A stretch of DNA of 64,000 nt, taken from contig CAZIDP010000003.1 in the NCBI GenBank assembly GCA_964537975.1, positions 74,182 through 138,181 of the forward strand, written 5' to 3'. Source of the DNA: an uncultured Nitrospirales bacterium (lineage in GTDB: Bacteria; Hydrogenedentota; Hydrogenedentia; Hydrogenedentales; SCBR16-9). Below the pieces are notes generated by a model. It worked only from the letters and a program-made list of their open reading frames with translations, did not search any database and was not told the origin of the DNA. The translations under genes were made by a program, and so were the position numbers. Below are positions 1-64,000 of this stretch, piece by piece (the first letter of the stretch is position 1; each line of letters opens with the position of its first letter).

Positions 1-650
1 ATCGCTGCAATAACGATATCAGCTTCCTTTATTATGGATGCTATCTTCTTGGTACGAGAGTGACAGATTGTCACTGTAGCATCAGCGCCCGGCCCTTTTT
101 GCATGAGTAATGCAGCCATTGGTTTACCAACTATATTGGAACGGCCTACGATGACGACGTGTTTGCCTGATGGATTTATTCCACTTCGAATCAGCATCTC
201 CTGGCAACCTTTAGGGGTACACGGAACGAAAGCAGGTTCACCTATCAGTAATTTTCCCATATTAACCGGGTGAAATCCGTCTACATCCTTGTCAGGATTT
301 ATGGCAAGCAGAACTTTATTGGCATCTATATGGTTTGGCAGTGGCATCTGTACCAAAATACCATGAACCTTGGGATCATCATTCAGCTTGGCTATTAAAT
401 TCAGTAGCCGGCGTTCTGTACAATTGATGGGTAGATCGTGGGAAAATGAATTATAACCCAATTCTTCACAAGTTTTGCGTTTGTTTCGTACATAAACATG
501 GCTTGCCGGATTGTCCCCCACCAATACAACAGCCAGCCCCGGAGTTATTTTTTGTGCTTTAAGTGCTTCCACTCCAACCATAATTTCTTCTCGAATTATA
601 CCAGAAAGCACTTTACCGTCAATTATTTTTGCTGATTTTGTTTTTGTCAT
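1..650 (-). CDS. folD: Bifunctional methylenetetrahydrofolate dehydrogenase/cyclohydrolase FolD (3' end beyond window start; start codon at 648-650)
   Basis: Reverse-strand translation begins MTKTKSAKIIDGKVLSGIIREE...GVEALKAQKITPGLAVVLVGDNPASHVYV and continues through ...VGRSNIVGKPMAALL. This is the typical FolD NAD(P)-binding and catalytic architecture. The ORF runs off the window edge, so it is absent from the ORF track. Confidence 0.8.
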   Translation of the reverse strand, partial: MTKTKSAKIIDGKVLSGIIREEIMVGVEALKAQKITPGLAVVLVGDNPASHVYVRNKRKTCEELGYNSFSHDLPINCTERRLLNLIAKLNDDPKVHGILVQMPLPNHIDANKVLLAINPDKDVDGFHPVNMGKLLIGEPAFVPCTPKGCQEMLIRSGINPSGKHVVIVGRSNIVGKPMAALLMQKGPGADATVTICHSRTKKIASIIKEADIVIAA

Positions 651-900
651 ATTCGATGGAGATGTCCTGATAGTTAATACTGATAATAGATAGAAAGCGC
701 ACTTTGATAATAAAAAATAAGCCTATGGAGGGCGATGTGCTTATAATCAAGTCGGGATTTATATTGTCTCCCTACCGTGTCTATTCTACTTAATATAAGC
801 GATTTGGAGCAAATGAGAAATAAAAAACGTCGTACCCACAGGGACGACGTCAATTAATTACAATGCACTATGTAAAAAAACTAATATGTAGTATATACGG

Positions 901-1626
901 TTATGGAATTGATGGGGTAGCAGGGGAGGGGGGACTTTCTGTATCAAGACGAAAGTTTTCCGGGCTTAAACTCGGGTTCAATTCTATGTTATAAAAACGA
1001 ATATTACCTATACTTTTTAATTTGCCTTCTTCATGCATGGTAATGAGCCTTGTAACACCTAACTTTTTATCAATGTGAATCAAAGCACTTGAGAATTGGG
1101 TATCTGCTTTGACTTTGGGTTTGGCTTCGATGACATAAACAGCATGACCATCTATTTCACTATCGTCCATCAATAGTAAATCTGTTTCCCGTTTTAAAGC
1201 GCTCAACAAGTCTTCACCTCCTGGCGGGACTGTACCTTGTGATAGTTCAGCATTTTGTCGCATAACATTACGTATACCCATCATTTCACTGATAATGACG
1301 GTTTCTCGTCCGTCAGAGATTACAGTCATGTCCACCTCCATCTCTATTGGTTCAGGAGCGCTTAAAGTAAAAGCCTGCCTGAATTTGCCCCCATCATCGC
1401 CCTTCATATACTCCATCTTCCCCTCACCTGAAACGGGTATCTGAATGTCCTGCATAGGAATACTGGCCTCAATCCGGAGGTCGGAGCGTATACTGTTGTA
1501 TTCATTAAACGAATCACGAATGACCTTTTCAACTTCTTCGAGACTCGATGCTTGTGCGGTAAATGTGAACAAAAGCGATACGGAGCATAGCAACAAGCGT
1601 TTTCTGGTCATACTTTTCAACATCAT
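901..1626 (-). CDS. Secreted hypothetical protein, possibly LolA-like lipoprotein-sorting fold
   Basis: 241 aa with an N-terminal signal peptide (MMLKSMTRKRLLLCSVSLLFTFTAQA) and a Pro/Ser-rich C-terminus. The LolA-like assignment is by pattern only. Confidence 0.4.
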   Translation of the reverse strand: MMLKSMTRKRLLLCSVSLLFTFTAQASSLEEVEKVIRDSFNEYNSIRSDLRIEASIPMQDIQIPVSGEGKMEYMKGDDGGKFRQAFTLSAPEPIEMEVDMTVISDGRETVIISEMMGIRNVMRQNAELSQGTVPPGGEDLLSALKRETDLLLMDDSEIDGHAVYVIEAKPKVKADTQFSSALIHIDKKLGVTRLITMHEEGKLKSIGNIRFYNIELNPSLSPENFRLDTESPPSPATPSIP

Positions 1627-1670
1627 ATAAAATATCCTCTCTTAATTTATGTTTTGTCAGTGGCCTGGTG

Positions 1671-2606
1671 TTAAATCACAGCTTCCTGTTTATTCGACGA
1701 CTTCGATTCAATCCGAATTGAGCTCAGGTAGATACCCTGAGTAGTTATACGTATTACATCATTGTTGACTTCAAAAGAACCATCTATAGTTTCTGTATGC
1801 TCATGATAATATTCAAAAAGATCACCAAAAGTGTACCCAAACATAACTATACCTTTGCTATCACTATTTAATAAATCAACGAGGACGTTGCTGTTCTTGA
1901 TCCCATCAGACCAGCGAAGTTCTGTTGGTGCCACAGAAGTATTGCCTATCACCAAAGTAGGAATTTCGGGATGTGATGTATGAGAAATATAGGGCAACGT
2001 TTCTGCCCATTGCCGTGCGCGATACCGAGCACCATGAGTATTTTGATTGGCATCTAGTTGAAATGTGAACAAATCAAGGAAAGCATCATTTCCTAAATCT
2101 AATCGTGCCATACCAACGCCGTTGCCCATCCACCAGTCCAGTTGGTGGAGGGAATACCAAGGTGTTCCTGCCCGATATCGATGAAATGTAGCACCAGAAA
2201 AAGGGTAAGCACTAAGTATATAAAGACCACTGCCAAATACACTGCTGGAGAAATACATCTGATGTTTAATTCGTGTGAATTCCAAGTCTTTTAGAAGACG
2301 TTCTCGGTCTGATGCCTGGCACATTTCCTGCAATATTATTATATCTGGATCGTGTATATTGATAATAGCACCAAGTGCACGCGACCGCCTGTAGGTGTCT
2401 TTCTCAACAAATGGTTTACCTTGAAAATTCAAGGCCATTATTTTAAGGTTTATCGATAATTCATCGTCAATATTTATAGAGGTGTAGTGTTTATTGGGCA
2501 TCTCATGTTTTTCGACATGACGATATGCAAATGTCAGCACAATTATTAAAACAATACATGCAGCAAGAAAAGTTATCTTAATTATAAGCTTCAATCGGTT
2601 GAACAC
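1671..2606 (-). CDS. Membrane-anchored endonuclease/exonuclease/phosphatase (EEP) family protein, sphingomyelinase-like
   Basis: N-terminal TM helix followed by EEP-type motifs (DIIILQE..., ...GNTSVAPTELRWSDG...). Confidence 0.55.
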   Translation of the reverse strand: MFNRLKLIIKITFLAACIVLIIVLTFAYRHVEKHEMPNKHYTSINIDDELSINLKIMALNFQGKPFVEKDTYRRSRALGAIINIHDPDIIILQEMCQASDRERLLKDLEFTRIKHQMYFSSSVFGSGLYILSAYPFSGATFHRYRAGTPWYSLHQLDWWMGNGVGMARLDLGNDAFLDLFTFQLDANQNTHGARYRARQWAETLPYISHTSHPEIPTLVIGNTSVAPTELRWSDGIKNSNVLVDLLNSDSKGIVMFGYTFGDLFEYYHEHTETIDGSFEVNNDVIRITTQGIYLSSIRIESKSSNKQEAVI

Positions 2607-2626
2607 ATAAGTTACTCCAATTCATA

Positions 2627-5488
2627 TTAATATACTTTTTTTAAGCGAAGTTCCATCAATTCCGCCATGTGGATGGGGGATACATTGGTTAAATGTGCGA
2701 TTTGATGCCGGCAACTGGTACCCGATGCGACCACATACGTATTTTCACTCAAGGAGTTAATCATGGAAATAAGTGGTTGTGCTACCTTCACTGACAAATC
2801 GTATTTCTGTTCTAACAGGCCAAAAGAACCTGCCATCCCGCAACATCCGGTATCCAGGTACCGAACTGTATTTCCAGGTATGCGATTGGCCAGACGCACC
2901 ATGATGTCGCTGTTTATCAATGCCTTTGCATGGCAATGAACATGAATGGCGACATCTATAGTTTGATCATCAAACTCCAATGCATCTGGTTCTGCATCTA
3001 ATAACTGCTCCATATGCTGCTCAAACAATAACGCACGGTCTGCTATCTCTTGTGCACCTGGAAGCTTTAACTCGATATATTCTTGTTTGAACATCGAATA
3101 GCTCGAAGGCTCAAGAAAAATAATCGCAGCATCATTTTCTTTTAAAAGTTTTAAATTGTGTGCTCCCAGTTGACGCGCCAGATCCAGCCGCCCCATACTC
3201 ATTGCTGGCCGTCCACAGCAAACATGATTCTTTAGCCGCAGTACTTCATATCCAGCGGCCTCTAATATACGTGTTGCCGCCGCGCCAATTTCTGAATCAT
3301 AATATTGCACAAAAGTATCATCCCAGAGAATTACCGGACCTCGTTGTTTATTCGATACAACCAAGTTGGTTCTATGATCTTTGGGTTGTAACGCATATGC
3401 TTCATACCAATCTTCGAATGTGCATTGAGAAAAGGCAGGCAGTGGTCTTCGTGTCGTTATACCCATTGTATATTTCAACAATTTACGTAACCAATACCAT
3501 TCTTGAGCTGAATTTGCCCAGGACGGCTTCAATGAAGCAAGCCAACCTGCTATATCAACTCGGCTGAGTAATCTGGCACTTAATGGAACACCATATTTTC
3601 GTATTCTGGCAAATTGAAGTTCTGCTTTTAATAAGGACATATCTACATTAGAAGGGCATTCTGTTTTGCAAGCCTTGCATGACAAACAGTAATCCAGAGC
3701 TTTTTCCAATTCAGGTGCTCTTAGTGGATGCTTTCCACCCAGCCGACCATCCAATACGGCACGAATGATATTGGCACGTCCTCTTGTTGACATGAGATCG
3801 TCGCCTGTGGCGATATAGGTTGGGCACATAGCGGGCGTAAGTTTTCGGCAAGCACCATTACCATTGCACTGTTCAAGATTTGCTACAAACGATCCATCAC
3901 GGTGTGCAAATGCGAGGACAGGCTCAAATGGCAATGCAACACGATAATTTGCACCAAGTCGTAAGTTTGTGTCAATTTGAAATCGTCCGTCGGAAAAAAT
4001 TTTACCGGGATTCAGTAAGTTTTTAGGGTCCAGCAATGCTTTAAGATGCCGCATTGTCTCCAATAACTCAGCACCAAGCTGATACTCCATGAATTCGGTA
4101 CGTGCAATCCCAACCCCATGTTCTGCTGCTAATGCCCCTTTAAACTCTCTGGTTAATTCTGAAACACCTTCCGCCAATATACGAAATTTTTTGATATCTT
4201 CTGACTTGTGCAAGTCCAGTACTGGGCGTACATGAAGCAATCCCGACGCAGCATGACCATAAAAAGAAGCTTGTAATCCCATTGGCTCCAACAGGCTATA
4301 CAATCCTGCTACATATTCAGGTAAGCGGGTGGGAGGTACCGCGACATCTTCTATACCGGCGGTGGGCTTTGCGTCTCCTTTTCGACTGGTAAGCAACGAG
4401 AGACCTTGCTTGCGCAGGTTCAATACTATTGCCATATCGGGCGGATTTTCGAGAATGAGTTTGCGTTGGCCAATCGCTTTTCCATTCAATGCAGCCAGTT
4501 TATCTCTGACATCATCATAAAATTCAACAATCAAAATGGATTTGCAGGGAAGTTCATCAAGCAGCAGTAAATCACGAGCTGCTTTAAATGCCAATTGACC
4601 GCGTGTCTGGTCGAACAAAACATCATCAATGTGCTCTATAGCTGCTGGATGGAGATCGAGCAGCTCAACAGTAGCCTGCATGGCTTCTTCCACAGAATTG
4701 AAAAAAATTAATCCCATACCTTTTTCATGAGGTAACGGTACCAGGTTTAATTCTGCCGAGAAAACTGCTCCGAGGGTGCCTTCACTACCTCCAAAGAGGT
4801 TTGCCAGATTTTTTTTTCCATTTCTAACATATCGATCCAAACCGAATCCCGGCCAGCGTTTTATAACCTCGTTGTGAAGTTGGGTCTTTATAATGGAATC
4901 AACATGGTTGATCAGTTCATCAATCCGAACTTTTAAATCAAGTAATCCGCTTTTATCTTCACCGACTTCTACGATTTGACTGCTGGGTAAAATTACTTCC
5001 AAGCTGCGAACATGGTCCCCTGTAACACCGTATAATGGTGTGCGTGCCCCAGATGAATTATTGGCAATCATACCACCCAGAGTTGCGCGTGAACTGGTTG
5101 CCACATCTGGACCAAATGCAAGTCCATGAGGTGCCAGAAAGGAATTCAGTTGATCCAGAACTACACCGGCACCCACGCGGACGGTGCGGGCTTCCAAGTT
5201 TAAATCGCTGATTTTACTGTTGTGGCGTGCCATATCAATAATCAGTCCTTCACCCAGCGCGCCACCAGCCAATCCTGTACCAGCGCCACGGGGCACGATG
5301 TCTACATTTTCATTCAATGCGGCACGTATAACATCTGATGTTTCAAAGCTGGTTTTTGGGAATGCAACACCCAGAGGAATTAATTGATAAATCGACGCAT
5401 CTGTGGCATACAATTGCCGTGTAAGGTCATCAAAATGTATATCACACGAAGTTGCGAGGCTCAAGCGGTGGGTATTGGCGGTATTCAT
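2627..5488 (-). CDS. FAD-binding oxidase fused to Fe-S/CCG-domain oxidoreductase (YdiJ-like; GlcD-GlcF-type fusion)
   Basis: 953 aa. The N-terminus has the FAD-linked oxidase domain (VPRGAGTGLAGGA). The middle has a 4Fe-4S Cys cluster (CLSCKACKTECP). The C-terminus has cysteine-rich CCG domains. Confidence 0.75.
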   Translation of the reverse strand: MNTANTHRLSLATSCDIHFDDLTRQLYATDASIYQLIPLGVAFPKTSFETSDVIRAALNENVDIVPRGAGTGLAGGALGEGLIIDMARHNSKISDLNLEARTVRVGAGVVLDQLNSFLAPHGLAFGPDVATSSRATLGGMIANNSSGARTPLYGVTGDHVRSLEVILPSSQIVEVGEDKSGLLDLKVRIDELINHVDSIIKTQLHNEVIKRWPGFGLDRYVRNGKKNLANLFGGSEGTLGAVFSAELNLVPLPHEKGMGLIFFNSVEEAMQATVELLDLHPAAIEHIDDVLFDQTRGQLAFKAARDLLLLDELPCKSILIVEFYDDVRDKLAALNGKAIGQRKLILENPPDMAIVLNLRKQGLSLLTSRKGDAKPTAGIEDVAVPPTRLPEYVAGLYSLLEPMGLQASFYGHAASGLLHVRPVLDLHKSEDIKKFRILAEGVSELTREFKGALAAEHGVGIARTEFMEYQLGAELLETMRHLKALLDPKNLLNPGKIFSDGRFQIDTNLRLGANYRVALPFEPVLAFAHRDGSFVANLEQCNGNGACRKLTPAMCPTYIATGDDLMSTRGRANIIRAVLDGRLGGKHPLRAPELEKALDYCLSCKACKTECPSNVDMSLLKAELQFARIRKYGVPLSARLLSRVDIAGWLASLKPSWANSAQEWYWLRKLLKYTMGITTRRPLPAFSQCTFEDWYEAYALQPKDHRTNLVVSNKQRGPVILWDDTFVQYYDSEIGAAATRILEAAGYEVLRLKNHVCCGRPAMSMGRLDLARQLGAHNLKLLKENDAAIIFLEPSSYSMFKQEYIELKLPGAQEIADRALLFEQHMEQLLDAEPDALEFDDQTIDVAIHVHCHAKALINSDIMVRLANRIPGNTVRYLDTGCCGMAGSFGLLEQKYDLSVKVAQPLISMINSLSENTYVVASGTSCRHQIAHLTNVSPIHMAELMELRLKKVY

Positions 5489-5602
5489 GCCCTGATTTTC
5501 CTATTACTGCGGTCATATACTAAGAAGACAGGATTGAAAGTGTACAATAAACAGTTCACTTTCAGATAATAATTGGAGCATGAGATGCTGGCAAAATGGA
5601 AA

Positions 5603-6547
5603 TCAGGCAACTTCAACGGGTAAACGAAAATGAACATCTTCCATCACCAATTCACGTTCTTCAACGTTACATTCAGCAATGCTTCGCAAAAATTCAATAA
5701 CATTTTTTACCAGACGTTCAGGTACCGATGCTCCGGAACTTATCAGTATGCGTTCAACACCATTTAACCAGACAATATCGATTGATGCTGCATCTGGAAT
5801 TAGATAGGATGGTTTACCTTTCGCGCGTGCTATATCTGCGAGCCGGGTGGAATTTGCACTTTCAGGATCACCCACGATCAATACCAGATCAACTTCAGGT
5901 GCAATAGCATTGACTGCTGCCTGACGATTCGTTGTAGCATAACAAATATCAGCGCGGGGAGGACCTTGTATGTCAGGAAATTTTTTCTTCAATGCTTGTA
6001 TAATCGTTTCACAATCATCGACACTCAAAGTGGTTTGTGTTATGTAACTTATACTCTTTGATTCCGGAACTTTCAGTGTTTCTACTTCTTCCTTGTTCTG
6101 GATGAGGATGATGTGTTCTGGTGCCCAGCCCATCGTACCCACCGTTTCGTCGTGACCTGCTTCTCCTATCAAGATAATGGTATGGTCTTTGGAAGCAAAC
6201 CGTCGCGCTTCATGGTGTACCTTTTCAACCAATGGGCAGGTTGCGTCAATGATGTCCAGATTCAGACGTTTTGCGTGTTCCCAGCGTTCTGGGCCAACTC
6301 CATGGGCACTGAACAACAAATGAGCACCTTCAGGGACATCGTTCATGTTGTGAACAAATACAGCCCCTTTTTCTCGTAATTCATTTACTACATATGCGTT
6401 ATGTACAATATTATTCAGTACATAAACTGGAGCTCCATACAATTCAAGGGCACGTTCCACACATTTTATCGCGCGCTCGACACCTGCACAAAAACCGCGT
6501 GGTTTCGCTACAATGATATCCAAGGTACGTGGGAGTGTGTTTGTCAT
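5603..6547 (-). CDS. ispH: 4-hydroxy-3-methylbut-2-enyl diphosphate reductase
   Basis: 314 aa. Characteristic LytB/IspH sequence with cluster-ligand cysteines (FCAGVERAI, ...DATCPLV...ICYATTNRQ). Confidence 0.9.
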   Translation of the reverse strand: MTNTLPRTLDIIVAKPRGFCAGVERAIKCVERALELYGAPVYVLNNIVHNAYVVNELREKGAVFVHNMNDVPEGAHLLFSAHGVGPERWEHAKRLNLDIIDATCPLVEKVHHEARRFASKDHTIILIGEAGHDETVGTMGWAPEHIILIQNKEEVETLKVPESKSISYITQTTLSVDDCETIIQALKKKFPDIQGPPRADICYATTNRQAAVNAIAPEVDLVLIVGDPESANSTRLADIARAKGKPSYLIPDAASIDIVWLNGVERILISSGASVPERLVKNVIEFLRSIAECNVEERELVMEDVHFRLPVEVA

Positions 6548-6661
6548 GTCTTTGAAAATTACCTTTTGTGCCGTTGATTAGTTTGAATGTTTATCTTTCA
6601 TAATCTTATCATTTTATCGTATGTTGTAGCCAATTTACAGGATGTTTTCTAGTTGAAATCA

Positions 6662-6694
6662 GAAAAAAGCCCGCTTTTCATTAGAAAAGCAGGC
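6662..6694 (-). terminator. Rho-independent terminator downstream of the DUF1559 gene
   Basis: On the minus-strand RNA, GCCUGCUUUUC-UAAU-GAAAAGCGGGC forms a stem (10/11 bp) followed by UUUUUUC. It lies about 85 nt after the stop at 6782. Confidence 0.4.
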
Positions 6695-6781
6695 TTGACT
6701 GTTATCGGGCTTCAAAAGTTGATTTTTGAGTTTACTTTTGTCTCAGCTTAATTTATAGGGAAACAATATGGTTGGTAGTTA

Positions 6782-7864
6782 TCAACCCCAGCCACCGACA
6801 AGCTGCATCCAGTTGCCAACATGTCCACCACGGCCCAATGCTCTTGGGTCTGAATTGCTAGCATCCAAAACGGTCACCGGATACTTTGAACCGTACCGTA
6901 CAAATTCTACATGGCCATCAAGATACAGGACATTGCTGCCTCCGGGAATATGGTTGAAGCGCAATGTGCCTTGATCTGCGCCGGTATAACCTGAATGCTG
7001 ATCGGTGGAATTCCCCCAGGCATCCCACATCATGGCGATGCTGGAAGCTGCTGCTGCTGCTGCACCCGGGTTGTTGATGTCGGTAATCATGAATCTTTCT
7101 ACACCATCTCGCAAGCGCGGTGCCGACATGGGAAGTGCGCTACCATCATCATCGGTGTAGGTGTCAATGAATGCATTACCATGATGGTGGGTAAAATGTG
7201 ACTGCGTTATGTCAAAATCGGGACGTTTTCCAAATTTGCGAATATTTTGCCAGACACTGGGGCAATTTCGCTCTTGAAGTGCAGGCTGGGAATAGGTTGT
7301 ATAGGGCTGACCATCCGGATGGTTTTGAAGTACGCCCATGGTATGGAACAATTGCATCAATGTGCTCATGCTGTTTTGCAGGTATCCCATATAGATGTAG
7401 GAAGTGGGATTCGACAACAAGGCAGCGCGACATGCCTTTGAAATTTCATCATCTCCTATGACATTTTGCACTTGCGCTTGCCAGTCTTCGGCTATTCCTG
7501 TAGGTAATCCATTTGGGCCTGAGCTGTCATCACGCGAATCAGAAGGGCAGATAGCGATGTTGATATCATTCCAGTAATCTGGGTACAAGGCTTCACCGGC
7601 TATGGCACCGCCGTTCCAATGGGCTGAGTTAATGAACCAGCGACCATTTGGTGGATACATTCCTTTGGATTCATTCGAATACATCTTGAATATAATTCCA
7701 AATTGCTTCAGATTGTTGGCACAAGAAGCACGACGGGCTGCTTCACGGGCTCTTGCTAGTGCAGGAAGCAGGATTGCTGCTAATATGCCGATGATGGCAA
7801 TCACCACCAGCAATTCAATCAAGGTGAAACCTGCTTTCTTTTTGTTGTTTCTCAACATAATCAA
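6782..7864 (-). CDS. Prepilin-type N-terminal cleavage/methylation domain protein with DUF1559 (H-X9-DG) domain
   Basis: N-terminus [28 protein letters not shown] is the classic type IV pilin-like leader. The rest is typical of the DUF1559 family that is hugely expanded in Planctomycetota and relatives. Confidence 0.8.
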
Positions 7865-8107
7865 TTCTCCTGTTTTTTAAAAAGATTAACACAACTTAAA
7901 AATTAATCTTAAACTACTATTATGGCAATAAAAAGACGTTGTCGAAAACTATGTTCGCATAAAGTTTATTATTACCATTTCGAGTTAAAATCGCCATATT
8001 AGCTTATTTAAGATCATTATTAATTGAACAATAACACATCTGAGTGGAAAAGGCTTGAACTTTTGTGTAAATTATATAGAACGATTGTGCAACCAGAGAG
8101 ATACCCC

Positions 8108-9139
8108 ATGAACATGGATTTTGATAATTACGAAGTTGTTACGCGTGAATCTGTAGGATTGGGCACGAAACGACCTTTTCGATTTTGCACCATGCATTAT
8201 GGTACGAAGCATATGCAATATGTCCAACCTGGTGATGATCCGAATCCAGTTGTAAATGACAAAACACGCAGCAGGCGTGCCCTGGAAGTGTTTGTGCCGT
8301 ATTCAATGGGGGTACCACCCCATCGACATGATTTTTACGAGTTGGTGCTTGTGCGGCAGGGTGAAACAGAACATTATTGCACGCATGGCAGCCAAATCCT
8401 GCGCCGTGGTGATGTGTTGATAATGACCCCCAAGACAATTCATGCTTATGACAAAATGTTGAACATTAAGAAAACCAACATATATGTTCAACCGGACTGG
8501 CTATTGGGAGATTTACAACTGTTATGGGGTGAAAAAGGTGTGTTGCGTTATCTGCTTGCCGATACTTTATTTGGAATTGGATTCCAGGACGATCATTTAC
8601 ACCTTAAATTGACCGAAGATGAAGTTAAAGCATGCGAACGTGAAATTTTGGATTTGCACCAGGAAGCCAAATCCAGAGAACCATCTATGGCATTGTTTAA
8701 TGCATGCTTTCTAAAAATACTCTGGATGTTTAACCAAGCATTTCTGCGATGCGAAGATAAAAATCCGATTTCTTCACTTCCATTGCGAAAAGAACTGTGG
8801 AGCGCAGTCGAATCAATTGAGTATGTTATTTTACATAATCAACCCTTCAATGCAGAAGATATTGCAAAAAGACTCGGCATGTCTCGATTCCGATTGCACC
8901 GTATGTTCAAGACTGAAGTTGGTGTATCACCGATGACATTTTATCAGCAGCGTCGCATTCAACACGCCCAACGAATGTTGGAAGAACCGGGGAGTAACGT
9001 TACCGAAGTCGCGTACCATTTTGGATACTCAGATGCAGCTCACTTCGGTAGGGTTTTTAAAAAAGTCATTGGGGAAACACCTGCTGCTTACCGATCACGA
9101 TTTTTCATTAAGTCTCGTACTGACAACATCATCGTATAA
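8108..9139 (+). CDS. AraC-family transcriptional regulator with N-terminal cupin domain
   Basis: C-terminal HTH_AraC signature (VAYHFGYSDAAHFGRVFKKVIGETPAAYR). The track ORF starts at TTG 8024. The internal ATG at 8108 (MNMDFDNYEV) is preferred, but the start is uncertain. Confidence 0.7.
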   Translation: MNMDFDNYEVVTRESVGLGTKRPFRFCTMHYGTKHMQYVQPGDDPNPVVNDKTRSRRALEVFVPYSMGVPPHRHDFYELVLVRQGETEHYCTHGSQILRRGDVLIMTPKTIHAYDKMLNIKKTNIYVQPDWLLGDLQLLWGEKGVLRYLLADTLFGIGFQDDHLHLKLTEDEVKACEREILDLHQEAKSREPSMALFNACFLKILWMFNQAFLRCEDKNPISSLPLRKELWSAVESIEYVILHNQPFNAEDIAKRLGMSRFRLHRMFKTEVGVSPMTFYQQRRIQHAQRMLEEPGSNVTEVAYHFGYSDAAHFGRVFKKVIGETPAAYRSRFFIKSRTDNIIV

Positions 9140-9466
9140 ATTCTAATTTCAAGTATTATATCTGCTATAACTACTCACCTGTTTAATATCATTTCAATTA
9201 TAATACGGATTATATAAATAAAAATTTATTAATTTGTGTGCTGTTTTCATTATGTGTAGTTTTTTTCTTTTTTTGATAAATGTTATAAATATCCTATATA
9301 TTAAAGATATTCAGATAAATATTAATCTACGTATCAAAATTAATTTTTTTGCTTGACTTTACAAGTAAACCATGACAGAATAATCAATGTGATAAGACAT
9401 TTAATTCTGTTTTACTTGCATTGTTTAATTGTCGAGGTTGGAGCCATAAAATAGGAGCTGAACATC

Positions 9467-10405
9467 ATGAAGGTCAAAGTTTTATCTGAATTTGTGCTGG
9501 TAATAGCTGTAATGCTTATATTTGCTGCAGCCGCTGGCGCACAGAATCTGGTTGTTAATGGTAGCTTTGAAGCAGACCCATTTCCTGGTGAAGTTGGTTA
9601 TTTTCCAATTGAGCAGTTGGAGTGTACTGGGTGGACAAAGGGAGGTGATGGACGTTGGGGTATCAACAGAAGTGCTGATCCGTGGTTCATATCGAGTATG
9701 AACGCTCCAGACGGCAATCAAGTATTGTTTGTGCAAAAGAACACAGGTACTGATGGTGCCACAGTTTCACAGACCATTGCGGGGATGGAAGACGGACACC
9801 GTTACGTATTGAGTTTTTATTTAAATGTTCGGTTAGGGTCTGCAACACGACCGGATTTAATGGATATCTGGGTAACTTTGGGTGATGTCGAAATGATGCC
9901 ATTAACCCGCTTTCAATATAATTCCACAGAATATTACTATTTATCATTTCCCTTTGTCTATACTGAAGCTGAGTTTGGTGAACCAGTATTGACATTTCAT
10001 AATTCTTATGAGCCTGGGGGAGATACTTCATACACTTTGGATGCCGTTTCGATTGTTCCAACTACGATAAATGCTAATATCAGTGGCCCATCTATTGCTG
10101 TCATCGGACAAAATGTTGCGTTGACCGTTGTTTCGGATGCGATAGGCGAAACGTCTTATACCTGGTATAAAGACGGCGTTGAGCTGGTAGGTGAGGCATT
10201 CAATACGCTAGAATTGATCAATATGAGTGCAGAAGATGCCGGAGTTTATTCTGTGACAGTAACAGATTCTACAGGAAGTCTGACGGTTGCTTTTACGCTG
10301 ATTGTTGTCGAAGCACTGCCACTGGGCAGTCAACTGGGCTTTTTGCTGGTAATTATCGCGGCCTCAATCTCGGGATTTGTATTATTGCGCCGCAGTGAAG
10401 CATAA
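9467..10405 (+). CDS. Secreted protein with N-terminal beta-sandwich (DUF642/CBM-like), Ig-like domain and PEP-CTERM-like hydrophobic tail
   Basis: Signal peptide is present. The NLVVNGSFE start is typical of DUF642/CBM-like domains. An I-set Ig-like motif is present (YTWYKDGVEL...EDAGVYSVTV). The C-terminus is LPLGSQLGFLLVIIAASISGFVLLRRSEA, a hydrophobic helix followed by RR. Confidence 0.5.
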   Translation: MKVKVLSEFVLVIAVMLIFAAAAGAQNLVVNGSFEADPFPGEVGYFPIEQLECTGWTKGGDGRWGINRSADPWFISSMNAPDGNQVLFVQKNTGTDGATVSQTIAGMEDGHRYVLSFYLNVRLGSATRPDLMDIWVTLGDVEMMPLTRFQYNSTEYYYLSFPFVYTEAEFGEPVLTFHNSYEPGGDTSYTLDAVSIVPTTINANISGPSIAVIGQNVALTVVSDAIGETSYTWYKDGVELVGEAFNTLELINMSAEDAGVYSVTVTDSTGSLTVAFTLIVVEALPLGSQLGFLLVIIAASISGFVLLRRSEA

Positions 10406-10521
10406 ATTTTGTGCCACTCTGGAACATGATAACCAGTGTAGCGTAAAACCATAGCTCATGATATTCAGTTCATGAATACAACCCATCTGTTGGACTAAAA
10501 CCAGCAGATGGGTTTTTAATA

Positions 10522-10962
10522 CTATAAACTTGTATTGTAATAACTTTTCCACCAATCCTGGCGATTCAAAGCTTCCCAATATGAACGTTGCAACAGTAAA
10601 GACAGGTTCTGTTTGGTAACTGGTTCATTAATAGAGCCATCGGCTCCAGCATCAAGAGCGTTTGTAAGGGGAAACTCGCTTGGTGAAGGCGTTATGATTA
10701 TTATCCCGATGTCGGGATGATTTCGACGTATGCGTTGGATGCAATCCATGGCATCTTCGCCCATCGTTGCACAATGAGCTATCAACAGGTCAATAGCATG
10801 ATCGCGAAGTATCTGCATGGCTTCCCGCACAGACTTGGAAACATGAATGTGAAATCTATTGGGTGTAAAAAAATCGCTTATTTTTGCACATTGTTCCGGT
10901 ATGTCAGAAATGATCAACAATGTGTGGTGATAAGCCATCATATGCCTGTTTTCACCTTTCAA
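10522..10962 (-). CDS. Single-domain response-regulator receiver (REC) protein, possibly atypical
   Basis: 146 aa with the CheY-like alternating beta/alpha pattern (TLLIISDIPE, IDLLIAHCATMGEDAMD, IGIIIITPSP). By eye, the canonical phospho-acceptor Asp position appears to be occupied by His. Confidence 0.55.
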   Translation of the reverse strand: MKGENRHMMAYHHTLLIISDIPEQCAKISDFFTPNRFHIHVSKSVREAMQILRDHAIDLLIAHCATMGEDAMDCIQRIRRNHPDIGIIIITPSPSEFPLTNALDAGADGSINEPVTKQNLSLLLQRSYWEALNRQDWWKSYYNTSL

Positions 10963-11131
10963 ACATAGAAACCTGGTTGGCGATTAGCGTCTTGCCGTGA
11001 CCTTAACTATATACACCTCATTACTTATGAGCACTGTCGATATAAATCTTTCAGATAATAAAGTGTATATGTGGATTAGCGTATTTGAAAAGAGTCAATA
11101 ACTTGTAGGGCAAAGCTATAAAAATATTTTA

Positions 11132-11551
11132 TTAAAAATACTTTTCTTTGCCTGCCGCTGACAAACGTGCTAAAGATCGTGAAATGGCCAGTTCTGCACG
11201 AGCGACGTTAATATCAGGCTCAATGTGCTGTAATCGTTCACGTGCACGTTCCAGTGCAGCTTGAGCACGTTTGATGTCTACATCATTTCCCGTTTCAAAT
11301 GCGTCGACCAGTACTATAACCTCGTCATCGCGCACCTCAACAAAACCTTTACTGATAGAAAAAAAATGTTCATTTCCGTCATTGTCCAAGGCCATCAATA
11401 CACCTGGAATCGTCGTACTTAAAAGTGCGGTGTGACCTGGCATGACAGTGAATACACCTGCAGTTCCTGGTATATGAACTTCTTGTGCAGTCATATGCAC
11501 GCGAGAGCTTTCTGGTGCACATATTTCCAGTTTGATGCGTCCTGATGCCAC
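11132..11551 (-). CDS. atpC: F1Fo ATP synthase epsilon subunit
   Basis: 139 aa with an AtpC-like beta-sandwich plus C-terminal helices. It is the last gene of the atp operon. Confidence 0.85.
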   Translation of the reverse strand: MASGRIKLEICAPESSRVHMTAQEVHIPGTAGVFTVMPGHTALLSTTIPGVLMALDNDGNEHFFSISKGFVEVRDDEVIVLVDAFETGNDVDIKRAQAALERARERLQHIEPDINVARAELAISRSLARLSAAGKEKYF

Positions 11552-11553
11552 AA

Positions 11554-13017
<1,464 letters not shown>

Positions 13018-13039
13018 TTACATATTCAAAATAATAATT

Positions 13040-13915
13040 TTACAACGCTTCCGCGCCACTGACAACTTCTATGAGTTGCGTGGTTATAGCATCTTGACGT
13101 ACCCGGTTGTATTGCAAAGTTAATCGCTCTATCATCTCACCTGCATTACGAGTAGCAGAATCCATTGCCGTCATTCGCGCACCAAACTCACTGGCAGCCG
13201 ATTCAAATAGTATGCGATGCATTTGTATTTCAAGATTTTTCAGAAGGAGTGCTTCAAACACACTCTCTTGATCGGGTTCATATATATAATCCAGTGGTAA
13301 AGTATTTCCACCATTAATATCATCTTCATTTTCAGAAATGAACGGCAGCAACCGCTCCAAAGTAGTTGTTTGCTGAACTGCTGATCTGAATTCATTATAC
13401 ATACAATACATTGACGAAAGATTCTCTTCAAGAAACTCCTTCACAACATTTTCGATTATCCATTGAGAAGTGCGGTAAACTGAACGGTCCAACTGACCGG
13501 GAAAAGTGGCGTGTATTGGATATCCACGACGTTTAAGAATGTCTATCCCTTTGCGTCCAACCACCACCAGCATTACATCATTATCTTTGAAACGTCCATC
13601 TAATAAACGTATTGCGTCATTAACGAGTGATGCGTTAAACCCCCCGCACAAACCACGATCAGATGTGATTAATACCAGTCCTATTTTGTTTTCTGGTCTT
13701 TGCTCCAAAAGGGGATGCATCGCACCTTGTGCCCGATTGGCAATTTCATTAACCAAATCCCGCATGTGGTAGGCATAGGGTCGTGCTTGAATTATAGATT
13801 CCTGTGCACGACGAAGCTTTGACGCAGCCACCATTTTCATGGCACGTGTAATTTTTTGGGTGCTCTGTACGCTTTTAATGCGTCGCTTTATGTCTCGCAA
13901 ATTCGCCATTGACAA
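13040..13915 (-). CDS. atpG: F1Fo ATP synthase gamma subunit
   Basis: 291 aa with a typical AtpG N-terminus (MANLRDIKRRIKSVQSTQKITRAMKMVAASKLRRAQ). Confidence 0.9.
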   Translation of the reverse strand: MSMANLRDIKRRIKSVQSTQKITRAMKMVAASKLRRAQESIIQARPYAYHMRDLVNEIANRAQGAMHPLLEQRPENKIGLVLITSDRGLCGGFNASLVNDAIRLLDGRFKDNDVMLVVVGRKGIDILKRRGYPIHATFPGQLDRSVYRTSQWIIENVVKEFLEENLSSMYCMYNEFRSAVQQTTTLERLLPFISENEDDINGGNTLPLDYIYEPDQESVFEALLLKNLEIQMHRILFESAASEFGARMTAMDSATRNAGEMIERLTLQYNRVRQDAITTQLIEVVSGAEAL

Positions 13916-13991
13916 ACTTTCCGAAGAAACCAGCTCATGCTGATTACTATGCTTTAAAATCTTGTGCTAAAAATTACAGATTGCTTGTGTA

Positions 13992-15533
<1,542 letters not shown>

Positions 15534-15655
15534 TTAGGTTCTCCCAATGGCGGTTGTAACCGCATCTCAATATTATTAATAGACCGTGATAGTCTGTGAT
15601 TAACAACTAGAAAAGATAATTTTTTATATTGCAACTGCGGACATTCAGTTGATTA

Positions 15656-16198
15656 TTAATTTGAACTCAACAATTCTTCGCGAAGATGTTGTAACCTGTT
15701 TTGTACACTTCCATCAATACGCATACTACCGATTTGTGCTACAACACCACCCAAAATTTCGGGATTTACTTCACAATACAGGTGAACACTACACCCGCAA
15801 TACTGTTCTAAAGAATCATTGAGTGATTGCTTTTGTTCTTCTGAAAGCGGAAGAGCTGTAGTAATTACGGCACGTGCCCGATGCTGAACATCATCGGCCA
15901 TTATGGAAAACACACGGGCAATATCAGATAAAATTCGGATACGTCCCTTGCGTATTAATAAATCAGCTAAATTGATCAGAATACTGGCAAACCCACCCTT
16001 AGATAATATCTCTCTAAGAATCTGGCTGCGAACTGAACTGCTGATTGCGTTGTTATATAGTATGTTGCTTACTTCTGGATGTTCAGCTACCATTTGTGCC
16101 ATATCCGTAAGGGACATATCTATATTGTCTAACTCGGTAACTTCAAGTGATCCAATCAGACCACCGGCATATCTTTCAGCCAGGAGAAAATTTTTCAT
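15656..16198 (-). CDS. atpH: F1Fo ATP synthase delta (OSCP) subunit
   Basis: 180 aa with an OSCP-like helical pattern. It overlaps atpF by 4 nt. Confidence 0.8.
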   Translation of the reverse strand: MKNFLLAERYAGGLIGSLEVTELDNIDMSLTDMAQMVAEHPEVSNILYNNAISSSVRSQILREILSKGGFASILINLADLLIRKGRIRILSDIARVFSIMADDVQHRARAVITTALPLSEEQKQSLNDSLEQYCGCSVHLYCEVNPEILGGVVAQIGSMRIDGSVQNRLQHLREELLSSN

Positions 16199-16971
16199 GG
16201 CTTAAACCGCCCCAGATCTACAATAAATCTTTGTAACAAAACTGCTTGATTCGCTTCATTTAAATTGTTGCGATATTTATTTTCCAATTGAGAAATTGCT
16301 TCATTAACGATATCACTTTTAACCTGCATGGCTGCAGTGTGATATTCATGTTGTTTCCGATCCGTAAACTCCAAGTCAAGCATCGTCAAACTTTGCTCAT
16401 TCATTTCCTGTAAGGCTTCTAATTCGCGATTCAATCGTTCTTCTGTTTCGGCCAGAACTTTGGCGCGTTCTTCATCAACATGGCCAAGTTTTTCCTTGGC
16501 TTCTAAAAGCCGCAATTCAGACTTGCGACGTTCCTCGGATGCTGACTCCATTCGTGTCTGAAGCCGTGCCAGACCCGAATCAAGGAATTGCAACAAGGGT
16601 TTACGGGCAAAACGCCATATGATAGCTATTAACAACAGCGAGTTGAAGACATTAAAAAAAACTTCATACAAATGCATACGACGCAATTCAGACTGATACT
16701 CGGGTTGCGCTGTATAAGTTTCTACAAAATCCAATTGTTGTGCAAAATCTTCTGGCACGTGCGGTTGGCCAGGCTCGTGAAGATGGGGGCGCTGCCTATA
16801 CAATTTGTATTCGTTACTCTTGATAATCTCAAGATATTCATCATGATGATCCCCAAAATTCTCCAGGTAATCTTTGGACAAGCCAGCAGGACCCATCAGG
16901 ATTGAACCACCAATCCAGACAATGAAGGAGATACTAGCCAAGGTAAGCATAAAGCGTTTGGCTGAACTCAT
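16195..16971 (-). CDS. atpF: F1Fo ATP synthase subunit b with ~95-aa N-terminal extension carrying an extra TM helix
   Basis: The b-like TM helix plus coiled coil starts near residue 96 (FFNVFNSLLLIAIIWRFARKPLL...). The extension contains a hydrophobic helix (FMLTLASISFIVWIGGSILMG). Confidence 0.7.
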   Translation of the reverse strand: MSSAKRFMLTLASISFIVWIGGSILMGPAGLSKDYLENFGDHHDEYLEIIKSNEYKLYRQRPHLHEPGQPHVPEDFAQQLDFVETYTAQPEYQSELRRMHLYEVFFNVFNSLLLIAIIWRFARKPLLQFLDSGLARLQTRMESASEERRKSELRLLEAKEKLGHVDEERAKVLAETEERLNRELEALQEMNEQSLTMLDLEFTDRKQHEYHTAAMQVKSDIVNEAISQLENKYRNNLNEANQAVLLQRFIVDLGRFKP

Positions 16972-17399
16972 ACTGAATTCCTTTCCAGCTCAATGCGCTC
17001 CGCCATTATATCAACCAGCTCAGCAGCAAGCTCGGGGTGGGATGCCCGCTCACTCGCGATCGTTTTTTTAACTTGAGCTCGTATTTCTGCCAATTCACGA
17101 TGATACTTGATTTTTACCTCATCAAGGCGCGCCATATGTGCTTCTTGCGCGGAACGATGTGCGCGTACCAGGGTGTGACTTGCTTCACGATGTATGGCAG
17201 CAATATCCGAAAAATACTGTCGCTCCAAATCTTCTGCTTGATTCGTCAAATGGATTGCCGACTTTTGATCATTGGCAATTTTGGATTCACGGCGGTCTGT
17301 CAGCTCCAATAAGGGCTTGAATATAAATACATTCATAGCCCATATAAAAATCAGGAACAGTGCCAGATTAATAAATAATGTCAGGTTGATGGTAACCAT
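16968..17399 (-). CDS. F1Fo ATP synthase subunit b' (second b-type subunit)
   Basis: 143 aa with an N-terminal TM helix (LTLFINLALFLIFIWAMNVFIFKPLL) followed by a long charged helix. Its stop overlaps the atpF start. Confidence 0.7.
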   Translation of the reverse strand: MVTINLTLFINLALFLIFIWAMNVFIFKPLLELTDRRESKIANDQKSAIHLTNQAEDLERQYFSDIAAIHREASHTLVRAHRSAQEAHMARLDEVKIKYHRELAEIRAQVKKTIASERASHPELAAELVDIMAERIELERNSV

Positions 17400-17572
17400 G
17401 TTGTAACCTTGAGTAGGTATTCCTCCAAGACATTAAAACGAAAAATTCACTTAAAAAAAGCCAGTATGGTCACAAAACATTATAGCGTATAACCATAATG
17501 TAATATTATGACCCAATCCAAAGTATGTGCCGAAAAAGCTAAAGCACACATATAAAATTGCTTTGAAAAATT

Positions 17573-17902
17573 CTACGCCACAACAAAGAGAATCAGTAAG
17601 GCCATAACCAATGAATATATACCAGTAGATTCAGAAACAGCCTGACCAATAAGCATGGTTCGTGTCAATAATCCGGCTTCTTGTGGTGTGCGTCCGATTG
17701 CTTCACACGCTTTACCAGCAGCAAATCCCTGCCCAATGCCAGGTCCGATTGCGCCAAACCCCATACAAATACCTGCACCTATCAATGAGCCGGCAGTAAT
17801 AAGGTCTTGACCGGAAATACTGGCAGTTGCTGTGGTTGCTGTGGTTTCTGCTACTTGTGAAGTCATAGTATTCAATACTGTAAGAATAGTTGTCGGGTCC
17901 AT
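17573..17902 (-). CDS. atpE: F1Fo ATP synthase c subunit (canonical hairpin) with Na+-binding signature
   Basis: 109 aa. Helix 1 is [11 protein letters not shown] and helix 2 is [22 protein letters not shown]. This is the Q/E-S-T/Y constellation of Na+-translocating c subunits. A ~35-50 aa N-terminal extension precedes the hairpin. Confidence 0.9.
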
Positions 17903-18027
17903 GATCTATCTACTTCCTTTCATTTAAAGGTGATCACACTGAAGAAACGGCGTGTGTTCGTACATACTAAAATTTTTAAACAATAAAGACCAATGTATAT
18001 TAGGCAGTATTTAACATACACCTGAAC

Positions 18028-19011
18028 TTAAATGACATACAATAATAATAAAGAGATAATGAGTGCGTAAATGGCTGTAGATTGTGATACCGCCTGCCCG
18101 ATAAGCATCGTACGCAATAATAATGTATCCTTGTCAGGCCGAGCAGCCGTGGCAGCACATCCGCTGGCTGCTGTCAGCCCACTACCTATCCCGGAACCTA
18201 CGCCGCCAAATCCAACTGCAATGGCTGCTCCAATCACTTTGGCAAACCCAATAAAACCTGGGGTAACATCCTGCATGGCAAACATCATAATGAAAGCAAT
18301 CAACATTCCGAAAATAGCAGGTGTTTCACAAACTGCCTGACCTATCAGCATGTTGCGCAATGTGACGCCATACGATTTCGGCCAGGCACTCATCCCATCT
18401 ACAGCTCCTCCAGCAGTACGCCCTGATCCGATTCCCGAACCCATTGCGCTAACCCCCATGGCGATGCCTGCACCTAGCACAATCCCGATAATATGGAATT
18501 CTGTAAAGGGATGTTGCCGCATGATAAGTATTAAAGAAACTACCAGGGCAAAAATACTTGGTGATTGGGCCACTGCCTGACCGATAATCATCGCTTGCGT
18601 TGTTTTGGAAATGCGATGCGGATTCCGAGCGACTCCATCACAGGCTGCACCTGCTGGCCAGCCACACCCCAGACCGCCACCTAAAGCACCAAAACCGATA
18701 GCAATACCTGCTCCGATTAAGGCCATGCAAAAATTTCCCCCTGCATCATCAATATTGACAGGGACAAACAATATAAATAAGCCGACTACCAGGGCAAATA
18801 TAGACGGGCTGCCGCCTACTGCTTGTCCAATAAGCATGGTTCGCAGCATTTGACCTTGCACCTTGGGTTGTCTCATGATCGCTTCGTTGGCATGTGCGGC
18901 TGCTTTGCCCATGCCATAGGCAGCACCAATACCGCCTAATCCCAAGGCGATACTTGCGCCAAAATAGCGTCCCAAAAGTATCCAAGTTTCCTGGTCAAGT
19001 TCCATGTTCAA
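18028..19011 (-). CDS. Tandem-quadruplicated (4-hairpin, 8-TM) ATP synthase c subunit; only repeat 3 retains the carboxylate
   Basis: 327 aa. There are four consecutive c-subunit repeats, each with a Gly-rich helix 1, an R-x-P loop and an LIGQAV helix 2. The helix-2 ion-site residue is G in repeat 1 (AVGGSPSIF), Q in repeat 2 (AVAQSPSIF), E in repeat 3 (AVCETPAIF) and Q in repeat 4 (AVSQSTAIY). Confidence 0.8.
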   Translation of the reverse strand: MNMELDQETWILLGRYFGASIALGLGGIGAAYGMGKAAAHANEAIMRQPKVQGQMLRTMLIGQAVGGSPSIFALVVGLFILFVPVNIDDAGGNFCMALIGAGIAIGFGALGGGLGCGWPAGAACDGVARNPHRISKTTQAMIIGQAVAQSPSIFALVVSLILIMRQHPFTEFHIIGIVLGAGIAMGVSAMGSGIGSGRTAGGAVDGMSAWPKSYGVTLRNMLIGQAVCETPAIFGMLIAFIMMFAMQDVTPGFIGFAKVIGAAIAVGFGGVGSGIGSGLTAASGCAATAARPDKDTLLLRTMLIGQAVSQSTAIYALIISLLLLYVI

Positions 19012-19156
19012 CTATCCACTGTCGTTCAGTTTGAATGTCGTTTGGTTCTGGGCTTTTATACAACCATACACCCGGTAATGTTTTCTGTGCGCAAAATTGC
19101 ATTATACAAACCCATGATTTTATAGCGAATCATAAGAGTTATAAAGACAACAAACG

Positions 19157-19915
19157 TTATTTTATGGCTACAGCAATATAGGTTAATGTAAGCATTGTAA
19201 ATACAAAAGCTTGCACCGTACCTACAAAGAAGATAAAGAAAACATCCATACCAACTGACAGCCAACTAAAGTAAAAAGTAAGGTTTGATACCACAATTAT
19301 AATAATGGCACCACCGATGATATTACCGAAAAGACGAAATGATATAGACACCACCTTGGCAAGTTCACCAACAATATTTAAAGGTAGAAAAAACAACGCT
19401 GATAACTTGCCTGCAACTTTGCCAAGTCCTTTGGTGTCTTTACTGGAAAACATTGGCCCCATTAGTTCTTCTACAAACCCGCCAAAACCCTTGGCACGAA
19501 TACCGCAGTACGTCGCTATACTCATGGCCAGAATGCCCAGCCCCAATGTCGCGTTAATATCAGCTGTCGGTTCTTCTACAAAGTGAGATGGGAAAAAACC
19601 GATAAAGTTGCATAGCAACAAATAAATGAAAAGTGTTCCAATCAATGGGAAAAATCGGCGATTTTCTTTTAAAGTGTCAAATTCAAGTGAATTGGACACC
19701 AATTGATCAAATACACCAACATACGATTCGAGGATGTATTGAGCACGTCCGGGCATCATCTCGAAGCGGCGCACAGAATAAAAACATACGGAAAATAATA
19801 TCACCATAACCAGTATGGAGTTGAAAATGGTTATAGGATTGATTCCACCCATCGGAATTAATATATCCGTAAATGGAATGTAGTACCAGATTAAGCGTTC
19901 ACCAATACTGTCCAT
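19157..19915 (-). CDS. atpB: F1Fo ATP synthase a subunit
   Basis: 252 aa polytopic membrane protein. The conserved stator arginine motif SISFRLFGNIIGG is present. Confidence 0.9.
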   Translation of the reverse strand: MDSIGERLIWYYIPFTDILIPMGGINPITIFNSILVMVILFSVCFYSVRRFEMMPGRAQYILESYVGVFDQLVSNSLEFDTLKENRRFFPLIGTLFIYLLLCNFIGFFPSHFVEEPTADINATLGLGILAMSIATYCGIRAKGFGGFVEELMGPMFSSKDTKGLGKVAGKLSALFFLPLNIVGELAKVVSISFRLFGNIIGGAIIIIVVSNLTFYFSWLSVGMDVFFIFFVGTVQAFVFTMLTLTYIAVAIK

Positions 19916-19922
19916 ATAGTTG

Positions 19923-20312
19923 TTATACTTTACTCTTTTCTAAATCCAAACCTGTGAGTGCTACAAAAATCATGACAATCCGAATTATAAACAGACCAGC
20001 AACTGCTGCAAAAAGTCCATATAAGGATTCTTGATCCAACCTGTATGCGCGGTACAAAACTAGTGCGTAGATCAGGAGGCGGACGAAAGTCCATTGGAAT
20101 GCCCAAGACTGTACTTTGTCCGGGGGCAAACTTGCAAGTTTTTCCGCTCGTACAGCAAGAATCCAAAAGGCTAAAGTACCACCAACCCCCCCAAAAGCAA
20201 ATCCCATAGCAAGCACACGACCCCAGAAAATCCACAGCAGTAATGTCGATACAATGGTTATGCCGATTGAAATAGATACACACAAGATGCGTAAGCGCTT
20301 TAGTGATTCCAA
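19923..20312 (-). CDS. atpI: ATP synthase protein I (AtpI-like, 4 TM)
   Basis: 129 aa hydrophobic protein immediately upstream of atpB. The overlapping 117-aa ORF in another frame (19930..20283) is judged a shadow ORF. Confidence 0.55.
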   Translation of the reverse strand: MESLKRLRILCVSISIGITIVSTLLLWIFWGRVLAMGFAFGGVGGTLAFWILAVRAEKLASLPPDKVQSWAFQWTFVRLLIYALVLYRAYRLDQESLYGLFAAVAGLFIIRIVMIFVALTGLDLEKSKV

Positions 20313-20545
20313 GGCAGGTCTTTCATTATGAGTTTATAAGCGCTATAAAAGCCGACCATAATACCAATTATTATGGAACTTGCAATTATCAGGCCATGCC
20401 CATTCAAGCGAGTATCAAGCCACACCCCAACCACAACGGCTACTGTTAATGGGAGCACCACCACCAAGCCCAAAGTGCCTACCAAGCCCAATGCACGTAT
20501 GTAACTCATACTACCTTTGTGCTGTAGATTATTTGTCATAAACAC
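20300..20545 (-). CDS. AtpZ/AtpI-family small membrane protein (putative F0F1-ATPase-associated subunit)
   Basis: 81 aa with 2 TM helices. It is the first gene of the atp operon and overlaps atpI by 13 nt. Confidence 0.5.
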   Translation of the reverse strand: MFMTNNLQHKGSMSYIRALGLVGTLGLVVVLPLTVAVVVGVWLDTRLNGHGLIIASSIIIGIMVGFYSAYKLIMKDLPWNH

Positions 20546-20664
20546 TCCCGTGAGTAACGTTTAAAAGTATATCATTTCATTCTGAATACAGTCAAATTGA
20601 GAAAATGATAAAATCCAGTAAAAGGGGAGAACGATTCCTGCAAAACCGGTTCGAAATAATGCTT

Positions 20665-22128
20665 TTATTGTTGTTGCGCTGTTTGTTGTTGTTGAAGCAA
20701 TCGTTGTGCCTCCTTAATGAACCAATGACGTGAAATCTTGATATTTGTATCGTAGACATGAGGTGGCCAGGGAAAGTAATACTGGGGAATTTTAAATTTT
20801 GGAAGTTCCACTGCGAGTGCGGTATTGATGTATTCCAAATCTAGTTTTTGGTCTTTTTTCAGACGGACAAAAGCCACTGGACGATGCCCAAATGCTTCAT
20901 GTGGAATTGGAACAACTACTGATTCGAGCACTTCTGGTATGTGACTCAGAACAGATTCGATTTCCTCTGGTTGAATGTTTTCACCACCGGAAATGAAACG
21001 ATTGTCTAAACGGCCGGTAACATGCAAATAACCTTCCTCGTCAAGATAACCCAAATCCCCGGTGTGAAAGTATCCTTCAGCATCAACCGACTGTACTATA
21101 CCCGCGCCTTGTAAATATCCAAGAAACAATGTTTCACCGGTTACCAATATTTCACCATTTGAAGCAATACGTAAAGATTCGGGATGTAATGACCTTCCAG
21201 ATCTTCGCAACATCATCAAGCCAGCATTCTGAGGGGTTGTTGTTACTTGTGAGGCCATTTCCGTCAACCCATATGTTGTATGTACCGGTAAGGCAGTTTC
21301 AACAGCACGGTACAATAAAGATGGTGGTATGGCGCTTCCTCCTAGCAATATACCGTGTAATTTGCGCAATCTTGAAATGTTGCCGCTGGTTGTGAGCAAT
21401 CGGTGTAATTGTACGGCAACAAGTGAAAGATGGGTGATATTCATTGAATCTAAAGCAGTGTCGATACTTTCATCCAGTTTTAAAAGACCGATGGATGCAC
21501 CAGCCATAATACAACGAAAAAGAATTCCCAAACCGGATACGTGGTACAATGGCAGTGACAATAACCAGGTATCTTCTGGTAGTAACGGCAAATTGCGATT
21601 AGAACGTAGCGCACTTACTTGCAAATTCCGAAAAGAAAGTATGGCACCTTTGGCACGGCCCGTACTCCCAGAGGTAAACACCAATGTGCATGCTTTATCA
21701 CGGTCAATAGTAATAAGGCTATCACTTGGGAATTCTTTGATTTGCATGGAGATTTTTTCCAGCTCTAAAAACTGGCATTTATCTGGGACTCTCGTACTGA
21801 ATGATGAAGCTACGCCAATCCAGAATGTACAATCAGCATCAAGTGCCATCTCAATTTTACGTGACTCTGGTATCAAGGGATTAATGGGGCAGGCGATGGC
21901 TCCCAAACGATACAATGCCCAGATCATTGCAATAAAATCAATGCTTGTTGGCAATACGATAGCCACACGGTCATCAGATTTAATGCCGTTAGCAGCAAGA
22001 TGGTACATACAACAATGAACGCGTTCATCCAGCTCTTTATAGCTGATGGAGTTTGTTGTCATAACAATCGCAGGGGCATCTGGCTTGGCACCAGCCCAAG
22101 TTTGTAATGGACATGGAATTTTATGCAT
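20665..22128 (-). CDS. AMP-dependent synthetase/ligase (acyl-CoA or o-succinylbenzoate-CoA ligase-like)
   Basis: 487 aa with the AMP-binding motif TSGSTGRAKGA and a C-terminal GYLHVTGRLDNRFISGGENIQPEEIE motif. MenE-like size. The tail is Gln-rich. Confidence 0.7.
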   Translation of the reverse strand: MHKIPCPLQTWAGAKPDAPAIVMTTNSISYKELDERVHCCMYHLAANGIKSDDRVAIVLPTSIDFIAMIWALYRLGAIACPINPLIPESRKIEMALDADCTFWIGVASSFSTRVPDKCQFLELEKISMQIKEFPSDSLITIDRDKACTLVFTSGSTGRAKGAILSFRNLQVSALRSNRNLPLLPEDTWLLSLPLYHVSGLGILFRCIMAGASIGLLKLDESIDTALDSMNITHLSLVAVQLHRLLTTSGNISRLRKLHGILLGGSAIPPSLLYRAVETALPVHTTYGLTEMASQVTTTPQNAGLMMLRRSGRSLHPESLRIASNGEILVTGETLFLGYLQGAGIVQSVDAEGYFHTGDLGYLDEEGYLHVTGRLDNRFISGGENIQPEEIESVLSHIPEVLESVVVPIPHEAFGHRPVAFVRLKKDQKLDLEYINTALAVELPKFKIPQYYFPWPPHVYDTNIKISRHWFIKEAQRLLQQQQTAQQQ

Positions 22129-22352
22129 AAATCATTATGGGTGTGTTGAACAATTGATTGACAATCATATGTAGTCTCTATAGCTCTATAAAGAAATCAG
22201 ACGAATCATAGTGAAATCACCTGAGTATTTGCAATGAATTTACCTTTTGTTCTTATATTTCCTGGTTTCATTCTGTGTTGATAAATTTGCAATATAAAAG
22301 TATTATAGTTTTGTTATGTGTTTGTATTGGCTAAATCTTTTTTATAAATACC

Positions 22353-24710
22353 ATGATTAATCTCGCTGAAAATATATCACGATCTCAGAAAGTTTTTTGT
22401 GCATTATTGTGGATCGTTTTGGCTGTTTCATGCTCCGAACGGACTGTGTTTGCAGCAGATCATTCGTTTCTATTATTGGAGCAGACAACCAATCTTGTCG
22501 GTGCTGCGGAACGTCTTTACATGTTGGAAATGCGATCTGGTGAAATAGCATCAAATCCTATGCCATTGCATGGTACAGAACCAATTGGTGATATCATACT
22601 TACAGAAAGTGGGAGGTATGGTGTCATTACAACCGGTTTGCCCTGGTTCGGTGAAGCTCCTTCTTTGCAACATACCTGGACATACACAACAGCTTTTGAA
22701 ACTAAACCTTTACGCGCCATTAAACAACCTCCATTTTTGGGTGAGACCGGTATACGCACTGTAATTTCCGAGATTCATGAACGGCAAAATGTCTTCCCCC
22801 CGGAATGGATTTTCATGACGCAGGGAACTGATGACAGGGGACAGGGAAAGGGGGAGTTAGGGCTGCTTTCTAATTTTAATGGTGGTTTTGAAACACATCA
22901 TGATATTCCAGGGCAACCCCTTCAGTTGCTATTGCTTCCTGAATCCAATAGCATTCCGGAACAAGTGGCTGTGTTATATCGGCATACAGATACACGCGCG
23001 CCGATGCTGCGTATCTTGTCACCAGAAACAGGCTTGATTTATATTGAACACGCCATACAAGATAAATTAGAAATAAACGGTAAGACCGAGATAGCGCAAA
23101 TAAGCATCTCATCTGATGGCCTTCATATTTGGGTTGCTGTTTCCGGTTTTGATCTTACCCGTACCGGGGAGTTCGCAGTTACATGGGTTGCCGCGTATGA
23201 ATATCTCGCTGATCAATGGACAACCCCAGTCCAGATTACAGGTATGGCATTTGGCAACACACCTGTACTCTATCCATCAGGAACAACTGCAAGCTGGATC
23301 ACAACGCGGTTACCTGGCGCTCAGTTTGGCTATGTTGTTTTACTTGAATTATCGCACAACACAGGTCAAGTAAAAGCATTACATAAAGTTGAACAATATG
23401 CGCTCACCAATATTGATGCACCAATTTTATTGTCAGTGAACACCAGATCGAAGGATGTTGCAGTCGCCTGGGGGAACCGACTGGAAATATGGCCAGACGG
23501 TAAGCGAGGAGCATTGGAAAGTAACCATTTCCAGACAGATGTTGATTTTATACAATTGCTGCGTTCCGAAAACGAATTATTCGCGCTAACCCAACAAACG
23601 TTATATCACTTGGATTCTAATACAAATCGTCTATCTGAAGTATATGTTTCAAACAATAGAAATTTGGTGAGGGCAATACCCCTTCCAAAAGGCAATGGAG
23701 AGGTATATTGGGACATTGAAGACAACGACAGATCAGTGCAATTAAATACTCCTGCTACCTTACATTTTCGCGGTGAAGCGGCTGGTCGCGAACTGCAAGA
23801 AATCCATATTCATCCGGTAGGACCAGGTGCCGCTGAAGCAATTTGGCGCATTCATTATGATCAGGAAGCCATGCCCTGGTTGCGCTTACATCCACGTTCA
23901 GGACGGGGGTCAGGATTTGTCTACACAGGTATTGACCCCGGTTTGTATGAACCAGAGAAACCGCTTCAAGGGCTCCTGGAGGTGACACTTGAGGCTCCGG
24001 ACGATACACTTTTTATAACAAATTCACCATCCTATATTGTTATACAAGTGTCACCACCGGCATCTTCTGTTTTGCGTGTACTTTGGGTATGGCCTGAAGA
24101 ATCCAATGTTGGATTTCGTTCAACCAAGGACCCTTGGTCAATGAAAAAACTGGGTGATATGCTCGCGGCAGCACCACATTACATGTCACATCGTGAAGTA
24201 TTTGGATCCTTCCAGGATAGCCTGTCTCCATATGCCATAGTGGTCATCGGTATACGTGCAGCTTTGGCAGGGGGATTAACGCGCCAAGCACTTCTGGAAT
24301 ATGTACAGGCAGGAGGTGCTTTGTTTTTAATAGGTGAATATTTAGAAGATACTGTGGACCCGGCCTTACAACGTTGGCTTGGTGGTGTTGGAATACAAAT
24401 TCATGCAGAATCCTCTGTTGAAGATAAAATAGGTACCATTGATGTAGCCCAGGAAATTGTGCTTCCCTGGTCTGAACAATTAACTGTGCAGGGGTGTCTT
24501 ATACAAGCCAGTGCACCCGTGATACAATTTTCTGCAATGTCCGATTCCAACATTTCGTTATTTTCTGCTGCTGAATATGGCTTGGGGCGTGTTGCTGTAT
24601 TGGCAGGTCCCACACCACTCGAAAGCAGTGTTGTGCAAAATGAAGCTAACCGTCGATTTGCTGAATCCCTGTTTCGTTGGTTGTCACGTGCCGGAATGGA
24701 TGGCGAGTAA
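22353..24710 (+). CDS. Large secreted hypothetical protein, C-terminal domain possibly class-I glutamine-amidotransferase-like (ThuA/DUF4159-type)
   Basis: 785 aa with a signal peptide (LLWIVLAVSCSERTVFA). The C-terminal segment (YAIVVIGIRAALAGGLTRQALLEYVQAGGALFLIGEY) resembles a GATase1-like fold. No recognizable catalytic motif is seen. Confidence 0.45.
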   Translation: MINLAENISRSQKVFCALLWIVLAVSCSERTVFAADHSFLLLEQTTNLVGAAERLYMLEMRSGEIASNPMPLHGTEPIGDIILTESGRYGVITTGLPWFGEAPSLQHTWTYTTAFETKPLRAIKQPPFLGETGIRTVISEIHERQNVFPPEWIFMTQGTDDRGQGKGELGLLSNFNGGFETHHDIPGQPLQLLLLPESNSIPEQVAVLYRHTDTRAPMLRILSPETGLIYIEHAIQDKLEINGKTEIAQISISSDGLHIWVAVSGFDLTRTGEFAVTWVAAYEYLADQWTTPVQITGMAFGNTPVLYPSGTTASWITTRLPGAQFGYVVLLELSHNTGQVKALHKVEQYALTNIDAPILLSVNTRSKDVAVAWGNRLEIWPDGKRGALESNHFQTDVDFIQLLRSENELFALTQQTLYHLDSNTNRLSEVYVSNNRNLVRAIPLPKGNGEVYWDIEDNDRSVQLNTPATLHFRGEAAGRELQEIHIHPVGPGAAEAIWRIHYDQEAMPWLRLHPRSGRGSGFVYTGIDPGLYEPEKPLQGLLEVTLEAPDDTLFITNSPSYIVIQVSPPASSVLRVLWVWPEESNVGFRSTKDPWSMKKLGDMLAAAPHYMSHREVFGSFQDSLSPYAIVVIGIRAALAGGLTRQALLEYVQAGGALFLIGEYLEDTVDPALQRWLGGVGIQIHAESSVEDKIGTIDVAQEIVLPWSEQLTVQGCLIQASAPVIQFSAMSDSNISLFSAAEYGLGRVAVLAGPTPLESSVVQNEANRRFAESLFRWLSRAGMDGE

Positions 24711-26384
24711 TTAAAAGCGACGACTCCATAGTATCGAAAATATTAGAAATGAACCTACTATTCCAGCAAAGATGAATCCAGCCATTCCGAGTCGGTATAT
24801 TGGGCTGCCAACATTTATGAGCAAGCTTGACCCTACAATAATGGCGGCAATTATAATACCCACCGTAATTCTACTGCTGGCACGATCAATGGTCGCTGCG
24901 AGGTTTTCCAGGTGCTCATGATGTACTTGGACTTTTAATTTGCCTCGGCGCAATTGACGAAACATGAACGAGACATCACCCGGTATTTCAGAGCCACTAC
25001 GGGCCATGTCACGCAATGTATCCCAAGTGTCCTTGACAACGTAACGTGGTATGTAACGACGCTCAATCAGTCTCTCAACATATGGCTGGATAATTGGAAC
25101 CATATTCATATGCGGGTCTAGAGTCTGACCAACAGTTTCAATGGTTGCTAACGCCTTCACGAGCAAAGAAAAGCGTGGCGCCAGCTCGATTTGATGACTA
25201 CGCAAAATTTGTGTTGCACGATCAATACCTTTTGCTACCTGGCCACCGCCTACGATAGTCTGGGCCTCAAAAGCGATGTACTCAGCAATTTCCTGTTCAA
25301 GCGCTTGAAGGTTTTCCGGTTCACTGTCTTGGGTCAATCGTAAAATCGCCCGCACGCATTCACTGGACTTTTTATTAAAAATAGCCAACAGAAGATCTGC
25401 AATGATGATTGCATCTTTTGATTCTATGTGTCCGGCCATTCCAAAATCCAGAAAGGCCAATTTGTTGTCATAGGTTATAAAAATATTTCCAGGATGTGGA
25501 TCTGCATGGAACAAGTGATGTTCAAACACCATCTTACACAACACATCGCAGCCTATTTCCGCGATTTTTGTTGTGTCGCAACGTCTCTCTGCGTAGTGCT
25601 CCACCTTGTCTACTCGAATTCCATCAACCCAGTCCATAAGCATAACTTGATGTGTCGATAGTTCCAAAAAAACACGGGGCACAATTACACGATCATCTTC
25701 TTCAAAATTTCTACGAAATTGATCGATGACACGTGCTTCAATAGTAAAATCCAGTTCTCTTCGGATAGAACGGGAAAATTCATCCACAATGCCTATGGGA
25801 TCAAACCAGTGTGCTTCTTCTGAGTGGTCTGTAAGCCAACCAGCAATTTGCTCCATAAGGCTGAGATCAGATTCAATTATTTTCACAATACCCGGGCGCT
25901 GTATTTTTAATGCAACAGCTTCACCGGTCTTTAATACACCACGGTATACCTGGCTGATTGACGCTGAAGCTATCGGTTTTTCATCCAATTGAGAAAATAT
26001 GCGATGATAATCACCACCCAAAGCTTCTTCAAGTACAGGACATATGGATTCAAAAGGAAGAACATCTACTTTGTCTTGAAGCAGGCTGAGCTCTTGGGCA
26101 ATAGTATGACTGACCAAGTCCGGGCGGGTGCTTAATATCTGTCCAAATTTTATAAAAGTAGGACCAAGCTCAACCAGAGCGGTACGCAAACGTTCGCCAA
26201 AAGTTTCTGGTGCTCCGGGCCGTGCTTTCAATAAGCGTAATCGCCGTAGCATTTGGGCTGGCAGTCCTTTTTGGAAACCAGCCCGTCGAAGCAAATCGGC
26301 GAATCCATGCCGAATCATCACCTGTAACACTTCTGCAAATCGTACAGCATTTACTGTTCGACGACCTAGCCGTGTGTAATGCAC
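24711..26384 (-). CDS. ubiB: ABC1/UbiB-family atypical kinase
   Basis: 557 aa with the ADCK/UbiB kinase core (LKIQRPGIVKIIESDL, HADPHPGNIFI, DFGMAG) and C-terminal TM helices. Confidence 0.85.
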   Translation of the reverse strand: MHYTRLGRRTVNAVRFAEVLQVMIRHGFADLLRRAGFQKGLPAQMLRRLRLLKARPGAPETFGERLRTALVELGPTFIKFGQILSTRPDLVSHTIAQELSLLQDKVDVLPFESICPVLEEALGGDYHRIFSQLDEKPIASASISQVYRGVLKTGEAVALKIQRPGIVKIIESDLSLMEQIAGWLTDHSEEAHWFDPIGIVDEFSRSIRRELDFTIEARVIDQFRRNFEEDDRVIVPRVFLELSTHQVMLMDWVDGIRVDKVEHYAERRCDTTKIAEIGCDVLCKMVFEHHLFHADPHPGNIFITYDNKLAFLDFGMAGHIESKDAIIIADLLLAIFNKKSSECVRAILRLTQDSEPENLQALEQEIAEYIAFEAQTIVGGGQVAKGIDRATQILRSHQIELAPRFSLLVKALATIETVGQTLDPHMNMVPIIQPYVERLIERRYIPRYVVKDTWDTLRDMARSGSEIPGDVSFMFRQLRRGKLKVQVHHEHLENLAATIDRASSRITVGIIIAAIIVGSSLLINVGSPIYRLGMAGFIFAGIVGSFLIFSILWSRRF

Positions 26385-26492
26385 GTGCTTCTCCCTGTAA
26401 CTGTCTATATTTGAATTCTAAATAATCTGGCTTCTAGTTTTTTAGGTGATTTGCCAGCAAGAAACAGACTTCATAGCATCAACTGCTTAAAA

Positions 26493-28082
26493 TCAACGTG
26501 CGGCAAAAAGTGTTTCATATATTTGGCGATTACGGGAATTAGGACTTCCCATCAACTCTACCGGACCTGGCCAGGCACGCATGGACTCAACTATCTCGGT
26601 AGACAATCCATTCAGGCTGTCTGCCTGGAGTCTGACCGGGCCAGGTGTAACAGCATAAGTCGACATATGTTTAATGATTCGTCCTACATTGTTCCAGTCC
26701 AGAATCTCCGGGTTGATGACCAATGAAGCCGTGGGCAAAATTGACTTATCTGCAGCAAATGAGCGTGCGTGAGTAAATGCCAAGTGGTCTGCTTGTGAAC
26801 GGGTCATGTTAAATTTTACCAACAGAGAATCTGGAATATGTGAAGCTTCAATCACTATAAAATCGAATCCCCAGCCAAGAATGGTCTTTATTCGAGATTC
26901 ATACAAAGCCAGTGCATTTTGATCGCTTAAATTCAACCAAGCCTGTCCATCATCAGATAGCATAACCCCCGAGGATTCACTACTTTTTATTGTAAGTGGG
27001 TCGATTATAATGCCGGGCGAAACCTTTGCGTCCCGTAATGATTTGGCGGCTTGTGCCATATTTCGAGGGAACAAAGGTGTTGCGCCTTCTAAAGAGCCTG
27101 GAATGCCTTCCCAATTACCTGGTATAAGTGCATGGCGTATTCCATAGGGCCGCCAGGCTTCAGTCTGCCGTAACAAGGTATCCAAACCTTCATTATCTTG
27201 TACAGCGATCCATACCGGAGGCGCTTTTGCAAGAATACTGTTAGTACCTAGCGTACTGAAAAACCAGGAATAGTTTAAATCAACATTATCACGGTCCGGG
27301 TCTCCAAATGATAGCCATATGGCATCGGAAACCAGACTTTCACCTGGCTTCAACGGGTAATTCGGCTCATATACACAACTGATTTCTCCCATCCAGGTTC
27401 CGCCATGAGGTTGGAAATCAATTCCAGATCGCGCTTCTCCCCGAGGTAAGATTCCCATGGCAAGTAATATTTCTCGATCCGGTTCATGAAACAGCGTCAA
27501 CATAGATTGTTGGCCCTGATCGAAAATTGGCGAACCACCTCGAACATGAACATTTTGGTGATGAATCTTAGCTGTGGTATCACGTAAGTGAACTGCACCA
27601 GGTTGGAAAACAACCGGGTTCAGCTTTTGTATAGGAATAATATCTTGCGAGACATTATCCACCCGTAAGGTAATCATTTGAAAGCCACGATCCTTAAAAC
27701 TTGTGATACTATGGTTGATTTGGAGACCGTCCAGTGGTGGAAATACGACATTAAAATTGGTTCCAGGACTACGTTCATGGTCAAAATTAACTCTGTGTGC
27801 GTCTGCCCTTTCGAGGTGGTCTGCTCTTATGATCGTACCACTGCCCAACGTTACCGAAAATCCTACTTCTTCAACTACCGGGGTGCCAGTTTTGTCATTA
27901 AGAGTCCAGGCAGCATCCTCTTCACAATACAATATCGAACCGGTCGCAGTTCGAAAGGTATAATGATTGCGTAAAGTCCAAGGAAGTTTTTCTGGAAGTG
28001 GTTGGGCTACTAATGTGTGGTTAGGAAACAACAGAAAAACAACAAGAATCAAGATAACTCCTGTTATAATTCTGTGCTTCAT
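26493..28082 (-). CDS. Secreted hypothetical protein (possible TIM-barrel glycosidase-like)
   Basis: The internal Met (MKHRIITGVILILVVFLLF..AQ) gives a clean signal peptide, so the start was trimmed by arithmetic from the track ORF 26493..28166. The function is not recognisable by eye. Confidence 0.45.
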   Translation of the reverse strand: MKHRIITGVILILVVFLLFPNHTLVAQPLPEKLPWTLRNHYTFRTATGSILYCEEDAAWTLNDKTGTPVVEEVGFSVTLGSGTIIRADHLERADAHRVNFDHERSPGTNFNVVFPPLDGLQINHSITSFKDRGFQMITLRVDNVSQDIIPIQKLNPVVFQPGAVHLRDTTAKIHHQNVHVRGGSPIFDQGQQSMLTLFHEPDREILLAMGILPRGEARSGIDFQPHGGTWMGEISCVYEPNYPLKPGESLVSDAIWLSFGDPDRDNVDLNYSWFFSTLGTNSILAKAPPVWIAVQDNEGLDTLLRQTEAWRPYGIRHALIPGNWEGIPGSLEGATPLFPRNMAQAAKSLRDAKVSPGIIIDPLTIKSSESSGVMLSDDGQAWLNLSDQNALALYESRIKTILGWGFDFIVIEASHIPDSLLVKFNMTRSQADHLAFTHARSFAADKSILPTASLVINPEILDWNNVGRIIKHMSTYAVTPGPVRLQADSLNGLSTEIVESMRAWPGPVELMGSPNSRNRQIYETLFAAR

Positions 28083-28409
28083 CAATGCACATGGATTTAT
28101 CAAGTCACGTGAATTACTTTCCTGGAATTTGAAAAATTGCAAGATATTCAACGGAAAAGTCAGCATTTTTGATCTCCGAACTTAATAATTTGGGGTACTT
28201 GGTTAACAGAGGTTATAATTAAATGGAATTTTTTGATTCTTTAATCAGCGCAACATTAATGCCGATTATACACGAAATCTGGTAATTCAATAAAGAATAA
28301 CGCTAGATATCGTAGTACTTACCAAAATTTTACTTTAGTCTTCCATTTACATATTTTCAGATACAGGTACTTGGCAATAAGTTAATGATTTATCATAGAC
28401 AGGAGCAAT

Positions 28410-29024
28410 ATGAATCTTCCAAATAAATTGACTGTGGCACGTTGCATTATGACGATTGTATTTGTAGGCTTGATGTCATGTGGGCATGTCGTAAGCACAT
28501 TTGTGGCTTATCTTGTATTCATCGCTGCATCTGTAACAGATTATTATGATGGGAAAATTGCACGTGAGCGCAATCTGGTAACTAACTTTGGTAAACTGCT
28601 AGACCCCGTTGCAGACAAATTGTTATTAATTTCCGCTTTTATCATGCTGATGGAAATTCCCGAATTGCGTGTTCCGGGCTGGTCAGTAATTATAATTCTG
28701 GCACGTGAATTTCTGGTTACTGGAGCCAGATCAATTGCTGCAGCTGAAGGTGAAGTCATTGCGGCAAATCAATGGGGAAAGACAAAAACAGTTCTCCAGA
28801 TGATATATGTTTTTACTTTTTTGTTGATGGCATTGGTGATTCAAGCACTTGAACAAATGCATATCCTGGCAAATTTGGACAACGAAACTACAGTTATTGT
28901 TTTGAATGTTATTCGCCAGGCTTCTTTTATTGGAATCCTACTTGTAGCTGCGTTTACAGTGCATTCAGGTATTCAGTTTGCCTGGGCAAATCGCAAGCTT
29001 TTTAACATGGACTCATGCAAATAA
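28410..29024 (+). CDS. pgsA: CDP-diacylglycerol--glycerol-3-phosphate 3-phosphatidyltransferase
   Basis: The MNLPNKLTVAR start and the CDP-alcohol phosphatidyltransferase motif DYYDGKIAR...GKLLDPVADKLL are both present. Confidence 0.85.
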   Translation: MNLPNKLTVARCIMTIVFVGLMSCGHVVSTFVAYLVFIAASVTDYYDGKIARERNLVTNFGKLLDPVADKLLLISAFIMLMEIPELRVPGWSVIIILAREFLVTGARSIAAAEGEVIAANQWGKTKTVLQMIYVFTFLLMALVIQALEQMHILANLDNETTVIVLNVIRQASFIGILLVAAFTVHSGIQFAWANRKLFNMDSCK

Positions 29025-29221
29025 ACTAATTTATGATACACCTTGGAAACGCTTCTTAGGCTCTATCGCCCAATATTGTTAATCATATTTCATAATTATG
29101 ACCTCATGAACATGATAGCAATTCTGTAACCAGTTATTGATCTTAATTTATTTTACTGCTTATAAAATCGATTAAAATTTATCATTTGCAATTTAGTAAC
29201 AAACATTCAGGTAACGACCAG

Positions 29222-30346
29222 ATGAAAAGCTATGCTCCCTCCAAAGTTATCGTGGACTTAAACGCCTATGCCTCAAACTTACATGCAATCCAGGGAATAA
29301 TTGGAGAAAAATCACGTATTATCGCTGTTGTAAAAGCAGATGCTTACGGGCACGGGTTAATTCCGATTGCTCGTAAAGCGGTTGAAGCCGGGGTGTCAAT
29401 GTTAGCGGTTGCCCATGTTGATGAAGGTATATGTTTAAGAGAAGCAGGTATCAAAACACCTGTTCTAGTAATGTTGCAGTGTTCGCCTGATGCCTTGGCT
29501 GCCATCGTCGAATACAACCTTACCTTGACAGTTTCTGATATCGCCACTGCTGAGTTGTTGGGTAGTTTGGCGCAACGTGCAGACAGTGTCGCATCAATTC
29601 ATTGCAAAGTTGATACGGGAATGGGGCGGCAAGGATTTTTGCTGGAAAGTGCAGTGGAAGATATTCAATATCTTACACGTATTTCCCATTTAGACATAGA
29701 AGGTATTTCCAGTCACTTTTCTAATGCTGAAATTCCAGACGATAGTTATACACAAGGTCAAATTCGTGCGTTTCGACAACTATTAAAAGTTCTTGACAAA
29801 GTAGGCATTCCGTATGAAACATCTCATATTGCCAATAGCGCGGGCATAATTAATCATACCGGAAGTTTGCTGGACCTGGTACGTCCCGGGTTGTTGACTT
29901 ATGGAATCTGGCCTACTGACCGAATTCCCGAATACACTCCTATCAAACCTGTGCTTCGCTGGTTGAGCCGGGTTACTCAGATTAGGCAGCTCTCTGCTGG
30001 TGCTTCCATAGGCTATGGACGCACATTCACGACTAGTGCGCCAATGCGGGTTGCCGTAATACCTGTAGGATATGGCGATGGTTATCTTCATAGCCTTTCC
30101 AACTGTGCGGAAGTGTTGATTCATGGGCGCCGTTGCGCGGTAAGGGGTAAAGTGAGTATGGACCAGATTGTAGTTGATGTTACCCAGATATCGGGTATTA
30201 AATCTGGTGATGTCGTTACCCTTATCGGGCCTGATGCCCAGGAACAGATAAGAGTTGAAAACTTGGCCAAATGGGCAAACACGATTCCCTACGAAATTGT
30301 TACCCGAATTGGAAACAGGGTTAAGAGAGAATACATTGGACTCTGA
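29222..30346 (+). CDS. alr: Alanine racemase
   Basis: The PLP-lysine motif AVVKADAYGHG is present, with a two-domain racemase layout. The track ORF starts at TTG 29186. The ATG at 29222 with an upstream AGGT is preferred. Confidence 0.85.
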   Translation: MKSYAPSKVIVDLNAYASNLHAIQGIIGEKSRIIAVVKADAYGHGLIPIARKAVEAGVSMLAVAHVDEGICLREAGIKTPVLVMLQCSPDALAAIVEYNLTLTVSDIATAELLGSLAQRADSVASIHCKVDTGMGRQGFLLESAVEDIQYLTRISHLDIEGISSHFSNAEIPDDSYTQGQIRAFRQLLKVLDKVGIPYETSHIANSAGIINHTGSLLDLVRPGLLTYGIWPTDRIPEYTPIKPVLRWLSRVTQIRQLSAGASIGYGRTFTTSAPMRVAVIPVGYGDGYLHSLSNCAEVLIHGRRCAVRGKVSMDQIVVDVTQISGIKSGDVVTLIGPDAQEQIRVENLAKWANTIPYEIVTRIGNRVKREYIGL

Positions 30347-30418
30347 GAATGATATAAAATTGCATCGTTTGTTAAAAGTACCTCAATTCAATGTCAGATA
30401 ATTCAGTTCGGATAATTT

Positions 30419-30940
30419 ATGGCGCATTTTCGTTATTATATAGATGGATACAATATTCTACATAAATCTCGATTATTGCGCCCCCTTGTTAACATTGATT
30501 TTGAGTCGGCCAGGGAAGGCTTGATCGATAAAGTTGCGATGTTGTGCATGTCTTCTGGCAGGCATGCCACCATAGTTTTTGATGGGCAAGGATTACATAA
30601 TCCAGAAGTTATGCCACATGATCGTGGCGTTCCCCATCTTAAGGTAATGTATTCTCCCAGTAATCATACCGCGGATACCATCATTGAACGTATAGTCTAC
30701 AAATTACCCAACCGACTTGAAGCAGTTGTTGTTTCAAATGATAGAGGTTTACGTGATGCATGCCGTCACATGGGCGCTTTGGTAATGGATGCAGATAATT
30801 TTTTGGAAACAGTACAAGCCAGCCGGCAATCTATAAGCAGTAGCTTGGTACGACACCGACGAACATCTCCTAACCATCTTGAACAACGACTGGATGAAAG
30901 TTCACTTAACTATCTGAATACATTGAAGAAGAAACTATAA
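30419..30940 (+). CDS. NYN-domain (YacP/Rae1-like) putative ribonuclease
   Basis: 173 aa. The N-terminal YIDGYNIL matches the YacP-like LxDGYN signature of PIN-like NYN domains. Confidence 0.5.
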   Translation: MAHFRYYIDGYNILHKSRLLRPLVNIDFESAREGLIDKVAMLCMSSGRHATIVFDGQGLHNPEVMPHDRGVPHLKVMYSPSNHTADTIIERIVYKLPNRLEAVVVSNDRGLRDACRHMGALVMDADNFLETVQASRQSISSSLVRHRRTSPNHLEQRLDESSLNYLNTLKKKL

Positions 30941-30959
30941 ATTACGGTGTTCATGATTT

Positions 30960-31910
30960 TTATTTATTCTGAAGCTCTCCGGATAGCTGTTCATCAAACC
31001 AGTTCACCATGTCCAGAATTTGTACTGGAAGGGTAATCCAGTTGTGTCCCACGCCTTTAATTTCCTGGTAATTTACGTCAGTATTTAACTGACGCAATGC
31101 CTGAACCAATTTTCTCGATTGTGTCACTGGCACTATCAAGTCAGCATCTCCATGTACAATAAAAAACGGGGGGTGATTTCCACGTACTAAATGTACAGGT
31201 GAAAGAGACGCTACACGTTTTCTGATGGATGCAATAACTTTTGGTGATTTTGCTTCACTAAAAAACAAATCCCAGTAATCTGGAGCGAAATCAAGAAAAT
31301 TCTGGCCATCCCAATCAAGAAAATCTGTTGGGGGGAAAAACAAAGCAACAGCCGCAACCGAGGTGTCATATTGTAAAATCGAATCTTGACTGCCTGTAAT
31401 GGCTGCCTGTGGTTCAAGAGCGGTTAAAGCTGCCAGATGCCCTCCAGCGGAGGCGCCAAATATGCCAAGTTTCTCAGAATCTATATCCCATTGCTCAGCA
31501 TGTGACTTGATATAGCGAATGGCTACCCGAATGTGATCAAGCATTTCAAGAAGGGAGTAATCTGGTCGGCTACCAGGACGAACCGCAAATACTGTATATC
31601 CTCTTGCACACAATAAATTATACACATGTGCATTTTCGTGTGGATTGAAGCGGCTTCGGTCAGACCGCCAGGAACCACTGACAATTTGTATTATCCCAAA
31701 GCCTTTTCCCTGGGTACCAGGTTGATAATAAGTTGGCGCCGTTCCTGCAGGTGTGAAGATATCCATATAAAAGTGCTGGTTGTTAATTGTGGCATAACTA
31801 TGGTCTATTTCCCGATGATAGACCATAGCTTCTTCAGCAGCTAATGAAAAATTCTGCGTTATACCATATATAAATATTGTTACAAGAAATAACAGTCTAC
31901 GAAGCAGCAT
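30960..31910 (-). CDS. Secreted alpha/beta-hydrolase (esterase/lipase)
   Basis: Signal peptide is present. The nucleophile elbow is GASAGGHLAA. A His-containing C-terminal motif (HGDADLIVP...GVGHNW) is also present. Confidence 0.7.
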   Translation of the reverse strand: MLLRRLLFLVTIFIYGITQNFSLAAEEAMVYHREIDHSYATINNQHFYMDIFTPAGTAPTYYQPGTQGKGFGIIQIVSGSWRSDRSRFNPHENAHVYNLLCARGYTVFAVRPGSRPDYSLLEMLDHIRVAIRYIKSHAEQWDIDSEKLGIFGASAGGHLAALTALEPQAAITGSQDSILQYDTSVAAVALFFPPTDFLDWDGQNFLDFAPDYWDLFFSEAKSPKVIASIRKRVASLSPVHLVRGNHPPFFIVHGDADLIVPVTQSRKLVQALRQLNTDVNYQEIKGVGHNWITLPVQILDMVNWFDEQLSGELQNK

Positions 31911-32104
31911 GATAATATCAATTATCCAAGTGTTAATGTCATAAACGCAAATTGAATATCGTCCAATATAAAGTACTATGTCATAGGAAACAAGAATTTG
32001 GCAAACCTGTTTTAGCGCATACCAAATAGAAATCAGCCTGAAAGTCTATAAAAAATGCCTGATCATAATGAAGTGAAGGGTTCTCCAAAATGACCAGGCG
32101 ACGT

Positions 32105-32255
32105 GATGCGTCGCATCAAAAGAATTATGTGAGGGGTATAAACGATATGTCGAAATGCATGCCCTGCGTTTATTCGGTATTGGAGGGGGGAGGGGAGACG
32201 ATACCGAATAAACGCAACGACACACTTTACCGACGCAGCATTCTTTGATGCGACG
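32105..32255. repeat. Nested inverted-repeat structured element with G-rich loop
   Basis: There is a perfect 15-bp inverted repeat: gcgtttattcggtat (32166-32180) and ataccgaataaacgc (32201-32215). It flanks a 20-nt G-tract loop, tggaggggggaggggagacg. It is enclosed by an outer ~13-bp inverted repeat: cgtcgcatcaaaag (32109-32122) and ctttgatgcgacg (32243-32255). A local palindrome gatgcgtcgcatc is also present. Confidence 0.5.
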
Positions 32256-32526
32256 AAATGAAAGCATTGTATCCGTCAAACGGATAAGCACAAATTCGTA
32301 GTACCGATTAAATTTTTTTGCGGTTGTGAATTGACTGACTTCTTTTCCGCAGGTGGCCTTCTTAATTGCCACACTTATATTTTACCATGTTTATTAAAAA
32401 TTTGTGTATGAAAAGAAAGTATTTCTACTATTTTGTTTATTACCGGAAAAAAAGTAGCAGCAGAAGATTATTATACTAAGGTGTCGTTATTACCCTGATT
32501 AAATGATGTCATAAACGTTGATGTGA

Positions 32527-35500
32527 TTAAAATTTCAACCGGCTCCCGGGAAATGCTTTGATATAGAAAGTTAAGTCGATGTCAAATCCAGATTCACGGT
32601 CACGAAATCGGATTGCCGTTTCCCAGCAATGTAGACTGCGACGAACTTCATAGGTTTGGGTGCGGAGATTGCCTCCATCCATGTCATAGATGTGTTCAAA
32701 CGCCAAACCCCAGTTTTCACCCAATCTATAACCCAATCCATACAGAATTTCCCGATTATATTTACGACTTTGAGTAGCTGTATATGCAAATCCAAGTCGC
32801 CCACTTACTGGGCTTTCTGGCGACATTTCATCGTAATAAAACTGGGCAAGTACACGGCTGTAATTTCCCATACCTGCATAAAATGCGGCATCACTGTCAT
32901 AAGGTCTGCCAACTCGGTCTTCATACAGGTCCAAGACATGCATCCGTAAATTCTCAAGTACCGGGCGTCCAATATGACTTGATGTAATATGTCTTTCACT
33001 TACGAGTTGAAATCCCCACCAGGGACGTGGTCTGAGATCAAACTCAATTTCGTAATCTTCTGATTTGGTCGCTTCACTTGCAAAATCATTCCCCTGAAAT
33101 AAAGAAAGACGTCCTACTTGCCAAACCTCATCGGTCTCAGCATCTTTACCGTAGAACACGTTATCGAGGCGTGTTTCTATGCGACTTCGTCCAAAGTTGC
33201 TGTCCAGAGAATCGAATCGATGTGTTTCATGTAATTTCCAATTGGTGTCTGGACGGTAAGAATATGTAAGTGAAGGCAAAATAACATGCTTGAACCCAGA
33301 GAATCCCCAAGCACCAGCGTAGGTTTTATGAAGTCGAGATTGCGTGGTAATGCCAACCAACGGTGATATTCTTCCATAGCTGTCGTCAGATATTCGTTGT
33401 TGAGAGTACCAAGTTGCATCAAGCTCTGCGAATGGCGTGATGCTTAAACCTTCAAGAGGTGTCATGTTGTGTGTCAATCGTGCTTGACTTGAAGATCGGA
33501 TAGCATCAGAACCACCTGGTTTGCGATCATAGTATCCAAGTTGTGTGTCCAACGAAAAATAAAGATTTTCTGCCAGAGGACGTTCAAGCAAATGGTACCC
33601 GGCAGAGGGTAAGCTTTCTGTCTGACGCATCCAGTTGTGAGTATTTAACCGTGCGGTTCCTGTGGCTATGTAATCTGGCTGGCGATAGGTGAGATTTGCA
33701 AAGGATCTTGGAGCAGTCCTGTTTCTATATGTATCAAAATAAAAGTCTTTATAAAAATCTCTATCTGACCATTGTTCTGCCTGTACACGAAATATTAAAT
33801 CATCATCATATTCATAACGATGATAATAATGCAGATATCCACGGTCTTCGGTCGTATGTAATGAGTTAAATTCCCCCTGCGTACGATATAAATGAGATGC
33901 AGGTGATTTCATAAAGTCATAATTAAAATCAACGCCTACACCCACACCTTCCTTTTGGGTAGCAAAAATCCTGGGCCCGGCACTGAAGTCAGGGGTGAAT
34001 TCCAAGCGTTGTCCGACATTTACAAAATACCCGACACCAGCACGCCTTCCACTATCAAAATCCATATTCCAAGTGTGTCCACCAACACCTGCTGCGCGGT
34101 ACTTAGGCAAGTATAGGGGGGTATCGAAGCGACCAAGTTGTAATCGGGCATTTGTACCTTCTGATATCACACCATTTTCGAAACGGGCATCACTTAACCG
34201 AATTCTATAATGAGGTTGCTCATGGTCACAGGTTGTTACCCAGACATCTTTCGCATCAAAGCATTCTGGGCCGTGTATGTGTAATTCTTCAGCGGAATAA
34301 TAATAGATGCCTGCTCGTCCGGTTGCATTTTTTAAGTATCCTCGTTCTTCGATGAAGTTATAATCAATATCTTCAGCCTTCATTTCACGTGTAGGTTCAA
34401 CAATCAAGACATTATGTGCGAGGATTCTACCCATTGTTAATCTTTGTTTTGCCATGGTATCGTCGTCCAATGGCGGTCTGAAAGGATAACGTTGGGGGAT
34501 TGCGTCCTCGGCAAGTAGTTGATAAGTAAAATTATCGGCTGTGAGGTAGGAAGCTTCTTGTTCAAGACGAATATTGCCGGTTGCCTGTATCAGCCCTGCC
34601 CATTCTTTATAATCAAATTCGTCCGACTCAAAATACATGTTGCCAAGCCGAAGTCGCACATTTCCTTCCAGATAGATGTCACCTGAAGCAATGTCTTGTT
34701 CCATAAAATCTGCTTCAAAATTTCTTAGCGGGTCTGTCCAGTCAGGTGCCTGGAAACCAGCTTCTGCTGATCCAAACTGGGTCGGTTGACGTAATGCGTC
34801 CAAAATAGATTTTCGTGACAATTCACGCATCGGTGTAGGAGAGGGACGTGCTGATTGTGGTGCCCGTATCCCGCCGGTTTGCATAGGGTATTTTTGAACT
34901 TGGCTGGTTGTTGGCCTGCGTGCAGACGCCGCTTCATCTACATTTTCAGACTCATCTATTTCCTCTGTAATCTGTATGTTCAAAGTATCTTTTGGGGAAG
35001 TATCCCCATTATTGATTGGTGCTACTTCGATCAGATCAACTTCTCCATTGCCTTCCATTTCACTTGTACTGACACTTGGAAGTATTTCAGTATTTTGGAA
35101 AGCATTGCTGGAGTTCCTGTCAGTATTGTTCTTGTCATTTAGGACAGGCCGGGCTTCTTCTATAATAATATCTCCTGAAGTTTCCGGTTGATTAGAGGAT
35201 TGAGAAAATGAAGGGTTCATTTCTCCAAGAAGGGGTTCATCATTTGCAGAATTGAACGTATGTAATTGTTTCGCTACATACAGCTTATTATTTCCGGGAG
35301 CCAGAGCATGAATGTGGCCTGAAACACCTCCCAATAATTGCGCTTCACCATGTACCGTGTATGATTCACGCAAGTTCAGGTCGGTGTCCAGAGCATTTAT
35401 GATTGAATCATACAATATATGGATTCGGTATCCATCATAAATTGCATCTGTCAATGGAATCCGATAATCCTTAGTTAAGGTATATTGTCGGGTATCAAAT

Positions 35501-36183
35501 TGCCATAATCCTGTTTTGGTTGCAACCAGCAAGTGCGCAGGGCCAATGGGGAACAAAGCCAATGGCTCTCCATCTAAAGCAATGTTCCGCCAGGAGCTGG
35601 AGTTTTCAGTCTCCTGAATTATCAGTTCCCCTGATGCCCGCCCCAATATTGCCAGGCGTTCTCCAGGCAACATTACAGCATCTACAGGTACTGATGTAGC
35701 AGAATGAACCGATTCTTTGCGGCTCATGGAATCTGTGTTGAGAAAGTCTATTTTATCAGCGTACATTGCAGTGACTATGAAATCACTGGGGTGACTTGGA
35801 CGGATTCGAACTGGACCTTCACTGACGGACATGGTAGCTGCTGTGGTCATGTCAGGTAGTGTATAAATTGTTGCCGTATTGTCCAGTCGATTACTTACAG
35901 CTAAAAATTGACCATTATTTGATATCGCCAGACTGTTGGGACCTGAACCCGTTTGATATCGTGATATAATTGCGTAAGTATCGGCATCTAAACTCCAGAT
36001 TTCATTTTGATCATAAACAGCAATAAATAAACGATTTGCTGCAGCTTCGTATACCACATCACGTGCCTGAACAGAAATATTAACAGGTTCAAAAATAAGT
36101 TCTGATTGTGATGCATCTGACGTTAGTTGAAATATTAAGCCATAGGATACAGTAAAAATAAGCACCCAAAAAATGCGATACAT
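32527..36183 (-). CDS. Giant outer-membrane protein: N-terminal YVTN-type beta-propeller + OstA/LptA-like domain + C-terminal beta-barrel (LptD-like)
   Basis: The signal peptide is MYRIFWVLIFTVSYGLIF. Beta-propeller repeats are present (GSGPNSLAISNNGQFLAVSNRLDNTATIYTL). An S/N/E-rich linker follows. The OstA-like repeats are EGNVRLRLGN...ATGNIRLEQEASYLTADNFTY. A long amphipathic beta-barrel ends in ...RLKF. Confidence 0.55.
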   Translation of the reverse strand: MYRIFWVLIFTVSYGLIFQLTSDASQSELIFEPVNISVQARDVVYEAAANRLFIAVYDQNEIWSLDADTYAIISRYQTGSGPNSLAISNNGQFLAVSNRLDNTATIYTLPDMTTAATMSVSEGPVRIRPSHPSDFIVTAMYADKIDFLNTDSMSRKESVHSATSVPVDAVMLPGERLAILGRASGELIIQETENSSSWRNIALDGEPLALFPIGPAHLLVATKTGLWQFDTRQYTLTKDYRIPLTDAIYDGYRIHILYDSIINALDTDLNLRESYTVHGEAQLLGGVSGHIHALAPGNNKLYVAKQLHTFNSANDEPLLGEMNPSFSQSSNQPETSGDIIIEEARPVLNDKNNTDRNSSNAFQNTEILPSVSTSEMEGNGEVDLIEVAPINNGDTSPKDTLNIQITEEIDESENVDEAASARRPTTSQVQKYPMQTGGIRAPQSARPSPTPMRELSRKSILDALRQPTQFGSAEAGFQAPDWTDPLRNFEADFMEQDIASGDIYLEGNVRLRLGNMYFESDEFDYKEWAGLIQATGNIRLEQEASYLTADNFTYQLLAEDAIPQRYPFRPPLDDDTMAKQRLTMGRILAHNVLIVEPTREMKAEDIDYNFIEERGYLKNATGRAGIYYYSAEELHIHGPECFDAKDVWVTTCDHEQPHYRIRLSDARFENGVISEGTNARLQLGRFDTPLYLPKYRAAGVGGHTWNMDFDSGRRAGVGYFVNVGQRLEFTPDFSAGPRIFATQKEGVGVGVDFNYDFMKSPASHLYRTQGEFNSLHTTEDRGYLHYYHRYEYDDDLIFRVQAEQWSDRDFYKDFYFDTYRNRTAPRSFANLTYRQPDYIATGTARLNTHNWMRQTESLPSAGYHLLERPLAENLYFSLDTQLGYYDRKPGGSDAIRSSSQARLTHNMTPLEGLSITPFAELDATWYSQQRISDDSYGRISPLVGITTQSRLHKTYAGAWGFSGFKHVILPSLTYSYRPDTNWKLHETHRFDSLDSNFGRSRIETRLDNVFYGKDAETDEVWQVGRLSLFQGNDFASEATKSEDYEIEFDLRPRPWWGFQLVSERHITSSHIGRPVLENLRMHVLDLYEDRVGRPYDSDAAFYAGMGNYSRVLAQFYYDEMSPESPVSGRLGFAYTATQSRKYNREILYGLGYRLGENWGLAFEHIYDMDGGNLRTQTYEVRRSLHCWETAIRFRDRESGFDIDLTFYIKAFPGSRLKF

Positions 36184-36286
36184 TTTAAAAAGTGGTTGAT
36201 TAGTTTTAGCTATGGCAATTGTAATGGTGTATCTCAACAAGATTAACCTTTGTGGGTTAAGATAATAAGTAGTCGAATTTCTGGCT

Positions 36287-37222
36287 TTATTGATTTTGAT
36301 CCATAAAAGCCAAGGTTGCTTCCAACGATTTTACTGCTTCAGCACCGCCCATGGACTGCACTGTAATAGCACCAACTGCATTTGCTAGACGTCCACATTT
36401 TTCTAATGGCCAGTTTTGTGATAAACCAAACAGGAAGGCGCCACATGAAGCATCTCCAGCGCCAGTAGTGTCAATCACTTCGACTTGGTGACCTTTTATC
36501 AAGTGTTCTTCAGTGCCATCGGTAAGATACATTCCATCTGCGCCCAGCTTAATAACCACAATCTTGATTCCAAATGAAAGATAAAACTGTGCAATTGTTT
36601 CTGGAGTATCTTTGCCTGTATACAGGCATGCTTCTTCAAAGCTGGAAAAAACAATATCAAGGTGGGGGAGAGTAGGTTCGATTAGTGGATACCAAACCCC
36701 TTTTCCGTCGTAACAGGTGTCCATCGATGTCATGATTCCCAATGATTGGGCATGCTTCATAACACGTCCCATGGTTTCGCCTTCAAGATTCGGTGTGATC
36801 CCCGGTCCACCCCAATGGAACATACGTGCTTGTTTCAGAAAATCCCACGATATATCAGCATCAGAGACAACTGCATTGGCTCCCATCTGGTGCAGGAAAG
36901 TTCGCTCACCCTGGCTGTCAACCAGAACAACGGTTGCTGAAGTTGGAAGTTTATTGTCACGTTGAAGTGCTTGTGTATCCACGCCCTCTTTTTGCAAGTT
37001 TGCGAGTAAATAGTCTCCAAAGCTGTCATTACCTAAACGTCCAATAACAGCTGACTTGCCTCCCAGTTGACTGAATACAGTTGCAGCAACACTGGCCAAG
37101 CCTCCCATGTGCATTTCTAATCCGTCAATTAAATGCAAAGAACCCTTTGGGGGCATGGCATCAATGGGACGAACGGTTACATCCGCGCAAATAACTCCGA
37201 TTGTCACTAATTCCAGTCGCAT
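36287..37222 (-). CDS. PfkB-family carbohydrate kinase (ribokinase/fructokinase-like)
   Basis: 311 aa. The anion-hole motif DTTGAGDASCGAF and the N-terminal GG dipeptide region are present. Confidence 0.8.
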   Translation of the reverse strand: MRLELVTIGVICADVTVRPIDAMPPKGSLHLIDGLEMHMGGLASVAATVFSQLGGKSAVIGRLGNDSFGDYLLANLQKEGVDTQALQRDNKLPTSATVVLVDSQGERTFLHQMGANAVVSDADISWDFLKQARMFHWGGPGITPNLEGETMGRVMKHAQSLGIMTSMDTCYDGKGVWYPLIEPTLPHLDIVFSSFEEACLYTGKDTPETIAQFYLSFGIKIVVIKLGADGMYLTDGTEEHLIKGHQVEVIDTTGAGDASCGAFLFGLSQNWPLEKCGRLANAVGAITVQSMGGAEAVKSLEATLAFMDQNQ

Positions 37223-37370
37223 AAAATTTCTCCCTAAGCTTGCCCAATACTACCATTTTTGCGCATAATATCCCAACCACGGGGACTGGAATCAAGCAAA
37301 CATGGACAATTTTTTTTAACTTTATACTGGACAAGGAATAATATGTTCAGATATACCCCAAAATGACGTG

Positions 37371-39155
37371 TTATTCGCGTTTTTGTGACCAAATAGCCCG
37401 ACTGTCATATGTTCTGCCCATATCTGCATATTGTCCATGAATGTACCCATGCCCTCCACTGTAAATCGGTACACTCTCAGGCAAATTCAGCTTGACTGCT
37501 TCAAGGGCAAGTAATGAAAGTGGTTCTATGGCATCAAAATTGGCATTGATATGTGATGAACTTGGCAAAAAATAGCCCAAATGATAGCTCCTGTTTACGA
37601 TGTTTTCTGCTATTGCGTCTGCCAAATTCAAGTATTGGTGATGCTCACTCGCTTTATACAATTCCAACAACGCAAAGATTGTTTCAGGGTTACTGTTATC
37701 CGTGTTGTTCGACAATTCTGGTAAGTCAGCAGAAGTAGTACCTAACATACCAAATCCAAGCCCTTTCATTATGGAACGTACCATGTCCCATATTTCCGGG
37801 TCTTTACTAAGTCGGTAAGCACGTGCATAAGAAAAAAGAAATGATTCGTTGGCCTTGATCGGTGTTAACAGATGACCTTCTACTCCATAATATCCAGTTC
37901 GGGGAAATGAATACCCGGTAAGATCCGTACCATCGGCCCACATTGGCCTAAAGGAATTATCGGCTGGATTGTAAGCATGTTTTGAAAAAGATTTCAATCC
38001 ATCCAGAGTCCATTGCAATAAACTATCACCATTACTGCCGAGTTTTTCTGCCAGCTCAAGCTGGACAAGTGCATTTTCTACATAAATCCCTCTGGCTGTT
38101 CCACCCCAGAGCGCCCAACCTTCCCGACCAATTTCAGGAAAATCTGCTCCAAATTGATTTTCTGCTCTATCGCCATAGCTTGAATAAGTTAATGTACCAG
38201 TAAGTGGACCTGTTTCTGGAGGTGTATTGTTGCGTGCCGGTTTACTGTATTGGTATACACCAAGTCCAGTTTCTGGATGTCGGGCCAGAACGTATTGTTC
38301 AGCAAGTCGTTTGCTCCAGGTCAGAGCACCTTTTTCCTGTCCTAAAACATAAAGCATGCCCCCAGCATAGATTAGATCAGAACCACAGTTTATGAAGGTA
38401 AGTCCAGAAGCTTCAAAAAACGGTTCTCCTTGTTGAAAGTCATGACTCCAAATTGTTTCTTGCGATAAGCCATATCTACCATGCCGGTTCATGTCAAGAC
38501 GATTCCAGTCCAGGATATGGGCATTCCAGAAAGCACGTATAAACTCGGCAGTTGCCTGGGGGTTAATGTCCCACATAAATGAATAAAATGGAAAGCTGTT
38601 CTTAAATTCATGACAATTGGCATCAAAATGTCCCACAGGCTCCAGGTTTTCTAAATTTATAAATTGATGACCACCCCAACGCAGCAATCCACAATCACTA
38701 CGCAAATGCTCAAAATGATACTCAACCGCTGCCTTGGCTGCTGCATGGTATTTTGCATCACCAGTAATACTGGATAACCCAACCAAGAATCGCTGTAAAT
38801 TTTGTTGACTCGCCAAATTGTGGATGATGAACCTTTCATCATTATAAATCCACTCTACCGGCTCCAATGTTTCAACATTGATACCGTCAGCCAACAATGG
38901 TGTACCTTTTCCACTCCATCGGTCTTGCCCATTGCTTAGTACATTATCTGCATATGAAGTTAAAAGCTGTATGCGGTCATTGTCTACTGGGCTTTGTGTA
39001 GATTGGTTTAGGTTTATTTCTTCAGCCACACTAGAAATAGGTATGACACAGATTAGAATGAGCATTGGCAGCGCAAGCAAAAACCAAGATGCCTGACTAA
39101 GGTTGGTTTTGAACGAATTAATAAATCGGGTATATCTTGTTTTATCTGTAAACAT
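37371..39155 (-). CDS. Secreted/membrane-anchored hypothetical protein (possible alpha/alpha-toroid polysaccharide-active enzyme)
   Basis: 594 aa with an N-terminal signal-anchor (WFLLALPMLILICVIPISSVA). It is rich in aromatic/His residues. There is no confident family assignment by eye. Confidence 0.45.
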   Translation of the reverse strand: MFTDKTRYTRFINSFKTNLSQASWFLLALPMLILICVIPISSVAEEINLNQSTQSPVDNDRIQLLTSYADNVLSNGQDRWSGKGTPLLADGINVETLEPVEWIYNDERFIIHNLASQQNLQRFLVGLSSITGDAKYHAAAKAAVEYHFEHLRSDCGLLRWGGHQFINLENLEPVGHFDANCHEFKNSFPFYSFMWDINPQATAEFIRAFWNAHILDWNRLDMNRHGRYGLSQETIWSHDFQQGEPFFEASGLTFINCGSDLIYAGGMLYVLGQEKGALTWSKRLAEQYVLARHPETGLGVYQYSKPARNNTPPETGPLTGTLTYSSYGDRAENQFGADFPEIGREGWALWGGTARGIYVENALVQLELAEKLGSNGDSLLQWTLDGLKSFSKHAYNPADNSFRPMWADGTDLTGYSFPRTGYYGVEGHLLTPIKANESFLFSYARAYRLSKDPEIWDMVRSIMKGLGFGMLGTTSADLPELSNNTDNSNPETIFALLELYKASEHHQYLNLADAIAENIVNRSYHLGYFLPSSSHINANFDAIEPLSLLALEAVKLNLPESVPIYSGGHGYIHGQYADMGRTYDSRAIWSQKRE

Positions 39156-39547
39156 ACAATAATTCCTTGCTGATGGTTGTTCGATTAATCAAACTTTATT
39201 TATAATAGTTAACTGTAGGTAATTTCATGTCATTGCTTTTGTATAACAACGCCTTTGGTGTGCATTGAAAGAAACATAAAAAATAACTACCTATATTGAA
39301 TATTCTGCCTCAAACTTCTTTACAGATCAATATGATGATAGAGTCATCACCTTTTTGTGAAGGGCAAATTCTTGTTACATAAAAATGAGGAAGGAGCAGA
39401 TAGTCATGATACCATGCACGATGCCGCATGGCTCGGGGAAGCTTCTGAGCAGCACACAACATCACTACAGCCATCATTGGATGAGAGGGGTGTATTTATG
39501 AGCAATCCAGAATTAAAGAAACAAAAAATTGCATTACGATTGAATCT

Positions 39548-39913
39548 TTGGTAATATTGCCAAATAAGCAATTAAGAGACGGGATCAATATTTTGGATAA
39601 AGTAACTCAGGCACAATATGAAGTCAAGGCAAAGGTGTTAAAAGCCCTTGCACATCCTACACGGCTGTTCATAGTAGAAGAACTGGAGCGGGGAGAGCGA
39701 TGTGTGTGTCAATTGGTAGAAATGATAGGAGCAGATTTTTCTACCGTATCAAAGCATCTTTCGATATTGAAACAATCCGGGATAGTCGCTGATGAAAAGC
39801 GGGGGCAGATGGTGTTTTATCGATTGCAGGTGCCCTGTGTGCTGCGCTTTGTTGAATGTGTCGAAGCGGTGGTGGAATCACATATAAAATCTCAAGTGGC
39901 ACTTTTAGGTTGA
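39548..39913 (+). CDS. arsR: ArsR/SmtB-family metalloregulator
   Basis: The HTH is LKALAHPTRLFIVEEL, with the As(III)-type metal site ERCVCQL. The track start is TTG and the exact start is uncertain. Confidence 0.8.
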   Translation: MVILPNKQLRDGINILDKVTQAQYEVKAKVLKALAHPTRLFIVEELERGERCVCQLVEMIGADFSTVSKHLSILKQSGIVADEKRGQMVFYRLQVPCVLRFVECVEAVVESHIKSQVALLG

Positions 39914-39988
39914 GTCAATAATTTTTTTTAAATGTTATATGGTCATTATGTCAAATAAGCAATTGATATTGTTCTTTCAAGGAAACAC

Positions 39989-41290
39989 ATGAACTGGAAA
40001 ATTGAGTGGAAAAAGTTTGCGCTATTGCTGGGTGGATTCCTTGCCTGCTTTTATCTGCCGGTGGGAAATGAACGTTTTGATAATGCCGTCCTGGAAGCAT
40101 TTTACCTCGTTCAGTGGTATGCCCAGGAACATGTATTACTTTGCCTGATCCCTGCTTTTTTTATCGCAGGCGCAATAGCCGTATTTGTGAGCCAGGAATC
40201 TGTATTGAAATACCTGGGCCCAAAAGCCAACAAATTTCTGGCGTATGGCGTTGCATCGGTGTCCGGCACCATCCTGGCAGTATGTTCATGTACGGTACTA
40301 CCGCTCTTTGCCGGAATCTACCGAATGGGAGCAGGCTTGGGACCTGCTACCGCGTTTCTCTACTCTGGGCCAGCGATCAATGTCTTGGCTATCATACTCA
40401 CAGCCCGTGTTCTTGGCCCGGAGTTGGGTATTGCGAGGGCTGTCGGTGCTATCTTGTTCAGTATTATAATTGGTGTTAGTATGCACCTTATTTTTCGCAA
40501 AGAAGAAGCAGACAAGGCTGCCATCAATGTTCAGCTTCCTGATTCGGAAACAATACGACCGCTTTGGCAAAACGCATTCTATTTTGCTGCTATGGTAGGC
40601 ATATTGGTTTTTGCAAATTGGGGAAGACCTGAAGAGTCAACCGGCGTCTGGGCAGCTTTGTATGCTGCAAAATGGCCTCTGACCGCAATTTGTTCTCTTG
40701 CTTTAGGTGTCATATTGGTCATATGGTTTGAAATGGCCTGGTGGAAAGTCAGTTTGACAGGCATGGCTGTAGTGTTGGCTGTTGTGCTGTTTCCCGGCAA
40801 CCCACTTATTTCTTTCTCTGTTGGTGTTGTCTGTTTGTCGCTCATCGCAGCAACGGGAAACAGCGAACATGCCGACTGGTTTGAACAATCCTGGGGATTT
40901 GCCAAGCAGATCATGCCCTTATTATTGATTGGGGTGCTTTTCGCAGGCTTTTTACTGGGACGTGTTGGTGAAGAAGGCATCATCCCCTCGGAATGGGTGT
41001 CAGCAGCAGTGGGGGGGAACTCGCTCCAGGCAAACTTTTTTGCTTCATTTGCTGGTGCATTTATGTATTTTGCCACGTTGACAGAAGTACCCATCCTGCA
41101 AGGACTCATTGGTAATGGCATGGGGAAAGGTCCCGCATTGGCTTTGTTATTGGCAGGTCCTGCTTTGAGTCTGCCGAACATGCTGGTCATACGAAGTGTG
41201 CTTGGTACAAAAAAGACAGCGGTTTTTGTTTTGCTTGTTATAGTTGTTGCCACGATAAGTGGCATGCTGTTTGGTACATTTTTTGGATAA
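39989..41290 (+). CDS. YraQ/DUF318-family permease, ArsP-like (putative organoarsenical/thiol efflux permease)
   Basis: 433 aa polytopic protein. The intramembrane vicinal Cys motif AVCSCTVLP resembles the ArsP TPFcSCSxxP motif. It lies directly downstream of arsR, with a good RBS. Confidence 0.6.
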   Translation: MNWKIEWKKFALLLGGFLACFYLPVGNERFDNAVLEAFYLVQWYAQEHVLLCLIPAFFIAGAIAVFVSQESVLKYLGPKANKFLAYGVASVSGTILAVCSCTVLPLFAGIYRMGAGLGPATAFLYSGPAINVLAIILTARVLGPELGIARAVGAILFSIIIGVSMHLIFRKEEADKAAINVQLPDSETIRPLWQNAFYFAAMVGILVFANWGRPEESTGVWAALYAAKWPLTAICSLALGVILVIWFEMAWWKVSLTGMAVVLAVVLFPGNPLISFSVGVVCLSLIAATGNSEHADWFEQSWGFAKQIMPLLLIGVLFAGFLLGRVGEEGIIPSEWVSAAVGGNSLQANFFASFAGAFMYFATLTEVPILQGLIGNGMGKGPALALLLAGPALSLPNMLVIRSVLGTKKTAVFVLLVIVVATISGMLFGTFFG

Positions 41291-41313
41291 TATTAAACAA
41301 AAAGGAAATAGTA

Positions 41314-41544
41314 ATGAAGATTCAAATTCTTGGGACTGGTTGTGCGAAATGTCAGAAGCTGGCGCAACAAACAGAAGACGCCGCCAAAGCATTAGGTCTG
41401 GACTACGAACTGGAAAAGGTTACTGACATCAATGAAATCATGGGATATGGTGTGATGATGACACCAGCTATGGCTGTCGATGGCGAAGTGAAAGTATTCG
41501 GAAAAGTACCTTCTGTGGAAGAATTGCAAGGTTTGTTAAAGTAA
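41314..41544 (+). CDS. Small thioredoxin-fold protein (redox-active disulfide protein 2 family)
   Basis: 76 aa beginning MKIQILGTGCAKCQ with a CxxC motif. It is typical of ars/thiol-redox operons. Confidence 0.7.
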   Translation: MKIQILGTGCAKCQKLAQQTEDAAKALGLDYELEKVTDINEIMGYGVMMTPAMAVDGEVKVFGKVPSVEELQGLLK

Positions 41545-41576
41545 AAAAGTCAGACACACCATTCGGAGTTCTAAAG

Positions 41577-42107
41577 ATGATGAAACCCAAAAAAATAATT
41601 TCTACCGTACTGCTTGCTTTCGTTGCCGTCAGCATTGTAGCACTCGTTAACAAGGAAATGCAGGTACCAGAAGACTCTCGTGCTGCCGAGATTGATGTCG
41701 TACAACATACACTTGATGATACAGGTGAATCTGATGGTGTTGTCATTTCAGACTCCGGAAGTGAACGCGTTGTTGCGTTTTATTTTCACGGGAACATGCG
41801 CTGTGCATCCTGTCGCACGCTGGAACAATATGCACGTGATGCCATGAATTCCGGGTTTGGTGATGAGTTGAATAGTGGACAATTGGTGTTTAAAGAAATC
41901 AATGTAGAATCACCGGGGAACCAGCACTATATACAAGATTTTCAATTGACAAACCGTTCCATTGTAGTTGCCCGATATGATGCAGATGGTGAACTTGCGT
42001 CATGGAAAAATCTGGAGCAAGTTTGGAACTTATTGCGAGACAATGACGAGTTTAATTCGTATGTCCAGGGGGAAACCCGGGTGTTGTTGGAAGGTTTGTC
42101 TGGATGA
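41577..42107 (+). CDS. Membrane-anchored thioredoxin-like protein (CxxC)
   Basis: N-terminal TM anchor plus the FHGNMRCASCRTLE motif (CxxC). It is translationally coupled to the downstream CcdA-like gene. Confidence 0.45.
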   Translation: MMKPKKIISTVLLAFVAVSIVALVNKEMQVPEDSRAAEIDVVQHTLDDTGESDGVVISDSGSERVVAFYFHGNMRCASCRTLEQYARDAMNSGFGDELNSGQLVFKEINVESPGNQHYIQDFQLTNRSIVVARYDADGELASWKNLEQVWNLLRDNDEFNSYVQGETRVLLEGLSG

Positions 42108-42799
42108 TTGAGCTGATTGTAGCAACGCTGACTGCTTTTTGGCTTGGAGTCCTTACATCAATCAGTCCCTGTCCTTTAGCAACCAATATCGCGGCTGTTT
42201 CATATGTGAGTAAGCGTGTGGGGGAGCCGCACAATGTTTTCCTTGCAGGTCTCCTGTATACACTGGGACGTACCCTGACCTATCTTGTACTGGGTATTGT
42301 GCTGGTCTATAGCCTGCTCTCGGCACCGTCGCTTTCATTTGTTCTACAAAAATACATGAACATGGTGCTTGGGCCGCTTCTGATTCTAGTAGGGATGGTG
42401 CTTCTTGAGCTTATCACCTTCAACATAGGCTCAGGTGGAATCAGCGAAAAAATGCGTCAGCGGGTCGAACAGTCCGGTATCTGGGGCGCTGGCTTATTGG
42501 GGATTCTCTTTGCCTTGTCATTCTGTCCTACCTCTGCCGCCTTGTTTTTTGGCAGTTTGTTGCCCTTGGCTGTTCAGCAACAATCGGGTGTATTATTACC
42601 AGCAAGCTACGGCTTGGCTACTGGCCTGCCGGTATTGTTGTTTGCGGTGTGCATTGCCCTGGGAGCCAATTGGGTGGCGCGTGTTTATGGCAAGGTGGTT
42701 GCATTTGAAAAATATGCCCGCTATGTGACAGGTACTATTTTTATCCTGGTTGGAATCTATTATACTTTAGCACATGCTTTTGGAATATCACTTACCTGA
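42104..42799 (+). CDS. CcdA/DsbD-family transmembrane thiol-disulfide transporter-like protein
   Basis: 231 aa with 6 TM helices. Conserved intramembrane cysteines lie in ISPCPL and SFCPTS. Confidence 0.7.
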   Translation: MIELIVATLTAFWLGVLTSISPCPLATNIAAVSYVSKRVGEPHNVFLAGLLYTLGRTLTYLVLGIVLVYSLLSAPSLSFVLQKYMNMVLGPLLILVGMVLLELITFNIGSGGISEKMRQRVEQSGIWGAGLLGILFALSFCPTSAALFFGSLLPLAVQQQSGVLLPASYGLATGLPVLLFAVCIALGANWVARVYGKVVAFEKYARYVTGTIFILVGIYYTLAHAFGISLT

Positions 42800-43985
42800 T
42801 AATCCTTACTTGTTACGTGTTGGCTTGCTTATTCGAAAGTAGGTCAATTTTTGCCCATTTCAAAACTGGCTATCAAGTTCTTTCATCCAGGGCTTATCCC
42901 AATTTGTACAACATATTGGGCAGTGTGGGAAATCACATCTTAATCATTTCAATTCAGGTTAACCTTCAAAAAGTGTGGGATATAACACCTGCCCAATAAT
43001 TATTCTGAATACGTGTATTCCGAGATTCTCATGAATCCTGTTACTCATCATTCAAGATACATTTCTACGCACAAATTCTTGTGAGCTGGGTATCATCAAA
43101 CCATTCCAACCTTAGCAAAATTCTGCCAGTACACGGTCCTCAATTACATCAACCTCTGGATTGTGATGTCTATGGTTGAAGATATGATCATCGATTTGAG
43201 ACCGATACCAGGCAATGAGATGAGCTGTATGAGCATTGGCCTTTGGCATCAGGCTGCATCAACTTTCTCCTCACAAATGTGTATCCATCCTTTCCTTTTT
43301 TTGAACCCTATTTTGTGTAAAAGAATACCGTTACATAAAACATACAGTGGCGGACAAGCTATAAAATGGGGGATGAATTTTATTACATGTTTCATTTTGA
43401 AACCATAAATGAAAACAACTCCTTGAGATAGCAACAAGTTTCATTTTATTTGCTATTACACTCCCCTCAATTTTCCCTACACATTTCTACAGAATTTTGT
43501 CCAAAATAAGACACTTAAAATTATTTTTTTCTTAGTGTTTCATAAATAAACATTCAAGGTGATATAGATTTTTTTATTGTTTTCTTCAAAATGAAACATA
43601 AGATTTCGTACTGAAAATCTTAGGTAACTGAAATGTATCATGATGAATATAAGATTCGTATATTATTGTAATAAAAGAAGTTATGCGTAATTATTCATAT
43701 TATAAGTTAGGTATATATTTGAATTTGTAAATTTCAAAAAAGGAATGAGCAAAAAAATGTCAAGGGCTATTTTGTATGTGTTTCATTATGGTATATTATG
43801 TTGTCACTCATAATCGCCGCTGGGCATTATGAGGCTGATTGAAAAATAACATAATATATATTATCAGACGTTAAGTTGATTATTGAAACAATTGCTAGTT
43901 TTGCTTTTGTGCTCTCTTTTAGAACATGAAGACACAATAATTCTTGAATGCTACCCTACTATGAGCGCATGGACCATGAATCAGC

Positions 43986-44324
43986 TCAAGATTTTGGGTC
44001 TGGGAATGGAATGATGGCGGGTTTTTCTGGCGTGAATTCGACCAGCAAGGACTGTAATTTGGAATGCATTTTATCCAGGCTGATCATTATTTCGCGTGTA
44101 TCCTGGTCTCGTTCATGGTTTGATTGATACAATGCGGCAGCCATGTAAAAAGCTGTTAGTTGAAAGAAATACAATGTGTCAATGCGTGAGGCATTGTTTT
44201 CAACTTCGATAAGTTTCTTGGTGATTTGTGCTGCGATCTTTTCCGTGGTAGCCGGGTCCTGGATGACTGGTACGCGAACCACTGACTGTCCCAGCGTGAC
44301 TTGCATCCAGGTATCAGAGTTCAT
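43986..44324 (-). CDS. zapA: Cell division protein ZapA-like
   Basis: 112 aa. The pattern VTLGQSVVRVPV...IAAQITKKLIEVEN...LTAFYMAAALYQ matches the ZapA fold pattern. Its position downstream of pheT matches the pheST-zapA synteny known in Firmicutes. Confidence 0.5.
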   Translation of the reverse strand: MNSDTWMQVTLGQSVVRVPVIQDPATTEKIAAQITKKLIEVENNASRIDTLYFFQLTAFYMAAALYQSNHERDQDTREIMISLDKMHSKLQSLLVEFTPEKPAIIPFPDPKS

Positions 44325-44608
44325 TGTCGCAAGCTTTCACCCAGGACCTTGGTGTGTGTCAAGATAAACTCCAGACGCTCCCTAAGGTCATTCTGTATTG
44401 CTCGGAATCGAGCATTCTCCTCATAAACAGAAGTCATGGCATCTGCTTGTTCACGTAAAATATTAAGCTCTTTTTCTTGTGACCAATGCTCTTTGCGCAA
44501 TTGATCATGTTGTTTTTTAAACTGTAAATTTTGCTCCTTGTGATGATGCATAACCTCCCCTATTGAATCAATCGTACCATCAAGTTGAATCAAGAGATTT
44601 TTCAACAT
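44321..44608 (-). CDS. Coiled-coil protein, ZapB-like
   Basis: ~95 aa all-helical protein rich in Q/E/K/L heptads. The start was trimmed to the internal Met to avoid overlap with pheT. Confidence 0.35.
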   Translation of the reverse strand: MLKNLLIQLDGTIDSIGEVMHHHKEQNLQFKKQHDQLRKEHWSQEKELNILREQADAMTSVYEENARFRAIQNDLRERLEFILTHTKVLGESLRQ

Positions 44609-44613
44609 GGAGT

Positions 44614-47010
44614 TCAACGTAGTTCTGCTCCGCATTCTTTTTGCAATGTTTTGAGAATCTTATCCCAGGACTTCTGGGTATCATTATCTGTTAGCGTACG
44701 ATCCATAGCCTGAAAAGTCAAACCGATGGCGATGCTTTTCTTGCCTTCAGCTACAGGCTTGCCTCGATACACATCAAATATTTCAACTTGGTGTAGTAAA
44801 TTACCACCAGCTATTTTCGTATAATTCATTATATCATTGGCTGTGATGTGCTCTTCAACAATGATTGCCATATCTCGAAGAGAAGCTGGAAACGCCGAGA
44901 TTTCTTTAAATTGTGGCACTGCTTGAGGAATGTTCAGGAGCATGGTCAAGTCCAGTTCAGCCATATAGGTTTCACGACCAATATCGTAATTTCTTCGTAC
45001 ATGTTTGTTAACTTGACCAATATGTCCCAAAGTTTGCTCACCAATTTTTAACGTTGCTGAAACACCTTGCTGGAACGGTTCAAAAGTGCTATTGACATAA
45101 TTAACTTCAACTGCAAAGAAGTCCGTAATGGCTTCAACACATCCTTTTAAATCATAAAAATCAACATTTTCTGTTGTTTTGCTCCAATGGTTGGGTTTGC
45201 GCTGACCAGACAATGCGATAGATAGGCGTAATGGTTCGTTGGGAAGCAATTCCCCTGGAATCGGATAATACACCGGACCCAGTTCAAAAACAGCAACAGA
45301 AGTTGCCCCTTTGTTGAGGTTACGTGCTACGTTATTCAGCAATGCTGGAATTATTGATGTTCTCATTCCTGCTTGTTTTTCCGATAAAGGATTTTCCAAC
45401 ATGACCATGTCCAGATAATTGCCGACAAGGCCAGCATTCTGAATATCCTCAGCGCAACTGAATGTCCAGTGATATACTTCGGTGAGTCCTTTATCAACCA
45501 GAAAATGTTTTAATGCCCAGATAACCTGTTCCTGTGGTGCAAAGCATTGGTTGGTTGGTCGCACTCGCGGTAAGGTCATTGGGATGTTGTCAAAACTAAA
45601 AAAACGACCAACCTCTTCTATAAGGTCCGCTTCCAGAGTTACATCGTATCTCCAGGACGGTACTTTAAAGACTGCATTTTCTTCAGTTTCCGATACCAAT
45701 TCAAATCCAAGATTAATCAATATCTGTATCTGTTGCTGTGAGGGAATTTCAACACCCAAGACTTTATTCGTACGCGTGTACCGTAATCCTACACCATGCC
45801 CACCAAGAGGTGTCGGATAGGAATCGAATACACCCGTGCAAACTTTTGCTTCTGCCAGTTGTTGCATCAACATGGCAGCGCGGTTGAGTGCGTACGCTGC
45901 CATAACAGGGTCTGCACCCCGCTGGAAGCGTTGCGATGACTCGGTTATCAGACCCAATTTACGGGAAGTTTTCCGGATGGATTGTGGTTTAAAAACGGCA
46001 CTCTCAAGGAATATTTGCGTGGTATTATCCCCCACTTCGCTGGTTGAGCCTCCCATTACCCCAGCAACACATTGTGGTGATTTCCCATCGGCGATCACCA
46101 AGATGTCTTCATCCAGTTCCCGGTTTACATCATCGAGTGTGGTAATCGGTTCCTTGGATTTGGCGCACCGTACTACGATACGATTTTCAGCTAGCAGTTT
46201 GTGATCAAAAGCATGGAGTGGTTGGCCGGTTTCCAGCAGGACATAGTTTGTGATGTCGACAATATTGTTAATTGGGCGTTGTCCTGCGGCCAGCAAGCGT
46301 CGGCATAGCCAATCTGGTGAAGGTGCAACTTTTACATTTGTCAGTACCCGACCCAGATACCGTGGGCACAAATCGGTGTCTTGTACCGTTAATGCACACA
46401 AAGATTCAATAGGGGTATCACATTCCTCCACGGTCACCGCTGGAATCTTCAATTCACTCCCTTGCAATGCAGCCAATTCACGGGCAACCCCGATCATGCT
46501 TGCCCAGTCTCCCCTGTTCGGCGTGATTTCAATTTCGAAGATGGTATCATTGAGTCCCAGTATCGGTTTAATATCAGCACCAACAGGCAGATCTGGAGGT
46601 AAAATCAATAAGCCTGCGTGGTCTTCCCCCAATCCCAGCTCTTTTGCGGAACACATCATGCCTTGAGACTCTAAACCACGCATTTTCCTTCTGGTGATAG
46701 TAAAATTACCTGGTAATGTGGCACCTACCACTGCGGTGGGTACCTTGTCCCCCACGTTCATATTTTTGGCGCCGCAGACAATTTGTAATGGTTCAGAATC
46801 ATTCACCCGGGTTTTGCATACAACCAATTTGTCTGCGTCCGGGTGGGGTTCTATTGATTCTATTTGACCTACAAAAATGCTGGATATTTCTTTACCCGGT
46901 TGTATGATGGATTCGATTTCCAAACCGAGCATGGTAAGTTGATGTGCCAGCTCTTCAACAGTGTAATTAACATCAACATATTCTTTTAACCAATTAAGGG
47001 AAACTCGCAT
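44614..47010 (-). CDS. pheT: Phenylalanine--tRNA ligase beta subunit
   Basis: 798 aa with an N-terminal tRNA-binding domain (MRVSLNWLKEYVD), plus B3/4, B5 and FDX-ACB domains. Confidence 0.95.
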   Translation of the reverse strand: MRVSLNWLKEYVDVNYTVEELAHQLTMLGLEIESIIQPGKEISSIFVGQIESIEPHPDADKLVVCKTRVNDSEPLQIVCGAKNMNVGDKVPTAVVGATLPGNFTITRRKMRGLESQGMMCSAKELGLGEDHAGLLILPPDLPVGADIKPILGLNDTIFEIEITPNRGDWASMIGVARELAALQGSELKIPAVTVEECDTPIESLCALTVQDTDLCPRYLGRVLTNVKVAPSPDWLCRRLLAAGQRPINNIVDITNYVLLETGQPLHAFDHKLLAENRIVVRCAKSKEPITTLDDVNRELDEDILVIADGKSPQCVAGVMGGSTSEVGDNTTQIFLESAVFKPQSIRKTSRKLGLITESSQRFQRGADPVMAAYALNRAAMLMQQLAEAKVCTGVFDSYPTPLGGHGVGLRYTRTNKVLGVEIPSQQQIQILINLGFELVSETEENAVFKVPSWRYDVTLEADLIEEVGRFFSFDNIPMTLPRVRPTNQCFAPQEQVIWALKHFLVDKGLTEVYHWTFSCAEDIQNAGLVGNYLDMVMLENPLSEKQAGMRTSIIPALLNNVARNLNKGATSVAVFELGPVYYPIPGELLPNEPLRLSIALSGQRKPNHWSKTTENVDFYDLKGCVEAITDFFAVEVNYVNSTFEPFQQGVSATLKIGEQTLGHIGQVNKHVRRNYDIGRETYMAELDLTMLLNIPQAVPQFKEISAFPASLRDMAIIVEEHITANDIMNYTKIAGGNLLHQVEIFDVYRGKPVAEGKKSIAIGLTFQAMDRTLTDNDTQKSWDKILKTLQKECGAELR

Positions 47011-48044
47011 TAGAATTGCTCCAAAAATCTCAGATCATTTTCAAATAAATGGGCGATACCGTTAATAGCGTGGCGTTGCACCGCCAGGCGGTCCAATCCC
47101 ATTCCAAAGGCAAACCCGGTATACTTTTCTGTATCATATCCAGCATATTCAAAAACACGCGGATGTACCATACCGCATCCGAGTAATTCAACCCAGCCAC
47201 TGTGTTTGCATACACGACATCCCTGACCGCCACAAACCGAACACGAAATATCCATTTCGGCTGATGGTTCGGTGAAAGGAAAAAAGTGTGGCCTGAATCG
47301 CACCTTGGTATCAGCACCAAAAAACGCATGTACAAAGTGTAACAAGGTTCCCTTAAGGTCTCCGAAAGTGACATCTTCATCAACCAGCAGGCCTTCCAGT
47401 TGGTTGAACATCGGACTGTGACTGGCATCGTTGTCAACACGATAGGTACGGCCTGGTACAATGACAGCGACCGGCGGCTGGGTGCGTTCCATAACACGCA
47501 TTTGTACAGGAGAAGTGTGGGTGCGAAGTACAACGCCGGGCTTGACAAAAAATGTGTCATGAGAATCGCGTGCCGGATGATCCGGTGGCGTATTCAAGCT
47601 ATCAAAGTTATAATATTCAGTTTCAACGTCCGGGCCAGTAGCGACTTGAAATCCGAGTGACTGAAAAATTCTGATTATATCCTCTGTCACCTGACTGATC
47701 GGGTGCAAATGACCTTTTGATGGACAACGTCCAGGCAATGTGATATCCAGTGCGCTGACTTCAGATTGTCGATTCTCTTCCAATGCTTCCAGAACGTTCT
47801 TGCGGTCTTCCAGAACTTCAGCGATAGCCAGTTTAACTTCATTTGCCAATTGGCCCAGTATGGGGCGTTCCTCTGGTGACACCTGACCAAGGCCACGGAG
47901 TATTTCGGTGACTTTTCCCTTGCGCCCCAGGAACTTAACACGAGCATGATCTAATGATTGTAAATCTTGCAGTGTATTTATTTCATATAGCGCTTCATTG
48001 CGTAATAATTCCAATTCAGCTTTCATTCGTTCCTCATCATACAC
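47010..48044 (-). CDS. pheS: Phenylalanine--tRNA ligase alpha subunit
   Basis: 344 aa with class II aaRS motifs (FRPHFFPFTEPS, GFAFGMGLDRLAV). Confidence 0.95.
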   Translation of the reverse strand: MYDEERMKAELELLRNEALYEINTLQDLQSLDHARVKFLGRKGKVTEILRGLGQVSPEERPILGQLANEVKLAIAEVLEDRKNVLEALEENRQSEVSALDITLPGRCPSKGHLHPISQVTEDIIRIFQSLGFQVATGPDVETEYYNFDSLNTPPDHPARDSHDTFFVKPGVVLRTHTSPVQMRVMERTQPPVAVIVPGRTYRVDNDASHSPMFNQLEGLLVDEDVTFGDLKGTLLHFVHAFFGADTKVRFRPHFFPFTEPSAEMDISCSVCGGQGCRVCKHSGWVELLGCGMVHPRVFEYAGYDTEKYTGFAFGMGLDRLAVQRHAINGIAHLFENDLRFLEQF

Positions 48045-48108
48045 CGTTGCATATTAAAGCAGTTCTTTGTTGCTACAAAATGATTATAATCTATATAACT
48101 AAGTACAG

Positions 48109-48780
48109 TTATGCGTATAACGCACGCCCAATACGTACTTCAGTCGCACCTTCCTCTATCGCTATCTCAAAATCATCCGTCATTCCCATCGAACGTATTG
48201 GTAATCCCAAGTCGTCCGCACATATTCGTAACTCACTGAATACCTGACGTAAAACAATTTGTTCAGCTCCATATGGCGCCATAGTCATCAAACCGCATAC
48301 CTTGAGTCGATCCAGTTTACGTATGTCGTTAAAGATGGTGTCCAGTTCTACCGGGGTAAAGCCCTGTTTTGTTGATTCACCAGAAATATTCAGTTCCAGC
48401 AGAATATCAATACTTATATCTGCTTCGTCACATTGACGCTGCAAGCTTTCAGCAGCTTTATATCGTTCGATTGAATCAATACGCTTAAATAAAGATATAG
48501 CCTTACGGATTTTTCGGCGTTGTAATGGACCAATCATGTGCCAGACAACCGATGTATCATTTAAGGTTTGAATTTTATCCGCAGCTATTTCGATACGATT
48601 CTCGGCGAAATGTGTGACTCCTAAATTGCGCAATATGCGAATCTCTTCGATGCTCACTTCCTTGGTCACAGCAATCAGGCGAACACCGGGCAATGTATGT
48701 TCTGAGCGTTTTTGTGCAGCAGAAATACGTTGGTTGATATTGTCAAGATTCTTCTTTATGTGTTCTGAATTGGCGAACAT
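48109..48780 (-). CDS. yggS: YggS-family pyridoxal-phosphate homeostasis protein
   Basis: The Ala-racemase-N fold is present (RLIAVTKEVSIEEI...HFAENRIE...). The track ORF (start 48873) runs through an upstream intrinsic terminator, so the start is placed at internal Met 48780. Confidence 0.8.
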   Translation of the reverse strand: MFANSEHIKKNLDNINQRISAAQKRSEHTLPGVRLIAVTKEVSIEEIRILRNLGVTHFAENRIEIAADKIQTLNDTSVVWHMIGPLQRRKIRKAISLFKRIDSIERYKAAESLQRQCDEADISIDILLELNISGESTKQGFTPVELDTIFNDIRKLDRLKVCGLMTMAPYGAEQIVLRQVFSELRICADDLGLPIRSMGMTDDFEIAIEEGATEVRIGRALYA

Positions 48781-48821
48781 GTCCGTATTAATCAAGGTCG
48801 CAAATATACTGGTATGGTATT

Positions 48822-48856
48822 GGAAAGAAAGACGCCCTCTTCCCGCCAGGACGTCT
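48822..48856 (-). terminator. Rho-independent terminator after the TPR-protein gene
   Basis: On the minus-strand RNA, GACGUCCUGGCGGGAAGAGGGCGUC forms a stem-loop followed by UUUCUUUCC. Confidence 0.45.
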
Positions 48857-48918
48857 TTCACATAATGTTTCAATCAGATATTTGAAAATGATAATGATTG
48901 ATCTCAGCTAAAAAATAT

Positions 48919-50352
48919 TCAAGAAGTTGCCGTGTTGTTAGGTGGTTTACCCATACAGTCATCACCATCCATTTGACGTAATTCCCATTTTTGCTCAGAA
49001 AGAGATCGGGGAATGTCGTGGTCTTGTTTGATACGGATAATCATCTCCGAAGCTTCTTCAAAGAAGTCTGCGCTTTCCCACCGTGCGTGGTCTAACATGG
49101 CAATAGCTTCTAATGGGCGGTTCTGCTCTACCAGGTTCAAGGCATCCATCCGCAGTTTACGTCCCAGTGCGAATGGGTCATCGATTTCATCCCATATTTC
49201 ACGTGACAACTGGAAGTTCTCTTCAGCCGTTTTGCGATGCTCTTCAGCAACAGACGGGTCCGTTGCTTCCTGGGCTAGCTTCAAGGCTTCCTCAGCACGT
49301 TGTTCATATATCATGCCAGTATTGCGTTGGATAAATCGCGGCGCGACTTCCTGGGCGGTGGTTTGCTCTGGAAAGCGTCTCTGGTATTCTATCCATCCGG
49401 CACGCGCCTCGGCATATTGCCCGTTACGTTCTAATGCGATATTTAATTGACGAGGTACCCAGACATCGTGTGGTTGACGTACTGCTTCAGACAAGTAGCG
49501 AACCGCATTAGCGTAATCGCTCAATTTATTGCTGTATATGGTGTACCCTAAATCAAAATATAACTTGTAATTTCGCGGATTATTGCGAATTCCATCTTTC
49601 AGAAAATCGGCACCAATATAGTAATACTGCTCTTTCTCGCCGACACAAGCCGCATACTGTGGATCCCATTCTTTTAAATGTTCTGGTGTATCCATCATCT
49701 TGGCGGTGATATTATAGGCAAGATGCCAGGCACCTACCAGATAGGCATCGACAAATTGCGGGTCCAGCGTGACGCAAGTCCGCATAAGCGGAATCATGCG
49801 GTGAACCATGCCCTGATGCCAATATCGATCTACCTGTAACCAGATAAAGTTGGCTGCTACCTGTCGGAAACCCAAAAATAAATTCATCAGGTTAACTTCA
49901 CCTGCCAAGGCATCTGCATATACCAAGTTTTGAGCGAATAACAAGTTGCGTTCACGAACATTTTGCACAAAATCTTCTCGAACATCTTGTAGCATAGCGC
50001 TTTTTGCTACTCGCCAAATAATGTCATTGTTTTCAGCATCACTGGCCAGTATGCCGATTCGACTGAGTTCACGGCCTTCAAATACCAATTCACTTTGCTC
50101 GATATTGGGTAAATTGATGCGACCGTCAGCATTCGCTGATTCAACACTTGAAATTACCTGTGCATACAATTCCTGATCATTATAATCCGGGTTCCAATTG
50201 TCCAATAATCTTTCATTGGTCGCTGCAGACAGTATCCAGTGATAAAATGCTTGTGCTGTACGGGTATGATGTACTTGTCGCCCCTGAAATACAGCCACCG
50301 ACAAAAGCAGTAACACTATAACAGCAATGGAGAGATTAGGATACTTTTTCAT
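48919..50352 (-). CDS. Tetratricopeptide-repeat protein with signal peptide
   Basis: Multiple TPR-like W/Y/A-rich helical repeats are present. The signal peptide is MKKYPNLSIAVIVLLLLSVAVF. The start was trimmed from the track ORF. Confidence 0.6.
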   Translation of the reverse strand: MKKYPNLSIAVIVLLLLSVAVFQGRQVHHTRTAQAFYHWILSAATNERLLDNWNPDYNDQELYAQVISSVESANADGRINLPNIEQSELVFEGRELSRIGILASDAENNDIIWRVAKSAMLQDVREDFVQNVRERNLLFAQNLVYADALAGEVNLMNLFLGFRQVAANFIWLQVDRYWHQGMVHRMIPLMRTCVTLDPQFVDAYLVGAWHLAYNITAKMMDTPEHLKEWDPQYAACVGEKEQYYYIGADFLKDGIRNNPRNYKLYFDLGYTIYSNKLSDYANAVRYLSEAVRQPHDVWVPRQLNIALERNGQYAEARAGWIEYQRRFPEQTTAQEVAPRFIQRNTGMIYEQRAEEALKLAQEATDPSVAEEHRKTAEENFQLSREIWDEIDDPFALGRKLRMDALNLVEQNRPLEAIAMLDHARWESADFFEEASEMIIRIKQDHDIPRSLSEQKWELRQMDGDDCMGKPPNNTATS

Positions 50353-50360
50353 AGAGTTCC

Positions 50361-51209
50361 CTACAGCTCCTTTCTCCTGAATATCCAAAACGCCAGTGCA
50401 AAACCCACGGCTGCATTGACAACGCCATATATCATGAGTTGTGTAATCAAAACATCAGTGGGAGGATCATTGGGTTGGGAATTCAGGATTTGTGTTTTAA
50501 GACTGAAATTCTGCAAGTTGGGTAATGTTATATAAAGTCCCTGGGCTATATACCCAATAATGTTGTCAATTATTTCACCTGACTGTTGAGAACGTTGACT
50601 TACATCGTTCAGATACTCAGTCAGATTGCCTGTTAAATAGACAAACAAACCGGAAATTGTTGGTAATACAGGTGAAGTCGATGTGCATGAAATGGCAAAT
50701 GTAAATGAAGATACTATCAAAAACTCAAAATAGGTCAGCAGAATCGACCACAACAACAACGTAGGTAATACATTTTGCCGCAAATATAGTGCTATAAAGA
50801 ACAACCCCCCCATCAACAACAGATTGATAATTACAATCAGTTGCACCCCCATGAATTTGCCAAAAAGGTATTGAAGGCGGCTCACTGGCTTCGAAAGCAC
50901 CGTGTAGATAACTTTATTTTCTACCTCATTCGGAACTACTGAGGCCGAGATAAAAATGGTAATCAATATTCCGAAAATAGATATGGTGGTAACACAAATA
51001 TCTTTTACCAGTTTTAGGTCCATATCAACATCAGCATCACCGGTGTAAGTGGCGTCAAGGAAAGTTCCCAGAAAACTTGAACCGAATATAACCAAAAGGC
51101 TCAATATCAGAAAACCTACCAGCGTTTTCTTTCGAATTCCCTCGCGCCACGTGTAAACAGCGATACTCCAAGGACGTAATACAAATTCCATAGCGGATGT
51201 CATGGTCAA
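50361..51209 (-). CDS. ABC-2 family transporter permease
   Basis: 282 aa with 6 TM helices. It is translationally coupled to the upstream ATPase. Confidence 0.65.
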   Translation of the reverse strand: MTMTSAMEFVLRPWSIAVYTWREGIRKKTLVGFLILSLLVIFGSSFLGTFLDATYTGDADVDMDLKLVKDICVTTISIFGILITIFISASVVPNEVENKVIYTVLSKPVSRLQYLFGKFMGVQLIVIINLLLMGGLFFIALYLRQNVLPTLLLWSILLTYFEFLIVSSFTFAISCTSTSPVLPTISGLFVYLTGNLTEYLNDVSQRSQQSGEIIDNIIGYIAQGLYITLPNLQNFSLKTQILNSQPNDPPTDVLITQLMIYGVVNAAVGFALAFWIFRRKEL

Positions 51210-52174
51210 TTTTCACTCCGTTTGCTTTGTGCATCACCAACGACCCGTACGAAGAGGTCTTCCAGGGTTTCTCTGCGTGGAGCCACGCTCAGTAAAGTCA
51301 AGTTTTCTTCTTTCAACATGGCCAATGCGTCATAGGAACTAATGCCTTCATTGACACGTAATCGGACCCTGTCACCAACCTGGTCATCTTTTAACAAGCC
51401 TTTGGTGGCAAGCCGTGAAAGAATTTCATCACTGGCACCAGCAATTTCAATATTCAAATCGCGATCACTCAGCAACTCATTAATCGTGCCCAAAGTCTGT
51501 AACTTGCCTTCATATAAAATTCCAACCCGATCACTGATCAGCTCAACTTCCAGCAATTCATGACTGGAAATTAACAGTGATTTACCCCGGTCTCGTAAGC
51601 GGGCGAGAATGTCACGTATTTCTTTCCTGGCAATGGGGTCAAGCCCGGTTGTCGGTTCATCGAGTATCAGTATTTGTGGGTCGCTGATTAAAGCCTGTGC
51701 CAACCCAATTCTTTGCCGCATTCCTTTGGAATAGCCGCGAAGAAGCCGGTTTCTGGCATGTGTCATCCCAACTTCTTCGATAACTTTGTCCACACGTTGG
51801 CTTAAATCTGCACCACTGAGACCATACAATCGTCCATAAAAATACAAAATTTCTTCACCACGAAGAAAGTCTGGATAATAGGCACCTTCAGGTAGATAAC
51901 CTATTTGCTTTTTGACTTCAGCAGAACTAATATCTTCTCTACCCAAAATTTTCATTTTTCCGGATGTTGGAAATATTAATCCCAGTAATAACTTGATTGT
52001 GGTGGTCTTGCCAGAACCATTGGGACCAAGGTATCCGAATATTTCGCCTTCATTGATGGAAAGGCTGAGGTCCGTCAACGCATGGACATCTTGTCCCTTC
52101 AATGCGCCTTCGTATACCTTCGAAAGTCCTTCCGTTTCAATTACAACAGACACGGGTTTTCGCCTTTCGTACAT
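51206..52174 (-). CDS. ABC transporter ATP-binding protein
   Basis: Walker A is GPNGSGKTTT, the signature is YSKGMRQRIGLAQAL and Walker B is ILILDEPTTGLD. The track ORF is over-extended and the start was placed at MYERRKPVSVVIETEGL. Confidence 0.85.
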   Translation of the reverse strand: MYERRKPVSVVIETEGLSKVYEGALKGQDVHALTDLSLSINEGEIFGYLGPNGSGKTTTIKLLLGLIFPTSGKMKILGREDISSAEVKKQIGYLPEGAYYPDFLRGEEILYFYGRLYGLSGADLSQRVDKVIEEVGMTHARNRLLRGYSKGMRQRIGLAQALISDPQILILDEPTTGLDPIARKEIRDILARLRDRGKSLLISSHELLEVELISDRVGILYEGKLQTLGTINELLSDRDLNIEIAGASDEILSRLATKGLLKDDQVGDRVRLRVNEGISSYDALAMLKEENLTLLSVAPRRETLEDLFVRVVGDAQSKRSEN

Positions 52175-52712
52175 ATGGTGGTTGCCCGGAGACCTGTGAG
52201 TATATACAGGGGTGTTTGTAATAAATACTCGCATGACTTGGTAAAATACGCATTGCAACCGGGCATTTGCAACAGTATTCCAGAAATTGCACTTGCAATA
52301 TCCAAGATTGCGCACGTTATAAATTCATCTTCAGGAACGATAATAACAAAATTGAGGTATTGATGCAACGAAATATTATTTTAAAATAAAAAAATTTGTA
52401 AACTTCGATAAAATAAAATTAATATAACAAAATAATATATATATAGGATATATCTGAATCACCTTCAAATCAAGAGATTATACATGAATTGACAGTTTAC
52501 ATTTTTATGTTTATAATAATAAAGTTGAAAAATATTAGATACAAATATGAATCATTTTCCAAAACAGGTACTTGTCGGGTATAATTGGTATATAAATCTA
52601 TAATTTCAATAATATTGTTGGGATTTTGCGTGATTAACCTACCTTGAGCTGATAAGCTTAATTGATATGGAGTTGTGCCGCATATTGTCATCACAATAAG
52701 TTGACAGCGCCT

Positions 52713-55409
52713 ATGGATACTTCAAATATTATAAATGCTGTGTCTTTACAGTTCAAAGAGTCATATGATGCTAACCACAATTGTGTGTATCTCATTGAAC
52801 CTGCAACCGGTATGCTTCTGAAAGCCAATCAGGCCGGACACAATCGACTCCAATTCCTTTTGACATCCACTTTACCCCAAAAACACACCATAATTTTTCC
52901 TTCTGCTGTATCAAATACCATTGCATTATGCCTGGATTTGATTTTGGCCGGTGGCATTGTACGCCAGGACATGCTAGCTGTTTTTCCAAACCATCACGGT
53001 GTAAATAAAAATCATAATTTTACTTTAAGTGTTGAATCGTTTTTAGATATACCGTATCTCCTGGTTTTTGCTTGCGAATCAAATGAGCCGATAGTTTTTC
53101 AGGACATGATCAACCGTATTGAGTCGGGGAAATTTCTGCAAAATATTATTGATGGTGTAATTTTCCAAATTGCCGTACTGGATGACCTGGGACAGATTGT
53201 TAAAGTAAATAAATCCTGGATAAAATTTGCTCACACCCATGGCCTTGTGGGCGATTCTTCCTGGAAAAATATTAATTATCTGGATATTTGTAAACGCTCC
53301 TTTGATTTGGGTGATTCTGATGCTGGCGTGGTAAGAGAAGGTATCATGCGTGTGATGCAAGGAGCGGATGAGCTTTTTTATCACGAATATCCTTGTCATC
53401 ACAATGCCATTAAAATGTGGTTTTCCATGCAAGTTGGACGGTTTATCTATGATGAAAAACAATGGGTACTTATAACCCACGACGAGATCACTGCATCAAA
53501 AACGTTTGAAAGAGCACTAAAAGTTACCGAAGATCGCCTTCGAATCACGCAAGCTTTAGGAAACATTGGTGACTGGAGTTACGATCTAGACTGTCTTGAG
53601 TTGTACTGGTCAGAAAATATTTATCAAATGCTCGGATTCAATCCTGATGATGGACCGCTGCAATATGAAGAATTTCTGTCGTATTTAGAATACACAGAAG
53701 CTTCCCTCATCAAAAAATCCGTGTTCCGGGCCGCTACATTGAGTGAAGAATTCCAACACGACATCACCTTTAATAAAGTTGGGCAATTACCAGTTAACCT
53801 TCATATGGTAATTCAACCCACACTAAATACAAAGGATGGTAACGAAAACAAAGTGATGGGTATCATACAAAACATCACTTTGCGAAAACGTACGGAACAC
53901 TCATTAAAGCAGAGCCGTGAGCGATACAGGCATTTGGTTGAAGCAACAGGTGTTATTCCTTGGGAATTGGATGCAAAGAGCTGGCGCTTTCTCTATATTG
54001 GCCCGCAAATTGAAACCTTATTGGGGTATCCCCGTGAAGTTTGGTATCAGGATGAATTTTGGATTCGACACCTGCACCCAGATGATCGGAATAAGGTCAT
54101 GCAACAGTGTCTGGAGATCAGTCAAGAAGTCTCAAAACAGGAGTTTCAGTTCAGATTATTGCGTTTGAGCAATGGGATTGTCTGGGTACGCAGCCTGGTT
54201 ACCGCAATGTTGCAAGAAGATGGTTCTGTACTCTTGCGTGGAATTTTTGTTGATGTAACTAAACAGAAAGAAGCCGAAAACACCCAGATGATTGCTTCCC
54301 GACTGGAAGCAACGACAACACTCGCCGGTGGAATATCTCATGAGTTAAATAATCTTATGTCTATCATTATGGGTAATGCTTCTTTATTGCGTTCTGATTT
54401 AATCAATAACAATCCAGCACAAGAAGTGCTGTTGGAAATTGAGCAAGCTGCAATTCGTGCTGGTGACCTGGCAAAACATATGTTAGCGTACGCTCGTGGC
54501 GGCAAATATGAACCAAAACAACTCAACCTGAACCATCTGATTGCAGAATTGCTTCAATTACACCAAGGTTTGATTCCTCGTCGAATTCGTCTACTCCAAG
54601 AATTAGAACTATCATTAAATGACATCATTGCCGATACAACGCAGATGGGCATGGTGTTGATCAACTTGTTGTCAAATTCCATTGATGCTATCGAAAATAA
54701 TGGCACTATAACCATTACCACAGAAAATCGACTTATAGAAGTAGATATTGATAGTCCAGCTCACACTGGTATTTCAGGTGAATTTGTTGCTCTTGTAATA
54801 CGAGATGATGGACACGGAATGGATAATTCTATTCTTGATAGAATTTACGAGCCCTTCTTTTCTACCAAGTTCCAGGGACGAGGGTTGGGATTATCAGCGG
54901 TACATGGTGTTGTCCACAACCATGGTGGGCATATTGAGATTGCAAGCATGCCTGATCAAGGTACTGTTGTAACGCTGCTATTTCCCACAGCAATTGACAA
55001 AACGCAATTTAAGAAGCAACAGGACGATGGCCCAATTTTTGGTAACGAGAGTATTCTGGTGATTGACGATGAAGAAATGGTTGCTAACGTTACCAAGCGT
55101 ATTTTGGAGCAATTAGGCTACATGGTTTCATGTGTCTATTCTGGGGAGGCAGGAATTCAATTGCTTCGTAGTGGTAAAAAAGTTGACTTGGTCCTTTTAG
55201 ATATGGTTATGCCCAAGATGGATGGAGCAGAAACCTTCAAAGAAATTCAAAAAATATCTCCAGGGATGAAAGTAATTCTGTTCAGTGGGTACCATCAAGA
55301 TGCATTGGCTGAGTCTTTATTGGCCGCTGGATTAAAGGCATTTATTCAAAAACCGGTAAGACGCCATGATCTCGGGAAAACTATCCGTACAGTGCTTGAT
55401 TCGGATTAA
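52713..55409 (+). CDS. Hybrid sensor histidine kinase (PAS domains + HisKA/HATPase + C-terminal receiver)
   Basis: The H-box is HELNNLMSIIMGNASLL. The HATPase region contains GRGLGLSAV. The C-terminal REC is ILVIDDEEMV...DLVLLDMVMPKMDG...KP. The track start is TTG 52662 and ATG 52713 is preferred. Confidence 0.8.
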   Translation: MDTSNIINAVSLQFKESYDANHNCVYLIEPATGMLLKANQAGHNRLQFLLTSTLPQKHTIIFPSAVSNTIALCLDLILAGGIVRQDMLAVFPNHHGVNKNHNFTLSVESFLDIPYLLVFACESNEPIVFQDMINRIESGKFLQNIIDGVIFQIAVLDDLGQIVKVNKSWIKFAHTHGLVGDSSWKNINYLDICKRSFDLGDSDAGVVREGIMRVMQGADELFYHEYPCHHNAIKMWFSMQVGRFIYDEKQWVLITHDEITASKTFERALKVTEDRLRITQALGNIGDWSYDLDCLELYWSENIYQMLGFNPDDGPLQYEEFLSYLEYTEASLIKKSVFRAATLSEEFQHDITFNKVGQLPVNLHMVIQPTLNTKDGNENKVMGIIQNITLRKRTEHSLKQSRERYRHLVEATGVIPWELDAKSWRFLYIGPQIETLLGYPREVWYQDEFWIRHLHPDDRNKVMQQCLEISQEVSKQEFQFRLLRLSNGIVWVRSLVTAMLQEDGSVLLRGIFVDVTKQKEAENTQMIASRLEATTTLAGGISHELNNLMSIIMGNASLLRSDLINNNPAQEVLLEIEQAAIRAGDLAKHMLAYARGGKYEPKQLNLNHLIAELLQLHQGLIPRRIRLLQELELSLNDIIADTTQMGMVLINLLSNSIDAIENNGTITITTENRLIEVDIDSPAHTGISGEFVALVIRDDGHGMDNSILDRIYEPFFSTKFQGRGLGLSAVHGVVHNHGGHIEIASMPDQGTVVTLLFPTAIDKTQFKKQQDDGPIFGNESILVIDDEEMVANVTKRILEQLGYMVSCVYSGEAGIQLLRSGKKVDLVLLDMVMPKMDGAETFKEIQKISPGMKVILFSGYHQDALAESLLAAGLKAFIQKPVRRHDLGKTIRTVLDSD

Positions 55410-55755
55410 CAAGCATAAATAACAAAGCCAAACAGCTATTTTTATTGCTACTTCAATTCGGGTGTTCTCTTAAGCAACACTCTGTCGTCATTTATTTTCA
55501 TGAAAAACCCATGATTTTAGGCTCATTGTGTGAACGCAAATATCAAACCTTACATATATGATAATGATTGTAATATATAATTTGATTATTTGGTTCTCAA
55601 TTAGTTAAAATGATAACATTCAAAACAAAGCTGTTACATAATCTGTGTTTGGCAATTTCGTGTCACTTGTTGGATTAATTACTTTTTTGACAAATTTTCT
55701 GACAGATAAATTGTGATTTAGCAGCATATCTAATTTAATGGAAGGATTTTCAGTT

Positions 55756-56688
55756 ATGCGCGTCTTCGAAGATAACAGTTACAGTATTGGTAAAACACCG
55801 TTGGTCAAGTTGTCCAAACTTGCAGCTGGATTGAAAACAGATAAGGTCTATGCGAAAATTGAAGGACGCAATCCCGCTTATTCAGTGAAATGCCGTATTG
55901 GTGCTGCCATGATTTGGGATGCTGAACAAAAAGGTATCTTAAAACCGGGAGGAACTATTATTGAACCTACTTCTGGTAATACTGGCATAGCATTGGCATT
56001 TGTTGCTGCATCACGTGGCTACAAATTGATATTAACCATGCCGGAAACCATGAGTCTTGAACGCCGTAATATGTTGAAGGCATTTGGCGCAGACCTGATC
56101 TTGACACCTGGAGATAAAGGGATGCCCGGTGCTATTGCTGAAGCGGAGTCCATTGCCAAAGCCAATCCGTCCTATTATCTCCCTCAACAATTCAAAAACC
56201 CGGCAAACCCGGAAATTCACTTCAACACAACGGGACCAGAAATATGGGAAGACACCGATGGTTCTATTGATGTATTGGTAGCTGGTGTTGGTACCGGTGG
56301 CACAATAACAGGTATTAGTAAATTTATCAAAGGTGAAAAAGGCAAAGCAATTGAAAGCGTTGCGGTAGAACCAGCCAACTCTCCTGTGCTTTCTGGTGGT
56401 TCCCCCGGAAAACATAAAATCCAGGGAATTGGTGCCGGTTTCAAACCAGATATTCTAGACATGAGCATTGTTGACAAGGTGGAAACTGTAACAGACGATG
56501 AGGCACTTGACATGGCACGTCGTCTGGCAAAAGAAGAAGGTATCATCAGTGGCATCAGTTGTGGTGCTGCAGCGTCTGTAGCATTACGCTTGGCATCACA
56601 AGATGAATATTCAGGCAGAACCATTGTAGTTATTTTGCCCGACTCTGGTGAACGCTATTTGTCTACCCCACTTTTTCAAAACAGTTAA
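55756..56688 (+). CDS. cysK: Cysteine synthase A (O-acetylserine sulfhydrylase)
   Basis: The PLP-Lys region is [16 protein letters not shown], with glycine-rich loops [10 protein letters not shown]. The GGAAGGA RBS sits 8 nt before the second ATG, so the start was set at 55756. Confidence 0.9.
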
Positions 56689-56720
56689 GTACCCATTTTT
56701 TAAGACAATAACGAATTATT

Positions 56721-56769
56721 ATTCGGGATAACCCCAGACTATATAGTTTGATGTTTATCCCGAATTTTT
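56721..56769 (+). terminator. Rho-independent terminator after cysK
   Basis: An 11-bp stem, attcgggataa / ttatcccgaat, has a ~23-nt loop and is followed by TTTTTA. Confidence 0.4.
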
Positions 56770-56841
56770 AATAGGGTAGTGTTTTTTACGGAGGCAAATT
56801 TCCAGTTAGAATGCTGATTACTGTGCCATGTGCATATCTAA

Positions 56842-58200
<1,359 letters not shown>

Positions 58201-58328
58201 TCGATTTCATAATTTGTTTTATCATTTTAAATTACTGGTTTGTTATAAATGAACAGGTCAATTCGTTTTTAACTTTTGGCCTGTTCCATGTTTCTATAAT
58301 CTGTTCGTATTAAGGAGTAAAGCCCTTC

Positions 58329-60140
58329 ATGACTGAAGAAGGTTCGGTAGGACTGGTTGAAGCGCAATTTTATACCTTCGCGCATCCCCCCCATGCACTT
58401 CAACTGGAAAGTGGTTCCAATCTAGGGCCTATTACATTGGCATATGAGACCTATGGTGAACTGAATGAAGCTAAAGATAATGCCATTTTAATCACCCATG
58501 CTTTGTCTGGTGATGCCCATGTTGCCGGTAGGCATACAGCAAATGACAGAAAACCGGGCTGGTGGGATTCCATGATAGGCCCCGGAAAAGCTTTTGATAC
58601 CAACAAGTACTTTGTCTTTTGTTCGAATGTCATTGGTGGATGCCAGGGCTCAACTGGCCCTTCCTCTATAAATCCAGTATCAGGAAAACCGTATGGACTT
58701 GACTTTCCCATCATAACAATCCATGACATGGTCAAAGCACAAACAACGCTTATGGAGCATTTGGGAATCACGCAACTGTTATGTGTTGCCGGAGGTTCAA
58801 TGGGAGGTATGCAGGCGCTGGAATGGGCAGTGCATTATCCTGATTTGGTGAAATCCGTGATGATTATCGCTTCCACCCATCTGAGCGGTGCCCAGCAGAT
58901 AGCTTTTGATGCTGTAGGTCGAAATGCCATACAGGCTGATACAAATTTTAATAACGGGCAATACTATAATGGTGAAATGCCTGTGCGAGGTTTGGCCATT
59001 GCCCGTATGCTGGCACATATTACGTACTTGTCTGATCAATCGATGCGAACCAAATTTGGCCGCACATTACGTGAAAACGCTGCTTTTCATTATGATTTTG
59101 ACAGCGAGTTTTCTGTAGAAACCTATCTGGATTATCAGGGGCAACAATTTGTAAACAGGTTTGATGCCAACACGTATTTATATGTAACGAAAGCAATAGA
59201 CTATTTTGATATATCTTCAGGCTATGCGTCACTGGACGGTGCTTTATCTAACGTTAAGTGCAAATCATTTGTGCTTGCCTTTTCTTCTGACTGGTTATAT
59301 CCCCCCTATTTTTCCGAAGAAATTGCATACAGTCTTGCACGCCAAAAAAAAGAAGTCAGTTACTGCAACGTAGAGTCTGATTATGGTCATGATGCCTTTT
59401 TACTGGAAGTTGATGTAATGAAGAAACTCATTTCCGGATATCTTGCCCATACCAAAAACCCGGATTTGGTACACACGCAGTTTCTTGAGGAAGACTCTGA
59501 AGCAGATGATGGTCCACCACGAGCCTCGGAAGAAAATATTTATCGTGGTCACCGTGTGGACTATGAGATGATTGTGGACTTGGTACCAAAATCAAGCCGA
59601 GTGCTTGATATTGGATGTGGCGATGGGGAGTTATTATGTCGGTTGATTGCTAAAAAAAATGTTCAAGCGCTAGGACTGGAGCTCTCCCAAGGTAACATCG
59701 TAAGTTGCGTCAGGCGTGGTATTCAAGTGATTCAGGCTGATATAGATGAAGGTTTAAGTGCTTTGCCGGATTATAGCTTTGACGTAGTAATTTTAAGCAT
59801 GACACTGCAGGTTATCAGCAAGCCAGAATTGGTACTCAAGGAAATGTTGCGTGTCGGCAAAAAGTGTATTATCAGTTTTCCGAACTTCGGGCACTGGAAA
59901 GTCCGTGTTAATACATTCTTTAAGGGGCAAGCGCCTGTTACCAGGAATCTACCTTATGCCTGGTATCAATCACCCAACAGGCATGTATTATCCATCAAAG
60001 ACTTTCGGAAGTTTTGTGAACAATTATCCATTAAAATAGAAAAAGAAATACCGTTATACAGTCAAGGCGAAGCAAAAACACTTGTTAACTTGTTTGCCGA
60101 AGAAGCGGTATATGTAGTGAGCGCTGAGAACAACAAATAA
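58329..60140 (+). CDS. metX: Homoserine O-acetyltransferase fused to MetW-like methyltransferase-fold domain (MetX-MetW fusion)
   Basis: N-terminal ~380 aa is MetX with the nucleophile elbow GGSMGGMQAL. C-terminal ~200 aa is MetW-like with a SAM-MTase-fold G-rich motif (VLDIGCGDGELL). Confidence 0.8.
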   Translation: MTEEGSVGLVEAQFYTFAHPPHALQLESGSNLGPITLAYETYGELNEAKDNAILITHALSGDAHVAGRHTANDRKPGWWDSMIGPGKAFDTNKYFVFCSNVIGGCQGSTGPSSINPVSGKPYGLDFPIITIHDMVKAQTTLMEHLGITQLLCVAGGSMGGMQALEWAVHYPDLVKSVMIIASTHLSGAQQIAFDAVGRNAIQADTNFNNGQYYNGEMPVRGLAIARMLAHITYLSDQSMRTKFGRTLRENAAFHYDFDSEFSVETYLDYQGQQFVNRFDANTYLYVTKAIDYFDISSGYASLDGALSNVKCKSFVLAFSSDWLYPPYFSEEIAYSLARQKKEVSYCNVESDYGHDAFLLEVDVMKKLISGYLAHTKNPDLVHTQFLEEDSEADDGPPRASEENIYRGHRVDYEMIVDLVPKSSRVLDIGCGDGELLCRLIAKKNVQALGLELSQGNIVSCVRRGIQVIQADIDEGLSALPDYSFDVVILSMTLQVISKPELVLKEMLRVGKKCIISFPNFGHWKVRVNTFFKGQAPVTRNLPYAWYQSPNRHVLSIKDFRKFCEQLSIKIEKEIPLYSQGEAKTLVNLFAEEAVYVVSAENNK

Positions 60141-60168
60141 GTACTATTTGATTATGTACAAATAAGGA

Positions 60169-60494
60169 AAGAACTACGGCTGCGCATCGGACTTCATCTT
60201 GCTACCCGACTGCGCGGCAACCTTCTCTTGTCAATCCCGAAGCCTCCCGCCATTTCCTTGTAGAAGGAAATCCAGTACGAAACGATCCTTGGTCACACTT
60301 TGCTCTCCCGCTGTATACACCTCTGCGTGGGTATGACGGTGTAGGTGCGAATGACGGTTTTCGTGGACTTGATTGATAGCGGTGCGCAATCGAAGGAGCG
60401 TGGCGTAGTAGGCATACCGTTACCTGTTTCTATCGCGGAGCGATTACAGCACCGTAGCGCGGGGTAAGGCCAACGGCCGCCACCCCGGGACTAC
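60169..60494. other. GC-rich ORF-free island, candidate structured/stable RNA of unknown class
   Basis: ~325 bp that is markedly more GC-rich than its surroundings, with no ORF of 60 aa or more on either strand. Multiple local stems are visible (e.g. GCTGCGCATCGG...CCGACTGCGCGGC, GGCCGTTGGCC). It abuts the 3' side of tRNA-Ala. Confidence 0.3.
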
Positions 60495-60561
60495 TTTTAT
60501 CAATCACTTCATAGTTTGTATTCAAAAGAAACCAATAAAATGCATGAAATTATAACAGAAT

Positions 60562-60637
60562 TGGTGGAGCAGAGGGGGATCGAACCCCTGACCTCCGCAA
60601 TGCGACTGCGGCGCTCTCCCAGCTGAGCTACTGCCCC
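60562..60637 (-). tRNA. tRNA-Ala (anticodon CGC), CCA encoded
   Basis: Reverse complement is GGGGCAGTAGCTCAGCTGGGAGAGCGCCGCAGTCGCATTGCGGAGGTCAGGGGTTCGATCCCCCTCTGCTCCACCA. The cloverleaf folds. The G3-U70 Ala identity pair is present. The anticodon loop is GTCGCAT. Confidence 0.9.
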
Positions 60638-60759
60638 TTTTTTAATGGTGGGTGTTACAAAATCATAGCAATATAACGTCTGTGATGTCAATAATTAATA
60701 TCGATATCATACCAAACCATAAATTTACAAACAGGTTTTGGTGATTACTTTTTAGCCTC

Positions 60760-60856
60760 GTGAGACAAACCTACATGTCTGCAATGAGCCTTCATAAATA
60801 TATATGAAGCTTGTATCTGTCAGGTATACTGACAAATCCACGTAGGTTTGTCTCAC
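60760..60856. repeat. 97-bp hairpin element: 18-bp terminal inverted repeats with internal palindromes
   Basis: gtgagacaaacctacatg (60760-60777) pairs with cacgtaggtttgtctcac (60839-60856), 17/18 bp. Inside is a perfect palindrome tgtcaggtatactgaca (60818-60834) and an AT palindrome ttcataaatatatatgaag. Confidence 0.6.
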
Positions 60857-60953
60857 TTCAGGAGAGGAGAGAAGAACGATTGTATTATATTATAGACTAA
60901 AATGGCTGAATCGCAGTTTCTGCTAGCCAAATAATAACCATAACTCAATTTAG

Positions 60954-61051
60954 GCAGCGAGCCCATAACACCCACTGGCTGCAGGTACTCTTTGGGGAAG
61001 GAGTGATGCTAGGCAGATTAAAATCCACCGTCAATGCTACAGACTCGCTGC
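60954..61051. repeat. ~98-bp hairpin-bounded element, copy 1 of a paralogous pair (44-bp conserved core)
   Basis: Flanking inverted repeat is gcagcgagc / ctcgctgc. The core is ctggctgcaggtactctttggggaaggagtgatgctaggcagat (60975-61018). Confidence 0.55.
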
Positions 61052-61133
61052 TGTTGAGGAGAGAAGAGAAGTTTGTGTAAATAATATTTATAATAAAGCC
61101 TTTATAGACTCCACGGTAAACAAAATCAAAAAA

Positions 61134-61229
61134 GGAGACGAACCCACGAATAATACCGGCTGCAGGTACTCTTGGGGAAGGAGTGATGTGAGGCAGATGC
61201 TTTACCATGTTCATCGTAAATTCGTCTCC
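61134..61229. repeat. ~96-bp hairpin-bounded element, copy 2 of the paralogous pair
   Basis: Flanking 9/9 inverted repeat is ggagacgaa / ttcgtctcc. The core is ccggctgcaggtactcttggggaaggagtgatgtgaggcagat (61156-61198), ~93% identical to copy 1. Confidence 0.55.
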
Positions 61230-61313
61230 CATAGAAAGGGCATTTTTTATCCTATTGGTATCACTAATTTTTATTAGTGCTTATATTGTTAATTATAATA
61301 ATTACTTTAGTTG

Positions 61314-62588
61314 CTAATATCCTATCGCTGCAATTTCATTGAACATAATGTCCGCCTGAGAATGTATTTTTTCTGGAATTAATTTGATGTGTAAAATTCT
61401 TGCATTCAACAGTGCATCGTTGTCAGGCATCTGAACATCAATTTCACGACGTGATGTATTCTGAAAAATCTCCTTTGATAAATACTTTTTAAATACAGGT
61501 TCCATCCGATCATCAGCTACATACACATGGTAGCCACCATCAATCGTTCCTGATTCGCTGTCGCTCCATCGAAGCCGTATTGCTTTAATCCGGTGGTTTT
61601 GGGTGTCAACTACAAAAACCTGGTCAGCTTGTACAATCACACTGTTAAGTGGTACTAATGATGCTTTAAATGAAGCTTCGGAAGCAGCATCTGGGAGCAA
61701 ATTTTTGGCCCACAGACCGATTGTTTCACTGTTTTCGACATTATCACGCTCAAATGGTGTATTTAAAGATAGTTTTGCACGATCACCTGCTCTTAACACA
61801 GCAAAAGTAACATCATTTTCAACCTGCACTTCACCATGTTCAACGGTAACCATGGTTTCATCATTTCCAACTGCTACTTCAAAGCGGGTACCAAAAACCA
61901 TGATTCGTCCGGTTGGTGTATAAACTTGAAAATAGCGGTCTTCTGGGCTTACGTCCAACCAAACCCTGCCCGACTCCACTGTTATTTGGCGGGAATCTTC
62001 AATTTTTATGCGTGTAGACACGTCCAATGAAATATTGGTTGGTCCCACAAGAGCGATTATCAATCCTGATTCTGTACCTGTTTCAAAACGGTCTGCCTCG
62101 TTGACCCATTGCTCCAAACGTGCTGTACGCCTGACTGAGTCAATGTCGCGACTCCACACTACATCACCATGTGTTTGCAACACCATACCAACAACACGAT
62201 TTGATATAAAATCATCATTTGGCCATGCGTAATATAATGCCAGCCCAAAAATTAGCAGCAGCACTGGAACAAATACTGGTAACAACTGAAAAAATCGTTG
62301 AGATATCCTGTGAGGATTTTTAGTGCGCCAGGTAGTTTCATTTGCCAAAGACTGTGTCATATCCATATCAGGTAAATGACCCAACACTTGTGGTGTAAAA
62401 TCCCTGTGTAACCGTTTGTCTTGCAATGCTTCAAACAACAATACTGCCGTCTTCTTTTGCTGTTGGAGCAGCGTTTCGCATACCCTGCATTCCGCAAGAT
62501 GTTGTTCTAAAATCAGCTTTTCAGTATTGCCCAGCTCATTGTCGAGATATGACTGTAACCAATTTTCTATTTGTCTGCACGATGCCAT
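61314..62588 (-). CDS. Anti-sigma factor (zinc-finger N-terminus, single TM, large extracytoplasmic domain)
   Basis: The N-terminal HLAECRVCE is a zf-HC2 anti-sigma motif. A TM helix is present (LLPVFVPVLLLIFGLALYYAW). It overlaps the upstream ECF sigma gene by 22 nt. Confidence 0.7.
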   Translation of the reverse strand: MASCRQIENWLQSYLDNELGNTEKLILEQHLAECRVCETLLQQQKKTAVLLFEALQDKRLHRDFTPQVLGHLPDMDMTQSLANETTWRTKNPHRISQRFFQLLPVFVPVLLLIFGLALYYAWPNDDFISNRVVGMVLQTHGDVVWSRDIDSVRRTARLEQWVNEADRFETGTESGLIIALVGPTNISLDVSTRIKIEDSRQITVESGRVWLDVSPEDRYFQVYTPTGRIMVFGTRFEVAVGNDETMVTVEHGEVQVENDVTFAVLRAGDRAKLSLNTPFERDNVENSETIGLWAKNLLPDAASEASFKASLVPLNSVIVQADQVFVVDTQNHRIKAIRLRWSDSESGTIDGGYHVYVADDRMEPVFKKYLSKEIFQNTSRREIDVQMPDNDALLNARILHIKLIPEKIHSQADIMFNEIAAIGY

Positions 62589-63163
62589 TGGGCATCTCCC
62601 TCACTTTCGTCTAAATCCGCCAACATAGTGCGTAATTGTCGAGAAGCTCGATGAAGAACCCCACGGACTTCGTCAACGGATTCTCCGGTAAATTGGCTGA
62701 TTTCTTCGTAACTCAATTCCTGCATATACCGTAGAATCACCGGTAGACGATACCGCTCGGGTAGCGCATCAATGGCGAGCTGTACCTGTTCGTACCTCTC
62801 CTTGCTTTCAAGTTGTTTCTTTGGGCCTTGACGAACATCTTCTATTGATATCTTGATACGATGTGGTAATGGCGTTTCTGAACGCATTCTCGGTCCGTTT
62901 CGACGTAGCCAATTTGCTGCATTACGTGTCGTCACTTCTTTCAGCCAGGCTCCAAAACGATCTGGTTCTTTGAGTCTGGGCATACTACGATATGCTGCCC
63001 AGAATGCATCCTGAACTACGTCTTCAGCACCACCAAATCGGCCAGTATAGTAATAGGCCGTGGCATATACCGCTGACTGGTAACGTCTGACGAGGATACC
63101 AAATGCTTCCGTATCACCTTCAAGGCACCGAATCACCAACTCTTTGTCTGTTTCGTGGTGCAT
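62567..63163 (-). CDS. ECF (sigma-70 family) RNA polymerase sigma factor
   Basis: 198 aa. Region 2 is DVVQDAFWAAYR and region 4 HTH is LSYEEISQFTGESVDEVRGVLHRASRQLR. Confidence 0.85.
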   Translation of the reverse strand: MHHETDKELVIRCLEGDTEAFGILVRRYQSAVYATAYYYTGRFGGAEDVVQDAFWAAYRSMPRLKEPDRFGAWLKEVTTRNAANWLRRNGPRMRSETPLPHRIKISIEDVRQGPKKQLESKERYEQVQLAIDALPERYRLPVILRYMQELSYEEISQFTGESVDEVRGVLHRASRQLRTMLADLDESEGDAQWHRADK

Positions 63164-63340
63164 GGCGTTCCTTCCCCAGATTACGCCAAAAAATTTCGGT
63201 GATTTAAATTATGATTCAATTTTAATTCGTACCTGAGTATTACTTCTGCACTCGCTTGAAGATATAGTGGTATGAAAAAGAATTAAATGCATGAAGTGCT
63301 CCATTATGGAGCAGAGCTGGGCTTGAATTCTATATCAGCT

Positions 63341-64000
63341 TTACTTGCCAAACCAATCATTGGATGCTGTGGTAACACCACCCAATGCAAGAATTTGTTC
63401 TTTTGTATGCCCCGCGCCAATTAACGGCATAAAAATATCAGTCTTCAAATCAGGTATGTAAAAATCCAGGAACGATCCTTGTCCTGAGGCTGAATACCGA
63501 GATGCTCTTCCAGGAATCAACATAGCTTCACCAGATTTCATTTGAACAACATTTGTAGTCAGGTTCACAGCAAATAAACCATCAATACCTAATAAGATGT
63601 GAAACGATTCTCCCCTTGTAGTACGCGAATATGTACCATCGCCACTAACAAGTTCTGAGGCAAAATAGCGGCATGCGGCTTCTACAGAAACAGTAAACCC
63701 TTCATTATCATAAGAGAGTGGCAAATTGGGACCGCTGTGTGGTGTATCAAAACTGGTAACCTGCATTGCTTTGTCCAGATGTAACTCTCTCCTCTTTCCT
63801 GATGTGTCACATCTGTCCCAATCATATATACGGTAGGTAAGGTCACTGTTTTGTTGAATTTCAGCGATGATAAACCCTTTTCCGAGTGCATGTACGGTTC
63901 CAGCCGGTACAAAAACTGCTGTATGTTCTGGCGCTTTAAATCGGTTCATTATTGCATCGACCTGATTATGGTTTATTGCCGATGCAAAGGATTTCAGAGT
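63341..64000 (-). CDS. Class I mannose-6-phosphate isomerase, C-terminal part (5' end beyond window)
   Basis: Cupin-type PMI motifs are present: VPAGTVHA and YRIYDWDR. The reading frame continues upstream to the window edge. Confidence 0.6.
   Translation of the reverse strand, partial: TLKSFASAINHNQVDAIMNRFKAPEHTAVFVPAGTVHALGKGFIIAEIQQNSDLTYRIYDWDRCDTSGKRRELHLDKAMQVTSFDTPHSGPNLPLSYDNEGFTVSVEAACRYFASELVSGDGTYSRTTRGESFHILLGIDGLFAVNLTTNVVQMKSGEAMLIPGRASRYSASGQGSFLDFYIPDLKTDIFMPLIGAGHTKEQILALGGVTTASNDWFGK

Follow-up and report, generated by a model that had tools for sequence, protein, structure and literature searches.

The number of ion sites in a c-ring sets the ion/ATP ratio, that is, the gear ratio of cellular bioenergetics, and Na+ F-ATPases can carry H+ where Na+ is scarce. 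To our knowledge, the only F-type ring characterised so far in which a site is missing (one in eleven) is that of the Acetobacterium woodii type; the distribution of such hybrid rotors was reportedly covered by Brandt and Muller (Biol Chem, 2015). The F/V-hybrid rotor of A. woodii and Clostridium aceticum combines c1, with two hairpins and one site, with c2/c3 (4bem; PMC7911925). Na+ transport has been found only for c subunits with the full set of Na+ ligands, and of 4084 c subunits from Pfam only some 1% have both a helix-1 Glu and ESTxxY (PMC2881411); Glu and Gln at position 32 are both proven Na+ motifs (PMC3692424). Here we describe an atp operon in the window (the whole 64,000-nucleotide stretch of DNA analysed) whose features are collected in Table 1. 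Its best explanation, which we hold to be probable on the sequence evidence, is that it encodes a Na+-site c subunit of a canonical F1Fo enzyme from a Hydrogenedentota-like bacterium, in a ring shared with a fused four-hairpin subunit, c4.

Table 1 Features of the atp operon (positions in the window; aa, amino acids; TM, transmembrane).
Feature	Position	Strand	Basis
Promoter-like site TTGACT-18-TATACT, extended TG, upstream of the operon	20566..20595	-	Consensus scan, 10/12; pattern match only
AtpZ/AtpQ-like small membrane protein, 81 aa	20300..20545	-	PF09527 1.8e-08; TIGR02230 below cut-off
atpI, 129 aa	19923..20312	-	PF03899 2.7e-11
atpB, a subunit, 252 aa, essential Arg194 in SISFRLFGN	19157..19915	-	PF00119 2.8e-42; TIGR01131 110.9 (cut-off 102.6)
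atpE-like fused c subunit (c4), 325 aa, four hairpins, eight TM helices	18028..19005	-	Four PF00137 domains
atpE, single-hairpin c subunit, 109 aa plus stop codon	17573..17902	-	ORF, PF00137, in-register alignment to 1yce/3zk1/4bem
Codons for the lineage-specific N-terminal extension of c (residues 1-31), predicted helix	17810..17902	-	Conserved MDPTT.L.V.NT..AQ
Codon Q58, putative helix-1 Na+ ligand (I. tartaricus Q32)	17729..17731	-	Codon read, alignment
Codons V89-S90-E91-S92-T93-G94-I95-Y96, helix-2 part of the putative Na+ site	17615..17638	-	Sequence read directly, alignment
b' subunit, 143 aa	16968..17399	-	PF00430; NCBIfam B/B' models below cut-offs
b subunit, 258 aa	16195..16971	-	PF00430 over residues 105-230
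delta (OSCP) subunit	15656..16198	-	PF00213 6.7e-39; TIGR01145 85.4 (cut-off 57.5)
alpha subunit	13992..15530	-	ORF; Pfam ATP-synt_ab domains on the identical gene in locus L001
gamma subunit	13040..13915	-	ORF; PF00231 on the L001 gene
beta subunit, 466 aa as called in L001; ORF reaches 13011	11554..12954	-	ORF, L001 gene
epsilon subunit, 139 aa	11132..11551	-	ORF; TIGR01216 90.5 (cut-off 67.25)

The single-hairpin c subunit and its putative sodium site

The product of the gene at 17573-17902 is a single-hairpin c subunit of an F-type ATPase/ATP synthase. It scored above the curated cut-offs of Pfam ATP-synt_C (PF00137; 1.6e-18, 67.1 bits, cut-off 24) and NCBIfam TIGR01260 (58.2, cut-off 43.95), formed a two-helix hairpin in an AF2 model (helices 31-69 and 78-108) and had the helix-2 carboxylate, E91, at the position of E65. 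The gene has a strong Shine-Dalgarno sequence of its own, AAAGGAAG, 10 nt upstream of its ATG.

An earlier note on this DNA had claimed a complete Na+-binding signature for the protein and had proposed an alignment against characterised Na+ and H+ c subunits as its check. That alignment bore the claim out: by MAFFT and by phmmer to PDB entries 1yce, 3zk1 and 4bem, Q58, V89, E91, S92, T93 and Y96 fell exactly on Q32, V63, E65, S66, T67 and Y70 of Ilyobacter tartaricus, with residues 53-60 reading GPGIGQGF and the helix-2 motif at residues 88-98. The codons were checked by hand (CAG, the reverse complement of ctg, for the Gln at 17729-17731; GAA for the Glu at 17630-17632; TCT for the Ser, ACT for the Thr and TAT for the Tyr at 17615-17617). 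The best four PDB matches in phmmer were the four F-type Na+ c subunits of known structure, namely A. woodii c1 (7e-34), A. woodii c2/3 (4.5e-22), I. tartaricus (6.8e-21) and Fusobacterium nucleatum (3e-20), with H+ rings following from 3e-16 on.

By its residues, which comprise the full first-shell ligand set in register, the protein belongs with the Na+-binding F-type c subunits, and its family is strikingly uniform at these positions. Among 102 close homologues (lengths 102-113 aa), P28, V63, E65, S66, T67 and Y70 (I. tartaricus numbering) were each present in all 102, while position 32 was Glu in 99, the two-carboxylate type of F. nucleatum, and Gln in three, including the window's c. Since the ligands are in register, the family is invariant, the relatives are Na+ rings and the F1Fo operon is complete, a likely Na+-coupled F-type ATPase/ATP synthase, as the earlier note had it, is the best reading of the sequence, and Na+ coupling of the enzyme is well supported at that level. 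We consider it quite improbable that the enzyme is effectively H+-coupled in vivo, whether through a low-Na+ habitat or through second-shell differences that raise H+ selectivity. The ring of M. acetivorans, with a related motif, does use both ions (PMC3692424), and position 64 is Ser here and not Ala as in I. tartaricus; against this stand the presence and invariance of every first-shell ligand, nearest relatives that are all Na+ rings, and the lack of any known H+-specific example among c subunits with every ligand (PMC2881411). In helix 1 of c, the GxGxGxGxG motif has Ala (A51) in place of its first Gly and, because A51 opens this glycine motif, a ring of 11 hairpins should not be assumed (PMC3692424).

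The protein also begins with an N-terminal extension, which the earlier note had put at 35-50 aa. The extension is real and conserved, but shorter than that: it measures about 25 aa against I. tartaricus, whose residue 7 pairs with query residue 32, and some 28 aa against A. woodii c2/3. Its MDPTT.L.V.NT..AQ pattern was kept in 102 of 102 homologues and was absent from the c ORFs of Desulfobacterota. Since its sequence and length are conserved and a strong ribosome-binding site precedes the ATG, a mis-called start was ruled out as its source. AF2 predicted a helix over residues 3-27 (pLDDT 84-76 in the first 20 residues), and the extension is expected to lie on the periplasmic side.

The operon and its type

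The genes run in the order Z/Q-like, I, a, c4, c, b', b, delta, alpha, gamma, beta, epsilon. This is the order of a canonical F1Fo operon (IBEFHAGDC), from which it departs only by its two c genes, a b'/b pair and the extra PF09527 gene upstream, and generic F-type NCBIfam models scored above their cut-offs for operon subunits, delta included. The 173 nt that follow c were scanned for a terminator or attenuator, and none was found.

The operon is thus canonical F-type and not an N-ATPase. It does share with the N-ATPases the full Na+ ligand set in c and a gene of the AtpQ family (PF09527), which are the features that would favour a laterally transferred Na+ "alternate F1Fo"; atpQ, however, occurs outside N-ATPase operons too (PMC2881411). 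Written in gene letters, the order is Z/Q-like, I, B, E4, E, F', F, H, A, G, D, C and not atpDCQRBEFAG, and this order, together with a separate delta and a genuine AtpI, rules the N-ATPase reading out (PMC2881411). AtpR, the hallmark of the N-ATPases, had no match among the scanned operon proteins, and the alt-F1F0 NCBIfam models scored far below their cut-offs (a, TIGR03306, 72.6 against 302; c, TIGR03322, 60.2 against 130.85; b, TIGR03321, 43.3 against 224.7; epsilon, TIGR03166, 33.6 against 100.1). We therefore give a transferred N-ATPase next to no probability.

The a subunit, which the earlier note had suggested inspecting for Na+-associated residues, has the essential arginine and is otherwise not diagnostic. 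We know of no validated diagnostic Na+ signature for this subunit, no solved a subunit of a Na+ F-ATPase was found among its PDB sequence matches, and the equivalent of E. coli E219 is uninformative because it is Ala here and Gly in the H+-coupled mycobacterial enzyme. The b subunit is longer at its N-terminus by a lineage-specific stretch of about 100 aa, which by hydropathy consists of an extra TM helix and a loop of about 70 aa; this stretch aligned in 28 of 28 Hydrogenedentota-like loci and in none of 42 Desulfobacterota loci.

The fused four-hairpin subunit and its recurrence beside c

The gene for c4 ends 125 nt before that of c. Its start was set at the ATG at 19005 because a homologue, P0001, is 100% identical and 325 aa long. 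Its product scored 180 bits with F0F1 subunit C models and 90 bits with V-type subunit K. The AF2 model showed a confident eight-helix fold (pLDDT 93, pTM 0.89), for which A. woodii c1 was the best structural match (4bem_J; 40% identity, rmsd 1.4 A) and Enterococcus hirae NtpK (2bl2) the second best. When the hairpins were aligned one by one, the carboxylate position read G, Q, E and Q in hairpins 1 to 4. The Glu of hairpin 3, E227, is present without the Gln, Thr or Tyr and represents a degenerate site, while hairpin 4 keeps V-Q-S-T-Y; in 55% of relatives the residue matching E227 is Gln. In 114 homologues, hairpin 4 had S66 in 113, T67 in 109, Y70 in 110 and Gln at the carboxylate position in 113; 63 of these 114 relatives were carboxylate-free in all four hairpins. 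To judge from some 90 invariant columns among 25 diverse sequences, c4 is under strong purifying selection.

The pairing with c recurred. Of 80 loci surveyed from Hydrogenedentota and Desulfobacterota, 78 continue beyond the fused gene, and in every one of these the next gene encodes a single-hairpin c with [E/Q]-V-E-S-T-Y. The relatives, whose fused c subunits have 3 to 5 hairpins, come from soda-lake, marine and deep-sea MAGs, and the gene pair is also present in the cultured Desulfosarcina widdelii and Desulfatitalea alkaliphila (Desulfobacterota). Full-text literature searches returned no relevant description of a bacterial F-type c subunit with at least three hairpins, an earlier listing being possible (Brandt & Muller 2015; Matthies et al. 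2014), and nothing relevant on Na+ coupling in Hydrogenedentota.

A half-site hairpin (S/T-S/T-Y) preceded 41 of 52 carboxylate hairpins and 18 of 100 carboxylate-free ones (odds ratio 17; 30 distinct patterns, the counts not being phylogenetically independent). The opposite neighbour order gave an inverse association, which speaks against that order for the split site. The association fits the split-site geometry of PMC3692424.

These patterns bear on whether c4 is part of the rotor at all. The ring could be a homomeric Na+ ring of the 109-aa c, with c4 serving, for example, as a scaffold for assembly, as part of the stator side or as a subunit for other conditions only. The run of site-less hairpins, which would be mechanistically awkward in a ring, speaks for such an arrangement, as do the separate Shine-Dalgarno sequence of c and its distance from c4. 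The strong conservation of c4 argues against it, however, as does a fold like that of A. woodii c1, which is a ring member in 4BEM, and both the retention of an S-T-Y half-site in the last hairpin only and the neighbour-order association are hard to explain unless that hairpin abuts canonical c. We regard the homomeric ring as unlikely; by analogy with known rotors, c and c4 are most likely joined in one hybrid ring.

The proposed rotor and its likeness to known systems

The analysis establishes which residues are present, in what register and how well kept, and likewise the type of operon, the c4 fold and the recurring gene pair; Na+ binding and coupling, by contrast, we infer from sequence, and co-assembly, stoichiometry and direction of operation are inferences too. 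In the mechanism that we propose, Na+ would sit between two adjacent hairpins, as in I. tartaricus: Gln58 and Glu91 of one subunit and the Val89 carbonyl and Ser92 of the adjacent one would provide the ligands, Thr93 would position a water molecule and Tyr96 would lock Glu91. The ion would enter and leave its site where the ring meets subunit a, at Arg194, and rotation of the ring would be tied to F1 making or hydrolysing ATP. Co-assembly of c and c4 into one ring is suggested by the analogy with A. woodii and by the conservation patterns. Because c is paired with a largely site-less c4, the rotor is probably hybrid, with fewer ions per turn than hairpins; it would contain about one full Na+ site per copy of canonical c, below the hairpin count, which would lower the Na+/ATP ratio. 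Since hairpin 4 of c4 keeps Val-Gln-Ser-Thr-Tyr, it can give the neighbour half-site to the first canonical c after c4, and would thereby play the part of hairpin 2 of A. woodii c1 in completing the Na+ site of the adjoining c.

Two or more consecutive site-less hairpins would nonetheless pose a mechanistic difficulty for ion-driven rotation against the load of F1, whereas ion-free hairpins should pass easily when F1 drives the ring. The enzyme may therefore be Na+-coupled and yet work physiologically as an ATP-driven Na+ extrusion pump, its site-poor c4 lowering Na+/ATP as in V-type pumps. The carboxylate is missing from three of the four hairpins of c4 and from every hairpin in more than half of its relatives (see above), site loss in duplicated c subunits is commonly viewed as accompanying the switch to a hydrolase (PMC9171764), and a V/A-type ATPase in 71% of Hydrogenedentota genomes (PMC11406978) means that another enzyme could make ATP. 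On the other hand, FoF1 occurs in only 61% of Hydrogenedentota genomes (PMC11406978), so the two enzymes are not always found together; the hybrid-rotor enzyme of A. woodii and that of E. callanderi, with V-type c only, both synthesise ATP (PMC9171764); and the operon here is a complete one of canonical F-type, epsilon and delta included. We thus see a dedicated pump as possible but rather unlikely.

For the hybrid Na+ rotor, we tentatively put forward a wider reading, which has a fair amount to recommend it but falls short of being our expectation: that the loci represent an undescribed class of F-type hybrid rotor in at least two phyla, Hydrogenedentota and Desulfobacterota, in which a fused subunit of 3-5 hairpins inserts an ion-free arc of two to four consecutive hairpins into a Na+ ring, so that Na+/ATP might be much lower than in any F-type enzyme characterised so far. 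In Hydrogenedentota, the rotor (N-terminal helix of c) and the stator (N-terminal TM helix and loop of b) might have gained matching extensions on the periplasmic side. If real, a rotor in which three or four successive hairpins are dead would put current models of Fo torque to the test, and would bear on the long-standing idea that hairpin duplication and site loss turned synthases into V-type pumps. The question is directly testable, since cultured Desulfosarcinaceae have the architecture and E. coli DK8 has already served as a host for the Na+ F1Fo operons of A. woodii and Propionigenium modestum (PMC9171764).

The c subunit would in itself place an uncultured phylum about which little is known among the few bacteria with a Na+-run F-type ATP synthase. 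It also bears on energy conservation in Hydrogenedentota, in which Na+-NQR or Rnf is commonly encoded (PMC11406978). These complexes, like the soda-lake, marine and deep-sea origins of the relatives, speak for Na+ coupling; a point against it is that Pfam scans of 30 other ORFs in the 64-kb window turned up no Na+ pump, be it Rnf, Nqr or a decarboxylase.

In comparison with the characterised enzymes, c resembles the I. tartaricus and Propionigenium modestum subunits (1yce, 2wgm) in its single hairpin, its identical first shell, a nearly identical helix 2 (QAV[A/S]ESTGIYSLV) and its F-type operon. It differs from them in the longer N-terminus, the Ser at 64 and the Ala for the first Gly, and through the additional four-hairpin c gene, with which the ring is probably not homomeric. 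The c11 ring of F. nucleatum (3zk1; PMC3692424) has the E32/E65/S66/T67/Y70 motif exactly as found in 99 of the 102 relatives, whereas the window's c has Gln at 32 and differs further as it does from I. tartaricus. The V- and A-type proteolipids, such as E. hirae NtpK (2bl2) and the archaeal c subunits with 2, 3 or 13 hairpins (PMC9171764), have likewise multiplied their hairpins and lost ion sites, but c4 is encoded next to a canonical c in an F-type operon of a bacterium and has its sequence affinity with the F-type.

The locus also resembles that of A. woodii. In both, a fused c gene lies directly upstream of a canonical Na+ c in the atp operon, and the last fused hairpin has Gln for the carboxylate while keeping the Ser/Thr-Thr-Tyr half-site; A. 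woodii c1 was moreover the best match of c by sequence as well as that of c4 by structure. The locus has the gene content of a hybrid rotor, a multi-hairpin c short of carboxylates with a single-hairpin c bearing the putative Na+ site. In contrast to A. woodii c1, where the first of two hairpins is active and the second inactive, c4 has four hairpins, a dead first hairpin (Gly) and a single, degenerate carboxylate in the third (none in some relatives), and the host phylum differs. As far as the sequences tell, the c4/c arrangement is a variant of the A. woodii-type hybrid rotor and not the same architecture.

Ion-site residues and operon context of the c subunit

The single-hairpin ATP synthase rotor subunit (hereafter c), with AAAGGAAG 10 nt upstream of its ATG start, was assigned to the F-type c family by PF00137 (1.6e-18) and by TIGR01260, above its cut-off. 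Searching all PDB chains with phmmer, we found that its top four matches were the four Na+-binding F-type rotor subunits of known structure, namely A. woodii c1 (4bem_J, 7e-34) and c2/3 (4.5e-22), I. tartaricus c (1yce, 6.8e-21) and F. nucleatum c (3zk1, 3e-20), with H+ rings ranking below (3e-16 downwards). Both helix strings on which the earlier note had based a Na+-coupled enzyme were found, GPGIGQGF at residues 53-60 and the helix-2 string at residues 88-98. The phmmer alignments and an independent MAFFT alignment placed Q58, V89, E91, S92, T93 and Y96 (site codons read straight from the DNA) in exact register with I. tartaricus Q32, V63, E65, S66, T67 and Y70, whose numbering is used below for site positions; the sole first- or second-shell difference was Ser, not Ala, at position 64. 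With the ligands in register and the characterised Na+ subunits, rather than the H+ ones, matching best, the sequence evidence supports a Na+-type F-ATPase.

Among 5.8 billion proteins searched, P0121 was identical to c and hundreds more were related, those bearing names being Candidatus Hydrogenedentes or Hydrogenedentota. Positions 28/63/65/66/67/70 were P/V/E/S/T/Y in 102/102 of the closest single-hairpin homologues (102-113 aa), while position 32 was Glu in 99/102 and Gln in 3/102 (c itself and two near relatives). Both residues are Na+ motifs, Gln32 that of I. tartaricus and Glu32 the two-carboxylate motif proven by crystallography and biochemistry in F. nucleatum (PMC3692424).

An N-terminal extension, put by the earlier note at 35-50 aa, is indeed present but shorter, at about 25 aa relative to I. 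tartaricus (query residue 32 pairs with residue 7) and 28 aa relative to A. woodii c2/3. It is a real, lineage-specific feature, since its sequence is kept in homologues (consensus MDPTT.L.V.NT..AQ..., with D2, P3, T5 and Q16 nearly or fully invariant) and AlphaFold renders residues 3-27 helical with moderate confidence. The N-terminus of c subunits lies on the periplasmic side, so the extension would be placed at the mouth of the ring on that side. Subunit b carries an N-terminal extension of its own (about 100 aa), in which an additional TM helix (residues ~7-29) is followed by a ~70-aa loop, acidic and rich in His, ahead of the canonical TM helix; it aligned in 28/28 Hydrogenedentota-like and 0/42 Desulfobacterota loci and co-occurs with the extension of c, and both would be periplasm-side.

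The c gene belongs to a complete minus-strand F-type operon, whose a, c, delta and epsilon subunits scored above the cut-offs of the generic F-type NCBIfam models. An N-ATPase, as defined previously (PMC2881411), was ruled out because the operon subunits fell far below the cut-offs of the 'alternate F1F0' models, the NCBIfam scan of the operon proteins gave no AtpR match, and the gene order and separate delta argued against it. The essential arginine of subunit a is R194 (in SISFRLFGN). The PDB sequence matches of this subunit included no solved a from a Na+ F-ATPase, and we know of no validated Na+ signature for it, so the look at subunit a proposed in the earlier note does not discriminate between ions. 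No Na+ pump genes were found elsewhere in the window.

Around c, the non-coding gaps are unusually long (173 nt after and 125 nt before), and a scan of both found no terminator. The Shine-Dalgarno sequence of c is much stronger than that of its fused neighbour c4, which would be in keeping with more copies of c. A promoter-like element lies upstream of the first operon gene, and two ORFs of the window had no Pfam match.

Features of the ATP synthase operon and its surroundings (window positions)
Feature	Position	Strand	Remark
AtpZ/AtpQ-like	20300-20545	-	PF09527
atpI	19923-20312	-	
a	19157-19915	-	
c4 (fused c)	18028-19005	-	325 aa
c	17573-17902	-	ORF, 109 aa
A51 codon of c	17750-17752	-	
b'	16968-17399	-	
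b	16195-16971	-	
delta	15656-16198	-	
alpha	13992-15530	-	
gamma	13040-13915	-	
beta	11554-12954	-	
epsilon	11132-11551	-	
Gap before c	17903-18027		non-coding
Gap after c	17400-17572		non-coding
Promoter-like element	20566-20595	-	TTGACT-18-TATACT, extended TG
ORF	22353-24710	+	785 aa
ORF	26493-28166	-	557 aa

The fused neighbour and the split sodium site

Directly upstream of c, the fused subunit c4 (100% identical to P0001) contains four PF00137 domains. Its AlphaFold model comprises eight confident helices (pLDDT 93, pTM 0.89) and matched A. woodii c1 best among PDB structures (4bem_J; two hairpins superposed with rmsd 1.4 A, 40% identity); E. hirae NtpK ranked next, ahead of eukaryotic V-type proteolipids. 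Per-hairpin alignment showed Gly, Gln, Glu and Gln at the carboxylate position (65) of hairpins 1-4. Hairpin 3 keeps its Glu, but its residues at positions 32, 67 and 70 are Ser, Pro and Phe; hairpin 4 (V-S-Q-S-T-A-I-Y) has lost the carboxylate and retains Val63, Ser66, Thr67 and Tyr70, being the only hairpin of c4 with the S-T-Y half of the Na+ site. This arrangement recurred in 114 four-hairpin homologues, in which the carboxylate position was G in 91/114, S in 20/114 and E in 3/114 for hairpin 1, Q in 113/114 for hairpin 2, and Q in 63/114, E in 49/114 and D in 2/114 for hairpin 3; hairpin 4 had Q in 113/114, together with S66 (113/114), T67 (109/114) and Y70 (110/114). The alternation of Glu and Gln in hairpin 3 across these relatives suggests that its site is dispensable.

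The Na+ site has been described as split over adjacent subunits, one giving Glu/Gln32 and Glu65 and its neighbour the Val63 carbonyl and Ser66, with a water held by Thr67 and with Glu65 hydrogen-bonded by Ser66 and Tyr70 (PMC3692424). For the site of a canonical c to function next to a carboxylate-less hairpin, that hairpin must still supply V63, S66, T67 and Y70. In the phmmer alignment, hairpin 2 of A. woodii c1 reads AQTTGIY (hairpin 1, AETSGIF) and has, like the last hairpin of c4, lost the carboxylate and kept the neighbour half-site.

Using the c4 alignment to scan 185,579 species genomes, we kept 80 loci, from Hydrogenedentota MAGs (soda-lake and deep-sea included), MAGs labelled Nitrospirales and many Desulfobacterota, with the cultured strains Desulfosarcina widdelii PP31 (L036; cluster atpI-a-c4-c-b'-b) and Desulfatitalea alkaliphila M08but (L039) among them. 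In all 78 loci that reach past the fused gene, this gene encodes 3, 4 or 5 hairpins and the next one is a single-hairpin c with [E/Q]-V-E-S-T-Y; in nearly all 78 the fused protein ends in a V-Q-S-T-Y hairpin, internal dead hairpins having Q-[S/T]-P-F. Hairpin 1 is active (E32/E65) and the others dead in Desulfobacterota, where 3- and 5-hairpin versions occur; in Hydrogenedentota hairpin 1 is dead. Counting each of 30 distinct, phylogenetically non-independent patterns once, we found an intact S/T-S/T-Y half-site in the preceding hairpin for 41/52 carboxylate-bearing and 18/100 carboxylate-free hairpins (odds ratio 17), and this held in three separate lineages. The opposite neighbour order, over the same non-independent patterns, gave an inverse association. 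Operons with c4 and c of the Hydrogenedentota type (58-70% identity) also occurred in MAGs labelled Nitrospirales or Nitrospiraceae (L012, L013, L015, L019-L021, L027, L028), through either bin mislabelling or lateral transfer.

A proposed hybrid rotor

From these sequence patterns, we consider it likely that c binds Na+ as a working part of the rotor in an F1Fo enzyme whose ring is a hybrid, a multi-hairpin c with lost sites being mixed with canonical c. The latter would hold Na+ between neighbouring hairpins and co-assemble with c4 in one ring, giving one full site per canonical c, with hairpin 4 of c4 completing the first of these. The c4 arc would add at most one degenerate site, and the Na+/ATP ratio would thus fall short of what the hairpin count suggests. 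Purely as an illustration, if one c4 and seven c made up an 11-hairpin ring, it would move 7-8 ions per 3 ATP. The corresponding numbers are 11 in I. tartaricus and 10 in A. woodii. Every Na+ F-type ring characterised to date has 11 hairpins (PMC3692424); this number is not to be assumed here, because where the helix-1 packing motif GxGxGxGxG opens with Gly the family invariantly has Ala (A51 in c), and I. tartaricus rings become larger when their glycine motif is altered (PMC3692424). By analogy, the ring may exceed 11 hairpins.

An ATP-driven Na+ pump is a serious rival to an ATP-synthesising enzyme, since by our reasoning at least two consecutive ion-free hairpins would pass more easily in a ring driven by F1; the A. 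woodii hybrid enzyme nevertheless synthesises ATP, as does an enzyme with V-type c subunits only (PMC9171764).

Comparison with known rotors

Fused c proteins form a large, varied group, with 1240 representatives in an exhaustive HMMER search and 2 to 15 hairpins in the best 150 of them. Five giants (P0247, P0307, P0299, P0314 and P0318; 631-1139 aa, 8-15 hairpins) keep the carboxylate in every hairpin, or in 11/12 for P0314, and resemble complete rings fused into a single polypeptide. The two-hairpin P0159 has Gln at both carboxylate positions and is thus without any ion site.

By itself c is moderately interesting: judged by its residues, it would be a Na+-type subunit of a familiar sort, in a phylum for which the literature searched gave no published statement on ATPase ion specificity. 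The Hydrogenedentota study PMC11406978 covers Na+-NQR, Rnf and the occurrence of F- and V/A-type ATPases and does not discuss the c motif. Experimental follow-up would be best spent on its four-hairpin partner, which is largely ion-free, is conserved in two phyla and occurs in cultured strains. The searchable literature yielded no description of a bacterial F-type c of this kind, though an earlier mention is possible. The pairing of c4 with c is a variation on the hybrid rotor of A. woodii and C. aceticum (PMC7911925), from which it differs in that the fused subunit has four hairpins (three to five in relatives) instead of two and, unlike its counterpart there, one degenerate carboxylate or none.

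Follow-up and report, generated by a model that had tools for sequence, protein, structure and literature searches.

In this study we describe a gene, c4, that encodes four fused hairpins of ATP synthase subunit c in a single polypeptide and is embedded in an F-type operon. The c4 protein is probably a membrane rotor (c-ring) component of a Na+-coupled F1Fo enzyme, co-assembled in a heteromeric ring with the single-hairpin monomers encoded by the adjoining atpE gene. The gene was found in the window (the whole stretch of 64,000 nucleotides that was analysed) and belongs to a multi-hairpin type that is widespread and yet, as far as we could find, apparently undescribed. In the searchable literature we found no description of a c subunit with at least three hairpins in an F-type operon, although an earlier mention is possible.

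The minus strand of positions 18028 to 19011 holds an intact open reading frame of 327 aa if it is counted from an in-frame TTG at 19011. The earlier note had given it in this form, omitting the strand; the likely start, however, is the ATG at 19005, so that c4 occupies 18028 to 19005 (stop codon at 18030-18028) and encodes 325 aa. A database protein (P0001) is 100% identical to the product read from this ATG. The Shine-Dalgarno energies of c4 and c in the window are -3.1 and -6.4 kcal/mol, respectively; start codons of the orthologs were picked automatically and are unreliable. PF00137 (ATP-synt_C) matches c4 in four separate stretches (Pfam search, E 7e-55; 183.5 bits against a cut-off of 24). 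The four hairpins share 34-41% identity with each other and 38-49% with the product of the adjoining atpE, which agrees with the earlier view of one reading frame holding four mutually diverged hairpins that resemble the canonical subunit. The AlphaFold2 model, built with 95 orthologs, shows eight long helices forming four hairpins (pLDDT 96, pTM 0.92), as had been expected of a proteolipid with eight transmembrane segments. At the DNA level the sole repeat within c4 is a diverged 26-nt segment coding for RTMLIGQAV (77-88% identity); c4 has therefore not arisen from a repeat that was collapsed or expanded during assembly, and the tandem-repeat artefact that the earlier note had dismissed can indeed be set aside.

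At the position of I. tartaricus E65 the hairpins carry G65, Q147, E227 and Q308, whereas the monomer has E. The essential helix-2 carboxylate of F-type subunit c is thus present in one of the four hairpins only, as had been read from the sequence before. Hairpin 1 (aa 1-84; 18754-19005, minus strand as for all hairpins) has the signature M32 V63 G65 S66 P67 F70 without a carboxylate, and a cytoplasmic R-Q-P loop. Among the 95 orthologs, 75 have G at position 65, 17 have S and three have E, and the loop is nearly invariant (R45 94/95, Q46 95/95, P47 94/95). The earlier note had listed the replacements of the helix-1 Gln as K, C, S and S; the last three stand, but in hairpin 1 the residue is M, in 95/95 orthologs, and the K lies two residues later. 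Hairpin 2 (aa 85-165; 18511-18753; signature C V Q S P F) likewise lacks a carboxylate. Here C114 is found in all 95 orthologs and Q147 in 94, and the R-N-P loop is equally well kept (R127 and N128 95/95 each, P129 94/95). Hairpin 3 (aa 166-245; 18271-18510; signature S V E T P F, loop x-W-P) contains E227, the only carboxylate of c4 (codon GAA, 18327-18325). Of the 95 orthologs, 54 have Q at this position, 39 have E and two have D; the following T228 and P229 are invariant among them. Hairpin 4 (aa 246-325; 18031-18270; signature S V Q S T Y) is again without a carboxylate and keeps the Na+-site residues S66, T67 and Y70; Q308 and S309 are found in 94/95 orthologs each, T310 and Y313 in 91/95 each, and the loop is less conserved (R 55/95, P 93/95). 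The Gly-rich packing motifs of helix 1 are retained in all four hairpins. Altogether, 48 columns of the 95-ortholog alignment are invariant, and purifying selection acts on all four hairpins (pN/pS 0.05-0.35, synonymous sites being close to saturation).

The surrounding operon is a complete F-type operon in the standard order atpZ-I-B-c4-E-F'-F-H-A-G-D-C on the minus strand. Gene order and Pfam matches bear out the earlier placement of c4 between atpB and a normal atpE with a Na+ motif. Upstream of c4 lie atpB (19157-19915; subunit a, PF00119, E 2.8e-42), with its conserved Arg in ISFRLFGNI, atpI (19923-20312; PF03899, E 2.7e-11) and atpZ, also named 'ATPase_gene1' (20300-20545; PF09527, E 1.8e-8). 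On the other side, atpE (17573-17902; PF00137, E 1.6e-18) encodes a canonical single-hairpin c of 109 aa, extended at its N terminus by some 30 aa. It bears the full Na+ motif Q32 V63 E65 S66 T67 Y70 (QVESTY), the signature of I. tartaricus c; the residue set of a Na+-coupled c (Q/E32, V63, E65, S/T66, T67, Y70) is complete in this monomer and in no c4 hairpin alone. The rest of the operon (11132-17399) comprises b' (16968-17399), b (16195-16971) and delta (15656-16198), each with a Pfam match, as well as alpha (13992-15530), gamma (13040-13915), beta (11554-13011) and epsilon (11132-11551), which were assigned from their translations. When the alpha, gamma and beta of the window served as phmmer queries, the same gene order was recovered in related loci. 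We rejected membership in the V/A-type family, since the neighbours of c4 all belong to F-type families and the NCBIfam models of F-type c (a family represented by PF00137 and TIGR01260) match c4 four times each and outscore the V-type K models. Membership among the N-ATPases was rejected as well: the operon has the standard order with delta, whereas N-ATPases are arranged as atpDCQRBEFAG without delta. On the N-ATPase c model TIGR03322, c4 scores 129.4 against a cut-off of 130.85, even when summed over its four hairpins.

Far from being the singular oddity that the earlier note had seen, c4 belongs to a large family that is conserved in at least three phyla, cultured strains included, and whose members have 3 to 6 hairpins. 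Among 308 genome matches we kept 80 loci, and all 80 show the order a, multi-hairpin c, single c, the single c carrying the Na+ motif. Orthologs of the window's c4 at 58-89% identity occur in Hydrogenedentota MAGs, and on this basis the window is assigned to a Hydrogenedentota bacterium; in this phylum the F1Fo operon is complete in every locus whose contig is long enough. The 80 loci belong to Hydrogenedentota (c4), Desulfobacterales (c4 or c5, and c6 in metagenomes) and Cloacimonadota (c3); the carriers are many uncultured and a few cultured lineages from saline, alkaline and anoxic habitats, Desulfosarcina widdelii PP31 (Desulfobacterales) and Desulfatitalea alkaliphila M08but being cultured examples. 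A look-up of sequence clusters for other multi-hairpin classes yielded hardly any taxonomic information. The six-hairpin relatives have up to five consecutive hairpins without a carboxylate. In most relatives the monomeric c is of the two-carboxylate type of F. nucleatum (E32/E65).

The nearest known system is the F/V-hybrid Na+ c-ring of A. woodii, which is built of nine c2/3 and one c1, the latter also being known from C. aceticum (PMC9171764, PMC7911925). The A. woodii c1 (4bem_J, PDB 4BEM) is the closest solved relative of c4 (E 2.5e-21; Foldseek rmsd 1.5 A), its hairpins 1 (E) and 2 (Q) aligning with c4 hairpins 3 and 4. As in A. woodii and Clostridium aceticum, a multi-hairpin c is encoded in an F-type atp operon beside a single-hairpin c with a Na+ motif, and as in A. 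woodii c1 a Gln replaces Glu in one hairpin and the T/S-T-Y residues are retained in the last. However, c1 has two hairpins (four transmembrane helices, 18 kDa) and one carboxylate for two hairpins, whereas c4 has four hairpins, eight helices and, across its orthologs, none or one; the dead hairpins of c4 are adjacent to each other, and residue 32, which remains Q in c1, is lost (M, C, S, S). Moreover, the c1 hairpins are 70-72% identical to their own c2 and only 34-45% to the c4 hairpins of Hydrogenedentota, from which we conclude that the fusion arose independently. The precedent invoked by the earlier note thus holds for structure and not for close kinship, and c4 is best read from the sequences as an extended, independently evolved analogue of c1. 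Fusion of hairpins combined with site loss is likewise known from V- and A-type proteolipids (two hairpins and one site in E. hirae NtpK and eukaryotic c; 2, 3 or 13 hairpins in archaeal c), for which the logic of a reduced ion/ATP ratio has been set out (PMC9171764). The fold match of c4 to NtpK and to Vo c spans two hairpins. These systems differ in that the operon of c4 is F-type, with subunits a (PF00119), b/b', delta/OSCP and epsilon, and in that live hairpins alternate with dead ones in the forms known from them, whereas c4 has a run of the latter; the V/A-type literature covered lists no four-hairpin form (PMC9171764). The Na+ c11 rings of Ilyobacter tartaricus and Fusobacterium nucleatum are homomeric, unlike the ring of c4 and c proposed here. 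In an engineered Bacillus PS3 enzyme a single-chain c10 was functional, showing that fused hairpins can work in an F-type enzyme, but a single E56Q hairpin abolished ATP synthesis (PMC8809890). That fusion is artificial, whereas the natural c4 to c6 carry three to five such carboxylate-free hairpins. Given that one E56Q already stops synthesis in c10, a natural run of two to five dead hairpins is mechanistically uncomfortable and speaks against the proposed place of c4 in the ring.

How c4 could fit beside the monomers is suggested by the register of the Na+ site, the geometry of which is known between adjacent c subunits (PMC3692424). Each site would consist of residue 32 and E65 of one hairpin together with V63, S66, T67 and Y70 of the preceding hairpin, and conservation indicates that it is the preceding hairpin whose S66, T67 and Y70 complete it. 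An intact S/T-S/T-Y donor precedes a carboxylate-bearing hairpin in 79/79 cases, and non-intact donors precede dead hairpins in 232/250, the 18 exceptions being mostly pairs of hairpins 2 and 3; the opposite register shows no association. On this geometry the sites of hairpins 1, 2 and 4 would be dead (M/G, C/Q and S/Q), and hairpin 4 would keep its S-T-Y solely to supply the missing part of the site in the monomeric c that follows, since conserving these residues beside a dead site of its own is sensible only if the last hairpin abuts a live hairpin of another subunit. E227 would sit in a stripped pocket (S32 and the S-P-F of hairpin 2) and offer a weak or proton-type site at best. It might nevertheless be a fully working coupling site that handles one ion (Na+ or H+) per four hairpins, much as the earlier note had supposed. 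In proton-type c-rings a Glu on its own can hold H+, and E or D is present in 41/95 orthologs, including most of the window's own clade. We consider this unlikely, however: Q replaces E227 in 54/95 orthologs, a neighbour-joining tree suggests several scattered losses and one large carboxylate-free clade, and with S at residue 32 and P67 and F70 in the donor, half of the Na+-site positions (3/6) are lost. Because those 54 orthologs are left without any carboxylate, evolution shows that the surviving Glu of hairpin 3 is dispensable.

It follows from the same 54 orthologs that the protein is no ion carrier by itself and must work with the monomer. A ring built of c4 alone, for example of three copies with 12 hairpins and three sites, could serve as an alternative rotor that replaces the monomer ring under some conditions at about one ion per ATP. 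The single Glu per polypeptide in the window's c4 would suit it, and archaeal rings are built of multi-hairpin c alone (PMC9171764). Such a ring made of carboxylate-free orthologs would translocate nothing, though, and neither the monomer gene directly downstream in all 80 loci nor the conserved S-T-Y of the terminal hairpin beside its dead site fits with it; we regard it as very improbable. Somewhat less remote, yet still improbable, is a role outside the working ring: c4 could act during assembly, as a template or 'ruler' from which the ring is nucleated or by which its size is fixed, or it could be a proteolipid that has a regulatory function or is associated with the stator. The assembly factors atpI and atpZ are always co-encoded, the number of hairpins (3 to 6) differs by lineage, and invariant residues specific to single hairpins (M32, C114, W208, T228-P229) suggest specialised contacts. 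Against this, the closest solved homologue is a genuine ring member, the conserved Gly packing motifs and the R-x-P loops of hairpins 1 and 2 are expected of a ring subunit that touches the central stalk, and the terminal S-T-Y implies that c4 completes a neighbour's ion site in the ring. Finally, a decaying tandem duplication, a pseudogene or an assembly artefact has nothing in its favour except the carboxylate loss. The reading frame is unbroken both here and in over 100 orthologs that stem from independent assemblies, every hairpin is under selection, long DNA repeats are absent from c4 and the structure model is confident; conservation already refutes this explanation, which we reject as having practically no chance of being correct.

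For c4 as a ring component we infer the following arrangement. In the manner of the two-hairpin c1 of A. woodii, each copy of c4 in the ring, however many there may be, would fill four adjacent positions. As its own sites are stripped or dead, full Na+ sites would lie only on the monomers and equal them in number, next to an ion-blind sector that spans four hairpins at most. The number of Na+ per ATP would then fall below that of every characterised F-type enzyme; purely as an illustration, a ring of 11 hairpins made of one c4 and seven c would give about 2.3-2.7 Na+/ATP. The blind sector would be passed easily while F1 hydrolyses ATP and hardly when ion flow has to drive rotation against F1. 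For this reason, and on a back-of-envelope basis, we lean towards an ATP-driven Na+ extrusion pump that holds a steep gradient, or else a synthase that needs a high sodium-motive force. The lower ion/ATP ratio and the pumping against a steep gradient that the earlier note had suggested are thus plausible at most.

More tentatively, and with rather less than even confidence, we propose that Hydrogenedentota, Desulfobacterales, Cloacimonadota and others share a widespread, hitherto undescribed class of bacterial Na+ F1Fo enzymes in which one subunit of 3 to 6 hairpins would form a contiguous ion-blind sector of the ring, with up to five carboxylate-free hairpins and possibly at least a third of the ring. 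Such enzymes might have the lowest ion/ATP ratio of the F-type and may be effectively one-directional, as an F-type counterpart of the V-ATPase pump. If this class is real, it would contradict the expectation from engineered rings that one dead hairpin kills function.

The ion/ATP ratio, which is the basic gear of cellular bioenergetics, depends on how many ion sites the c-ring has. As a rule, F-type enzymes have one site per hairpin; to our knowledge, the sole natural departure from this rule to have been studied is c1 of A. woodii, which has two hairpins, is also seen in C. aceticum and lacks one site. With a conserved gene of the c4 type, three or four neighbouring sites are lost, and as many as five in the six-hairpin relatives. 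The reading of c4 is directly testable in the cultured carriers D. widdelii PP31 and D. alkaliphila M08but. If c4 is indeed part of the ring, rotation would have to pass a long sector without ion exchange, which would put current models of torque generation to the test; low stoichiometries like those of V-type enzymes would be within reach of F-type enzymes, and multi-hairpin c subunits would have evolved repeatedly.

The fused c-subunit gene (c4) was found on the minus strand at 18028-19011, with a TTG at 19011 and an ATG two codons further on at 19005; read from this ATG (18028-19005) the product has 325 aa and is identical to the database protein P0001. It belongs to a complete F-type operon, all on the minus strand, in the standard order atpZ (20300-20545), atpI (19923-20312), atpB (19157-19915), c4, atpE (17573-17902), b' (16968-17399), b (16195-16971), delta (15656-16198), alpha (13992-15530), gamma (13040-13915), beta (11554-13011) and epsilon (11132-11551), so the placement of c4 between atpB and a normal atpE in the earlier note was right. 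The presence of delta, the standard gene order and a TIGR03322 score below the cut-off rule out an N-ATPase; a V-type identity was ruled out as well. Subunit b (258 aa) is unusual and two-TM-like: its PF00430 match begins only at residue ~105, and in the first ~100 aa there is an additional hydrophobic segment together with an acidic stretch rich in His and Pro. It adjoins a normal b' of 143 aa. The remaining window holds ordinary chromosomal genes, for example pheST, alr, lptD and ispH. A single 603-aa ORF (58329-60140, plus strand) fuses an alpha/beta-hydrolase (MetX-like) domain to MetW, and two large ORFs that flank the region, 22353-24710 (plus, 785 aa) and 26493-28166 (minus, 557 aa), have no Pfam match at E <= 1e-4.

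The Pfam subunit-c model PF00137 matched four consecutive stretches of c4 (E 7e-55), in line with the four c-family hairpins proposed from the sequence. NCBIfam holds no model for a four-hairpin c protein of this kind; its single-hairpin F-type c models each gave four matches, scoring higher than V-type K models. The hairpins share 34-41% identity among themselves and 38-49% with the adjoining atpE product. At the DNA level only a 26-nt piece coding for RTMLIGQAV recurs (77-88% identity), which excludes an assembly artefact or the collapse of a tandem repeat, as the earlier note had argued. The predicted eight transmembrane helices were also borne out: an AlphaFold2 model built on an alignment of 95 orthologs (pLDDT 96, pTM 0.92) consists of eight long helices, interrupted only at four cytoplasmic loops and at the Pro after the ion-site position in hairpins 1-3. 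In structure comparison solved chains cover at most two of the four hairpins, c1 of A. woodii being the best match (4bem_J; 40% identity, rmsd 1.5 A over 153 columns) and E. hirae NtpK the next.

Each hairpin was aligned to the c subunit of I. tartaricus and positions 32/63/65/66/67/70 were read off. The monomeric c encoded by atpE carries the complete Na+ signature of I. tartaricus (Q V E S T Y), and hairpins 1 to 4 of c4 read M V G S P F, C V Q S P F, S V E T P F and S V Q S T Y. Hence the ion-site residues G, Q, E and Q had been assigned correctly, as had C, S and S in helix 1 of hairpins 2-4, but the K proposed for hairpin 1 is M at position 32. Among 95 aligned orthologs the ion-site pattern was GQQQ in 46, GQEQ in 26, SQEQ in 9, SQQQ in 8, GQDQ and EQEQ in 2 each, and GQEE and EDEQ in 1 each; the number of carboxylates is thus zero in 54, one in 37, two in 3 and three in 1. 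In a neighbour-joining tree the hairpin-3 Glu is mostly kept in the clade of the window and was lost in one large clade, with further scattered losses. The surviving Glu of the window protein (E227, hairpin 3) lacks three of the six canonical positions of its site, its own residue 32 being S and its donor, hairpin 2, reading S-P-F. Because of these gaps, and because the Glu is evolutionarily dispensable, E227 is unlikely to be a fully competent Na+ site; possibly it is a weak or proton-type site. Of the proposal of one functional site per four hairpins the single Glu therefore stands, and the competence of the site is doubtful.

The Na+ site sits between two adjacent subunits, one giving residue 32 and E65 and its neighbour giving the V63 carbonyl oxygen and S66; E65 is hydrogen-bonded by Y70 and S66, and a water ligand is held by T67 (PMC3692424). 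Two registers are possible, and we checked each of them in 80 multi-hairpin proteins together with their flanking monomers. With the preceding hairpin as donor, an intact S/T66-S/T67-Y70 triad was followed by a carboxylate-bearing hairpin in 79/79 cases and a degenerate donor by a dead hairpin in 232/250, counts which describe a pattern among related sequences and not independent trials. The 18 exceptions appear mostly to be of the window type (E227 with an S-P-F donor in hairpin 2). The opposite register showed no association, and intact donors would serve dead sites in 63/79 cases. We infer that the preceding hairpin is the donor. The last hairpin, itself dead, keeps S-T-Y in every lineage, as does hairpin 2 of A. 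woodii c1; this register could explain it, since the last hairpin would complete the Na+ site of the following monomer.

A word-indexed protein search with c4 gave 1841 matches, and among the best 120 inspected 114 were four-hairpin proteins (315-335 aa, 61-77% identity), whose named members come from Hydrogenedentes or Hydrogenedentota; the rest were five- and six-hairpin relatives (404-487 aa, ~42% identity). An exhaustive HMMER search over 1.84 billion cluster representatives yielded 1240 matches, 64 with E < 1e-30, with lengths clustering near 160, 240, 320 and 406-435 aa and outliers up to 1139 aa. A scan of one genome per species gave 308 loci; 80 of these were retained, and the order subunit a, multi-hairpin c, single-hairpin c holds in 80/80. 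Loci L001-L033 (58-89% identity) are mostly labelled as Hydrogenedentota MAGs, some as 'Nitrospirales' or 'uncultured bacterium', and show the whole F1Fo operon in Hydrogenedentota wherever the contig reaches far enough; L034-L080 (41-45%) are mostly Desulfobacterales and include cultured strains, namely Desulfosarcina widdelii PP31, whose genome is complete, and Desulfatitalea alkaliphila M08but. Cloacimonadota account for one of the 80 loci. A six-hairpin gene (P0053) lies in a full atpZ-to-atpC operon, and D. widdelii has atpI-a-c4-c-b'-b followed by unrelated genes. Thus c4 is a member of a family and no oddity: fused multi-hairpin c genes are widespread in F-type operons, but the single-E pattern is not generally kept. 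Many carriers are, by their record names, from soda-lake, hypersaline and marine sediments, which fits Na+ coupling. The two cultured sulfate reducers (L034, NZ_AP021875.1 4243011-4260316, and L037) carry c4 (E-Q-Q-Q) or c5 (E, then carboxylate-free hairpins) in an Fo-only cluster, atpI-a-cN-c-b'-b, with F1 genes absent within 8 kb; their single Glu is in the first hairpin, whereas that of the window is in hairpin 3. In the multi-hairpin c of Desulfobacterales this Glu goes together with E32, as in the two-carboxylate motif of F. nucleatum. Eight MAGs labelled 'uncultured Nitrospirales/Nitrospiraceae' (L009, L010, L012, L017-L019, L025, L026) have a Hydrogenedentota-type operon with 58-70% identity to the window c4, which may reflect wrong labels or mis-binning of the contigs.

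Every c4 hairpin is under purifying selection, with pN/pS of 0.05-0.09 in comparison with the closest relative and 0.13-0.35 with the others, synonymous sites being near saturation. The alignment of 95 orthologs has 48 invariant columns. Invariant marks specific to single hairpins are M32 (hairpin 1), C114 (hairpin 2), W208, T228 and P229 (hairpin 3) and the R-Q-P and R-N-P loops. Between Hydrogenedentota and Desulfobacterales the hairpins correspond by position (h1-h1 46%, h2-h2/h3 49-50%, h3-h3 47%, h4-h4 47%, other pairs 37-44%), and the five-hairpin forms arose by internal duplication of hairpin 2, which together points to an old shared fusion. The A. woodii c1 hairpins share 70-72% identity with A. 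woodii c2 but only 34-45% with Hydrogenedentota c4 hairpins; hence the c1 fusion is separate and younger. Most monomeric c's of this operon type (L001-L080) carry E32 and E65 (EVESTY), the two-carboxylate Na+ motif described for Fusobacterium nucleatum; Q32 occurs in the window and four other Hydrogenedentota loci. Monomers from three phyla share 72-75% identity, and their sequences hint that the whole operon type spread laterally. The window atpE has a Thr/Ala-rich N-terminal extension of ~30 aa, which may be lineage-wide in Hydrogenedentota (L001-L033), since monomer stop-to-stop ORFs are mostly 109-152 aa there versus mostly 82-100 aa in Desulfobacterales.

There are further classes of multi-hairpin c (P0125, P0128, P0169, P0186, P0197, P0200). 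P0125 has five hairpins with a Glu in each, P0128 (328 aa, 43% identity to c4) has four with the pattern E-E-E-Q, and a further ~320-aa four-hairpin set with only 26-32% identity to c4 reads E-Q-E-E/D. Giant proteolipids of about 7-14 fused A-type hairpins were seen too (P0179, P0187 and P0127/P0271, 1139-1147 aa, the latter annotated 'hypothetical protein' in the Asgard archaea Promethearchaeota and Hodarchaeota). A full-text literature search, whose reach did not extend to key works, returned no description of c subunits with at least three hairpins in F-type operons. In the available text of PMC9171764 archaeal c subunits are given as having 1, 2, 3 or 13 hairpins, the four-hairpin form being absent, and a 2026 paper refers to Brandt & Muller 2015 for nothing more than 'multiple atpE copies' in Rnf-dependent anaerobes.

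On the simplest reading, c4 would fill four adjacent positions of a heteromeric ring. This is favoured because its closest homologue, A. woodii c1, is a proven ring member, because each of the four hairpins has kept its Gly-rich inner-helix motif while the stalk-contact loops survive in hairpins 1 and 2 and, to a weaker degree, in hairpin 4, because synteny with the monomer is obligate, because carboxylate-free versions could not function alone and because the terminal S-T-Y logic implies a live neighbour. Such a ring would have one complete Na+ site for each monomer and, in addition, an ion-blind sector. Assuming 11 hairpins, as in I. tartaricus and A. woodii, one c4 and seven c would translocate 7-8 ions per turn, or 2.3-2.7 Na+/ATP, whereas the A. 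woodii ring, reported in PMC9171764 as 9 c2/3 and 1 c1 with one Na+ site each, would give 10 ions per turn and ~3.3 Na+/ATP. By our own estimate the rotor would have to pass a run of k dead hairpins with no ion-driven ratchet; with k = 4 and 11 hairpins in the ring this would be ~130 degrees, more than one 120-degree F1 step, which should be easy under ATP hydrolysis and very hard for ion flow against the phosphorylation potential. ATP synthesis can be highly sensitive to one dead hairpin, as an engineered Bacillus PS3 c10 failed to make ATP when one hairpin carried E56Q (PMC8809890); the natural A. woodii ring, however, copes with one carboxylate-free hairpin. Since the dead run would be hard to cross by ion drive, we lean towards the window enzyme being an ATP-driven Na+ pump, or an enzyme whose operation requires a high sodium-motive force. 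A working E227 would make the window version less extreme, since its dead runs would then be no longer than 2 and 1 hairpins. The c4 subunit is of high interest to bioenergetics specialists, and it is directly testable in cultured Desulfobacterales.
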